64,000 nucleotides of DNA from Catajapyx aquilonaris (lineage: Eukaryota). The stretch lies in assembly GCA_000934665.2 (NCBI GenBank), contig KZ538814.1:62001-126000 (forward strand). The letters are read 5' to 3'. Of this stretch, positions 1-64,000 are shown in pieces. The notes under the pieces were generated by a model. It did no database searches, was not told the origin of the DNA, and worked only from the letters and a program-made list of their open reading frames with translations. The number at the start of each line of letters is the position of its first letter. Position 1 is the stretch's first letter. The translations under genes were made by a program, and so were the position numbers.

Positions 1-3000
1 GTTGTTCAAACTCGTCCGTGCTGGCCAACGCCTTCAATTTGTACTTGGCGATATAATTGCCGTCCAAAAGCAAACTGTAGGCATAGCACGCAGTTTGCAT
101 TAATGTTGGACGTTGCTCGACTCAATTGTGTTGGTCAATACAGGATTGCAGGGGGCGTCGATTCTCCCACCTTGTGCGACATTAGGTAATTCCGTGCCAC
201 ATACTCCGACACGGAAGCCGTTAAGAGTCAGCCACCTCGTCACCTCAGACAGAAAAGCACGTGCACTCTTCATCTGAACCTTGATTAAGGTCGCAAAGTT
301 TTACGCATGCATATTAGACACTGAACTTATCAGCAGACTTTTGGCAGACATGCTGCTTGATATCATATAGGTACAACAAGGTGGGTCCAAACAATCGAAA
401 CGCATGGCATTTTTTTAAGGGGGAGGTGGGGGTGAAAGAAGAAGCGTCTTGTGGCTGTTGCCAACTTGGCAACAGCAGGCTGCTTATGTAAGTTCTGGTA
501 CTGAATCGATAGTCCAGAGCCCCCTACCCTATAACGGAAGTTCTCAGAGTCCCTCTCTCCCTCTCTCTGGAAACAATTCAGATACCGGTACTTTTTATGA
601 AATCATGGAATAATTTGGATCTATTCTCACATTATATTCACATATGGATGGATAAGCTGCGAATTCACATTATGTGTGAACCGGGGAATGTGGCTCCAGA
701 TCCAGTATGGGCAGTGATCATTCACTTGGAGCCTGAAACCAATTAGATGGCTGACGTGCTGATTTTGCTATGCCCAAGGGCTTCTGTGTTCCTGACATAT
801 TGTCAATTGCGGGGAAGGAAAAAATGGAAGTCATACTATATAGCGGGCGTCCGTTTGATGGGAACCGGTCAATAGAGCCCCCCCCCCCCTGCGTTCCACT
901 CTTTGCTTTGCAAAATGTGATTAAACAAAGGTGTCATTACTAATTAATTTTAATACAATATTTAATTGGTTTGCATATTGGTTATAAGGGGTGCACAAAC
1001 ATGTGCACACCTTATGCACAGGTTTATATGTTTATGAAGGACCGGTGCAGTGGGGTAAAGCGACTCGAATACCAGGAGCAGGGAGGATTAAAATTTCATG
1101 CAAAAATGATTTATGCTTTGAGGAAAGATCATTAATGTGCATTGGTGATTATGGGAATACAAATTGGGATTGTATAATATGAATTACAGATATATATTTT
1201 TCAAATTTTTGCATAGGATTTGAGGGCAACGCATATTTATGCAATTTGTCTACTTATGCTAATTATGAGAAACCCATGACAATAGAAGGCCTAATATACA
1301 ATAAATACGAGTCATCAGGGACAATTTCTACCTACAACAATCGCTCAGTGTATACCTTTCTGAGCCATATAATTTAGGCCATAGTTTGGTGCGCGAGCTT
1401 TCTCATTGAAAATTGTAGGCCTCTATTAATTTCTGCATCGCATTAAAAATGTAGGCCAATACCTTGGCTACAATCATGTCGAGTGCCGTAAATATTGCAT
1501 TTCATTACCTAGCCAATGCAAAAGCAGCCAACCTACACTATGTACAATTATTACGCAACTTTTTCATTGTCGTGCCTGAACGACTTTTCCAGCACACAAA
1601 GTGGTAGGATATTTCCAATTACCAAGCACAGCACAAAATATTCTAGGCAAGATTGTTAGCAATGCGTTTCCATCAGAGGTAGAACATTGTGCTAAGTATG
1701 CTTCCCTGTAATAAGTAAAAAGTTGTTCTCATCAGTGTTGAGTTCCTAGTCCGTTGCCCGTGAGAGAGAAGGGATGCTGCTGAGGAAATAATCACTCGGT
1801 ATTTACCAGCAGGAGAGTCGAGGTTGTCTAGGCAACTCCTCCTCAAACATCTCCAACTACCCACGCTCCCTTATTGTGACTGAGCCCCCATATCTGCCAG
1901 GGCTCGACCATGTTCAGACAAGGAAACCGGAAGCAATAGCTCTTTCCACTTATCTTGGCCAAAAATCAGTGTTTTTCCCGCCAGACTGCTGAGACCAAGT
2001 TTACGTAAGATATGTACACAATATATTTTTTTACACCCCTATGATTTTCCGTTCGACTAACAGAGTCAGGACGCCACCTATGCAATTACACGCTTGGTTG
2101 AATTCTGGTTGTAAGAAAGGCAGCGCACCGGATAATTCAAGGATGTGGCCTGCCAGGTAACGAATCATGATTCTCGTGTATGAAGGCTATATACGCGTTT
2201 TATCGCCTTGCGTTCCGCAGGAATATAAAACATTGTCTGGTGGAGGCCTTGCCCATAGAAAATGCAAGAGTGAGGAATTACAGGGCCCAATTTATTAACC
2301 GGACCATTAATACAGGTGTTGGACAATTATTGCAGGATTTACAGCTCGGATGAGACATGTTTCAAAGAGCGCGCGATTCCACAGTTAGTGTCGACGTGTG
2401 GGTGAGTTACAGTAGCCACATGTGGAACTCGGTATTTTATTGACTTAAGTGTTTTCCATAAAAACATTCTTAACCTGAGTATACGATTTCCAATTACCAG
2501 ATATAGCCCCTTTTCTCTATTATGAGGGTCAAGATGAGACCAAAATGAGACCAAAATTTAATTAGGCATTGTGCAATATATTTTTCGTGCATAATTATTG
2601 TGTGTGTACTTTCTAATGGTGATGTCAGTTTTCTGGAGAAATGCTTGAAAGAAGGTATTACCTAATAATAAAATCTCTATAATATAAGGGAATAATTATT
2701 TTCAAACTTAAAAATCCTCGCTCGCTTGTGACTCCGATCATACTGCATTTCAGCTCTTCATTTTAAGGCTAGTAATATTTACAGTAATAACAATGCATAA
2801 ATTCTGGAAGTCTGTAATGCAAGTAGGCCTACATCTAATTTTAAAGAAGTATAGGTACGGTAGAAAATTTATGATGCAATACCAAATATGCTGAGTGTTA
2901 GTGAGGAAAATTTTGCTGGAAGGAAATTCCCCTTCGCGGAATGAACAACATCTAACCCAGAACATCACCATTCTAGATTCTAACTAACTTTCCATGTTAA

Positions 3001-3439
3001 TATTCAGTAGAGGAATCGCCCTGGGAATTTCCGATCCATTACACTAGCAGTATGGTTGGAAGTGAGGACGAGTCGGAGTCCTCTCAGGCTCAAGGAGAGA
3101 GAACCCTCCCGAATAAGTAGGAGAAGAATAAGAAGAAAAAGGAAAAGGAGAAAAAGGGACGAAGAGCAGGGAAGACGTAGTAGGGTGGAGATTGGGGTGG
3201 CATTTTGCGTCCCCGTATTACATCGCAAGATTTCATTTGCATTCAGACTGGTTCCACTGATTGGAAAGGCCAAACGCTACCCTATCAGTCTCGTTTTTTC
3301 GACCTAATAGTAAAGTCACGCACCAAAATGCCACAACAAAGTTGCAACGCTGCGACTGATCTAGCTCAATTACACCACATTCTGCATATTATGTGCTGGT
3401 TAAGAAACTTGCACATTGTTGTAATTTACAACTGATTTC

Positions 3440-3620
3440 ACCTGGGTGGCAACACCGCACTGCATTAGCTCTGCCCAATCACGCATTCTCCCGCCAAATC
3501 AATACTCCGCTGATTGGCTGAGAGACTCCCGTCGCACCATTGCCAAATGAGCACTGCAGGTGGTTTTTCAGAAAGACCTCCCCCCCCCTCCCCCTAACCT
3601 GCCGAAAACACTCCACATGA
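3440..3620. promoter_or_regulatory. Putative Pol II promoter (two CCAAT boxes plus an E2F-like site)
   Basis: CCAATCA at 3475, TCTCCCGCCA at 3487 and TGATTGG at 3511-3517, within a GC-rich island. Confidence 0.4.
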
Positions 3621-3771
3621 TGGCCAGCCGGCCGCGTTAGGTAACATGGCGTAACTAATACTTCTTCCCCCATTTCTCCACTGCACCACAACTGGTGGAT
3701 TCCTCCTCTCTCCCTAAATAGCTGACGGAGAACCCCTCCCGAAACCCACCATTTTTTTTCTTCTTCTCCTC

Positions 3772-3795
3772 CTCTCTCTCTCTCTCTCTCTCTCT
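3772..3795 (+). repeat. (CT)n microsatellite
   Basis: Dinucleotide run inside a polypyrimidine tract. Confidence 0.9.
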
Positions 3796-3953
3796 TCCCC
3801 CAACTTCTCCTCCCCCGAAGGGATTCCAGAGGAGGAGGGGGTCCATCGGCAGGTAGTTCTCGTTCCGGCCCCACAGTTTCCGACAGTGCGTGAGTGTGCG
3901 TGTGCGGGTGGTGCATTGGGGGTGTAAGTGTAACCTGCTGCCTCTTTTTTTAG

Positions 3954-4017
3954 GGATATACCGGAACAAGTGCAGGAGAAGCGGGGGTATAGGGTAGAGG
4001 GGTGTTCCAACAAGTGG
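3954..4017 (+). other. Candidate 64-nt exon, probably untranslated
   Basis: taacctgctgcctctttttttag|GGATATACC...AAGTGG|gtgagt. Confidence 0.35.
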
Positions 4018-6656
4018 GTGAGTGAATTACCAGCCTCCCTCTGACCACCTGCATTACGTGACCTGAATTTTTGGTGTGCGAGGTCCCCCCCATGGTCCTC
4101 CCCTTAGGTTCTCTTTTGTTCCTTGGTCGAGCCTGCACTTGTGGCGTTTTTGGTTCCGGGGAGGGGTAGATTTTCAAGTGGGAGACTTATCCGGGTCGTA
4201 AAAATTGTTGCGGGTTACACGCTCATGCTGTGGGCCTATGGTGGTATTTCATGCCGGCATAAAGCAATTCCGGTAGTAATATACATGAGGTATTATCCGC
4301 CTCCTAGGATGACCATGATTCCTAATTAACTGTGACGGTAGGATAATCCCTGGTTCGACTGTAACAAAATTTTGCAAGCTACTTAGCTCAATTTACGTGG
4401 GCGTAGCCAGAGGTACACCTGGCGCACCTGGAGTGACTGCACTTCCTTAACGTGCGTACTTGCAAACTTGCCAAAAAAGAAAGCACCGACACTGAATAAT
4501 GAATAAAAAATAGTTAATTTTTTTAAAACTAATTTTGAACAATTTTATGAAAATATTTTACGACCGAGCACTATCCATGCCTAATTTCAGTAAATTGTAC
4601 TCAAATATCAGTGAAAATGAATTTAAAAGGAAATCCAATCCCAATGTACGGTCGTATATGCTGAGCTGTGAGTTAAAAATTGATCCCAGAACCACTCAAA
4701 ATAAAGTAACTATTTGAAAATTTTCCGCCGAATATGACCTATAGGCTGTCACTTTCTGATTTAGCTATAAACTTACACCAGTCGTGTAGTATACTATGTT
4801 GGTTAACTACTTGAATAAGAACGCCAGGTGTGGCTTACAATACACCTCACTGTTGTTCAACGTAAGCTAATATGCACTACATAATGCTGCTTCTGCGGTC
4901 TTTTTTTCTTGAAAATATTTCTTGAGGGGAAAGGACTTCTTTCAGGGGGGAAGACCTTCTTGGGGACTTTTTTGTGATCCGATAAAGCAGGAGTGAGGGG
5001 AGTGAGGCTAGAAGGAGGGGTGGTGGAACAGGGGTAGACAGGGGTTTGAGCCCCGGGCGGGGTCTGGGATCGAGTCTCAGCCCCAGCAGCAGGCCAAGGC
5101 TGTTGCACTGTATGTGGCCGTCTGTTGTTGTCTGATCTCACGCTTACCTCACTGTCTGCCTCGTTACATTATTTTTCTTCCGTTACTAGTTGGCCCTTAA
5201 TCCGTACAGTATGTCACAGATTCTGCTCTGAGCCGTGAACCTATTAAATGCCACCAAATTGGCCAATTATTGGTTACCTGAAGAGGTGAGACTATTTTAC
5301 GGACTATTTCAACTGTGCTGTACGTAATTTTTGTCTTATTAAATCTGCCTGGTTGCTTTCCTCGTGTTTTTTTGCTCGTTTCCTTCAGTGTTATTCTGCT
5401 CCAATACCATCTCTTTTATGGTCCACGTAGCAGAAGAATTACCAATTATGAAGCATCAGTCTGAAAGAATAGCTCTACTTGCAGTACCGACTGATGATCT
5501 GTAAAATTGATTTACAGTACGTTGCCAGTTATTTTTGTTGATTGACGAAAGGTACAGACCATATTTTTAACGCTTCATTACAAACTGTAAGCAGTAATGA
5601 CGCGAATCAACTTTGTCATTTTGTCCCATTAAAAATGAGAGAGACTGACGCGTACTGGTATAGCACTTACTGTAGTATGTGTATAACGCCGCGTTTAATG
5701 CAAAAAAATATGCTAACTATTGAGACTTTCATTGGAACACACTTGATAAAACATAAAACCGAAGCTGTATATCAAAATTACATCATGCCTGATATTTCAG
5801 AGATTGACAAGCAATAATGTGAAGTAAAATATGATGTTTTAATGGAGATCCTGAATCCATAAAATCCTTGCGGTATTCAACAGACTAAGTAAATGACACG
5901 TTGAACGTGCAGAGATTCACCACGCCACTTGACGGCGACGCAGAAAAATGAATATTAACGACATTTTAAAGTTTTGCTCCAGCATCTGCGGTGTTTCCTA
6001 ATCTCGTTGAACTGTCAGTTGTGTAATTTTTTACCCCGCCCCCACCGCCCTGCCTCCCCCCGGGCCTATCTCGTGGCAATTTGCGACCGCTGGGAAGGAA
6101 ATACAATGCAAATGAGGCGTAATCTTAGGAGATGAAGGGAGCCAAAAGCAAGGGGATGGAAACAGCTGGGAGAGAATGTAACCCTTTCGTTCGTTATAGC
6201 TTACCTGTAAAAGCACCTGCACACGAGTTTTTCCCCCTATCCCGTCTCTCCCCTTATATGACTGGAATTAGGCCGAAGCAGACATGCAATGGGAACAAAT
6301 ATCGGAATGACAATTGTTAGGTTGAACAATAGAAAAATCGTGGGAGGTCGGTGACCAGTCTGGGGAGAGGGGGTGGGGGCACAGAAAATATCCCAGTGAC
6401 ACGTACAGAGAATATTTTATTGCCTCGGGGAATTCAAACCGTCGCATGTGAAGCAACTTACCTTGCTTATACGCTACGAAGGGTGAAGCAAGATTGCTAT
6501 TGCTAACTATATTTTTATAAACGACCTACGCCCGTTCACTAAGCACGTTGACTTTACTGTACAGTATAGGCCTACCTGAGAAAAATGACACAAATGTGAA
6601 TATATCAAATTGAGATGATATCACATTATTATCAATATCTCAATTTCATGTCTATA

Positions 6657-6834
6657 CACTGTAAAAATATCCGTAAAACACGTAATATTATTTTACGTGT
6701 ATAATAGTAGACTATAATTATCTGCAGTACCGTATCATAATATTCACTTATGCGTCACATACCGGTATATGATTACAACAGGTCCTCTTTCTGTCGGTAC
6801 ATAACCGTAATTTAAGGGACAGTTTTTAACAGTG
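6657..6834. mobile_element. Short MITE with CACTG...CAGTG termini (EnSpm/CMC-like ends)
   Basis: TA|CACTGTAAAAATATCCGTAAAA ... CCGTAATTTAAGGGACAGTTTTTAACAGTG|CA. Confidence 0.55.
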
Positions 6835-9800
6835 CAGTACACTTCTCCATATTTTCTCAGACGATTCACATAATTATTGCCCCCGCCGGCCTTGTCCGCT
6901 TGAATAGCTGGCTCTGCATGCGTGGACATATTTTGCGAACCGTTAACAGTTACACCACTCTATATTCAGTATCACAGCCAAATTGGCGAGTAAATATGTG
7001 CATATCAGTTACAATAATAGTTAGCAAAGAGTCCAATCATGCCTCACCCAGTACACTGCGAGTCCTTTTATAGACGGTTATCTATTAGCCTGGGGTGTCC
7101 AGGAGGCCATTGCTCTGAGGATGAGTTATATCAATTTAATGCCCGGCTCCATTAGTAAGGGAGGGAGGGGGGGTGGCAGACAGACGAATAGATGATGGAT
7201 GGGCGTCGGGGATAGAAGAAGGATGTCAAGGGCGTTTGGGTTGGGTTGTGTCCAGACCGAGTCTAGCCACAAGAAAACCAGATGAGGCTGGCAAAGCTCG
7301 TTTTGGACTGGCTTTTATAATAAACCCCCGCCGATCGGCGCAAAATTTATTTCCTTGTTTCTCCCCTGCCAGGTGACTGCTTATGAAAGGTTAGGGATAG
7401 CCAGTTTGGAAAGGGCCAGCAGCAAGGGGAGTTTAGAACCGATTCTTGTGTCAGTGACCTGGTGATGAAGCCAAACGGCCTCCATAATGAAGCGTCTGTG
7501 AGACAATGGAGCGATGGGAGTTAAGACTATTGCAAACAATGCGAGAATAAATATTTATCTTCCGCCAAGTGTGGAAGGTAATGATGGTGTACCGCCATTT
7601 GTCCTTGTAGACGAAGGCTGCGAATCGACTTATACAATTCGTAGAAAGGAGATGGACAAAACGTGTGTCTATTGTTTGGCCAGAATAGTCTGAATCATGG
7701 AAGTGGTATGCAGGCTTGGGTTATGGAATATTTTGTGAAAATTCATGACCAGGTCAGTGTCATAAGCCAGCCTTTTTCGGAGCCATTCGCATGCGGCGTC
7801 CAATTTCACAGAAAAAGACAGCTATTTGTCATGCAGGCTAAGTGCCGGTAAATTAGTTTTTTTTCACCCTCGTTTTTTTTCCATCCTTTTCTTTTCTTCT
7901 GGAACGACGAGGCCACAATGCGAATCATGGGGTGCAAGAACTTGTTGTGGACCGAGAGGGATTGGTTCGAGTCTTGGAAATAGCACCGGTAGAATAGTCA
8001 GGACATGAAGGGTCATTGCCTCGGAAATTGAAAAAAACAACAACAACAACAAAAACAAAAACCTGTCCACCAACCTGGACTTATTGCTCTGGTGAGTAAT
8101 ATCGCGAATAGTCCTACCACAACTATAGAATAATAATTATTTGCTATGCGCCGACATGAGGCTGAATCATTGATCAGGTGGTGAAGTGACTCTCTGGGAC
8201 TCGAGAGGACATGACGAGATACTCCCCCATCATCCTTCCAGTTGAACGGGTACTTCCAGGCATCGGTGTGCCCGAGCTGTATACAGACAGGGTGATGTTG
8301 GGGAGGGCTTCATGGATGGGGAAAAGGGTGGAGGGGTGTTAGTGGAAAACCAGTCATGCAGGGGATGGGACGTACACACACCCGGGGCTTGATCATAACA
8401 AAAGAGGAATCACTTTTTAAAAAATTCAGAAGGGTCTGAGTCGGTTGGATCCCGTGATTGGTCCGCCAACTCGAATGGGGTGATATGAGGCGATCTTTGC
8501 AACATATTGGCACAACTTTGGGGAGTCCCTTAACGACCTAGAGTGCTGACTGGGCTTTCAAACCAGAGGGGGACACTTGGACCTGTCTGTGACGTTTCAG
8601 ATTTTAATTGAGGGGTTAATTGCGATTGATTTTTTATTAAAATTTCTGAATTTAGGGTATTTAGGGCAAACTTGATGAACATGTTTCCTTGGGTGACTAA
8701 GAGTTGGTTCGCAATTGCCTAATGAAGCAGCAGAACGGGCTAAGTAGTGTTCATACACTATTAAATTTTGTGCAACTATGCGTCCATTACACCTGATGAG
8801 TCTTCATTTGAGGATCATAAGTGGATAAAAGGTTCATCGCTTTGTTCTAAATATGAACAAGTTATTAGTACACCCTCAATCTCTAATGAACATACTCTCC
8901 AGCATCATTTACTACGAGTGCAACTTCATCCATGGCATACGATTGATCAAAAAAATGGCCCTCAATTTGACCAGCAATAAAAGGACGAAAAGTTTTCTCT
9001 TGGATCCATCATTCCACATCCACTCCACGACCGCTTCAACCACCCCATCCATTTATCAGTTCTGAACACCTTTTATCCTGGCTCCAACCGTCACCAAAAA
9101 GACGGCCATGAACCACCGCGTCCATGGCCGTGAAGTAACCTCGACATTGGTCTCCCAGCAACATCGGAGCCAAATATCTGTCATGGTATCTCCAGGCAGG
9201 ATACAAAGGTGGTCACTATTCCCGAAGTGCCCTTGACAAGGGTAACACTAGTGTCTCACTCAACACCCATCCGCGTCTGGTATATGTATACAGCCTGCAG
9301 AAGGTGCGCATTACGTAAGCCAGACGTGTGTGTGTGTGTGATGCATACCACGGTAGGCAACAGGCAGGGTCACCGGCGTACCTATTCCGAAGGTCTGGGC
9401 TGCCTGCCCCACTTAGGGGCCGTTGCCATCTCAGCTGTCTCGGCTAACCATCGAGCTTTGCAACCCACCGCTATCTTCAATCTTGACTCTTATCCAGCTG
9501 GCCGCCCGTACTAGTCACCTTTTTTTATAAGGAAAAAATTGCTGGCATGTGTGTAATTTTATTTGAACGTGGGGCACTTTTGCAGGTGGATTGTTTGGGT
9601 TATCGAATGACCGCTAGATCTGGTTGAATAGGAGGGTTTGGGTCAGAACTGGGGGTTGTCATGGTCAGTGGTGGGTATAGAAATATTTTTTGAGGACTCT
9701 TGACATGGGGTTGAAGCTTTGCCAGAAGTGGGTGTTGCTTTACGAACCCGAGATACATTCAATGACCTGGAAGAGAATTTGGGGGAATGGTTGGGAATTT

Positions 9801-12800
9801 TGAATGGATATATGCTAGATTAACTTGTGAGGCTTGCGAATTTGATGTGCTATTAGTGCTAATGTAATATTAGCTAGTGTAATAATGTGAAGACCTGGCC
9901 TAATATTCAGATCCGACACATTATGAGCATTATTCCTTATGGCATCATTTTTGTTTAAATATATAGGGGGCTGTAATTTTACTGTTTCAAAATCCTGATG
10001 TCGCCATAAGTAAATAGAAGGCAATGGCTTTGTTTTGAAAAGCAAGGCTTTACACTGTATGTACGTACAAGTATAATGACACAACTAATGGCTATAGTGA
10101 AATTTTATACTGTTCTGTAGGGCTAGGTTGTTTGGTTTACTGTTGTGCAGTTTTGCTTACTTGCATTACAAGCGCCTCTGCGTGTTTTCAAAAGTACAGT
10201 TTGCATAATATGTGGCCAGAGGAAAACAAAGCAAGCAACGTGTAATTGTGACCTTTCCTGTTCATATAATAAATTGAGTGCAAAAAAATGTTAATTATCT
10301 CTGAGCATATAGAATCAGTGCCTACTCACTGGGTAATAATTAGGACCCGGCCCATTTATTGATAGCGCGACCTAGATTTTTAACCCGGCGCTGACCTTGT
10401 GCATTTTGGAACTGGTAGTAGTGCTTGCAGGATAATAATTTTCAAACTAAACAGTGCTACCAAATACTTTATATTGATTGATTGATTTATTTATTGATTT
10501 ATTGATTTATTACCTCTTACTAAAATACGAAATGCAATTCTTTGTTCCTATCTGCAAATCCTGAGCTAAAGCGACGTGAATTTTTCGGACACCCTGTAAA
10601 ACCTAACCTAAACATTCCTATTTCCTCCAGCTGTCCCCACCAGGGCTCCAAACACAGCTGTCCTTAGACAACTAAAATATCTATATATGCAAACACGTTC
10701 AAAAAATTTGGCCACGAACTCCCATTGTCGGCCTGATTGTCAAATTACAACCCCAGCAAGCATGTCTGGACACAACAATAAAGTCTGTCCCATTAAAAGT
10801 GACACCAGAGGGGGAGAAAAATATATCGGCGGTGAGGCCCAATTAAAGGCGAGAGTGAGCCAGTGACCTTTCTTACGTTTCCTTGGCGTGATGTAATAGA
10901 TTGCATTAACCTCGAGAAAGGAGTCCGTCCCCCCCCCTTTTTTTTTGTTTATTGTAGGCCCATGTGGGCTTAACTCCAGTAGTCACGCAGACTACCTCTA
11001 GCATTCCAGAATATTTTTTTTGTGTCTCTCTATAGGGACATACTAAGCGACAGTAGGGACGGGTTACAAAAAGAATGGCTAGGAAGGTTTAGAAAGTGAA
11101 AGTGGGTTACCATGGCTGTAACTGTCGCGGGAGAGGTGAACGGCCTAAACGGGGAAAAGTAGGTCTTGCCTTCTAATTGAGACTGGCAGTGACGTCAGCC
11201 AAGACTGGAATCTTGGTTGTGACGAGGTCTAAAAATAGGTCACAGAATACCCCTAGTAAAGGACCCGGGGTATAGTTTTTTTTAAAGGGGAGGGGGGGGG
11301 GGGCAGACCCCTTGGAATGGTACAAGGTGGTGTGTATTGTGATGGGTCAGAAGAAGAGGCACTGTTGCTAGGAGATTCCATTCACCCGGAAGATAACATA
11401 GAATGAGGAGATATGTGCTGGTTTATTTTGAGGTGTGCCAAATTTAACCGCGATATCAGAATGGCTGATTTCGAGTGGGGTCGGAGTACGGTGAAAGAGT
11501 GAAGATTTGCGGTACAGTACAACTGACGTGTATTTTGTAATACAGTTCTGGAGTATCGGTCGATATACCTGGAACTCGAGTCAAAATATGTACAATAGAA
11601 ACGGCAATCAAATCGTCAACAGTTGAATAAATTGCATATGCACAGACAGTTATAATGGTTTCATTGTGAACAAGATTCACGACGTTCGATATTCTTACAA
11701 TACCCACTACAGTTGCTATAAAAAAAACTCAATGAGAATTAAATCTTGTGTCCATCAAAATCTTGATTGCAACTGGTAAATATTTACATGTTGATATGCC
11801 CACCCGATTTTTTTTTGCAATGTTGTGAATAGCATTTGACAGTTGTTTTGTTGAACTGAGGAGGGATATGCGAATTTGGTGACGGGTTGGCACATGTGAG
11901 GATGGGTGGGCAGGTTCTCCCCTCTACCTCCCCTACCATCCTTTTCCTTGTGGTACAGGTCCCTTTTAGTGGTGGTATCCAAGGGATGGGGGCAAAGAGG
12001 GTCGCTAACCTGGGGCCTGAGTGCCTTTCAGGCCGCCTGCCTCTCATTTTCAAACCTGGTCATGTCGAACAATGCAGAAATTTTGCAGATTTTTTTTTTG
12101 CGGAGCTTATCCGATTTGTGGTTTGGAGTTTTGTAAAATTAGGGTACCAGCTAAATGGGTTAACATGAGTTGTACGGGTGACAAAACAGTGTGTTTGACG
12201 TACGTTGCCCTGCAATTGTTGCGTTTCATTTTCGGTAATTTCTGGGACCAGTTTTCGATTATTAAATTCCCCATTTTCGTAGTGCTGGGGAATTAATAAT
12301 TAAGTCGGGCCGAGTTTGGGTCCCACGGACAATCGAAAAACCACCCCCTACCAAATTTTCCCGGACTCATTTTCGTGATGCCCACTTTGTCGTGCATATC
12401 TGTCATCGCTGAATATGGCCATTCTGACGCTTCCTTGACTATAGTTGACAGCTGTGTAGTTGATTTTCTAGCGGGCCACCGAAATTGACTCATGTCATGA
12501 TGAGGGGGGAGGCTTAATTCCGTAAAAGGTAATCAGATTTTCGGGAGAACCTCCGTCACGCATAGCCTAATGACCCAGTTTTCATATGGTGTTTGTGTGT
12601 GACCGTGGTGTTTCTGGTCTTAAACACTGGGCGTCACAACATGAACCGATGAGTCAGTCTAATAAACCACAAATATGTCTGGAGGGCAAAGTGTAGGTTC
12701 GAGATTGAGTCCCATAATCCTAGTTTTTTTATGGGGTGAGGTGGGGCTGGGGGTTGGGGCTGGAGTTTTTTTTTTGGGGGGGAGGGGGGAGAACATGGGC

Positions 12801-12908
12801 TCTTATTATTTCCGCAGCGGGTGCTTATGCATGTCGGAGGAGACCCATAAAGAAGGGGCAAAAAGATAAACGCGTATTGATTGTGGGTGGGGACGTGGCG
12901 AGAAAGCC

Positions 12909-13445
12909 TGGGTCATAAACCCCAAACCTCCCCCTTCTGACCTAATCTGCTAGAGGAAAAGGAAGCTGCTTCGTGGCGGCCATCTTGGGGGTAATCATAC
13001 ATAGGGGATCAATTGCAAATAAATGGCAATTCACGGACATAAACTTTGAATGTGCATACAGTATGTCTCATGAAAAAACAAGAAAATTGTTTGGATTTTT
13101 AAATATAGGCTGTAGTTCAGCTGTACGACACCAGGGGAAGTGAAGTTTTTTTTGATATGAAAATGGAAGAACCCCAAAAATCCACGCGAATGCCATTGGC
13201 CTCTGATGTCAATGGTTGGACCTAATTTTCGTAGCGTAAAACCCTTCAGCATAAGTTTAAAAGCATGGACTAATCTACCTAATAGTCGCAGATAATATTT
13301 TAATAATCTCCTAAAGTAGCGTGGGTCGTAAATCCTCCCCTCCCAAGGTTTTCATATAAGAAAAGAAAGGTGCTCCTTGGCGGCAATCTTGGGGGTAATC
13401 ATGCATAGGGGATTTAATTTCAAATAAGCAGCTATTCGCCAACAC
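12909..13445. repeat. Local direct duplication of a ~130 bp module, offset ~404 bp
   Basis: Cores at 12974-13009 and 13378-13413 match at 34/36 nt (TGGCGGCMATCTTGGGGGTAATCATRCATAGGGGAT). Confidence 0.85.
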
Positions 13446-14921
13446 GAGTTGCAAACGTACCGCACGCAATTTGCATGTGTATAGGCACATGCACCGAAGT
13501 GAATAACTGTGACATTTCGGTCAGACCCATACCCTACATTATTCTCTACAATATGCAGGGTGGTCCAATTGAACTGTCACCCTGTGTAGGACCACCCTGT
13601 GTAAAACGCTGTACATTAAACATCAGAAAATCGTGTCACCCTGTCAGGAAACGAAACCGCTTGCAATGTATTTAGAGTCTATACACGCTGTGTGTAATAA
13701 GTTAGTTCTCACAGAATCGATGGCACAGTTCATAACAAAGTTTCCGGGCACCAAAATAGGTTTTACCCCCAGACCGCTGCTGGTGTGTACGGTATTCTTA
13801 GGCATGCTAGGTGGTCTAGACTCTAGACCCCGTAGATATCCGATCAAGGACCTCCTTTCAGCCGTTTCGAGCTAGCAGAAAACGACTAGACCCGCCCCCA
13901 CAATGCAATTGATATGCCGTCACGGTCACGTCACTGCGACGTGAATATGAATTAGAGAGGTGGAACTGAGCTGACCAAAAATCAGGTGCCGTTGCGTGTA
14001 GGATGTTTCCAAATCATGTTACGACTATAGGTATACGGTACCGTATTAAAAGTATATAGGAACTTGGCTCGACATTTTTTTTGGACTTAATCAACCGTGT
14101 GTCAGGTGATGTTAAGATTGACCACTTTTGTGTAAGGGGGCGAACTATACATAATAGATGGAAAATAAGCAGTTGGTAACTCTCTGTTGCCGAATCTCAC
14201 AAGTCGATTTATTTGATTGCATGTTCCTCAGCCTACAATACAAATATTTATGAGCAGACAGGAGGTGCGGGTGCCAATATCCGACACCTACAGTATCGGG
14301 GGAAAGGGACTGAGGAATAGTCTGGGGCATTAATTAGTCAGATTCCCAATTAAGCACCGTTAATTTGGACTCCAAATTGCGGGTCGACCTGTGTTTTTTT
14401 TTGCGGGCGATAGCGTACTGTTCTTATGACTGGCTTCACAACGCTGTGTCATTATCTGATTGTGATCTGAAACCATTCTTACGACGTACCTTGTTATGGG
14501 TGCGGTAAATGAGTGCAATTAAGACTGGTTGACGCATCAGAGTCTATTACCCATATAAAAATGTCGTGGGATTCAACGTGAACGTGAAAACTGTCTGACT
14601 GTGAGACCAAAATTGAAAGAGAAGTGAATTTAACCCGCATATAGTTCATGAAGGCTAATTCGGGGATATCACAGCACTTTTTAAATACTATCTTGGATTT
14701 TTACTATAGTCTATTACTTCATGATTCAATCTCTATGATCTGAGATATCAGTTCAACCGGAAAGGAGATATATACGTGATACGGTAATGAAGTTTCTCAG
14801 GCTCATTGGATACTATTATACAGTTGGCCTAATTAGGCCATGTAAAGGTTTACAGGCATACAATACTGATAAATCAGAATCCTCCTTTTCCGTCGGAAGA
14901 ATGCTCTTGATTAGGGTTAAT

Positions 14922-15253
14922 AAAGGGGAGGCGAAGTGATGCTGCGGTAACGTACGCGCCCAAGGATGTTAAGGTCCCGGGTTCGATCCCAACCCGGGGA
15001 CACCCCCGTCATCTCGTGCAGAGTTCAGGGTCACCTCTGGCTTCGTCTCGGGTGGTATTTCCACATACTAAACCACCCAGGGGAGTTCACTAAAAATGGC
15101 CACGTTTAAGACATTGCACTGCACCTTGCACATCCCCTCTTGTCATCCTTGCCCGTGGGCCCGGGCGCTACGTAAAAAGGCTCAAATGTATACTTGATAT
15201 AATAAATAAAGGTCCGTGCTGCATACCTCGGATGAGGTCAAGCACTACCCCGG

Positions 15254-15328
<75 letters not shown>
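14922..15328 (+). mobile_element. tRNA-derived SINE with (ATT)n tail and 12-bp target-site duplication
   Basis: B-box GGTTCGATCCC near 14980 and pure (ATT)n tail at ~15254-15330. ATTAGGGTTAAT is duplicated at 14910-14921 and 15329-15340. Confidence 0.88.
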
Positions 15329-15332
<4 letters not shown>

Positions 15333-17478
15333 GGGTTAATTAACCTCGAAAATAGACTACTTATTTCCCGTCTATAAATGCGAAAATATTTGCCCGAAGC
15401 TTTTGCAACTATAGATTTTAACTTTTGAGTCAGAAAATTTAATCTTACTGAATTAACTAACATGTATCATACTCGTTGTTCCAACAAGGGAGTTCCGAGG
15501 CGAGTTCACTTATTTTTTGTAAGCGTTAGTCAGACAGTAGCTATCTCAAGCAACAATTTAAATGTCACACGACTCCATTTGGATAATTTTAATTTCATAG
15601 CAACAGCCATTAGCTTTTTTTCTGGAACGCCTTGTTTTTAAACTGTAGGCCTACTTGAATTCAGTGACATGAATAACTCTGTGGCCAGTCAAATTATTAA
15701 TTGAAGGTATCAGGGAGTTATATATTTTTAAAAACCTACAAGAACAGTTGCGTAGATGATTTTTGTAAAGGTTATTTTTGCGTAACAATCGCTTGAGATA
15801 CATGATACCAACTCGGTCAATCTGCCTTGGCCAGATGGACCAACAGCACCAATTTGCATAGTTTTTAATCAGTGCAGCATTAGTACATCAGCTAATGGAA
15901 ATGGTAATCAATTGACCTGGAGCTGCATATGCATACTAAACGTCATCTTATTCCTTCTGCTATTCACATTGTTACCAATCAGTTGGTGCACTGCAGTACT
16001 GTGCTCAAAATAGGCAATCCCGATTGTCCGTGTCTTTCCTCATAATTATAGACTTTAAAAATTTCCCAAAAAGAAACAAAAAAGAAAAGAAAACCCAGAA
16101 AACCCGACACTAACGCCTATAGCGATTTTGTGCCTATAGTGTTTTGTATGAGCATGATATTATCATCTGACACTTTCACCTACGTTTCTTATGAGAAAGT
16201 GTACGTAATAATATTGTGACGGTAGTACTGTACATTCCTCGTCTACGAATCGAATAGCATGCGGAAGGTGTTCCTTCTCATAACGTGACCAATATGCCCA
16301 ATATTTAGACTCAGGATAAAGTATTTATGATATTCGTACAGTATAATTAAATAACACTGTCTCACAATGACTGCGAAACAATCAACAATGTGATTAACAA
16401 TTAAAGGCCTGCTATATCATTACTATTATAAGGCTTAATGCATTACAATATAGCCTAATATTGTTATTATGGTGTGACAAAATAAGTAAATTAATCAAGA
16501 AGACTAGGATAAAACGGAAAGTATACCTCGTATTATGACCCGGGACACTAACTGTATTCTAACCGTCTCCTGATCGTGACCAATCATCATGCAATGTTTG
16601 TTGTCACAGGCTTCAGTAAATTACGATATTTTAACATATCACTGACTGCCTTAATGCACCTTTCGTTATATAAAAAAAATTACGGTATGCCTGTAGGCAT
16701 ATATTGGCTGTGACAAGGCGACCCATGTTTCATTTGCTCCCGAAACTATCGTAAACAAAGGAGTCAACATAAAGCATAGAGGGCTTGGTCAAAAACTGGC
16801 GTTTACAATGGGTCTATTTAAATAGTGGTCCTATTTACCAGCCATTTTTGGCGAGGGAAGCTCTTTTTTTGCCAGGTCTCCAGGCATGTGAACAGTCCCT
16901 AAAAGTGCCTGTTTTGATGCGAAAAGGCACAGCCCATTGTTGAATAATAAGTCTCCTGCAAGGCTACACAGGGGGGGGGGGGGGGGGNGCGGGAGGAAGG
17001 GTCTACAAAACAAGGGAGTGTCCTGTATTTCTATTTATGAAGGCAAGATTTGCTAACGGAGAGACCCCCAGAATAATTTAGGAAGGGTCAGGTTCTGTTT
17101 ATGATTTTTTCAAACAACCCCCCTCCCCCTCCCCACCCCAACCAGGTCGTACAATTAGGATGGGCCTGGGTGTCTATTTATTGTGAAAGGTCACGGAGAA
17201 TTGAATAGTTTGAAATGTGGGTGGGCGTAATACTTTGAATACCAAAGCATGGCAGGGCCAGAATAGCAAGTCGTGTATTATAAGGTCGCTATTTCCAGAT
17301 CCACACCGCATAATCCGGGCTAATGGTTTGGCCGCTGTTGAATGAGAGAGTTGTTATTTGCATTCCTACACTGGCATGGAGCCGACCTTGATTGGGATAC
17401 TTTATTCTAGCAGGGTAGGAATCTGTTCCAATGAATTTAAAAATAATAATAATTATATATATAATTTTGTGTTTGCAG

Positions 17479-17503
17479 ATTTGCTGAGCTGGTGGCCAAT
17501 AAG
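17479..17503 (+). other. Candidate 25-nt micro-exon
   Basis: ttttgtgtttgcag|ATTTGCTGAGCTGGTGGCCAATAAG|gtaaga: consensus acceptor and donor around a GC-richer core in an AT-rich context. Confidence 0.55.
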
Positions 17504-18545
17504 GTAAGACATTTTATACAGGCGGCACACTGCATTGGAACTATAGAAAATCGGAGGGGTTTTCATTGGAGCAAAATATTATGTGATAGAATGGACTATG
17601 TACTACAGTGATCAGTAGGATGCTCTCAGAGGCGAATAAGTATAGATTGCAGGATATGAGGTTTGGCAGATCCGGCGGGAGAAGCGGCAGCCGGCGGGGG
17701 AATCAATTGAGGGAAACCTCGTTACAGGTCTTGGAAAGAAGGGGACTTTTGTTTCTAGGCTTTGATCTTTGGGATGTCCCCGAAGCCACTGAAGTGTCGC
17801 AATATTGCAGACAAGCACCCTTCGGGTACCAAGCGGTAGCTGCGCTTCCGGGAGTGTAAAAATTGACTCGTCTCGCTTGGTCCAATTTGCCCAAAGCAGA
17901 ATGGAGCCTTGATATTAGCCCCGGGAGACAATAAACTCGAGTTTATCTGGTTTCCAATCCTTAAGAACTGGGTAGGACCGATAGTTTTTTATGAACTGGT
18001 GGCGTTGAAAATTTGCGGGGTCTCTTAATTTTCCAGTCCTTGTCCCCTGTTTACAATATTGTATCAGCAGGCGTGACAAGTTTTGGGTGGACTAGGCGAA
18101 CAAAGAGCGAGGGGACAATGAGGAGGAAAAGCGCAACAGGTATATGGATCGCAAAGAAAAAGCACAGAAATGAAGCCCNCCCCCCAACACAATAACAAAA
18201 CCATTTTGCGTGACATAATGGTCGCAGCCAGCAGTTAAACAAACATAAATCCCCGCCCGCGGGGCAATTTACTTGCAGGCATTGCACATGTGACAACTTT
18301 CCATTTCATGTAGGCCATCGCGATATTGCAAACACTGATATTTTACGACTGGAATTACAAATCGAACCCTCACCCAAGCTCCCCCACAACATAATCAAGG
18401 CCCCTGTAGGCTCCGTCGCTTTGTCACGAAACGCTTCCATATGTAAGCATTGTTAATTATTGGTCAGTGTGTATGTGTGCGCGTGCACAGGGTGCTCATA
18501 AAAGCCATCAAATTAAATTGGATTACGTCTCAACCGGACCTGATT

Positions 18546-18546
<1 letters not shown>

Positions 18547-18625
<79 letters not shown>
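18547..18625 (+). repeat. (ATT)n microsatellite
   Basis: Perfect trinucleotide run. Confidence 0.97.
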
Positions 18626-18627
<2 letters not shown>

Positions 18628-21600
18628 TGCCACGATTCATGCCGATGTTTAGCCGGATCTGGGCCGTTTTGAACCCAGCAGTTGGCCATGATGAATCACG
18701 TGGAAAATAACAATGTCCCGAACTGTTTGCATGATTTTGTTTGGATCCTCCGAAAAGCAAGCCACGAAAACTGTGATTAAGGTGGGAGGAAATATCGTTC
18801 AAAGGAGTGTAATGGAAGACAAATGGGCGCTAAGCTTGTGGTTAGGATCTTTGATCACGGCAATAACCCAGCCCCGAAATGAATAAGGATGGAGTACATC
18901 AATCTTGTCCTCAGGGGGTGGGAATGGGGGAGGTATAAGGCCCCCAATATTCCAACTTGGCCAATATATGGCGGAATTCTTTTAGCACGCAACACTGGCA
19001 ACAGTCATGATTTTCAGTGCCTTTGTACATTGGCATGTATTGTGTCGAGTTGGTCCCCCCCCCCCTACAATGATTTATTATCAGATTGGCATGGTTGCCT
19101 AATTTGATTGGCATCTGATACACAAACGTGACCTATCAAATTTGTATCGCATATATTTTGGGACCCATGCACTTTAGATGAATAAAAGAACACATTGACA
19201 AATTGCGACCCCGCTTTTTCTTTGAAATCTCTTGAGAGCATCGAGTTTATTTTTTGCGATTCTGTTGTTGACGTACCATGAATATCCTTGTGACATTAAA
19301 TTAGCCTGATCTTTCCCAGAGCGTTCGGGATGTGTTTATTTGCACATGCCCTGCATGTGTGTGAGAGTGAATGTGTGTTGCGCGCGCCTCGTTATGCTGC
19401 CCCGCATGTGTGGGTGTGTCATTATCGACATTAATAAAGCAAACAATTTATTATGCTGCGTGTAGGGTTGGTGATATTGGGGGGGNATTTGCAGCAAATT
19501 TTACGTACTCGTTTCAGACTTGACCTAGGCCAAGGCGACCGTTGGTTGTTCGAAGGCCGGCAATTTGGATGTCACACCCTGTACTTTCTAGTCGGGGCCA
19601 CCTGACTTGAAATTAATTTGCGAAACGGCCGTAACGGCCTTCTATGTAATGTCAAGGCCTAGGGACACCCTTATAACCCCTTAGGCCTTACGAGTTGGAG
19701 AGCGGGGGGGAGAAATTGTAGGTCACATGATGCAAGTGGGAATCAGTCAAGATCCAGTCCATGGCCAGCATGTGTGAGTGTGTGTGCATGTGTGTTATCG
19801 TGTTTCCGCGGCCGAAAATGCATAGTCCGCTGGTCAGTTGACCTTGGCGCTGGAACCGAGCTGGGTGTATTGGCGTGTCAGTAAAATTTCAAATGCGGAC
19901 TTTTATAGGCTAATTTATAGGACGTGAACGGGCCCGTAACGGTCGATTTAACACTGTCGACACTGGGGAAGCCTAGATTCCAAATTGTGCGTAGGCAACA
20001 AATAGCGGTGATCATGATATAATTGCGCGTGCAAAAATTGCATCAGCCCAACCCCGAATTATTCAGTCAGAAATTTTTTGGGAGCTCTTGAAAACACCCT
20101 CTCTTCTACAGCTCGATAAATTTTTTTATCGATATTGAAGATCTCCGGTTCCTAATGGAAACTTCTCCACCAATATTCGATTGGTTAGAAAATTATTGAT
20201 CAAGTTGGGCAACAATGACTTTACTACATTAGCAAATTATATATAAAAAAATAATTTACTTGGCAGTTATGTGATCCATGAGAACGAGATAGGTAGTGAT
20301 TATAGAGGTTAGGTTAGGGCATTGAACGTAAGGGGGTGGAGGAGTTTTTGGTGGGGGAGGGAGGAGGCACACCCCCACCCCCATCCCGCCCCTCAGACGG
20401 CGCGACCGGCTGGAAAGTGCACAGCGTTGCCATATCTCTCGGTCTGGTTCACTAATGGAATTTGGGTTGGACCCTTGCACATCTCTCGCCATTTAGATAC
20501 ACAGTTTGCAATCGGGTCCCCATGAAAAAAAAACCTGGTTGCCAATTTGTCGCGCATGGCATTTATTAGGGCGTGAACTCGCATGATTCATTATCAAGGC
20601 GTGAATGCCTCCCACCCCCCTTCGTACACCCATAGCAACCAGTCTTCTTGTAACGGCCAGGACCTTGGGAAATCGTTAATGTTATCGTAGGCCATGTCTC
20701 GTTTTATTGGGCGTGTGTTTTTCCCGAAGCAAATCGAAACGGAAATGCATGCGGTGAGAAGAATTGGCAACATCGATGAGAAGCTTTCGGCAAGGCCAAA
20801 AAAGTGGACCGAACATCCTTTTATATTTGCACTCCCCACCTCTCCTTCCCCCATCCCATCATATACCCGACTTTTTAGACCAATTGTTGCAAAATATACA
20901 GTTTCCCCCAATCGGTCGCCTATAAATCCAACTGTCAGGGACCTGAAATGTAATCGATACTATCCCGATTTACATTTATTACTGCAATTTGACGCGCTAT
21001 AATCGACAGTATTGTTACATTTACTGCATTGGCAATCAATAAAATCAAGCCGATCCTCCGATACACATTTTTTTTTTTTGGTTTATCCTTATGTATATGA
21101 GTCGGGCTTAAGCTTATAACCAGAGGCATTTGGAAGATGAGGAGAAGGCAGCCAGCGTGGGTCCTCGTCGACGGTTGCACGGCACCCTTTGGAGTAATTT
21201 CCTCCCAAATCCACTTGATAGCGACTGAAGGGTGAAATTATATTGCCACTCCATTATCGTCGGCGACAATCTGTTCCAGAGCAAGCTAGGAATTCAGTTC
21301 TAAATAGGTTTTGCAAGGAATGGGAATCGGGAGGCGTTTCAGAATCAATCGAAAAGAGCCCGCCGCGAATTATCCCGTCGCACCCAACCCCCGAGTCAGA
21401 TTAATGGAAACTGGCCTCACCGGGTGTACCACAAAGTTCCGCCATAATCAATCAATATCATTTTGGTTTTTTTTTTCAAAAAAAATTGAATTGTATTAAA
21501 AAAAAATATATATTTTTGCAGATAGAAACTTGCGTCTTGGTGTGAACGATCAAGCTAGGAGGCTCAAGTGGCAACGCTGAACTCCCCTCCACTTCCTCCC

Positions 21601-21903
21601 CTCCTCCAACTCCTTCTGGAGTCATTGGTGTCGGCTGTTGCCATGCGGGATTGTAGGCTGCCTGTGGCCTTCCAAGGATTACAAGTGGAAGGAGGAGGAG
21701 GGACGGGGGGGAGGGGGAGGACCAGAGCCCAGGAAATTCACGACATTTGCCCCCTAAAAATGACCTACAGCGGTACACTGTACGCGACTTAGAAGTGGGT
21801 CTTACACAAATGTAAGACCATTCCGATGATAATCATGCATGGCCCCCAGGACTATTGAATTGTCCGGACTGTATTTGTATTTTTTCGAGGGGGGTTTTGG
21901 GGG

Positions 21904-22116
21904 NNNNNNNNNNNNNNNNNNNNNNNNNNNNNNNNNNNNNNNNNNNNNNNNNNNNNNNNNNNNNNNNNNNNNNNNNNNNNNNNNNNNNNNNNNNNNNNNN
22001 NNNNNNNNNNNNNNNNNNNNNNNNNNNNNNNNNNNNNNNNNNNNNNNNNNNNNNNNNNNNNNNNNNNNNNNNNNNNNNNNNNNNNNNNNNNNNNNNNNNN
22101 NNNNNNNNNNNNNNNN
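21904..22116. other. Assembly gap
   Basis: Run of N flanked by poly-G. Confidence 0.99.
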
Positions 22117-23989
22117 GGGGGGGGGGGTCACTTGATTACGCTAATGGTGACCACACTAGATGGAGTTGCATGTGCGAAGAAATTGGCAGGAAAGTTAGGC
22201 CCGAACGGGGAATCGAACCCGGTGTCAGTTCCGTTAATGGTAACTAATAATGAATGAGACAGCAATTTTTTAAGTATTAAGTTATTGGCTGTATTAAGCA
22301 TACAGTGTTACTTGGGGCAAGTGGGGTTACTTGGTTAGCGTCAATTCAATATCAAAGATTAGAACACTGTGAGGTTTCTCGTGCATGTAGATGTCAAAGA
22401 GGTCACGCACTTAGTTAGCTAATGTGGCCGTAACTAGAAGGGACACAATAGCCGCGTGACATTGCCTGTGCTCTAATCGCGAAGATTTTACCTGTTTGGT
22501 GCAGGGATTGACATGCTGGTGGTTTGAAATACAAAGTTTCTCTTTGGTGTACAGTATACCGTGTCCAGTATTTAATAAATTATTCTACTATCATACAGTA
22601 GTAGAAAAGGGACAGGGTTGGGTGCTTCCTGTGAGCCTGCTGGAGGTCGAGACATAATACTGTATTATCAAGATAAGTGGAATTCGTATACCCGACGATT
22701 TTTATTTTTTCTACATTTTAAAATAGGCAAATTTTATAGACGTATTCTTCTAATATAATAATTCTTTGTTTTTTGGTACCAAAAATTAATATCATAGAAA
22801 GTATTAAAACCTCACCATAATCCCACTTTTGTTTCAAGTGATCATATCAGCACAGGAAGTCTAGCTGTGACCTTTGTTCCAATCATGTATTCTATAGAAA
22901 AACACTGCAATGTAGAACAATCACCCCATCAGCAGAGTGACTTTGTTCCGTTTTTTGTGCACGGGATAATGAAACTAGCGAAACAAACCAGACCTTGTTT
23001 CTCTTGGGCTTAGACTCTATAAATATATAATCAGCAATAGCTGATGAGCAAAAAAGTTTGCAAAATATACAAACTTGTGGACCAAATTGTAACCTACTCG
23101 AAGTAAGTTTCCCCTATTATTTCGAGGTCCAGGGGCTTCTATTTGCACCAGCAAAAAATGACTAATGACTCTCTAAACTCAACCTACAAAACAAAATGAT
23201 GTTGTTGATGACTTGGTAAAGAGCAGGCGAGGCTTTTGGATCCCAGCTGATTAACAATTTTATTCCAATTTGGCATGATGATGTGTCCACAGCCGCGATT
23301 CCGCTCCTTCTGCAAAAACAATGTACAAGGTCGTGATTCAATGTTAGTGACAAGATAAGGAAAACTAATTGAACTTCCAGGCATATGAGCGCGCTAAATG
23401 TTTGTCGCGTTGGAACTCGATTACATAACATTATGTAATTTGAGATACGCGCTTGTTTGTTTATAAATAGTGTATCGGTTTTAGAAGGATCAAGACTCTT
23501 TAGGCGACGCGGAAGCCTATCAACACCGGATTACGTATCGTGGGGTCAATGCTAATAGTGGACGCATGTGCTCTGATTGATATGCAATCTTCCCCGTGAT
23601 TAAATTACATAAGTGTCATTTGACATCACTTTTTTTTTACATAATAATTCTGAAAGGCAACGTCCGTTTGAAGAGGGGGGGCAGATTACAAGAAGTCGAT
23701 ACTGACTTCCTTTGATGACCGTCGAGATGGGGCAGGAGCGCGGCTGCCAAAAAGTGGACAAGGAGAAGTGCTCGTTTCGATTCCTATCATTTTCAGAGGG
23801 GGGGTTCAAAATGGTCACCTCAACTGCATCAAACTCGAGTTTTCTTGATGGCCTCTCTCGTCCAGGAAAATATTCTCCATGAAATGGCCTCCTTTCCAGA
23901 AAGGGATTTTCATACACCCTGTCAGTATCGATTGACCCTTCTAGTTTTGCTGTATTGTTGCGATAGTTCGTAATAGTACCGTAAAAAAA

Positions 23990-25330
23990 AATAATCAAAA
24001 AGGCATGGCAACAGCGCGGAATCGAGCGAGTTCAGCCGGCGGCCGTGTTTGCAACAGTAGCGCCACTGCAGTCGCAGCAACTGCTCCACCCTCCCACCTC
24101 TCGGCAGATATTGGAACTTCTAGGAACTCCCCGCCTTTTTTTTTTTTTTTTTTNNNNNNNNNNNNNNNNNNNNNNNNNNNNNNNNNNNNNNNNNNNNNNN
24201 NNNNNNNNNNNNNNNNNNNNNNNNNNNNNNNNNNNNNNNNNNNNNNNNNNNNNNNNNNNNNNNNNNNNNNNNNNNNNNNNNNNNNNNNNNNNNNNNNNNN
24301 NNNNNNNNNNNNNNNNNNNNNNNNNNNNTTGGAGGGGGGGGGTAGCGTTAGTGTGTGTGTGTGTGTGCATGGGGGGGATAGGGGAGGGGGGGAACAAGTG
24401 AGATGGGGAGAGGAGGGGGGATGTGGAGCATGCTCTGTAGCAGCGGCAGCCATCATGGGTTTCGAAAATGGCCAATGGGAAGGGAAGTTATATTTGCATT
24501 CATTACCCGGGTGGGAGGGTTTTGGAAGCGCGCGGATTGATAGGGTTAGGTGGTACCACTGGTCTGCGAGCCAATTGCAGCCTGGGATATACAACCATTT
24601 TCAGCCTCCCCCCTTCCTACCCCCCCAACTACAACTCTACCTACTAGTCTACCCTAGTAACCGCCCACATTTTCGCTGTCCCTTTTGTTTAGCCTTGAAT
24701 TTTGCACGGGAGTATGCAAAAGCGGGGCAATGTGGCCATTTCTCTCTCGGAGGCTCCTGCCATTTTTTATATATACATATTCCAGTTTTTTTTCTTTTCT
24801 TTTTTTGCAAATTAGGGGGGGGATGGGCCGGAGTGGTTGGACTGGGTAGGGGGGGTAGGTCAAGGGGAGGGGGATGTCCAGGATAAGGAGAGGCTCCTAG
24901 GCGTGGAAAGAATCTAGTGAGATTTGGCGGGTGTCTCCGGGTTGATCGGGGGGGTCTCCTCATCTATCAAGCAGGAAACCACACGTGATCAGTGCATCTA
25001 GTGATAGTGCAGAAACAGTGTGGGAAATCCTAAGGGGGCCCATGGATACTCTGGCCAAACTATCCAAAAAAGGTAAGGGACGTAGAGAAGCAGCAGCTGG
25101 TAAGTCCGGTGCGTGTGTGTGTGTGTCTACTCGACATATGGTATTCGTATAAAAGTTTTAAATTGCGAAGGAGCAGTCAGCCATCCGCGATTCCGGGAGG
25201 GCAGGGGCAGATTGCGATTTGAAGCCGGGGAGGTCAGGCGGGATTCGCCGGGTGGTGTTGCGTTAGGCCGCCCGGTGCGAGTGTTATATAGGCATGCGCG
25301 TGGTCCTTTATAAGAAGGGTCTGGATGCGG
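23990..25330. promoter_or_regulatory. Putative promoter/first-exon island
   Basis: CpG-rich with G-run clusters. GCCATTTTTTATATATA at ~24760-24775, E-box CACGTG at 24982, strong donor CTG|GTAAGT at 25100. Confidence 0.35.
24154..24328. other. Assembly gap
   Basis: Run of N after poly-T and before G-rich sequence. Confidence 0.99.
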
Positions 25331-28300
25331 AGGCTATCAAAAGGGATGAAGTCTTATTTTTGGGTGGAAAATTAATTTCTAGGGGTGCTTAATGATAGGG
25401 GTAGGGGGAAGGGTAGAGGCAAATAATGTAATTATCCCCGGAAGTACATGCGGGTTTTCATTTTTATCGGGAGGATCGGGGGGGTATCAGCGTCAAGTTT
25501 TTGAACTGAATAGCCCTCTAATTTGGGGTAGGAAAATGGCATGTCCCGTGCTGGAAGAGTTGTGTCAAAAGGCGAATAAATAAAAATTTCCGTTTGTTGG
25601 TATAAAGGAGAGGGCATTATTGTCACGCGAATTACGCCCATTTGTATCGTCCACCTGCGTTAGGAAGGGTGTTTCACATATGCGTTACCTGCAATTTGCC
25701 TCTCATTATGTATATGAAAAAAATAGGACCGCGGGGCCTTCTCATCGTTTCTGACTGATGATATTACACGCATCAATCCCAAGTCCTTTCGCTCATCCGA
25801 AATCGTTGCTAACATGGGGTATCCGATTTGCTGCCTATATCACCTTCCATTGGCCTATAGGGAAAGCCGTGCCCAAACTTGTGCTTATTTTACATGTTAT
25901 CCGAGTTCCAACGGCCTTGGTGGTTGGGGCAGTTTTCTGGAGTCAAGTTGCCTGAATTGTGTGGGGGCTGAATATCGGCCCTTTATAGCCCTTGGAGGAG
26001 CCTATTTTATTACGCGGTCATCTGCAGGCCTAACTACAAATCCGCAAGTATGAAAATGATGGGGGGTATGGTGGGCTCCGATTTCAGAATGGGTGCCACT
26101 TTTGCAGCCAGCAGAATGAAGTGAGGCTGCAATTCCATCTGGTTATTGTCACGCTCTTTAGCTGGCTCCATCAACGCACCCTCAATGCCACAATTGACTT
26201 GATTGGATACACAGCATCGAAGTCATTAGTGTGTGTCCAGGCTCTGCATTGAACATACTTCAAAGGGGGAAACCTCCTGGGTCCACTTGGGACCCAGACT
26301 TATTAGGCCTCCTAAGATTCTCATCGGGTCGTCTTACCGCTTTGAAGTCGACTGGATGGTGTGTTGGTTAGAGTATATGTCACTTATAATGACTGAAATT
26401 GGTGTGGGTAGGACTACTTCGATGTTGGGAGTTTGCGAGGGTATGACGGAGTTACGAGTGGATTTACAAGCGAGTTGGAGCTTTATGCGAGCGTCTACAT
26501 GGGAGAGCCAGGAATAGTTGGTTTATTGGCTGATGAGGTGGATGTAAATGTGAGTTATGTCATATGTCTACAGGCTGGGTAGTCCAGGTTGTAACTTTGA
26601 TTTTTTGAGGCGTGTTTGGTGTAGGCCTAGGCATAAACGAGCCATTCTTAGGCGGAATGTCGTTTAGGGCCTTTCCGCGGCAACCTAAGACGGGCGTTTA
26701 AAATGAGCCGAATTATTCTTGATCACGGCGTGGTTTATATAATTAGTTAGATGTTTTAATAAAATAGCCCAAGGCCTCTGTAAGAAATTTCCGTCATGTA
26801 CCGGTGTTTTTATACATACGGTAATGTAATACACAGGTAAAAAAAAGTTTCGGCCAAACGTATCAGCATTTGAGTGTTTTTTTTCCATATTTTTAAAACT
26901 GATAAAATCCTAATAGTTGTACATCTTAACTGACTTTTTAAGCCATGTAGTACGTAGTATAAGTATACATTTGTAACTTTCTATACAGCGGGAAATTTAG
27001 CGCTAAAGATAAGGGCAAGAGCAACAAAGGTAGGCAGTGAGCAATATTCGCGGGAACAACAATATTATTCTTTCCCGGTGTAATTTTCAATCTCCTCATG
27101 CATACGTCAAGTCTGCTTTCATGTTAAGGCGAGATCAGCTCACGATGCCTAAGTTCTTTCAATAAGAGAATCAACTAAGTATCGTGACAATGGCATAATA
27201 TCCGATGAATATGCAACTTACCGTGACATGCTGTGTAGTCTTTGTTAACGTGCTTGTATAGGACGCTCTACCTGGGGACAACTTTTACACGCCTCATCTG
27301 AGCACGCGATGACGCCCAATCATCCGATAGATGTCAATCTGCAATGGCGTTGAAAGATATTTGTCAGCATTTTTTTTATTCGGGAAAAAATAGTAACTAT
27401 TGGATCTAATTACATTTTGATGTCGCCTGCATTATTAGTTTTTCATTCAGATTTGATTGTCGACATTTATATGCAGCAGCACCGGTACATGATGACTCGA
27501 GTTGCGTCTAGGCCTGGTCGTAATGAATGGCAGCGTCTCCCGCCATGTATATCATTGTGTGATATCCATACCCGTGCAACTGGGATGGAAAACACGGCGG
27601 CCCGAAGAATGTTGGCCAATTATAGACTGTGTTGCATGTGATCCTGTCAAAGATGGCTAGGTGCATTGCTTGGCTTAGAGGTCGTTGCCTGTCCTTGCGT
27701 CTGCAAGTGCTGCACTTATTAGGCATGACTAGACTGCGGCACGTGGCTTGGGGAGAATATGTAGTGTACTGTGAATCATCTGCCATTTGTGTCAGACGTG
27801 CTTCCTTTTTGTGGAAGATTTTCTCAGAGAAGGGGGTTATTGTCAGAATATATTATGAAATACTCCGGGTTTGTTTTTTTTTTCCTGAAGGAATACTTGA
27901 GTCATTTGTGCCGGCAATGTGTGCAGGTTCTAGTGTGTGATGTTTTCAAGGCTATGTACGTAGTAACGTGTAATACCTTTTTGTGATATTATGATTAGGA
28001 TACTGTGGGGTGTTGTGTCATGTAAGTTAATAGGATGCAGCGGAATAGCTTATGATATTTATGCTGCCTATTATAGATGATGGTCGCAGATATACATTAA
28101 GCCACGTGTAGCCGAAGTTACTTACCATCAAATGAGAGTAATACCTATCGGGAGTATCACACAGAGCATGGTAATTTCGCAAATGAACTTTGCACAAATG
28201 TAAGTACATTAAAATTAGGCAAATTGAATGCGCGGCTCAGGAGCAGGATATATCCGCCGTTCAATATAGGCTGGGATGTCAAGTAACGTGAACTTGCCAA

Positions 28301-29285
28301 AATTAACTCAATAAAGGCACAAAACAATATTTTGGGTAACCTTTCCAGCCCTATACCACATGAACTCAGTACCCTAGTAAAATAATTTATACTAGTAACC
28401 GGTGCAATATATTGTCTGGTAAAATTAAAATGATTTATATAATCTCACAAGGCCCTATTAAACTTTGTCTAAAATTGTAAAAATAAATCAGCCTATAGGA
28501 TCTCGCGGGCTCCACATTGCTTCAAGATATTCAAGTGTCAAAAAAGTAGCCCCCAAGGCATACTGGCACGCTCATACCTCGAAAATTGACCGTTTATCAG
28601 GCTGTGTTTAACGGCATCAGTTCGCACGAGTGCTCAATGAGCGACCCGGCGATTGATGGCAAATCCACATTTATTCCCTGTAATCCCTGAACAAATGCCA
28701 AATGCCCCGTTTTTGTCCTTCGCTATTAGAAAGAGTGGGGGAACGCACCAAATGCTGCTGCTTCTTTGGGAAGGTAACGTGAAATTTGGACTTTAAAATA
28801 TAATAATATTATTATTAAAATGTACAGTACAATGGCATGGTACGATAATTTTTTTGCAGAATCTAGAAATTACAAGTCTTGCTCTGTTACTTTCCTGATT
28901 GACGAATGTTAATGATTTTCAACTACGGCCTTATTTTCTATTAACGTCATGTCATTCGGGATTACTCGTAATGCGAACCTGGCGGAGAAAAAGATTATCA
29001 TCAGAGTATAAGAATGGACTGGGATTCACATGTTCAAAATTTTCTGGCAGCCTTTCAGTAATACCTGGATGGTACATTATTTTATAAAATACATAACGGA
29101 TTGTCACTGGACGTAAATAACCATATACAGTAACACATAACTTGTTGCCTACAAAATACAGTAAAATGCGTCTGACTTACATTTGATTGTTGATGTAGTC
29201 AATTTTAATTCTGCAGATAATTAAAATTTTTAATACCCACTGAAATACCAGAACACCAATAGCCCTTCAAGTATTTTGATATGAA

Positions 29286-29683
29286 CAGGGTGGTCAGTAA
29301 TTCCCAGCATCACATCAAGTATATGCCGATCTATTTCCGTATTATAAGACTAATGTAGGCTACTCTACACCATTTTTAGCGCCGAGGCTTATAATTACAG
29401 CTTGCGGCGGCAATTATATTTTTATTATACTAAGCTTACTCATTGAGTGTATAGGGAATAGCCTGCAAAATCCAACACACGCCTATAGCACCCCTGCCTG
29501 GCGGGTGATATGCCCTGCAGGATATTCCCTATACCACAGATACTATAGCAGAATGAAAATTTACTGCCGCCTCACGTCGTAATTAAGCAGAGATTCCAAA
29601 AATGATGTATAGAGTATTTCAGTGCTAGAATGGGCAAGGGATCGCCATACCTGAAGCGATTCCTATATTTACTAACTACCATG
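29286..29683. mobile_element. Palindromic MITE family B, copy 1
   Basis: Ends CAGGGTGGTCAGTAA / TTACTAACTACCATG|TA. Internal inverted pair TATAGGGAATAGCCTGCA / TGCAGGATATTCCCTATA. Homologous segments at 30.3, 32.4 and 51.8 kb. Confidence 0.7.
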
Positions 29684-30216
29684 TATAACCTTACTAAAAT
29701 AATTTCATATCTGTGTTTATTTATAGGTCATAGAAAAAATGTTGGCCTCCGCTGGCCATTTTTACATTGGCAGTCTAATTTTTCGCAATAATCATATGTA
29801 GCCCTGAAAATTCATTAATAAAATTATGTAATTTAGGGGGTGCATTTAATTAGCAACATAACATATGGTTGTAGGTGATCGCAAACAAGAAAAGGAAGAA
29901 AGGAAACTGTATAGCCATTAAAATATTCATGAGCTAGATTAATGTTTTGGTAGGCTACATTAGTCTATTATATTCAGACCCTGAATTTATCAACAAATTC
30001 AATTCCTTAATGTATTACCTACATTTATATTGCAATTATTGTAACTGATAAATGTACACAAAACACTCTACCAATTGTACAGTCCTGTACAGGGTGACTT
30101 ACCTCTAGCACAATGGGCAGGTATAGGAAGATGTACAGTACCTTGACCTACTCAAAGTTCAAAATGCTCGACGTCATATTTGTCTAAAAAATAAAATTTT
30201 CGTGATGTACCCATGT

Positions 30217-30458
30217 GAATGATGGTGATTATCTTTTGTTAGACTACTCAGCTACCACGGGTAATAAGAGTAGCCTAACTAGCAGGATTCACCTTATAAT
30301 TTCCCTGGTGGCGTCATAAAAATTTAATTGCCGCCCACGTCATAATGACGTTTCCAAGTCAAAAAGGCAACATACAGAGTATGTTGGTCTTAGAATACCC
30401 CAAGGAATCTGCCAATATGGTACACATGCACATTATGGAGGAGTTACTGACCATCATG
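30217..30458. mobile_element. MITE family B, internally deleted copy
   Basis: Right half AATTGCCGCCCACGTCATAAT...GGTCTTAGAAT...GAGTTACTGACCATCATG|TA matches family B. Left end is approximate. Confidence 0.5.
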
Positions 30459-32369
30459 TATCAAACTGTAGATATTGACTGTGCATATTAAAGTAATTTA
30501 TGCTCATGCGCCATCGTTATAGTTAATCACGAACATATTCGGCCATTCTTATACCGCTTCTGGTAAAAACTACAATTTTTAACATGCGAATTTGCCTGTC
30601 ACTCCTGAAAGTAGAGTATATTACTAATTCATTATAATAACATAGAATTATCCGGTATATGGAGCTTCAGACTCTGCGAGCGAGGGAGTTGTGATGGGCA
30701 AAAGAATGGCATATGCAAATACAATGTCTCCAATTACCATTTTTTGTGCGTATTCCTCCGCGCGTATAGAGCAGGACGTTGCTTCAAAGACGAAAGATGT
30801 AGATGCAGTAACTCAGCGTGAATAAAGAAAGCCGAGGCTTTTGATCTCATGCAGGACCGGTGTGAGCGAACATTACCACAGTATTATGCTTCCTTGGTGA
30901 CTCAAAGTATTTCCCAAATATGACCTCCACACTCTTTACATCTATCAAATTTTCTTCTAAGATGCAACTGCCTGTCCCGTCCCATGCAAGAAGGCAAGAA
31001 CTGTAACATTCACATGGCTTCTAATCATTTTGTCTGAAATGAGCAATAACGACACACCAGTTCCAGGTGTGATGTCTTTATTTTACAAAGAACAAGTGGG
31101 CTCCCGAGAGAGAAAAAATTCGCGGCAAATTCAAAATCGCTCCGTCTACATTGAATGGGCTCAAGTCCTCTACCCCTCCACAATAGCGTTAAGTAATCTA
31201 ATTTATGGACCATGCCGAAATAGGCTATTGATAACGTTGTTTAAATGCTACCACTCTCGTAACAAGTAATTCTGACAAGCAATCCTCTCTCAATATCACA
31301 AGCAGCAGCGAGATTTCCACAAAAACTTTTATTGGACCAAATTGAAAGTGATCATCCTATAAAGGTGTCGGTATACTTCAGGTGCCCTCTTTCAGCTAAA
31401 AGAACCGATTTTTTCAAAACCTCAGTTGATAATCCCAACAGAGTACACTTGCTTTATCTGGCCACAGTGTGTCACATGACCACTAATTTTTGTCAAATTT
31501 GCGTGAAAATCTCGTTGTTATATTGGCATCGTTGTCAGGGGATTGAAAGGATGCGTTCAGATGTACTTGTTTTCATCTGAAAGTTTGTATGGCTATAGGC
31601 CTATCCAGATAAGTGCGCAATTTCATATGACTGTTGATATATAGGCAGGCCATGTCTGGGGACGTACGGGTAAGTCACTTAGAATTTGAACATTGTGACA
31701 TTTGAAGCAGCAGAATGAGAAAAATTTGCATTACATTGGAATTTTGGCCACACTTATGACATAATTCATATTGCATTTTGGGCGACTGTTTGTAGATGCT
31801 TTTACTGCATGGTCTCCTACAGTATATTGAGAGAGATGGAATAAGGTACAAATTCTGTTTCATTTCTTGAGCTCAAAGCTGCGGTTGAAGGCTCCAAAGT
31901 TCCAGGCTAAAACAGGCAAAGACTAAGTGCATTAGCTAATTTTGGAAGTCATTTTAACACCCCTTGAAGGCAAGCATGTAGTGGTCAGTTAGAAAACTTT
32001 GTACTGAGCGAGCGCTCAGAATTAAAATTTGCATTTCTGGCAAACCTAACTAAATAACTTTTAATGAGCCTCAAATTAATTTCTGTAATTAAAAACTCTA
32101 CGGATTGCCAAAGCAAAGAAACGGACAGTTTGGTACCAATGCCTCGGGAAATGTAGGCCCTATGTTACATAGTACTGTGACCATCTGACTTGCTTAGGAA
32201 AATATGGTATTTGTAATGTGAAATCAGTAAGATGGGTAAGTCTGGCTCCATTAGACTACTGCAGTTGTAGTGCACTTTGGCTGAAATAGCCTAATGGAAG
32301 CGAACGAGATATCTCTCACCTCACTGCACATTGCAGATCATTTTTGCTACAGCATCAGGGACTGTAAAA

Positions 32370-32755
32370 GATCATCAGTAACCGCCTGGAGTTGCTTCAG
32401 GTATACATAGGGTGATCTGGCATATTCTAAGACCAAACAATCTACATCACTTTTGGCTGCGAGTAATAGTCACGATGTGCGATTGCAATTAAATTCAAGT
32501 TATATTAGCATTAGCGGTATTTAGGAAATATCCAGACCCCATCATACCACGTGTCTAGCATCCCTGTTTGATGCTATGCCCTGTAGGATATTTCCTATAT
32601 CACGATTTCTAACAAAATCATAACTTAATTGCCTTCGTACGCTGAAATTAAGCCTCGCAGCTAAAAATTAGGCAGCGTGTTTTGATATTGTAGAATAGGA
32701 CAACGGATCGCCCTATATACCTGAAGCAACCCTGGGAGTTAGTAGCTACTCTGCT
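32370..32755. mobile_element. MITE family B copy
   Basis: GTTGCTTCAGGTATACATAGGGTGATC is inverted with GATCGCCCTATATACCTGAAGCAAC. Shares TATGCCCTG.AGGATATT.CCTATA with the 29.5 kb copy. Confidence 0.7.
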
Positions 32756-33099
32756 ATGAACCGGCAACTAATAAGTATGTAGAGGGTGATTTTAAAACGT
32801 TGCACATTATTTTGACTAATTTCGGCCGATTACTTGTATATGCCTCGTATTATAAGTAGAAAATGTGCAAGACCAGCCTTCTGTTGCAAAGGAATTGTGA
32901 TTATAGGCGTGGTAAAATTAACCATTATTTATGTATTTTATTTCATTTTTACCATCTCTAATGGAGGTAATTTAATATAAAACCATACGTAAACTGCCAC
33001 GGAGTAAAGGTGACTTGCAATAATTTTTTCCTACATTTCCCCCACTATAAACACTGCCTATGTTGACCCTCCAACAATGGGGTGCAGTAAAACATGATG

Positions 33100-33194
33100 G
33101 ATTACTCACTCCAGTCGAGCATGCGCATTCCCGTTGGTAGATCTCGCTGGGTATGCTGGAATGGAACGCTCATGCGCGACATGAGCGAGTCATC
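33100..33194. repeat. Imperfect GC-rich inverted repeat with ~32 bp arms
   Basis: GATTACTCACTCCAGTCGAGCATGCGCATTCC pairs with GGAACGCTCATGCGCGACATGAGCGAGTCATC. Confidence 0.7.
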
Positions 33195-35483
33195 AATCAC
33201 GTTTTTTTCTGGCCAATTTGTTGGAGCTGTCAATTTAAGCAGTGCAACACCTGTATATTTTAATGCCCCAATATGACAAGGGCTGAAGATCAGCAGAGTA
33301 GAAAGAAATGATCCGATACAGCCTTAAAAAACACTTTGATCCGAAACTAAATTTTGTTACTGAATATAAGCCTGGAAGCCTCCTAGCCTGCAACGAGTAA
33401 ATTTGTGATGCTGGGTCTATAAACAGGTGTAGGCTATTCCTCGATTCAAAATTCATTACCCCAGACAATACTTTCATTAGCTTGGTTGCCTTGGTTCTAT
33501 TGAGTCATTCAATTATGTAAGGCAAAGTATATGACCAGCATGAAACATTCTCAGGTAACCATATATACGTCTCATTGGCTATATGTCTTCGTGTTGGCCA
33601 ACCCATCAGGGTCCATATTGGACAACTAAAAATTCCAATTCCATCAAACGACTCCCTTCTCAAGTTATGTCATTCTGGAGTGTCAGGTACACAGCGTACA
33701 GCTCATTAGTCTCAGGTCTGTTCAAAACCTATTCAAAACAGAGTAAGGTGGTAATTTTAACTTTGAACCCATTTTATGGCGTAATTTCCGATTAACTAGG
33801 CAAATCCTCACATTTACGTAAAGGACATTAGAGAACTTTTTACATTTACGTTATATCATTATCATTATATCATTATATCATTATGAATGACATACGAGGT
33901 AGTACACAAAATACTCAGTTATGGGAAAAATGGGAGTGTCATGAAAAAAGCATAATTATATGATATGGAATGCTTTCATATCGCTGTAGCACATGGAAAT
34001 GCCTAACATTATCCTTGATCAAACACCTGCTAAATTGCAAGCTAATGATGAGTATATACAAGTGAGGAAAGCTATAATTATGACTACTGTAGCATTGATT
34101 TTATAATTCCTTTACGTGATTGCATGAAAATGGAAATGTGGACTCTCCTATCAAGAAAATAATTTCTACGACTGAAACTATTTTAGTTCTTGTTGGGTAA
34201 ATTGAAGAGTGGACATGCACAAACCGTATGTGCCAAAATGCAAGATTGGAGAAAATCACATTAATTTTCTTTCCTCCCTCATGTCTAATATACCGTACAT
34301 GAAGCTGGGATGTAATATATTATAATTATGAATACTCGGGCACATGATGGGGAGTATGAAAAAAGCTCGCAATTTTATCACTGAATAAGCACTGAAAAAA
34401 TCCACAAAAACTGAGAATGATAATTTTTGGCACTTTAGAGCTTTGTGCATGTCCACACTTCAATTGTATACAATTGAAGTGTTACATGGTTACCGTACTT
34501 TATAGTCATGACAACCCAACTCTATATACACTAGTATAGCCTGTTATACAGTATTTAGGCGGGAAGAGAGGAGCAAATTTACATGCGAATATTTGTTTCT
34601 GAACAACTCGACAGACATCTTGCGTAACATTTGACGTCGTCAGAAAAGATGACGATCTCCACATGGGTATAGTAAGACCATAAGGAATACCATTAGCTAC
34701 AACCATAAATGAAGTGCTGTCCCTGACCCACAGCGTCGGTGTATGATTCATATGACCATTAGAGATTGAACGCTGAACACGTAATCCAGTCTTCTGCCGG
34801 TGGATCTGTGCACAATAATTCTTCACTTGCTAAGCTTGTGGGTTGTGAGTCGTCTTCAGTTTCTGATGGTTCCTTCGCATATATATTAAAAAATTCAGGC
34901 TAATATTTAGCTTAATCTATCCAAAAAATTAACATACTATATTCATCAAAAAATCAGCACATTGGTACCGCGGTTCCTGTTTACCAAAATCTTATAAGAC
35001 CTATATTTGTAACATAAGTATGTGACGCTTAGATGATGGAGCTATTCCCTTCCAGGGTTTAATAATATATTGTTAAAAATAGATACGGAATCCAAATTTT
35101 CCTGTGCTTCACCGATAGACATTTTAGTTCTGGCGAGATATTTTACCGTTTAAGTTTGACATGATGTAGCTGTTGATGACGTGACAAATGGGGACACACT
35201 GAAGAAGGACGACCCGCATCCCACCCATCAACGCCCTGTATAGGTCGCGAAATATGTTCACAATAAAAGTCGAATCTGCTTCAGCGGTCACTCCCAGTCT
35301 GAGTCAATTATCACCACATAATTATTGATAGCAGCATTCAAAATTTTAGACGTCAGTAACAGAAGCTTTTTCATAGTCTTAATCGCCATAATTGAAGGTT
35401 TCAAGTGCCTACGTTGTAACTCGTGATTTGATCATTTTGCAAAATTGTGAAATCGTTTCTTTGTATCATCAAGTCAACTATCG

Positions 35484-36080
35484 AGATCTCACAAGGGGAG
35501 GTCACAGGGTGATAATGACGGATCTTGATGAAATTTAACATGCTAATACAGGACAATATATGATACCCAAAAATGAACTATTTCATGCGGAGGCCCATAT
35601 TTGCAAAAGTTATGACGTCTTAAAGTTTAAAAAACAAACAAAAAAAACATTTTCATTGAGTTCATAATGGGATTACATTAGCGCACATATAAGACCACAT
35701 TGAAGTGTGTAATCAGTTTCTACACTTTGTCTCATCGGAAAAAAGTCCTACATAACGGCTCTGTATCTCTTACGGTTTAGGCCTTGATACCTGTCCACAG
35801 ACGGACGGACGGACAAAGCCGTTCTGTAGGACTTTTTTCCGATGAGAAAAAGTGTAGAAACTGATTACACACTTCAATGTCATCATATGTGGTCGCTAAT
35901 GTAATCCCATGGAGTATGAAAATGTATTATTTTTGGAACTTTAAGACGTCATAACTTTTGCAAATATGGGCCTCCGCACGAAATATTTCATTTTTGGGTA
36001 TCATATATTGTCCTGTATTAGCATGTTAAATTTCATCAAGATCCGTCATTATCACCCCGTGACCTTCCCTTGTCAGATCT
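35484..36080. repeat. Long inverted repeat (foldback) with ~270 bp arms and a ~56 bp spacer containing (GGAC)n
   Basis: 35484-35760 is the reverse complement of 35817-36080, with long identical runs (e.g. GTGATAATGACGGATCTTGATGAAATTTAACATGCTAATACAGGACAATATATGATACCCAAAAATGAA). Confidence 0.95.
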
Positions 36081-38294
36081 AGGGCATCTAACTCCCAGTC
36101 AAAGTCCCCATTTATATACATACAATACCTGGGTATGGCATGAGAGTCAATCATACGGTACGAGTTTGACACTTTTTGGTCTTGAATGGTCAACGCCTCT
36201 CTGCTGTACTTTACCGCAAGAGGTCAGTGTTGTAGCTAAAAAAAATACAGGCAAGCAATACTGGTGGTTTCGAACAAGTGATGACGGACAAGATAGAGCC
36301 GACGACCTTTCCTGTAGTCCCGTACCCCATTTGTTCAAAAGGCACGTGACCCCCACCCAACATGGCTTTCCTCAGAAGCAGCATCCATCCTCTAAGCATA
36401 TATCGCCATCTTTGTACTCTGTGTGTCGACAACTCTGGTCGAAATGGTCCTCTCTCCCCGGCCAACTAATTAATAACTGCACAGCGATATTTTAATATTA
36501 TGATACAAAAATTACTGAAACATACACTCCGCCACATGTTAATTATTTTGACTGATTACTTGCCATATCCATTGCTGTACACTCATCAGGAAAACAGGCC
36601 CACCATACAGCAATGTGAAACGTCGCTTCTTCTCGGAAGTCATCAAGCATGCGAGTTTGCATGATGAGATTTTCCTGCCCTAAAATTGGGCGCCAGACAG
36701 GTTGAGCTGTGTTCCTACGTCCAGGACGACAAGAGCAGAAAAGTTTACGTCCCTTTTGCAGCTGGAGATGCCATGTGAAACAAGTATGAAAAAAAAGAAG
36801 TTTTTAAGTCCAGCGGACAACAACAGGTGTGGGACGTCCACGTAAGAAAAAGGTTACTTTACCTATAGGAGAGGTGAGGGGGAGGGATGGAGGCGGCACT
36901 GCATTAAACCAGAACCAACAGACGTCACACTTGATTTTAGTCCAGTCAGAAATGCTTCCTCACTAACTTCAGCACTTCGTATATAACATTTTTTGTGCAA
37001 TTTGTGACCACTTGAGTTGGACCATGTGGAAAGAAAATTTGGCAAAAAAATGGACAAATATCAGACTTTTCTGATGGTTCAGTACATAACTTGTTTTGAA
37101 GGATTTGTGACAATTTTTTGGATAAATTTTCAGTTTTTTATACAGTACTCAAAAATATTCCGTCCCATCTGTAACCTATATTTTTAAAAAGGTGAGGGAC
37201 CAACACATGCAAGCCTGCAACTCTTTATTCTCGCCACATTTGTGACTTTTACCTGCCAGCCCCTGCCTTCATTTTGGTAATTAAAGCGAACTAATTGGTT
37301 TCCCACTATATTAATAAATTAGACAAGAATCGCTTTTAGCAGCTCAAAAAATGAGGATGTGTATTTTTAAAGACCAGTATACAAATGCAGGATGATGGCG
37401 CCAGGTTATTCTTTTGGGACCTCTTTTTTTGTTTCATTTCCGTTCTTTTAGCAGCACCTGTGTGTGTATGCGCGCTTCTAACAGTCGTTAGTTAATGAGT
37501 ATTGTTTACGACTAGATACAAGGTAACAGGAATTTGTTGCCGGCGCGACAGTTATTAATGTCCGTGTTATTAAAAAAGTACAGCGTAACTAAAATTATGA
37601 ATGGTAGAAATATGAAAGGCTGGCCAGGATTAAAAAGTACCCCGAGAACACTGTCCTGCGGAGAAAATGAGGCACACTACAAATTATATGCAATAAATGT
37701 CATGATATTTCTCTGTCCGTACCTGGTAAGTAATTGAAGGAAATTATAATCTATGAGTCTGCGTAAAGCTTCCGGTTCCTCTACATTTCATTAGATTAAT
37801 ATAGGACGACTTAGCACGCAAGAAAATAAATACTAGGAAGCTTATTGTACATATTAACACGCCTAAACATAACATATGTCTTTACTGACCGTTGATTGCC
37901 ACTCACTGCAGAGCCAGATACAATAGTAATAAAATGCAATATTTCCGTGCTGCATAATTATAAGGGGCATAGCTTAGGGCATTGTAAGAAGTAATTATTG
38001 ACCAGTGGTCATCTGTGACGTTTTTTGTAGGTTTTTAGAGGAGCCACAGCAGCATAATAATTTTGGTGGACATGCTTCATTATCATAAACCATTCGAATT
38101 TCTAATCAGGCTCAATATTGACCCCTTTCCTTTGAAATAAATGTCACAGGCATTTCACCTACATTACAGCACACCCATTATATTTCACTGGTGTAGAAAC
38201 TCGCAGGTAAAAAATATATTTTGTATAATATTTTCTATGGCAGAGACTTATTGACTAGAACTGGATTCGACTGCATGTTTTGAAGTACTTCCAC

Positions 38295-38330
<36 letters not shown>
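38295..38330 (+). repeat. (AAT)12 microsatellite
   Basis: Perfect trinucleotide run. Confidence 0.95.
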
Positions 38331-38334
<4 letters not shown>

Positions 38335-41300
38335 TCACCGTACATAAAAATAATGCAGTTTATTTTTCTGCATTATATATAGGGGCATTCCACGCTGTTT
38401 ATGAGTCTAATAAGCGTTTGCCTGTCCCTAACAGGTTCCAAATTGATAAAACTGATGGTCCGTGCCCTAAATTCACAAAACTATTTTTTGCGCATAAAAT
38501 GATATTACGGTTTAATGGGTGGAGTGGTCAGAGTCCCATCACAGGCATAGTTTTAATAGCTTGATGAGCAGTAGCTTATACATCTATGTGAATTTTTGAA
38601 CGCCGCATCATTATTTGAATTTCGGCATGCTCTCTCTGAAATTGAGGGTTTAATATAACACCTCTCAATCCTAATTCAGTCCAACTTGATTTCTGACGTT
38701 ACCAAAGGAGATTTATTTGCCATGGCAGTTAACAAAAAAGGTTCATTTTTCCATACAGTGCTCATGCATTACAATCCTGAAAGAAATATTAATTCTTGAG
38801 AAACTCGGCTTCAACACCTAGTTTTTCCTGAGTCTAATCCAACAGGCACTGCATGTAATGAATGACACGATACCAAAAGCTGAAATGATATTATTCATGT
38901 CTGGACCCCTCTGGAAAATGAACTCTCATAAATGGCAATAGATATGATGGCTACACTGCCTGTATAACATACCCACCCCTGTGGAGGGTGCAACCAGTAC
39001 CCCCCCCCCCCTCAGATGATGACCATGGGATCCATGGGGTGACCCCCTCCTCTCTACCTACCTCATCCCTCCCCCATTTGGCAAGAAATGGTCATCCAGC
39101 TGGACCCCTATAGTAGGCGAGTTGCCACCTCAGGGGGGATTCTCATCATTATAAGAGGCAAGGGTTTCCTCCCCTCCTCCTCTATACTCCCCCTCCAACC
39201 CCTGTTGTTGCACGGGGTGCAATTTGTCTTCAGGTGGTAGCTTGACCGTTGGCCAGAGGTTTTTGGCCATCAAGGAGAAACCGTTGGCGCGAGACGAGTG
39301 TCTGACCGTGAAATGACGCGTTTATTTCTCTCGGTTTTTTTTTCATTTAGTTTTTATCTTATGACCAGCAAATGCAGTGGTTGAAATAGGGAGCCATATG
39401 CTATTATAGTGGGCCCAAGTTATGTTGCATAATTTTTCCCTATGCATGAGTGCGGGTGGGCAATTTGAACATTTTTCGCGGCTACTTGGCAGCTGCCAAC
39501 TGCCACATATTGCCAGCTGAGGTGCTACTCCACCCTGTTCCTCTTTTTTAAACTGATAATATTTATGGATGTTAATTGGGGCGTTTTCGAAAATGGCAAG
39601 AATTTTTTTAGGAGCTCGAATTTTCAAAATGTCATTTAGGATAGGGTTATGTAATAGATGCCACGTGTGGAGTATGTAACTATCCTATTTTTAATGATGA
39701 CCTTCGCATGACCTTAGTGTCAGTATAGGTTAGCGCTTCCGCTGGCACTTAGGTTGGCTGTGAAGTAAATATGCCAACGGATCATGCCGGCAGATATTAT
39801 TACAGGGCTTTCAACTTTTTTTTGTACTTGTATGTCTCAAGTACAGTACTTTCTGTTATACTCCAATGCAACAATGTACCCCGGTGGATTTTGTGGCAGG
39901 GTTGTTTTGCATAACTCTACAGGTCTTGCCTGGAGACTTAAGCATATACTTTTTTTAAATTCCCAGTACAAAATACATAGTAAATTGCAGCATAATTCCA
40001 TCACTACCTGCAATAACTGGGAAAAAATTCACGTCCTCTAAGGATCAAATGAAAAGCCCTTCATTCTGACGCATTCACAACACTGCACTTCTCTGACAAG
40101 TTGTAATGTACTGAGTGAGTCAGTAATCCTCTCTCTCCCGTGCAGTTTTATTGCAACTGTTACAGCTTATGGATATTCGCAATAAAATTCGCACAAAACT
40201 CACGCTTCCATTGCTTATAGATCGGTAAATCCTATGGAATATTTACAATATTATAGCTGATTCTGATGTATCGCAAGAAGTTACTGTTAAAATAATTTGC
40301 ATATAAGTTTGGAGGGATTTAGTGAATCACCATTTACACTAAGTTATTTTATCCATCACGCTTCGGCACTTCATGTGAGGTTCCTCTTTTTTTTCTTGAT
40401 CTAGATAAACACGTGAAGTTAAACTATTGCGTGGAATATTAATTTCTGCATACTAAAAAGCACAATTTACATAATGTATTCATCTATTCTGGCTGGAAAC
40501 TGTATATACGATACGAGTAATGCACGAGCGTAGGCACGCTTCTACTCCCATATCGCTCATAATAGTGCATAATATCTGCGGTTGTGAATGTCACCACCCC
40601 TTACTGTATATGCAGTACCCGCGGCCTTTCAGTCTAAGTTCGCAATTCGTGTACTTGTCTTAGTCAGTGACTCATCCCATCTACTCTATAAGACGTACGC
40701 AGTTTTAACTTACAACGCAGTTGGGCTCTAGATTATGCACTATAAGCTATATGAAGTACGGAGTATTTATGTGTCCCCTTAAGAGCGTAGAAGTTGACCA
40801 AGTCGTATATGTAATCATGTGTGGGCATGAGCTAACAAAATTATGATTTTCTCCCACTTCTGCTGTAGTACATGTGCGCGTGTTTCATTCTCTTGTACGT
40901 CATCACTATAGTGGCAAATGTTCGGTGACATACAAAGTTGCGAGCATCATTGATACGAATACACTGAGTGACGGGTGGATTACAGTTCCCCAGTAATGAC
41001 GATTACAAATGGGACGCTAACTGGGTGTGGTTATGCCACCTTGAATGTAGCTCCCAGGAATGTTCCCCTGACCATTTCAACCAGTCTTAATGTCACGTCT
41101 CTCATTAGAGTAAGGGCTGCTAATGCGCTTTTAGGATATTTTGTGACCATTTTTTATCGGACTGTACTTGCATTCAAGTTCTGCTCGCATGCGCATATGT
41201 CCTATATCTGTCTTTGTGCACAATGATAAATATATCAGCCACACTCTATGATGGAACAGTACCTTGAACTCCAAATTTATGAGTCATAATTCGGTTTTAT

Positions 41301-43149
41301 ATACAGTACATACCAGGCTGTGACAATGCGGGTCTTTCCGAGATGTAATAAAAACGTGTATGCTATACATATTCGAAACCACTTGTTGTATAGGCTACAG
41401 CTTATATCCCGGCTCTATCGTCGTTTAGGACAGTTTAAAAAGTCGACGTATGGTCTCATCAATTTTCCTATTTGGCACATATGTGATAAGTTATATATGT
41501 TCAGGAAACAATAATTATTGTTTCCTGAAACAAAGTTTAACTCAAGCTGAACCTTACAGGTCTGTTATTCGTACAAGAGAATATTAGTATACTTGGTCGA
41601 CAGCATTTTTATATTTAATTATTTAATGGAATTAATCGGGAAATTAGGTGCACCCACAGGACACTATATTCTTCTGTACACGTGACAATAAAGGACAGTC
41701 GGCCTTTTGTCTCTATAGGGTTCTGAGTTATAGATTCCCGGATCGGTCGAAGTATACTTCCCATATGAACAAAAAAAACTTTTGATGGATCCTTTGTTGC
41801 GGTTACGCGAGTTTTCTTGGGATTCCATACCGTTTTATTCCACGTGAGAAATCCATATCATGAATTATAGCTGGATAATGCAGGCACTTTCTGCCAAGTT
41901 CCTTTTTATTTCCCTGGCCCTTCACGTGTCACACTGACGTTTAACTCCCCTTAAATTAACTCACGTTGGCGTAGGGTCAATTTTCCCATTCTGAAAGGTG
42001 GTTACCATAGAGTTGGAAAATCCTCCTAGTTTTCAGGATATTTCACCACAAGTGACACAACGACTCCCTCCACCCTTGTTTGTTCTTAGGGACATGCGGA
42101 CAACCCTAATAATATGGCTACGTGTTTGATTTATTTGAGGATATAAGGCAACTAAGGCTGGATGTAACTTACAAGTATATCAAAACCGAACTCGCACACC
42201 ATGTTAGAAAAGGCAAATTGCATTTTGATTGATATTGATGCTTTGTTTGCTAAGGTCAAATCTGTCTAGGAGTTATCGAGACTCTATAATATAGGTTTGC
42301 ACAAGGATAGGGGCAATTCCCATATATTGACACAGTTACTTTTCTGTTATATACCCTTGGGTCAGTTAAGTTAATAAATTTTTTGCCTTAACTGTTAAAT
42401 ATTGATACAATGATATGCAAGGCAGTGATATTCTTGCAGGATTTTTGACGAAAAATGTGGAAATTCTCTCTCGGTTTAATATTATGAAATGCGGAGTGCT
42501 TATCGAAATCCAGCCCGTAGGATGCTCTTCCCACTATCATACCCAGTGCCATCAGTCATCAGATCACAACAGTTTAGAACAGGTGTTAAGTCTTTGGCTC
42601 GACCTTATCGTCCGTTCTGCCTTTCATATGCCTCCATGGTAAATCCAGAACAAGTGGTTGTTAATTGCTTGTACTGGATTGACCACCAATCATGCAACCG
42701 GCCCAAAAATAAACGGTGACACCCATCAGGCCGAAGAAATTAAAATTGCACGTGGAAGCTGGTGGAAGCTTGGCCAGCACACGACTCGGATGAAACCGAA
42801 AGTAGAAGGGAGAGGCCCCAGCAATGGTATCCGTTAAGTCCTACTTCAAATCGAGTCTTGGTCGTCGTGTCTTGCCCTCCCAGCCAACAAAACCAGCCAG
42901 CCAACCTACAAACCCCCCCCCCCTCCCCCCCTCCCTCCTTCTTCTTCCTCCGGTTCACCATCCATCCATCCACACCCAGCAACCACCACCACAAGATTAG
43001 TATGCAAGCCGGTCCTGGCAGGAAACAAGACGGATTTTGTGTGTGAGGCCTGGCATTGTGCTGCTTACGTCCACTCACCCCCTTCTTTTACCCCCGCACA
43101 CGATGGGAACCTTCACTTTTCAATGGGGGAAAGTTTCTTCACTTTCACA

Positions 43150-43220
43150 TTAGGGACTCGAACCCCAGACCCCCTCTTCATGGAAAGGGAAGCCGGTGGA
43201 CTTGCTACCCCTGCTGCCCA
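43150..43220 (-). mobile_element. Possible degenerate tRNA-derived SINE head
   Basis: Minus-strand B-box GGTTCGAGTCCC, preceded by TCCACCGGCTTCCCTTT..TGAAG, loosely like the head of the SINE at 52663. No tail identified. Confidence 0.3.
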
Positions 43221-43352
43221 AGAAGTAGGAATACAGGCGCCAGAGGACAAATTTGCGCTTGGGGGTCCACATACTGTGGTTTGACCAGAAGGAAAGGGAA
43301 AAGAGGAGGGAGGCCATCCTGCTTTTTTGCATTCAAAAGAGCCCCCCCCCCC

Positions 43353-43385
43353 NNNNNNNNNNNNNNNNNNNNNNNNNNNNNNNNN
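43353..43385. other. Assembly gap
   Basis: Run of N inside poly-C. Confidence 0.99.
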
Positions 43386-46300
43386 CCCCCCCCCCCCCCC
43401 AAACTGGTAGTGCAGGTCCTAGGCTAATGGAGGGGTAGGGAGGGAGACAAGTCAAGGAGAGGAGGAACAGGAACGGAAGATACTCATCCACAGAACAGGG
43501 CTGTACCGCCTACGTTCCTGCAAATATACATTTATGATAGACTATCAGCAGGAGGGAAGCGCATGAAAGTCAGCTAAGACAGACCACAACCATCATGATT
43601 GCCTTGCATAGTTCGACTTCTAGAATCTACCTCAGAGGCTGATCAGCAAAATGCCCCCCCCCCCATGATAATATGAGAGCGAAATCTTCCTCGGAAAGAC
43701 CAAGCTGGCAGTGTCATAGACAAGGGGATGGCTGGTGGTTAGTAGGGTGGGGGGGATGTTTGAAAGGGAGAGTTTGTAGGGTGGTGGGGCAGGAAAGCCT
43801 AGTGTCACGTTTAGTTCCGACAGACAGCCCCAATTCGCCCGGGCCTCCAGAAGAGGTGGGGCTAGCAGACCTAGGCTCGGCCTCTGCTAGGGGACTCCTG
43901 TCCAACCCCGATAGCGGTACTACGGAGCATGTGTGGAAAACCGGGGGCTCCCCCAAAACACCACAGGGGGAGAATAGGGGAGGGGGAAAAACCCTCCCCC
44001 ACCCCCGCCGACTCCCCCCCAACATTGATCCGGAACCTCGGGTGAGGCCCCCCTTTTCCAACCTTTCCCCCTTCTCTCTCTCACCATGGTGAAGTATTCC
44101 AGTCTGTAGTCGCACTTTGAATACGGTGAGGGAGCAATATAATCAAGGGTTGGAATATCCTGCCAGGTCTTCTGTCTCATTTTCTTCGGCGGATCAGTGT
44201 CCATTTTAGAGCAGGCGCTTATGACCCGGGCTTTTGCGGACTCTTAGCCTAAATGACAGGGAGATTTTGGGGGACATGCAAATGGAACTTTTAGGTGCAT
44301 GTACAGAGTGGGGGTTGAGGGGGGGGGGGGGGAAAGAGTGGGGTTCTTGGAAATCACATGTTGGGATGGGACCGGGGTGTCCACTCTATGCTATTTGGGG
44401 GTGATTCTGAAGTAAAAGGGCCTGCAAGGCGGCTGATAAGTAGAGCGAGACGTTCATTTGTGGTCAAGTGATTTTGAATGTATATTTTGGGAGGGGAATT
44501 GTAAGGAGAAAATGGCAGCATGTGGCTTATTAGCGAGGATGGGATGTATCAATTTCTAGATGGAATTTGTGTTAGACAAGAAAAATTCTGATAGACACTG
44601 GAAGAGGTGAGAAAAACTGAGACAATAAAATTAGTGCCAATTTTGAAAATACTCATTTGTTGCGAGTAAAACGGCATGGAAATATTTTTTTAAACATCTC
44701 CTGTAATATAGTTTTAAATTGACTTTGCTCATTGCTTATGAATGTTTTCCTCATGAACAAAGACTCTGCTGCACAGTCATATATTGTAGGAATTTGCAGT
44801 GAATAATATTTTTGCTATCACCATTACATCATCAGTCCAAGGTGGACCGCATAAATTTAGTAAACATGTCGTACGTCATGCCATTGTAACTGGTAATAAT
44901 TAATAATTCATACCCCGTTATCAGCCCGATTGTAACTGGTATTATACGCATACCATACTGTAAAAAAACGACAAATTTAGTGCCACGTATGGTCCATCTC
45001 GTAATAATCCGAATTAGTCGTATGAGCACGATACCCGTCACTTTATCCTATTTCTTCCAAAACTTTATACAGGTTACCGGTACACATTTCGGTTATGTCC
45101 AAACCTCGATTCGGTGAATTCCTCGAAAGCGCCTTTTCTATTTTAGTCCTATCATTATGATAATATTCTGTTACCGGTTAGAGTAACTGGTAATATTATT
45201 GCGCAGCAGATTATTTCGATGTGTCAGGTCCAGACTCTTGCTGGAACTTTCTTGTTTAAAAATGCGAGTGAGAATATGTTCAGGCACTTAATAAGTAATT
45301 TGTATACCGAATAAGGTGATTTTTGACACAAACTATTCCAGTTGTTCCTATAGGCCCTACGAAAATATTTCCATTTTCTCCCATAAGAATGTCCAGAAAA
45401 ATTAGTTCCATCAGTCAAGTGTAAAATATCCTGACGATTTTAGAGTATTTCAGGTATATGGGTGAACTTGTTTCAGGCTATGGGTATTCAAAACAATTAC
45501 ATTCATGGCCATGATTCTCACATCTATTCTGATATCCGAAATCGTGTAGTCCGCTGGCCCTGTGCTTCTTCTGACGACTGTTTCAACTCCGGTACAGTGC
45601 CACCTGGATAAGGATAATCCACTTTTTTCTTCGGGCCCCACTCTTCCCTTCACTCTCTCCCCTCCATCTTCCAGAACCCAACCGGTCTTCTTCGATGCAA
45701 ATTATTTTGCTGCAATTGAAATGGACCCTGAGATTATTTACACGTAATAGGGCACTTAAAAAATCTTGTAAATTTCTGACAGTTATCCCTCCAAAATTCC
45801 GTGGAACTGACCATATTGGGGTGGGCCTATTTGCAACAAGCTTTTTATAATTTTGTTTCACTGCAGTGACAAACAAGGGACAAACTGTGTCCTTGGAAGT
45901 TGAAATTACTGGTTCTCTCCTGCTAATTACCAAGATATCAGAAGACCTATCACCCTAATATTTCTAACCCAGTCGAGATAAAGTTCTGTACGTGCCTTTT
46001 TTTTTTTGCAGTGCAGCAATATCAAACAAAAACAGATGAGTGAGTCCAGTACTCGCACCCGCCTGTTCTTTGACTCAAAATCTGCGACGTACTGTATAAT
46101 TGCACAAGTACTCCGTGCACATACACAGTCCGGAAGTATAGTATGTCTCATCATTAGTGAGACCTGATAGTGTCGAGATAACTTCCAATGTTAGTGACGT
46201 AAGGAATAATACGGAATACATACACAGACTTATTAAAAAGCCAGCTGAAGAAACAGAACCTATATTATGCAGAAATGGCTCTGGGGGTGTGATGCATCCA

Positions 46301-46913
46301 ATAATTTAACATTTATGCATGGTTTTATTGTATATTGGAAGGGGGGAAAGACGATTGCCGCATTTGAAAAGCCTTCATTTGTTTTAATAAAAATATTAAT
46401 ATTACTTATCCCGATCTGACCGTGATGCATGCACTCAAAGAACCAAACTCCGCTTTTATGTGTCTCGTATAGTTCGTATCAGTCAAACTAAGCGGGTAAC
46501 CACTTCGGGACTCCTACACCTGCAGTGGTACTCCCAGGTACTCCTTAGGTAGGCCTACCTTACTCTTTGGTACGCCGGTGTACACTTTACTGTCGAGTAG
46601 TTAACCCCTTGAGTCAAACAGTACCTGTGACTATAGGACCAGGCCAGCCCAGCATGCAATGGGAAAGTATAGGAATAGTGTGCCGGTTGTGTACCGGATA
46701 TGTAACGACTATTCATCATGTGAATGCAATAATAAATGTAAAATATCTGATATATAGCCTGCCCGATGCAGGTTCAGCGTACTTTTTTGCCAACAGGTGC
46801 AACAGCTCATAAGCGGTACACACCCGGTATCTTTTATATATAGTGTGTGTGTTATAATATTATTGGGGTGTGTCCTAAAATTATTTACCTAAGAATAAGG
46901 TTGTGCCTTACAG

Positions 46914-46990
46914 TGTCACCAGGCATCTTCACATCTGGAAATGAGTCATTGCTGTCATGAAGACTGCATGAAGAAGCTCTTCCTGACCAG
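46914..46990 (+). other. Candidate 77-nt internal exon
   Basis: ttgtgccttacag|...CCTGACCAG|gtaagt. One frame is open (CHQASSHLEMSHCCHEDCMKKLFLT). Confidence 0.4.
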
Positions 46991-49748
46991 GTAAGTGGTT
47001 AAGGTGAACCATAGCATGATGGACCCTTTTGAAAATGACGGGCGTGAAATGACAACTGGATACATAAAGTCTTGCCTTTTCGGGGTTTTTTTTTTTTGTA
47101 GATGGCGGTGCCACGTCCGATTAGAAAATTGCACATAGGGTAAATGCATGTTTGTCATTCCCGTATACCCATCACATGCCGGCATGCATTTTTTTCTATG
47201 GGGTGCCAGGCGATTACTTCCATAGAACTAATTGCAACATTGCATTCAACACAAATTCGACATTGATTATGTTGTTGAGGGCTTTGGCTCGTGCCACGTA
47301 AACTTTTTATCCGCACATATTTGCACAGGGAATATTCGGTATCGGTATTTTACGTTATGTAAGGAAAAATGATAACGGCCGTAGAAAAATTCGTCAGGCC
47401 ATAATGAGAGAGAACAATAATAGCGAATCGAATGTCCTAGAGGCGAATAGATCTTAATGGCATCCTTAAGGGGAGAAAATACCGATATAGAACTGGCATT
47501 CAAAATGTCAAAAAAACTTGCATTGGCCAAAATTTGGCCCTGCATTGACCGATAAAACCTCAAAAAAAATCTCATCTGGTACGCATTTTAACTTTAAGTT
47601 TATATTCAGTTGTTTTTGCAGAGGCTGTAATTATTTTTTTTTCAAAATGCTGAATTTGGCACTGAAAATTCAGTCACCTATTTTATTCCAAAAGTTATTG
47701 GCTCATGTTGTGTGTTAATTATCTTTCGACATTATAAAGATGGTCCGAAATAGCTAAATATATAGCAGTTGAGCCGCTGTAAGAATAACACACCCCGCGG
47801 GTTTGTTATAACCCGACGTTTGGCATGACAAGGTGGACAAATTGAGCAGCAGCGTTAGGAAACAGTCTGGAAAGTGTATATGAAATAATGAGGCGGAATA
47901 TGGAGTTGTCCGGGAGGTGGTCTGAAACCTCATTAATCAAACAATCAAAACCTGTTGAAACGAGCAGCTGAGGAGAATCCAGTGTGTGCAATGGTCATAT
48001 ACACAGCACAGTACTGAGGTTATTGGGTGTCCGGTCGGAATCAGGCGTTTGTTTGTGGTAATGCTATAGCATGAATTAATAACCTGAATTCTCATTTAGT
48101 TCCCCCCCAATCAGAGCTCGATGCCAATATAACTCCCATTTTAAAGTTGTCCCTTCTGATTTCGTAAACACAGGAGCCTGTGAATAGAGGGTTTCGAAAG
48201 CGACTTGGTCATGGAGTCTTCGGAATCTGCAAATTGGGCAGTCAGGTCCTGAATATAGATTGGGCAATTAGCACCACTAACCCTAGTTCAATTTGGAGCA
48301 AGTACTAAATGTTAACGTGGGCAAATTTTGGGATCCTCATCTCGTGGGAATATGGCAAAAATGGCTCACAAAGGTGGAGGAATGAAAGGAAAAGCATACA
48401 TTATTCCCAACTATGTATATCTACTGGGGATTCGGTAGGGAGTTGTGCCCTGGTCCTACAATAGGATACCTGAACTGGAAACCAGAAACTTTATCTTCCA
48501 GATTGATGAGTTTTTATTCCTCCGGCAGCTTCGGGTTGCGTTTTTAAAGCACTTTTGGGAGGGATGATGAAGCACTGGAACAGGTAGAGGACTCGTGGGG
48601 GAAGTTTTACTGCCTTTTTAGCATAAGAAAAGCCTCCAGTTCCAAGCATACGCGTGTGTACCAAATATCGGAATCGTAATTTATTTAAGCGTGTTAAATC
48701 TTGCAGAAGGAAGCTAACATTGCTGGATCCACCCGCACTCTCTCTCTCCCCCNTGTCCTTTTGTGCGGGTATACACAGCAGCTGAGCATTGCTGTAGCAC
48801 AGTTTGCAGCAGCAGTCCTCCCCCATCCACCCAGCAGTACCCCCCTCCCCCCCATACCATATAAGCACTACTTCGCCATATGGCGGCCCCAACGGGTTGC
48901 GATGAGGGTCCCAAACTTTTGCTAACCCCACCACACCCAACCAGATCCCAACCCAACTTTTTGGGGGGTGTACTGGAAAAAGGGACTGCATACTATATCA
49001 TTTTTGAGAGCGGGTGGTCCAAACTCATCCTGGTGTATCTGCAACCTGTCTGTTGCACCTGTACTGCTATGGCCTAGTGGGTGAGGATATACAGAATCGA
49101 CGCGCGCATTCAAACAGGCAGGTGGGCCAATTACAGGGTGTGAAAAAGGTGCACATTTCGGCCTCTTAAGGACCTAAGGGGTGTCGCAAAGTCCTATCTA
49201 TTCAGCCTGTGGCCAGTTTTTTTTTTGGGTTGGGAACTCAGGTGGCTTTTTTAGGGCATTTTTTGCTCACTTACTTATCGCACCCTAAGGATTTTTTGCA
49301 GTGAAAGGAGGGGGTGCCTATGCTAATTAGTTGACCGGAAGGGTGTGGAAGTATCTTGGACAAACCCTCGTAAAAAGTGATAAAAACTGTGGGGGTATTC
49401 AATAGTAGAGGGTCAGATTTCCATATTTGGCCACACGCTCGTCAGCCCTGTACTTATTTTATCCCTTACCATTCTTAACCTTCCTTAGGCTCCATGAGAG
49501 CCTGACCAACGGGAATTATTACAACGGTGTTCCTCAACTAGTGGACAAAGAATTCACAGGTGTTTCTGGGGGGTTCGGGATGGTGCCATCGGAAAGGACA
49601 GCAGATATTTTCTAAACGGTTATTGGAAATTTAATATTACACAAATATTTTGGAGGCTTCTTGTTGCCATATCAAAAGTGATTCGAGCATATTAAAAATA
49701 TACGCCCTGTGATGACACTGGTAGGCAGGGTGAGTCAACGGGGAGATA

Positions 49749-50297
49749 CACTGCTATCGAAAAAGAGGCTCATTTTTTGGTAACTAACAGACAATGAGGA
49801 GCTACTGCTAAGTTGTTAATTGCGTCATATTGCAGCCTGATAGCTGTTGAAATTAGTTTACTCCTGACTTACCACGATTCTGAATACTAACAGGCATGCT
49901 CTGAAAATGGTAATTATTATATCTACCAAACTCCAATATCGCATCTAATTGGAGTAGGCTATTTAATAGCCTCGAGCACAACAGGACGTGTGTTTTTTTT
50001 ACGTGGTAAGATGTAAGCTAATTTCAGACAACGGCTATTCAGTTGTAATACGCCACAAATTACAACTTAGCATTAGTTACGACTGGAATGCAATGCGCGA
50101 CAAATAACAACTGGGCATTAGCTGCTCCCAAGTGGTCTAGTGGCAAGGACACCTGGCTTTTGCCCAGGAGACCCGGGTTCGATTCCCGGCTTGGGAAGTT
50201 TTATTTAATGCCTAGTGTTATTATTACCATCCTAGAATTAGCTGCTCATTTTCTGTTATTAGTTATCGAATAATGAGCTTCTAGTTTGATATCAGTG
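49749..50297. mobile_element. Non-autonomous TIR element (MITE) carrying a tRNA gene, copy 1
   Basis: TA|CACTGCTATCGAAAAAGAGGCTCATT... at the left end and ...AATGAGCTTCTAGTTTGATATCAGTG|TA at the right end form ~55 bp imperfect TIRs. Nested internal inverted repeat at 49801-49861 / 50013-50077. Confidence 0.8.
50126..50197 (+). tRNA. tRNA with a Glu-type body but anticodon TTT (anticodon-shifted tRNA or pseudogene)
   Basis: Cloverleaf: acceptor TCCCAAG/CTTGGGA, D-stem GTCT/GGAC, anticodon stem CCTGG/CCAGG with loop CTTTTGC, T-arm CCGGG-TTCGATT-CCCGG. TTTT follows at 50199-50202. Differs at 5 of 72 positions from the copy at 61451. Confidence 0.8.
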
Positions 50298-51784
50298 TAT
50301 CTCTTGTGTTGTCATACCATGCTGAGTGTTCCGATACAAGGTGTTGCAAGAAGGATTCTTTCATGAGGGGCGTACAGGTCAAAGATGTACTATTCAGCTG
50401 CAAAGAATATACATATCCATTAATTACATATTCTTGGTAAAGAAAACTTGCTTCATCAAAATGATTTGCTAAAATCAAATAGTTAAATCGGCTTATATTA
50501 AGGATGAATAAGTTAATTTCTGTCAAAAACCGTTATCTCCACTCCGTATATGAAAGCCCCCATCTGCAGCACCCACTCCAGTAGCTCAGGATAGGTGATA
50601 TACACTTTTTCCCCCTTCCTGCCATACACTATGCACCAAATTCAAGTGCCCGCATACCGAAGGTGCTTCCGGCATAGATTAGAACTCTCAGCCTGCAGTT
50701 CCAAACCTATACTTTTCTCCGAAAAGGTGTTCATCTGGAGAAGAGATAATGTGTTGGACAAAGGAAGGTGCATTAATGAAAAGAAAATCGTACATTCAAT
50801 CCTTGCTGCAAAACTGAATGAAAACGAGGTCAGCATTTAGCCTATAATTTCATTTTAAAATACGTCTTTGCAATGTGTAGATGAGTTTACAACCTATTTT
50901 TCTATTCATGTATGTTATTATAGACATAGTTTCATGACAAAAATAGTTATATTCTTGGAGATAACCCCTTTTTTGTTGCACATGATATTTGATATTGATC
51001 ACCTATTTCGTCTATCTTTGCCACACTGTCTAAATTCAAGTAGACAAGGCACCTGAAATTGAAGAGTTGGCAAGTGAACAAAATCGAGCTAATTATTACC
51101 ATTCAGTTACATGTTTTCCCTGTTATCTAGGAAGTGTCATAGGGGGAGATAATTTTTTCCCCGTCAACCCCTTCATATTACTATACATGCCGAATCATGT
51201 AGCCTGTTCCTATATGACGCTTCTTTTATCGCATGACCTCACACCCCTGTTCAATCATTTAATATAGGGTAACCTTAAAAGTCGATGTCCCAACTTGCAT
51301 CACCGATTTCAAGTCCTCATCTGACATAAAGCTACGACCTGTTACTATGGAATTACTTTTATGCTGAAAAAACATAACATCTGCACACCCCATCTGATCT
51401 TCTCAGTTCATGACGAGTCTAACATTAGTTGTCACATTGTTTTCGACATTCACCGCGATCCTCCACGTAAGCCACTTCCTCGTACGTCGTGTATACTCGT
51501 AATGAATGACCTGACCAAATTACGGCAGACTTAGTGCTTGACCTATAGGCGGGACCCCATTATACTTGTCGCCAAGAAATTTAATGAGCTTGACCAGTGC
51601 AGGGCCTGTATACCTGTGGATGTCAATAAGAATGAAAGCTCATTCAGAGTACCGGTGCAGTGTAATTGTTAGACGAATTGAAAAATCGCCATCTGCTTGT
51701 CATTAGCTATTTAAAATTACCCTGTTGTATAGGCTTGTGCTTCGATCTGGGGAGTTTATTGTGGACCATGGGATGGGCAGGATG

Positions 51785-52170
51785 CATGATCAGTAATTCC
51801 CCATTCTTTCGGGTTTTACGATTTATTGGCCGGTTCTAAGACCAAAATAATATAGGCTACTCTACATCAACTTTGGCTTTGATGCTTAATTACGGTGTGT
51901 GCTGGCAATAATTCCCATCTACTTACCCCCTTCTTCCATGGAGCCCTTCAATTGTATCTTGATTTTGTTAACCTTGCCTGCACAATGTAGGTAATATTGT
52001 GTACAGCACACCTCACGTTTAGTAGCCCTGCTTGACGGGTCATATGTTGTGCAGGATATTCCCTATACTGCAAATCAAACTTGTGGTCGCATGTAGTATT
52101 TAAATCTCGATGTCAAAAATGACTCAGAGTATTTTGTATGTAGCCTAGTAGCAAGAGCAATCCGGCCGGA
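51785..52170. mobile_element. MITE family B copy
   Basis: TCAGTAATTCCC, TTCTAAGACCAAA, TAGGCTACTCTACA and TGCAGGATATTCCCTATAC are shared with the 29.3 and 32.4 kb copies. Confidence 0.65.
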
Positions 52171-52662
52171 TTTGTTTTGCTGAATTTGATAGGTCTCTAT
52201 AACTTCTAATCTGGAGACGGTAGCATTTCCAGTTTGTTAATGAAGAAAATCCGCGTCCCTATCAAAAACGTAACTTTAAAAACTCGTCAAAATTATAATT
52301 ATGATGAGAGCTTTCTGCGTGCTTTTCTTCGAGGCAATTCCCGCACTCACTTGTACGGCTGTGATTTTTTTAAACTTAGTCAGGCCTTCAAGGGATCGTC
52401 CTCTTTTCATTAGTCGCCAGAAAGAAGACACCTAAGTAATCAGGCATTGTGACATCAACGTGTTTGTTGCAAGTGACAGAGCACGTGTTGACACTCAAGT
52501 GTAAAATGACTTTTGTCGCCTCATGTTGTGACCAATTAGCGGCTGCCCTGAAGATTGTGGCATTTTTGTCTGATATATCTGATGGACGTGTAAGACAGGG
52601 CAACTTGCCAAAAAGATCTGGAACACTTATGGCACATTATAGTTATAAAGTATTTTCATCAT

Positions 52663-52909
52663 GGAGGCAGGGTGATGTATAATGTTAGCTCCACAGCCTT
52701 CCACTTCTGAAGCCCCGAGTTCGATCGCCGGATCTGGCAGAGTCTCATGTAGAAAAAGTTTAGTGGGTTCTCTCTGTGTTCGCGTGGGTTTTTGCGGTGT
52801 TCTCCCGTTTCCTTCTACAATCAAAATCCACCCCACAGCGCAGCCACTGAATAAAGTCTGGTGATTTAACGAGGATGACCTAAAAGACCACAGGTTTATC
52901 ACCCTAACC

Positions 52910-52943
<34 letters not shown>

Positions 52944-52958
52944 GTTATTGTTATTATT
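52663..52958 (+). mobile_element. tRNA-derived SINE with V-domain-like core
   Basis: B-box-like GAGTTCGATCGCC at 52717. Core TTCTCTCTGTGTTCGCGTGGGTTTTTGCGGTGTTCTCCCGTTTCCTTCTACAATCAAAA resembles the V-SINE conserved domain. (ATT)n tail. Confidence 0.8.
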
Positions 52959-53875
52959 CATATAGGCCATGTGATCAATCGTATGAGCAACCTCCTGCAT
53001 CTACCAAAATCAAAAGTAACGTTGTTCTATCAGAGTGTCTCTTGGTCAGTTGGTACACTGTAGTACAAGGTATAAATCGTTGCAATTAAGTGATATCTTG
53101 CTTACCTTATGATGACTTGTGAAATAACTTACTGATGGGACGAATAAGACTGCGCACGTGGCTGCTTGTTTCTCTGCCTCAAACTACAACACAACACGTA
53201 CTGCACACGAAGAATAGTTATGGAATCGACCAACTGTAAGATTTTTACAATATAATTGTTGGTTTCATATAATAGATTCAATAGATTGTTATTTTGAACG
53301 GCACATTCTGGCAATGCACTGATGCAATCGCTCATCTCTTCAATAATCACTGATTCGATTATGACAATTAGAAAATGAAATAACTTATGTGATGCTTTGT
53401 TCTGCGAATATTACAAAGATCAACACTAGGCCACTTACTCTTACACTGAAAACTTGGTATGTGTAAATGTAGTACACTTGGTACGGTATATATACATATA
53501 GATGCATATCAGTGCAATGTGACACGAAATATGTAAAATTATGCACTAAAGCGTGAAATGATACGCACATGTTGTGTAACAATACACATCAATATTATTG
53601 CATTAACTGTGTTGATACACCTAATGTGCATCCTTACGCTCTTCAATGCATAATTTTACACATTCAGTGCCAAATTACACAGGCAATCATTATACTGTAC
53701 TGTATATGCACCAAAGTTCTCAATGTATTTAGGGTTTCTATAGAATGTGGCCATATGATGTAGGCTATTCATTTCCATACTTTTTAAAAGAGCCTGAGAG
53801 TTAGAAATCCGTATAATGACAAGTCACTTGTCATAGAGACCTTGTTAACATCATTTCTCCCAGCGGCAAACCAAG

Positions 53876-53949
53876 TGCAAAAGGCTCCTTGTTTATGTTA
53901 GTAATATGGTTGTAACCATAATACTGACATCATCAAGGAGCCTTTTGTA
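53876..53949. repeat. Near-perfect 74-nt palindrome (hairpin)
   Basis: CAAAAGGCTCCTTGTTTATGTTAGTAATATGGTT-GT-AACCATAATACTGACATCATCAAGGAGCCTTTTG. Confidence 0.85.
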
Positions 53950-54283
53950 TGAAGCCTGTATACAACGCCTTCAGAAACTATCGTCGAAGTTGCCAGTTCC
54001 GAAAGCTCTGCTGCTGTGATGGCAAGCAGAGTATATAATTGTAGAAGGATGGGAGCAACATAATGCAGGACCGATATTTAGAAATTTATACTTGATAAGT
54101 TTTTAGAAAAACGTTGCACAAGGAGGCTGCATAGAAGTCACGATAGTCCTATGCTATTTGAATGATAACTCTATAATACCGGACACTATAATATTACTTC
54201 AATATCAGTGATTCTAAAGAAGCAATATTCTTGACATCCCAGACTTTGTATACCTAATACGGTATATCGAATTATGACAGGTG

Positions 54284-54487
54284 GCCGGCCGGTGGTGTAG
54301 GGGTTAGGGTCAGCCTTCCCCTTCTGGATAGGACAGAGGGCACTTTCTCAAGGGTTTCAATGGGGTTTCTCCGTGTTCGTGTTAGTTTTCTCTGAATTCA
54401 TCCTTTTCCTCTCACAAATCAAAATCCATCCACGAGGAGAAGAAATACGGTGATAATTAAAAGGATTCCCATGAGAGGCCACAGGCC
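54284..54487 (+). mobile_element. Degenerate copy of the V-domain-like SINE
   Basis: Shares CAGCCTTCC.CTTCTG, TTCTCCGTGTTCGTGTTAGTTTT, AATCAAAATCCA and CCACAGG with 52663-52958. No tail; it abuts a MITE. Confidence 0.65.
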
Positions 54488-54501
54488 TGGGCAACCAATT
54501 A

Positions 54502-54925
54502 GGGGAGAGGGGGGCAAGTTGAATCGCGGTGCAGGGTGAATCAAATCTAATAACAATGCATTATTTGGTAATGAAGAAATTGTCGCATGTTATATGGACA
54601 AGAGTTTTTAAAGTGTTTGTAGTGCAGGGCAGATTGAATGGGGTGTGGGGTATGTTGTACCACATGACATGACTTGACAAGATGTAAATCTCACGTTGCC
54701 CATGGGCCAGATTCCATTTATGGCCTTGGCACTTTTATTTTATGAACTTTACACTCATGTCATTGGCTAACATAGGTTTTTAGCTGGATTTATGGATTCA
54801 CTCTCCTCCTAAAGTGTTTCATCTTATCCCATGGGATGATTCACCTTGCGTCATACAATAATTCACCTCGCTTCAACGATGATTCAACGATCCTTAGAAC
54901 GTGATTCAACCTGTCCCACCAATGT
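54502..54925. mobile_element. Putative MITE with GTTGAATC/GATTCAAC subterminal repeats
   Basis: GGGGGCAAGTTGAATC at the left end is inverted with GATTCAACCTGTCCCACC (54903-54920). Several internal GATTCA motifs. Ends are approximate. Confidence 0.45.
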
Positions 54926-56559
54926 CCGTGGGCCAAGTTGAATCACTTGCAGATCTAATACAAACGTGCTGTAATATTGCTGCTGATGTAGTAATGTATT
55001 AGTTGGAGAGCTTCAACAGTGATAACAATCTGAGCAAGCAGATGAAAGTAGCCTAATTTGGGATAAAAAATGAAATACCAAAATTATTATACCTGCAGTT
55101 TTGATGGACAACCATTTATTTCTCTCTCCAGCCGCTTCCTTCCTTACCTATCCTTGGCCCCATCCAATGGTTGTACTCCACCCCCCTAATGGAGGGCCGA
55201 TTCTCCCAATGGGGTATAAATAAATAATAAATAAATAATTTCTCTCTCCAGCGTGATCTAAAGCAGGTGACCTGTCCCGATATTTATTAATCCGAAGCTT
55301 GAATTTAAGTTAATTCCCGATTGAGAATTGGAGCAATATTGGCATCCAAACCTCAATGATATAACAAATTTTTTCTAGACTATAAGATCCCTTTTCTCTG
55401 CTTTTCTCCTTGATGCATTAAAAATGATGGGTTCAAGCAACTTAAGGTTATTTTTAACAACTTCTAAAAGGTTCTGTTCAAAGGTAAATGTAAGCAGCTT
55501 AGGACGAACAAATTGTCAACTAAAACGGACACCTGCCTTAGAACTCACTGTGTAATTATCTGCGTAGGCTTAAATCCTGATTTTTTCGCTGCAAAAATGG
55601 TTTTAAAAAACTAGAACTCACATTTTAGCCAAGCGTGCGTTTAAAAATAATTGAAAGAACTTTTCTGACTGAATCATCATTATACTTTGGTAATAATAAT
55701 CGTGATGATTATAGCACAGGAAATATTACTCTGTACTTTTTAATATATCAAGTGCAAAATGATGTTTACTAAAAGGTTATAGTAAGCTTGCATTTTGAAT
55801 GCACAACGCACAAGACATTAGAAGAATCGTTGGTCGTACAGTGTTGTACCTCATTGAGAAAGTCAACGCAAACGTATAGAGAAAAGTATATTTTTATTGC
55901 GAATTATTACTCATTATCGGAGATTTCACCCGATTTGTGTCGATACAACCGACTTAAGACTTTAAATTTATGCTCCTTAAACAGTCGAAATTTTCCAGTC
56001 ACGGTTGACTGGAGATCATTATGATTGATTCACTGGGTTAGTGTAAAAAAACAGCTGCCCGTCATGTCAAACATCAAAAGTACTTTATACTGTTAAACTC
56101 TCATGTGCACTCAATAAATTTTTGATCAGGCACGTTACTGAGTCTCTTTACAGGACCTGCGGGCTTGTGAGAAAATTACAAAATGGAAATGTCCGCTGCT
56201 GCGTAGATCAGATCTCAGCATAGTTATAGGTAGGAGAAAAAAATAGGCCATAGGCCATACCAGCAGCGTGACTAATGCCCTTGCGGAAAACTTGTTGTCT
56301 ATATTGTCACGGCATTGCATTGACACCTCATGTGGCATTGCTGTGTACCCCATGAGTCATTTGTTCACATCCATTGGCAACATAGTCTTCTGAATCCTAA
56401 CAATATCTTGCACACCCTCACTTCTATAAACGAATAACCAAAATATGAATAGCGTCAATCACTCTATCAAAAGGGTTCGATAATTGCCAGTTTAAGTGTC
56501 ATACGATCTGGGCAGATTTATTCAGCTCTATTAACACCCACTAACCTGGCCTAACCTAA

Positions 56560-57330
56560 CCATCACTCCCCCTAATTTAAGGACCAACGAGTGCCCCCAA
56601 CATCTCCAGCCTGATGCCCAAAATCAGGTAAGTCCACTGAAAATACACGCTCCTGAATCGGATCGAAGTTGGCGCCAGTTGAGCAGCGCGTTCAAGTTGT
56701 CCCCACCGTCCGCCAGAGTCCACTAGTGTTGTATCCAAGCGCGGGCTCGACGCAAAGGCAGCCTGCAGACTTAGAGCAGCCGCACTCAGGCCCACACGAT
56801 CGCCCGCTCTAAAAGACACCCTCTCCCGTTTTCCCCCCAAGCCATCCTCGTGCTTCACCCAACCACCCACTATACACATACATACTCGATAGGCAGTGTC
56901 GCGTCTTTGCACTAGTATCCACCTCCTCGTGACGTCATCGCCACGCCTTCTCCATAGTGTGCTCTTTTTTATATATAATATTTTTAAGGTGTTGTGCTTT
57001 TTTAAGTGTGTTTTTTTTTAAAGGGAGGATTGACCACATGGTGTGTTGGTGTTTGGTCCGGTGCGTGGGTTTATACGGAGTGGATTGTGTTTTTTTCGGT
57101 GGTGTGATGTGAGAGAGGAAAAGAATATTTTGGGGGGTTCCAGTGCTGGCAAGATCGATCCACGGCTGCTTCTGCGGAGCAAAGATGGCGGACTGGAATT
57201 GGGGGAGGATGGAGTTTGGTGTTTTCGGGGGTGAGGGTAGGGGGTGGTTATGGGGAAGGGTGTGTGGAGGGGGTTTGAAAGGACATGGAGAGAGAATAGA
57301 GATGGTTTTAGGCAATTTTGTACTATTGTG
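56560..57330. promoter_or_regulatory. Putative, possibly bidirectional, promoter island
   Basis: CpG-rich. Perfect CRE TGACGTCA at 56930-56937, TATA-like TTTTTTATATATA at ~56965-56977, YY1 consensus AAGATGGCGG at 57182. The + strand switches from C-rich to G-rich across the centre. Confidence 0.45.
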
Positions 57331-59394
57331 CATATTAGGACATGTGAGTCAGGTGACATATGTATACATGTGCACTCGGCCATTTTTGATGAGGCGCGAT
57401 TGCGTGTTAAAACCGGACCTGTTGCTGCATATGGACACCACGTACTATACAGCTAGGTGTTTTTTTTTTAAAAAAAACGATATCAGGTAGGGGAAATTAT
57501 AAGTTTTGGTGCATAAGTCGGACGTCTTTTGATGGATGGGTTTGAAAATTGCGGATCCGAACCTAAAATTTGCGCCAAAACTTTAGGCCTATTAGCAAGT
57601 TTTAAAAAATGAGGCCAAATATATCGCTACTCTGGATTACGGTGGGCAAGAGTAGGGAGCTTAGCATAATTATTGCACTAAATTATTTGCAACCGATTAA
57701 CTGGACATGGGTACCTAACAAGGTGGGAATAATTCATGACGCATATTGGATAACCCAAAAACTGAGCAGTTATAATGACACTGAACGATCTTAAGCAGAC
57801 ATGTGCGCTTCCCAGTCGGGGGTACGATTTGGTCAAATTTAATAAGAGTCGTAATGAGCACCCCGGCGATTTTCCCAAATCAATTGTTAACTTCGGCGTG
57901 TTTCTTTAAAAAGACTTTTATGTAGGCCTCTGTCTCATTATGGTTTTTCGCGCGTAATGAGAGTTTTGCCGGAATATGAAGCGCGGATGGACTTCGAGGG
58001 AGGCAAATGAATGTGAGCCTGCACGACAGGATCCATTTTCGGAACACAGCCCCCCCCCCCGACCCCCACCCCCTAGCCCCCCTACCACTGCCCTTTCTGC
58101 TTATGCCAGTTAGTTTGCCGGACCTCCGAAATTAAGGTTGGGAGTGCCCCAGACGTGATTACGCTAGGAGCCGCATAAATGGCGTGCGAACATTGTCCCA
58201 AATTATTTGGAGAGTAGATACTCGTTTTAAATTGTGGGCATTACTGAGCGGTACTGGGTATGACAGGTTTTGTATTATGCCAGTGTGTGCCTGATTAAAA
58301 TTTGAGCCGGAGATGGGAAATAGGATGGGGATTCTATGCATGGTTATGTCGACAGGTGGTTATGTAGTCTTATGTGTATTTTTATGGTACCTCCTTGTAT
58401 GGTACTAAGATTCGAACATGTGTTGCTATTCGTATAATTCGGCCATGTTAAGTGGCAGTTGGAGAGGTGCGGTCGGCCGTTAGATCGTGTGAAATAATTT
58501 TCCGGTTTATGGACGATATGATTGTTACACGTTTTCGTTAATAGGGCGATTATGTTCCGGTTGCGTGTGGTCGGTATAGGCCTGTTGTAGATATTAATAA
58601 AAAATGGCATAGTATGACTGGTATAGATGGAAATCGCTTGATCTTTCGATATAGTATCGCAGACTTAGATGCAACAGTTCTTTCGGTTTAATACGTTGAA
58701 CTGCATTCCGCCGAATTGCATATCCAAGTTACCTTATTGTCTGGACGTATAAATTATGCCAATTCCATCCGGAATTCCATGCGGTTATGTTCTTGTATGC
58801 ATGAGTATCTTTGATACGTTATGATTTTCACATGTATTTTTTATGCGGATGATAACACCAACCACGTAACGTCGGCATTATTAGAGACTTCATGTGAAAA
58901 ATGGGAATCTCGATTCACATGGGAAGTAGACCATGTGGTCCACGATTAACTCCTCACGCTACATGAACCGGTAATTTTTATTCGCCAATTCAATCCGAGT
59001 GTTGTTTTCGCAAGGACTGTATTCGATATTCTATTAATGCGCATATGAACACATAGGCCTGCAATTCAGAAAATATTAATAACACACATATTTGGATTCT
59101 GCTTTCAATAATAAGAATCCGGGCTTGTCTTGCTTGAGTAAATGACCATACCTGCATTGCTGCCAGCAATAGATTTTCCTAAAATTTCATAGATCTAGAT
59201 ACACAGCGCGTCCCCTCTTGCGCCAGCCCTCTTTCCCATTCGCAAATATTCCATACCCAGCACCAGAAACTGAAATTGTATCGTAAAAACAAATGGCTTA
59301 TTTAACTTATATTGGTTCCCCTTATGGGCTATTAGTCGTGTACTTCTAAACTGGTGTTTCAATTCTTTTCAATTCGCGGCTAACTTTGCAGCTG

Positions 59395-59878
59395 GCTACA
59401 TTCTGCTGTTGTTAATAGTGTCATATTGCAGCCTGATGGCTGCGGAAATTAGGTCACTTCAAACTTACCACCTTCATAAATGTAAAAAAGTTTTCCCTTT
59501 AAAATACAACCTATTGTTCCGTATAACGGGCGTGTGTAACGGCCCAGAACAAAAATGACTATATGAGAGGAAAAAAAATTAATTTTTATGTGGTATGACT
59601 CGAGCTAATTTTTTCAGCTTTTGGGATGCAACAGGCACAAGCAACAACTTAGCATTAGCAGCTATTGAGATGCATTACTCCGGAAATAACTAAGCATTAG
59701 CTGCTCCCAAGTGGTCTAAGTGGAAAGGATACCTGGCTTTCACCCAGGAGGCCCGGGTTCGATTCCCGGCTTGGGAATTGTCTATAATGCTTAGTATGAT
59801 ATCATCATCATCGTCATCGCATTAGCTGCTTAATTTTTGTTGTCAATTACCGAACAAAGCCTCTTATTTATGGAACTG
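59395..59878. mobile_element. tRNA-carrying MITE, copy 2 (left TIR missing or degenerate)
   Basis: Collinear with copy 1 (GTTGTTAAT..GTCATATTGCAGCCTGAT.GCTG..GAAATTAG; ACAACTTAGCATTAG; tRNA). Right TIR ATTAGCTGCTTAATTTTTGTTG...GCCTCTT. Confidence 0.7.
59705..59777 (+). tRNA. tRNA-Glu: tRNA-Glu (anticodon TTC), one extra base in the D-loop
   Basis: Full cloverleaf with anticodon loop CTTTCAC, A-box TGGTCTAAGTGG and B-box GGTTCGATTCC. Resembles the canonical metazoan tRNA-Glu(TTC). Confidence 0.9.
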
Positions 59879-61118
59879 TATACACTTTCTTCAATAAGAG
59901 GCTTTGCTCGATAATAATCACTGGCTGGTACAACTCCGGTGATTCTTGGTCCTGTCTTGTAATGATGTAGGCTCCAGGTATTAGGACAAAGTCACCTCCC
60001 AGTCCTCTCCCAAGGCAAGAAATGTGGTGCATGAAACTGTGTATTCTTAACCGAATGATTTCTGTTGACACACTATTGGAACAAGTGGTGAAGCGCTGTT
60101 TGAATATCCTGTTGAATTTTCAAGTAATATAACCTAACCTTCTTCAATATCCACCAAAACTATATGAAGTTTGATGCAGGCTTACTAAGCACTTAGGCGG
60201 AACCTTGCACATACTCTCAGGATCATAGTAGGGGCCTGAGAAATCAACACTTATGGACCAATAATTATGATTAGAAAATATTGCCGATCATGGGATATTT
60301 TATGAATAACAATATTCGTCAATATGTCACTCTTCATTTCGATATCAATTTGTCAATTGCAGACTGCGCAACTCCTTACACCTGACTACCAAGGTTATTC
60401 GCAAAAGTCTTTCACATACAAAATTGCTTCCGTGGCTCTAGCGCACCGGAACGTCCCGACGCCATATGTCGATATTTGACTCCGGATATGATTCTGGGAA
60501 CCTATGTAAGAGCGAAAGGCTTTTCCCCGAATCCAACTCTTGAAAATGCATGCTTACAAAATATATTCAGTTTTTTTTTTTACCTTCTTGAAGAAGCTTT
60601 TTTGCTCCAACATCCCCTGCATGCAGTACTTGTCTTGCACTGCCGCTTTTTTCCGCGTGCCTAACTAGGTCTGAAACCCGCTACCGGTAATAGGATACAA
60701 ATCTATAAGAAAGTCTTATTAGAGAGTCGAAACATGAGATTCGTAGCCTTCGTTATATATACTGAAGCAAACGATATTAGTGCACATCGATCCTTTGCCT
60801 ACGTCCTTAACTATGATGTGATGTGAATAGTCTACAATTCTACATGAATATATGGAATAAAAAGGCTTTTTATCAATCCTGTTTATCCCGCTCCTCATCT
60901 CATCTGAATTGATCCTCTATATTCACTCCATTATTGATGTCATTACGCTCCAGTCATTTTCGTCACCGCACTTGGCCAATTACTTTCTGATCAACATCAA
61001 TACAGGTCTACTAGTTTATGACGGCCCTCATGTTTTAAATCGCATGTTAGGGCACGTGCCTACTCTAGGGCTAGTTAAAGCTGCACAGTGTTGATGTCGA
61101 GGCAATATTGGATGTATA

Positions 61119-61616
61119 CACTGGTATAGAAAAAGAGAGCCATTTTTGGTAACTAATAGGAGATAATAGAACAGATGTTATTTGCGGCATATTGCAACTC
61201 CATATAGCTGCTGAAATTAGCTTGCTCATAATTTACCTCGTTTGTGCATATAAATTCTTCCCGTTGAAATACAACCAATTTGGTGTAGGCCTATTAAGCG
61301 CCAGTGTCCCGTCTAATGGGCGTATGGATTAGCCGCGGGCACAACAATGACCGCCGGAGAAGCTGATTTCCATGGAATAGTGATGCGAGCTAATCTCAGT
61401 AGCTATTGGGTTATAGTATACTACAAATAACAGCTTTTAGGAATAGTTGCTCCCAAGTGGTCTAGTGGCTAGGATACCTGGTTTTCACCCAGGAGACCCG
61501 GGTTCGATTCCCGGCTTGGGAACATTTCCTCATGCTGTGGTTGTTATCGTCGTCGATTTAGCTACTTATTATCTGTTACTAGTTACCAAATAATCCACCT
61601 CCTTTTCATAGCAGTG
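61119..61616. mobile_element. tRNA-carrying MITE, copy 3
   Basis: TA|CACTGGTATAGAAAAAGAG...TTTGGTAACTAA at the left end and TAGTTACCAAA...CCTTTTCATAGCAGTG|TG at the right end. Internal ~50 bp stem at 61177-61229 / 61383-61431. Confidence 0.8.
61451..61522 (+). tRNA. tRNA-Glu: tRNA-Glu (anticodon TTC)
   Basis: TCCCAAGTGGTCTAGTGGCTAGGATACCTGGTTTTCACCCAGGAGACCCGGGTTCGATTCCCGGCTTGGGAA: 72 nt, all four stems intact, anticodon loop TTTTCAC. Confidence 0.93.
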
Positions 61617-64000
61617 TGTGCCTCCAAAGTTGCCTTACCTCTTCACAAGTGAGAACAAGATCAAATTTAATTCATACTTAACTTAAAGTCACGTGTAACT
61701 TGACATCAACATGGCAATATACACTACCAAATATGCTATGCGCGATATAACTATTTTGGAACTTGTAAAATCGTCAAATTATTGATACCAAATCACTAAA
61801 ATGTACTCTCGGCCAAATATTAGTACGACTTTTCCTTCGGTGTGCCAATGTCACTGCATTGAATTTCTACCTCTACTTCACTCTGTCACTCTTGCACTCC
61901 AACGCCTATTCCTCCACCACCTCCACCAACCATTCCAACATAGCAAAATTGTCAATGTGGTGCAGAGGTTGTGACACAGTGTAGTGTCAGAATACAAAAG
62001 GAAAAACCATTGATCCGCAACAATGTATGGTCGATGGCACATAGTAGGCCTATACATCGCATCATATTCGCACATGTTTGCTTTGTCCAATATGAGGACA
62101 CTTGATTCGAGTCGCCTCCAGATGAACCAAGATGGGCGGTGGACGTGTCGATATCGTCGCAACGGCAAATGTCGAGTCAACGGGAAAGGGTGCCTGGCCA
62201 CAAAAAGGTACAGCGACACTAAATTCTGTCCTACGAGTGACGATAACCAATATTCACGCTGTAGATTGCACGAGAGTATTCAAAGGCACTATGGCAACGC
62301 TGCATGATCGTCGATGTCGCCAGTTACCGTCGTTGGCGAGGACATTTGTGATTGTTCCACACTTGCTTTAGGCCATGTCCAGACTTGACATATTGTTGTC
62401 CTATGTCGATATGCCCACTATATCGTGTCGAGTGTGAACAGTATGGAATGTGAGATATTTTAGTTGGTGTGGGCATTATGCTTGACTTTTCACGTCGTAA
62501 CTTCATATAGGTGTCTGTTGCGGTACAGACACTGGAATTAAGATATTTGATGACGCATAGGTGTGCTATTTTGAGGTTACCCGTGATGGCAAGTTGCAAG
62601 CATGTATAAGCAAATAACTTGTGTGGGTGTCCATAGAAGCTGGCTAGAGAAACAGGCCATTATCGGTATTCCAGCAGCAACATGAAGTACAAACCTAATG
62701 TACTGTAATTTTTCTCCGCAAATTAGCAAATCCAAATGAATGAATCATGTGAATGAGTAGCATGCACGTTTTAATTAGGCGAATGTTTATACCTTGAAAA
62801 ATTCACGTCTAGTCAGGCGAATTGTATTGTGCGTATAAAAAGTGCACATGTAACACGCATGAGCAGGTCAATACTTTTACGTGCTAATACATCGAAGTTC
62901 AAACTTGGAAAGAATTAAAGCTACATTTCACTCTGCATGAATGAATTTTAATTTCTCATCAGCAGAAGTTGCTTATTACGGCGAAATAGGACTACAAGGT
63001 GCATGAGCAACAAACTTGTTTTACAATGTGAAGTGCATTTTGAATACATTACGTCATTTACCAATTCACCCTCCACCGAGCAACTCTTCACGTGTGTCTT
63101 TCACTCCATCGATTTCATTGTCACTGATATAATACTGCAGCCTGTCCTTTGGAGTAAAATCAAAATTTTACATTTACTGCATACTTCAAGGGGGTTCATA
63201 TTAACTTGTGTAAAGCCATGTTACTTTATTCACATTTTCATTGTATTAGAAAGTAGTGTGCACAGGCCATCACAATAATACGAAAAGTAGCCTACCCATA
63301 ATTCAAAATTGAGATGAAAGTGGATCCTTCAATTTTGTACTTTGCTAAATTGACAGTTTGCCTGAGTTTTCACCTTCTACAAGCTTACCTTAGCACTATC
63401 CTTGAAATCAGACTTTGCTAAAAGCCTGGTGGTACGTCAGCAGCCTGATGGTTAGCCCTTCGACCTTCACGTGCGATGGTAGACTACGGAAGTTATTGTT
63501 ACATCAGCGATGAAAGTGACATTTGGTCAAGTCTGCTTTGTAATATGAAACCCTAAAAAAGAATAATTATTAAATTCGGCTTATGGAAAAATGGGATAAG
63601 TGCAAAAAAATGAATATTTTCAAAATATTCTCGGACCAAGATAGTTTATCCACAATTTTCAATCAAATAGACTTATTATAATAATGCTAACTAATGTTTA
63701 CCTTCCTGTTTCGGTAAAAAAAGTAATTTTGTCCAGCACAAATGATCAATGAATCGCATTATTTTACAAATTGGGCAAAATATGAACGTTAGTTTTCTCA
63801 TGGGAATTTGTAACAACTTCCTATAACTTGTATGAAACAATGTGCAATTATTTGAAACAAGTTGTGTCGGTGGTTTTAATACATTTCTGCACTTGTAGCC
63901 ATGTTCATTGCCACAGAGAAGGTGACACTCGAAAAAAATCAAAGGTACGAGTCACAGTAGGTCAGAAATCCGTTAACAACACAAAAGAAAAGGTTCAAAA

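Follow-up and report, generated by a model that had tools for sequence, protein, structure and literature searches.

Three homologous units of about 500 nt, all on the + strand and within 12 kb, were found in the window, the 64,000-nucleotide (64-kb) stretch of Catajapyx aquilonaris DNA analyzed here. Each unit holds a complete tRNA gene in one arm of a fold-back structure. With moderate confidence, we regard the units as a composite mobile-DNA relic, in which a fold-back element with a retroposed tRNA module was copied as a whole unit. The first unit (c1) spans 49749..50297 from CACTG to CAGTG, as judged from local alignment, inverted-repeat analysis and folding, and its fold-back symmetry reaches to about 49715-50329. 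The second (c2, 59403..59880; local alignment and upstream search) lacks the outer left terminal inverted repeat (TIR) and has the right end AACTG. The third (c3, 61119..61616; alignment and folding) again runs from CACTG to CAGTG, with symmetry to about 61100-61635. The unit sizes were 484-549 nt. In the local alignments, 49746-50318 of c1 matched 61116-61639 of c3, and 49805-50305 of c1 matched 59403-59887 of c2. These alignments bear out the three homologous units in the same orientation that a preliminary description of this DNA had proposed.

The TIRs of c1 and c3, also reported in that description, were about 56 nt long, starting with CACTG and ending with CAGTG, with matches of the 42/56 type. 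The left arm of c1 (49743..49876) was continuous and paired with 50303-50242 and then with 50076-50002. The right arm consisted of an inner part at 50002..50076, identified from the inner inverted repeat, and an outer part at 50242..50303, identified from the arm pairing and equal to the right TIR. The nested inner fold-back described earlier was recovered in c1 as the pairing of 49802-49876 with 50076-50002. In the unit fold-back, the arms were about 130 nt and the loop about 125 nt. Compared with shuffled sequences, the DNA folds gave z = −13.9 for c1 and z = −7.3 for c3, and both were long hairpins with the tRNA as a side branch. Inserts of 165 nt in c1 (50077-50241) and 131 nt in c3 (61436-61566) divided the right arm and held the tRNA; the left arm was unbroken in both. 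For c2, homology was found only from 59403; no left end was detectable upstream of this point, and 294 of 500 shuffles equalled the best match. Immediately after c2, with zero spacer, 59881..59915 was an inverted copy of its own right TIR (83% complementary), and none of 500 shuffles attained its score of 23. Upstream of the tRNA, c1 and c2 had in common a duplicated stretch of about 45 nt that was absent from c3. Concerted evolution between the arms of a single copy was rejected on the site patterns (outer and inner arm, respectively: within-copy 3 and 2, same-side 2 and 4, cross 1 and 2).

The tRNA was located in a module of 106-116 nt, which breaks only the right arm. The first base of the module is base 1 of the tRNA, a triplet-repeat tail stands at its end, and a 9-nt direct repeat flanks it. 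In c1, the upstream copy of the repeat ATTAGCTGC (50117..50125) abuts base 1 of the tRNA, the trailer (50198..50236) ends in a triplet-repeat remnant (GTT ATT ATT ACC ATC), and the downstream copy follows at 50237..50245. The same repeat was found at 59696..59704 and 59821..59829 in c2. This 9-mer occurred four times in the 64 kb, always flanking the c1 and c2 modules, immediately before tRNA base 1 and then 106-116 nt on. In c3, both corresponding places held diverged versions, AATAGTTGC at 61442..61450 and TTTAGCTAC at 61557..61565. No CCA followed the tRNA, and the trailers, which were homologous between the copies, ended in (RTY)n triplets. Because of the base-1 start, the triplet tail and the 9-nt repeat, the module looks like a retroposed, SINE-like tRNA copy rather than a capture at the DNA level. 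Accordingly, the view of the tRNA as captured cargo was retained insofar as it is a passenger interrupting one arm, but the signature is one of retroposition and not of captured genomic DNA.

Several SINE-type features were present in the module, namely a tRNA-related head with an internal promoter, a simple-repeat tail and a target duplication, but a tRNA-unrelated body and many dispersed copies were not. Only about 20 nt lay between the tRNA and the tail, with no tRNA-unrelated or LINE-derived body. By a rough reading of contig depth, the T-arm of the module was shared by at most some 10-14 copy-equivalents. With no LINE-derived body and so few T-arm copy-equivalents, the module does not represent a typical SINE family. 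Two other repeats were observed in the neighborhood. One, 2.5 kb away at about 52660-52965, has a tRNA head and an (ATT)n tail; the other is an insert of 105 nt bordered by a perfect 15-nt duplication (55118 and 55238). Both were very abundant in genomic contigs, and they are retroposons of the same style as the module.

A full cloverleaf was found in all three units, in line with the preliminary description, with scores of 62.6-68 bits against Rfam RF00005 (gathering score 29). As annotated with ARAGORN and Rfam, the c1 tRNA (50126..50197; 68 bits) has a Glu-type body, a TTT anticodon and G at position 37, the c2 tRNA-Glu(TTC) (59705..59777; 62.6 bits) has one additional D-loop base, and the third is the tRNA-Glu(TTC) of c3 (61451..61523; 67.1 bits). 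The claimed tRNA-Glu identity thus applied to c2 and c3, but c1, with its TTT anticodon, is not a plain tRNA-Glu. A run of TTTT began 2 nt past the tRNA in c1, and the first such run lay 57 nt downstream in c2 and 80 nt downstream in c3; the copy with the TTT anticodon was therefore the only one of the three with a T4 run within 10 nt. The box A and box B regions were intact, judged against the consensus. The three pairwise comparisons of the tRNAs gave 67/72, 67/72 and 68/72 matches (93-94%), compared with 60-66% identity in the remainder of the unit (Fisher p 6e-7 to 2e-9). On inspection, the differences between the tRNA copies were in loops or changed a G-U pair to G-C. This excess conservation indicates that the tRNA was kept by selection or gene conversion, and that the passenger, being far better kept than its carrier, is not mere junk. 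The tRNAs may still be expressed at the present day.

In the preliminary description, the tRNA had been spread by a transposon family. Profile searching of the 64-kb window found three copies in 12 kb and none in the other 52 kb, and no extra contig cover was seen outside the tRNA at a likeness of at least 80%, a threshold at which copies 60-79% alike would be missed. These results do not establish such a family. The contig depths of the unit bins (summed per bin, likeness at least 80%) were 28.6, 49.2 and 84.6 against about 29-35 beside them, with 336 at 61488, and the excess presumably comes from the tRNA. As a rough measure, the depth at the tRNA was about 10 times the baseline, compared with about 700 times for the neighboring SINE core. 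Profile and Pfam searches of the window revealed neither copies without the tRNA nor empty sites nor an autonomous partner, and none of the four contig joints listed spanned a unit. The suggested check for a transposase-bearing partner gave no Pfam hit among the 131 stop-to-stop ORFs of the window (at least 75 aa and without X), including the ORFs of at least 75 aa that overlap the units. Sequencing run X5, from another sample, gave next to no cover over the units. The junction pattern of repeat and tRNA start was found in no metagenome contig and no viral contig. The tRNA 5' pattern was found in public collections at seven loci (eight rows), and these were rejected as relatives since BLAST and ARAGORN showed unrelated tRNA clusters alike in the tRNA part only. 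The proposed MITE nature was consistent with a non-coding, TIR-bounded fold-back of MITE size.

The limits of homology between the copies bear on the main alternative, namely that unequal crossing-over or replication slippage, without transposition, locally duplicated a tRNA-Glu gene along with the palindromic sequence around it, and that the inverted ends are a remnant of the block. This is possible but somewhat unlikely. Three same-strand copies within 12 kb, with no others in the window, also fit local duplication and are the counter-point to the composite relic. The missing end of c2 likewise favors local duplication, as does the lack of added contig cover beyond the tRNA at a likeness of 80% or higher. 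In addition, tRNA genes reportedly give rise to local and non-local copies (PMC4981973). However, the likeness of c1 and c3 began 3 nt before CACTG and stopped about 21 nt after CAGTG, although the aligner was given 400-nt flanks, and the right homology boundary of c2 coincided with those of the other copies. Neutral flanks of equal age would be expected to remain alignable, since the shell itself aligns at 60-80%. Furthermore, the units are spaced 9580 and 1745 nt apart, which is not a tandem arrangement. As the preliminary description had stated, the DNA between the units was not homologous: BLAST and profile searching across the window matched the three units only. Since the homology between copies stops at the unit ends, the cluster is not an ordinary tandem tRNA array, in agreement with the same description. 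The unit-exact boundaries also make mobility of the composite unit plausible, though unproven.

Another explanation is a dispersed CMC/EnSpm-type MITE family that captured a genomic tRNA-Glu as DNA, spreads it and alters tRNA gene dosage. In its favor, the TIRs of about 56 nt start with CACTG, the tRNAs are full-length and conserved, and TA adjoins three of the four ends of the full copies c1 and c3 (TA/TA in c1, TA/TG in c3) as well as the right end of c2. CMC/EnSpm elements are recognized by CACTA/CACTG termini, a 2-3-bp duplication and a CMC transposase; CACTG was present at the claimed ends of c1 and c3, and a transposase was absent from the window. A TA flank fits Tc1/mariner-type elements equally well. 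The inverted symmetry ran on for 24-31 nt outside CACTG/CAGTG in c1 and c3 in a test anchored at the ends, with scores of 10 and 12, to each of which the CA of CACTG contributed 2, against a null with a 99th percentile of 5 and a maximum of 11 of 2940. Flank palindromes were not significant in an unanchored search over 200 nt, nor was homology between the outer 40-nt flanks of c1 and c3 (sum score 26, p = 0.14). Because the symmetry continues outwards, the CACTG points are not demonstrably termini, and because TA is also self-complementary, a target duplication of the shell is indistinguishable from the continuing inverted repeat. The proposed CMC/EnSpm type is therefore not callable. Homology did stop close to the ends, 3 nt away on the left and about 21 nt on the right, but without a clean 2-bp TA duplication. 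Capture by such a family is improbable, as the palindrome extends past the supposed termini, the 9-nt repeat and tail indicate retroposition, no high copy number was seen at 80% likeness or more, the depth at the anticodon loop (roughly 10 times the baseline) is hard to reconcile with large numbers of copies bearing the tRNA, and one tRNA (c1) has lost the Glu anticodon. Finally, it is highly improbable that three fold-back copies already in place were each hit independently, at one and the same 9-nt target, by a site-specific tRNA-Glu retroposon: sequence-specific retroposons exist and the module is flanked by the same target sequence in all three copies, but the insertions would have had to agree three times in both base and orientation, the trailers are homologous across copies, c1 and c2 share another duplication beside the module, and no empty shell was seen in the 64-kb window.

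For the composite relic, the course of events may have been as follows. A non-coding MITE-type fold-back element with ends CACTG...CAGTG would have received one insertion of a retroposed tRNA-Glu module in its right arm, with a 9-12-nt target duplication of ATTAGCTGC. The composite would then have been copied whole, giving three same-strand copies within 12 kb, most likely by short-range hops with transposase supplied in trans. Afterwards, the shell would have decayed to 60-66% identity, while the tRNA was held at 93-94%, by selection on a Pol III-transcribed tRNA or by gene conversion from other tRNA-Glu genes. A bolder version, which we consider unlikely, is that a cut-and-paste shell with a retroposed, fully working tRNA-Glu built a local tRNA cluster by short hops, with the passenger selected in each copy and c1 remoulded to UUU (Lys-reading).

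Like MITEs and fold-back elements, including nested MITE-in-MITE cases, the unit is about 0.5 kb and non-coding, has long inverted ends, folds as a whole into a hairpin and shows inter-copy homology that ends at the inverted repeats. It differs from MITEs in that it is known from just three copies in a cluster, the window yielded no autonomous partner, the target duplication is not callable, and an intact conserved Pol III gene stands in one arm. The module resembles tRNA-derived SINEs and retroposed tRNAs in its base-1 start, simple-repeat tail, 9-12-nt duplication and lack of CCA, but it is low-copy, has no unrelated body or LINE-derived 3' part, and bears a complete cloverleaf rather than a degenerate head. 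No description of a eukaryotic MITE with an intact tRNA gene was found in the full-text literature searched, a coverage that excludes Repbase/Dfam and most subscription journals.

Cassandra TRIMs (and Ajax) are described as retroelements with 5S rRNA gene sequence and a Pol III promoter (PMC10946416). As in Cassandra, a Pol III gene travels in a repeat arm of a non-autonomous element; unlike Cassandra as portrayed there (LTR, high-copy, widespread, 5S), the present unit is a TIR fold-back with a tRNA passenger and unproven spread. Dada DNA transposons are reported to target tRNA and snRNA genes, with a crustacean (Daphnia) case for U6, and to insert into the RNA gene, splitting it, with 6-7-bp duplications and no terminal inverted repeats (PMC3706591). 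They share the association of a DNA transposon with tRNA genes. Dada-type targeting, as outlined there, was ruled out, the tRNAs being uninterrupted and inside a TIR element. Nuclear tRNA genes are reported to undergo birth-and-death, local duplication and anticodon shifts (PMC4981973, PMC2997554, PMC3923123). As in that process, the units form a local paralogous cluster, with a changed anticodon on an old body in c1; unlike in it, inverted repeats border the duplicated block, whose anatomy is that of a transposon-like unit.

Families of tRNA genes turn over quickly, and to our knowledge local duplication and retroposition are the mechanisms that have been named for this. With three clustered old copies only, tRNA dosage would be affected slightly at most, and the case is for now anecdotal. 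The composite would combine two classes of mobile DNA, in that a tRNA was inserted through RNA into the shell of a DNA transposon and the unit was then copied. This combination offers a concrete and testable way in which new Pol III genes, with their TFIIIC sites, could be placed in a genome. If the bolder version were true, it would amount to a DNA-transposon-driven birth of Pol III genes, and if tRNAs are also present in related shells elsewhere in the genome, tRNA genes in this lineage could generally turn over by this route.

The units c1 (49749-50297), c2 (59403-59880) and c3 (61119-61616), all on the + strand, were compared in pairwise local alignments that could extend up to 400 nt into the flanks. 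Segment 49746-50318 of c1 aligned with 61116-61639 of c3, and 49805-50305 of c1 with 59403-59887 of c2. The homology of c1 and c3 started 3 nt before CACTG and faded about 21 nt after CAGTG. Neither BLAST with the units nor an nhmmer profile built from them turned up a further copy or fragment elsewhere in the window. No likeness was seen in the DNA separating the units, in agreement with the preliminary description.

The arms were mapped by aligning, for each unit, the left half with the reverse-complemented right half. The left arm of c1 (49743-49876) was unbroken, with partners at 50303-50242 and then 50076-50002, and the left arm of c3 (61108-61233) paired with 61627-61567 and then 61435-61376. 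The element is therefore a single extended fold-back, in which a loop of about 125 nt joins arms of about 130 nt. Only the right arm is interrupted; the insert, which holds the tRNA, measures 165 nt in c1 and 131 nt in c3. Single-strand DNA folds agreed with the arm alignments, and in them the tRNA cloverleaf formed a side branch (z = -13.9 for c1 and -7.3 for c3). Immediately upstream of the tRNA, c1 and c2 share a further duplicated stretch of about 45 nt that is missing from c3, so c1 and c2 are sister copies.

In the 64-kb window ARAGORN predicted three tRNA genes and no more, each on the + strand: 50126-50197 in c1 (anticodon TTT), 59705-59777 in c2 (TTC) and 61451-61523 in c3 (TTC). They scored 68, 62.6 and 67.1 bits, respectively, with the Rfam tRNA model (gathering score 29); no other segment of the window reached the threshold of any Rfam family. 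A Glu-type body was common to the three, so the tRNA-Glu first claimed for every unit held for the bodies and failed for the anticodon of c1. Of 72 tRNA positions, 5 differed between c1 and c3, among them position 37 and the last base of the anticodon; the c2 tRNA had 4 substitutions and one additional D-loop base, and U32 was specific to the c3 tRNA. A TTTT run began 2 nt behind the tRNA in c1, 57 nt behind it in c2 and 80 nt in c3, and c1 was the only copy with such a run right behind the tRNA. Anticodon UUU with G37 on a Glu-type body makes the c1 tRNA a candidate for either a Glu-to-Lys anticodon shift or beginning decay into a pseudogene. Anticodon shifts have been described for eukaryotic tRNA families (PMC3923123). 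Separately, tRNA genes were densely clustered on two metagenome contigs (L003 and L004), with 5 and 9 genes in 1.3-1.5 kb; these contigs are from another organism and share only the 5' part of tRNA-Glu with the window.

The tRNA columns of the three-way alignment were 93-94% identical (67/72, 67/72 and 68/72), and the unit outside the tRNA was 60-66% identical (Fisher p 6e-7 to 2e-9 against the tRNA). Neutral decay of a tRNA passenger is excluded by this difference. By our reading of the sequences, the tRNA changes among copies were in loops or turned a G-U pair into G-C, and the regions that we take to be box A and box B were the same in c1, c2 and c3. Given the excess identity of the tRNA, either selection on a transcribed tRNA or gene conversion from other tRNA-Glu genes must have been at work.

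The way in which the tRNA module (tRNA, trailer and triplet-repeat tail) entered the fold-back shell is suggested by its borders. The 9-mer ATTAGCTGC occurred four times in the whole window: directly adjoining tRNA base 1 in c1 (50117) and c2 (59696), and after the tRNA at 50237 and 59821, 111 and 116 nt past the tRNA start. Diverged versions occupied the same two places in c3 (61442 and 61557). Since the matching sequence was present once only in the left arm, ATTAGCTGC behaves as a target-site duplication of 9-12 nt. Between the two repeats, the module began at base 1 of the tRNA, which lacked a CCA behind it and was followed by a trailer of about 20 nt and then five to seven degenerate triplets (ATT/ATC/GTC/GTT type). 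This combination of direct repeats, a tRNA from base 1 and a triplet tail is what LINE-driven retroposition of Pol III transcripts leaves behind, for example in tRNA-derived SINEs. From this signature we infer entry by retroposition, and the capture of a tRNA gene as DNA, as initially proposed, looks unlikely. Filler DNA captured during gap repair is a possible alternative source of the module. The module is best called SINE-like and outside any SINE family, because it has no SINE body and is low-copy.

The module was at the same place in all copies, which argues that it entered the shell once and that the composite of shell and module then multiplied. Transposition of the unit is plausible, being favoured by the c1/c3 homology ending at the inverted repeats on both sides, and by the right end of the c2 homology coinciding with those of c1 and c3. 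Against it, the nhmmer search of the 64-kb window gave three copies only, on one strand and within 12 kb, and any dispersal beyond this cluster is putative. Source-sample genomic contigs were aligned at a likeness of at least 80%, a cut that would miss copies diverged like c1-c3 from each other (60-79%). For the bins of the three units, the summed contig depths, which are not copy numbers, were 28.6, 49.2 and 84.6; neighbouring bins had 29-35. Locus-bearing contigs broke inside each tRNA (50168-50192, 59749-59755 and 61480-61493), and depth reached 336 at 61488, in the anticodon loop of c3. We read the extra cover as confined to the tRNA, at roughly ten copy-equivalents in depth sums rather than copy numbers. 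None of the four contig joints listed spanned a unit, and a sequencing run from another sample barely covered the region.

The CACTG/CAGTG termini with a 2-bp TA duplication could not be retained as stated, because inverted symmetry continued outside them in c1 and c3. In an anchored alignment of the left flank with the reverse complement of the right flank, c1 scored 10 (extent 26/27 nt) and c3 scored 12 (33/32 nt), 2 of each score coming from the CA of CACTG; 2940 random window pairs gave a 99th percentile of 5 and a maximum of 11. The DNA folds also paired these outer stretches, and their likeness between copies was not significant (p = 0.14). Possibly the real termini are situated 25-35 nt beyond these motifs and diverged quickly; alternatively, the copies could each occupy the central TA of a small palindrome such as another hairpin element. 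The TA on both flanks is explained equally by a continuing inverted repeat or by a duplication because TA is self-complementary. The shell may belong to CMC or be Tc1/mariner-like, and the flanking TA favours neither. No left terminal inverted repeat was found in c2. Its right one (59846-59880) abutted its own inverted copy (59881-59915) with no spacer and 83% complementarity, so that 59846-59915 is a perfectly centred 35+35-nt palindrome. This may reflect a rearrangement at the element end.

Retroposons in the style of the module lay nearby on the + strand. One, at about 52660-52965, was a tRNA-headed SINE-like repeat whose long tail of (ATT)n/(GTT) spanned 52911-52958; TTCATCATGG / TTCATATAGG may be its flank repeat, of about 10 nt. 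Contig depth over the core of this repeat (52764-52830) summed to about 22,800 compared with about 30 beside it, and tRNA-like heads were found on loose ends of other copies in the genomic contigs. The other, at 55118-55252, was an insertion of about 105 nt carrying an (AAATA)n-like tail, with exact 15-nt direct repeats on both sides (ATTTCTCTCTCCAGC, at 55118 and 55238, the only two occurrences in the window). The bin depth was about 9,200 compared with about 30 beside it, and the insertion resembles a short retroposon of very high abundance. Hairpin-forming inverted repeats at 53512-53680 (56-nt arms, 57 nt between) and 53878-53947 (34-nt arms, 2 nt between) are probably small fold-back elements. 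Pfam gave no match in the 131 window ORFs of at least 75 aa, and no coding sequence was recognisable. N made up 425 positions in seven runs, three of them 213, 175 and 33 nt long and four of a single N. The window comes from a gapped draft assembly and is poor in genes and rich in repeats.

Among known systems, the counterpart of the shell is a MITE or fold-back element, and that of the module is a tRNA-SINE. Cassandra TRIMs, in which a mobile element bears a Pol III gene (5S), are a parallel to the unit (PMC10946416). Dada transposons, whose targets are tRNA genes, differ from the unit in all their defining features (PMC3706591). Full-text searches of the literature gave no description of a eukaryotic MITE with an intact tRNA gene. 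The significance is modest, mobility and spread being putative. Taken together, this is a SINE-like tRNA nested in a fold-back DNA element; the two were copied as one unit, in which the tRNA has been conserved.
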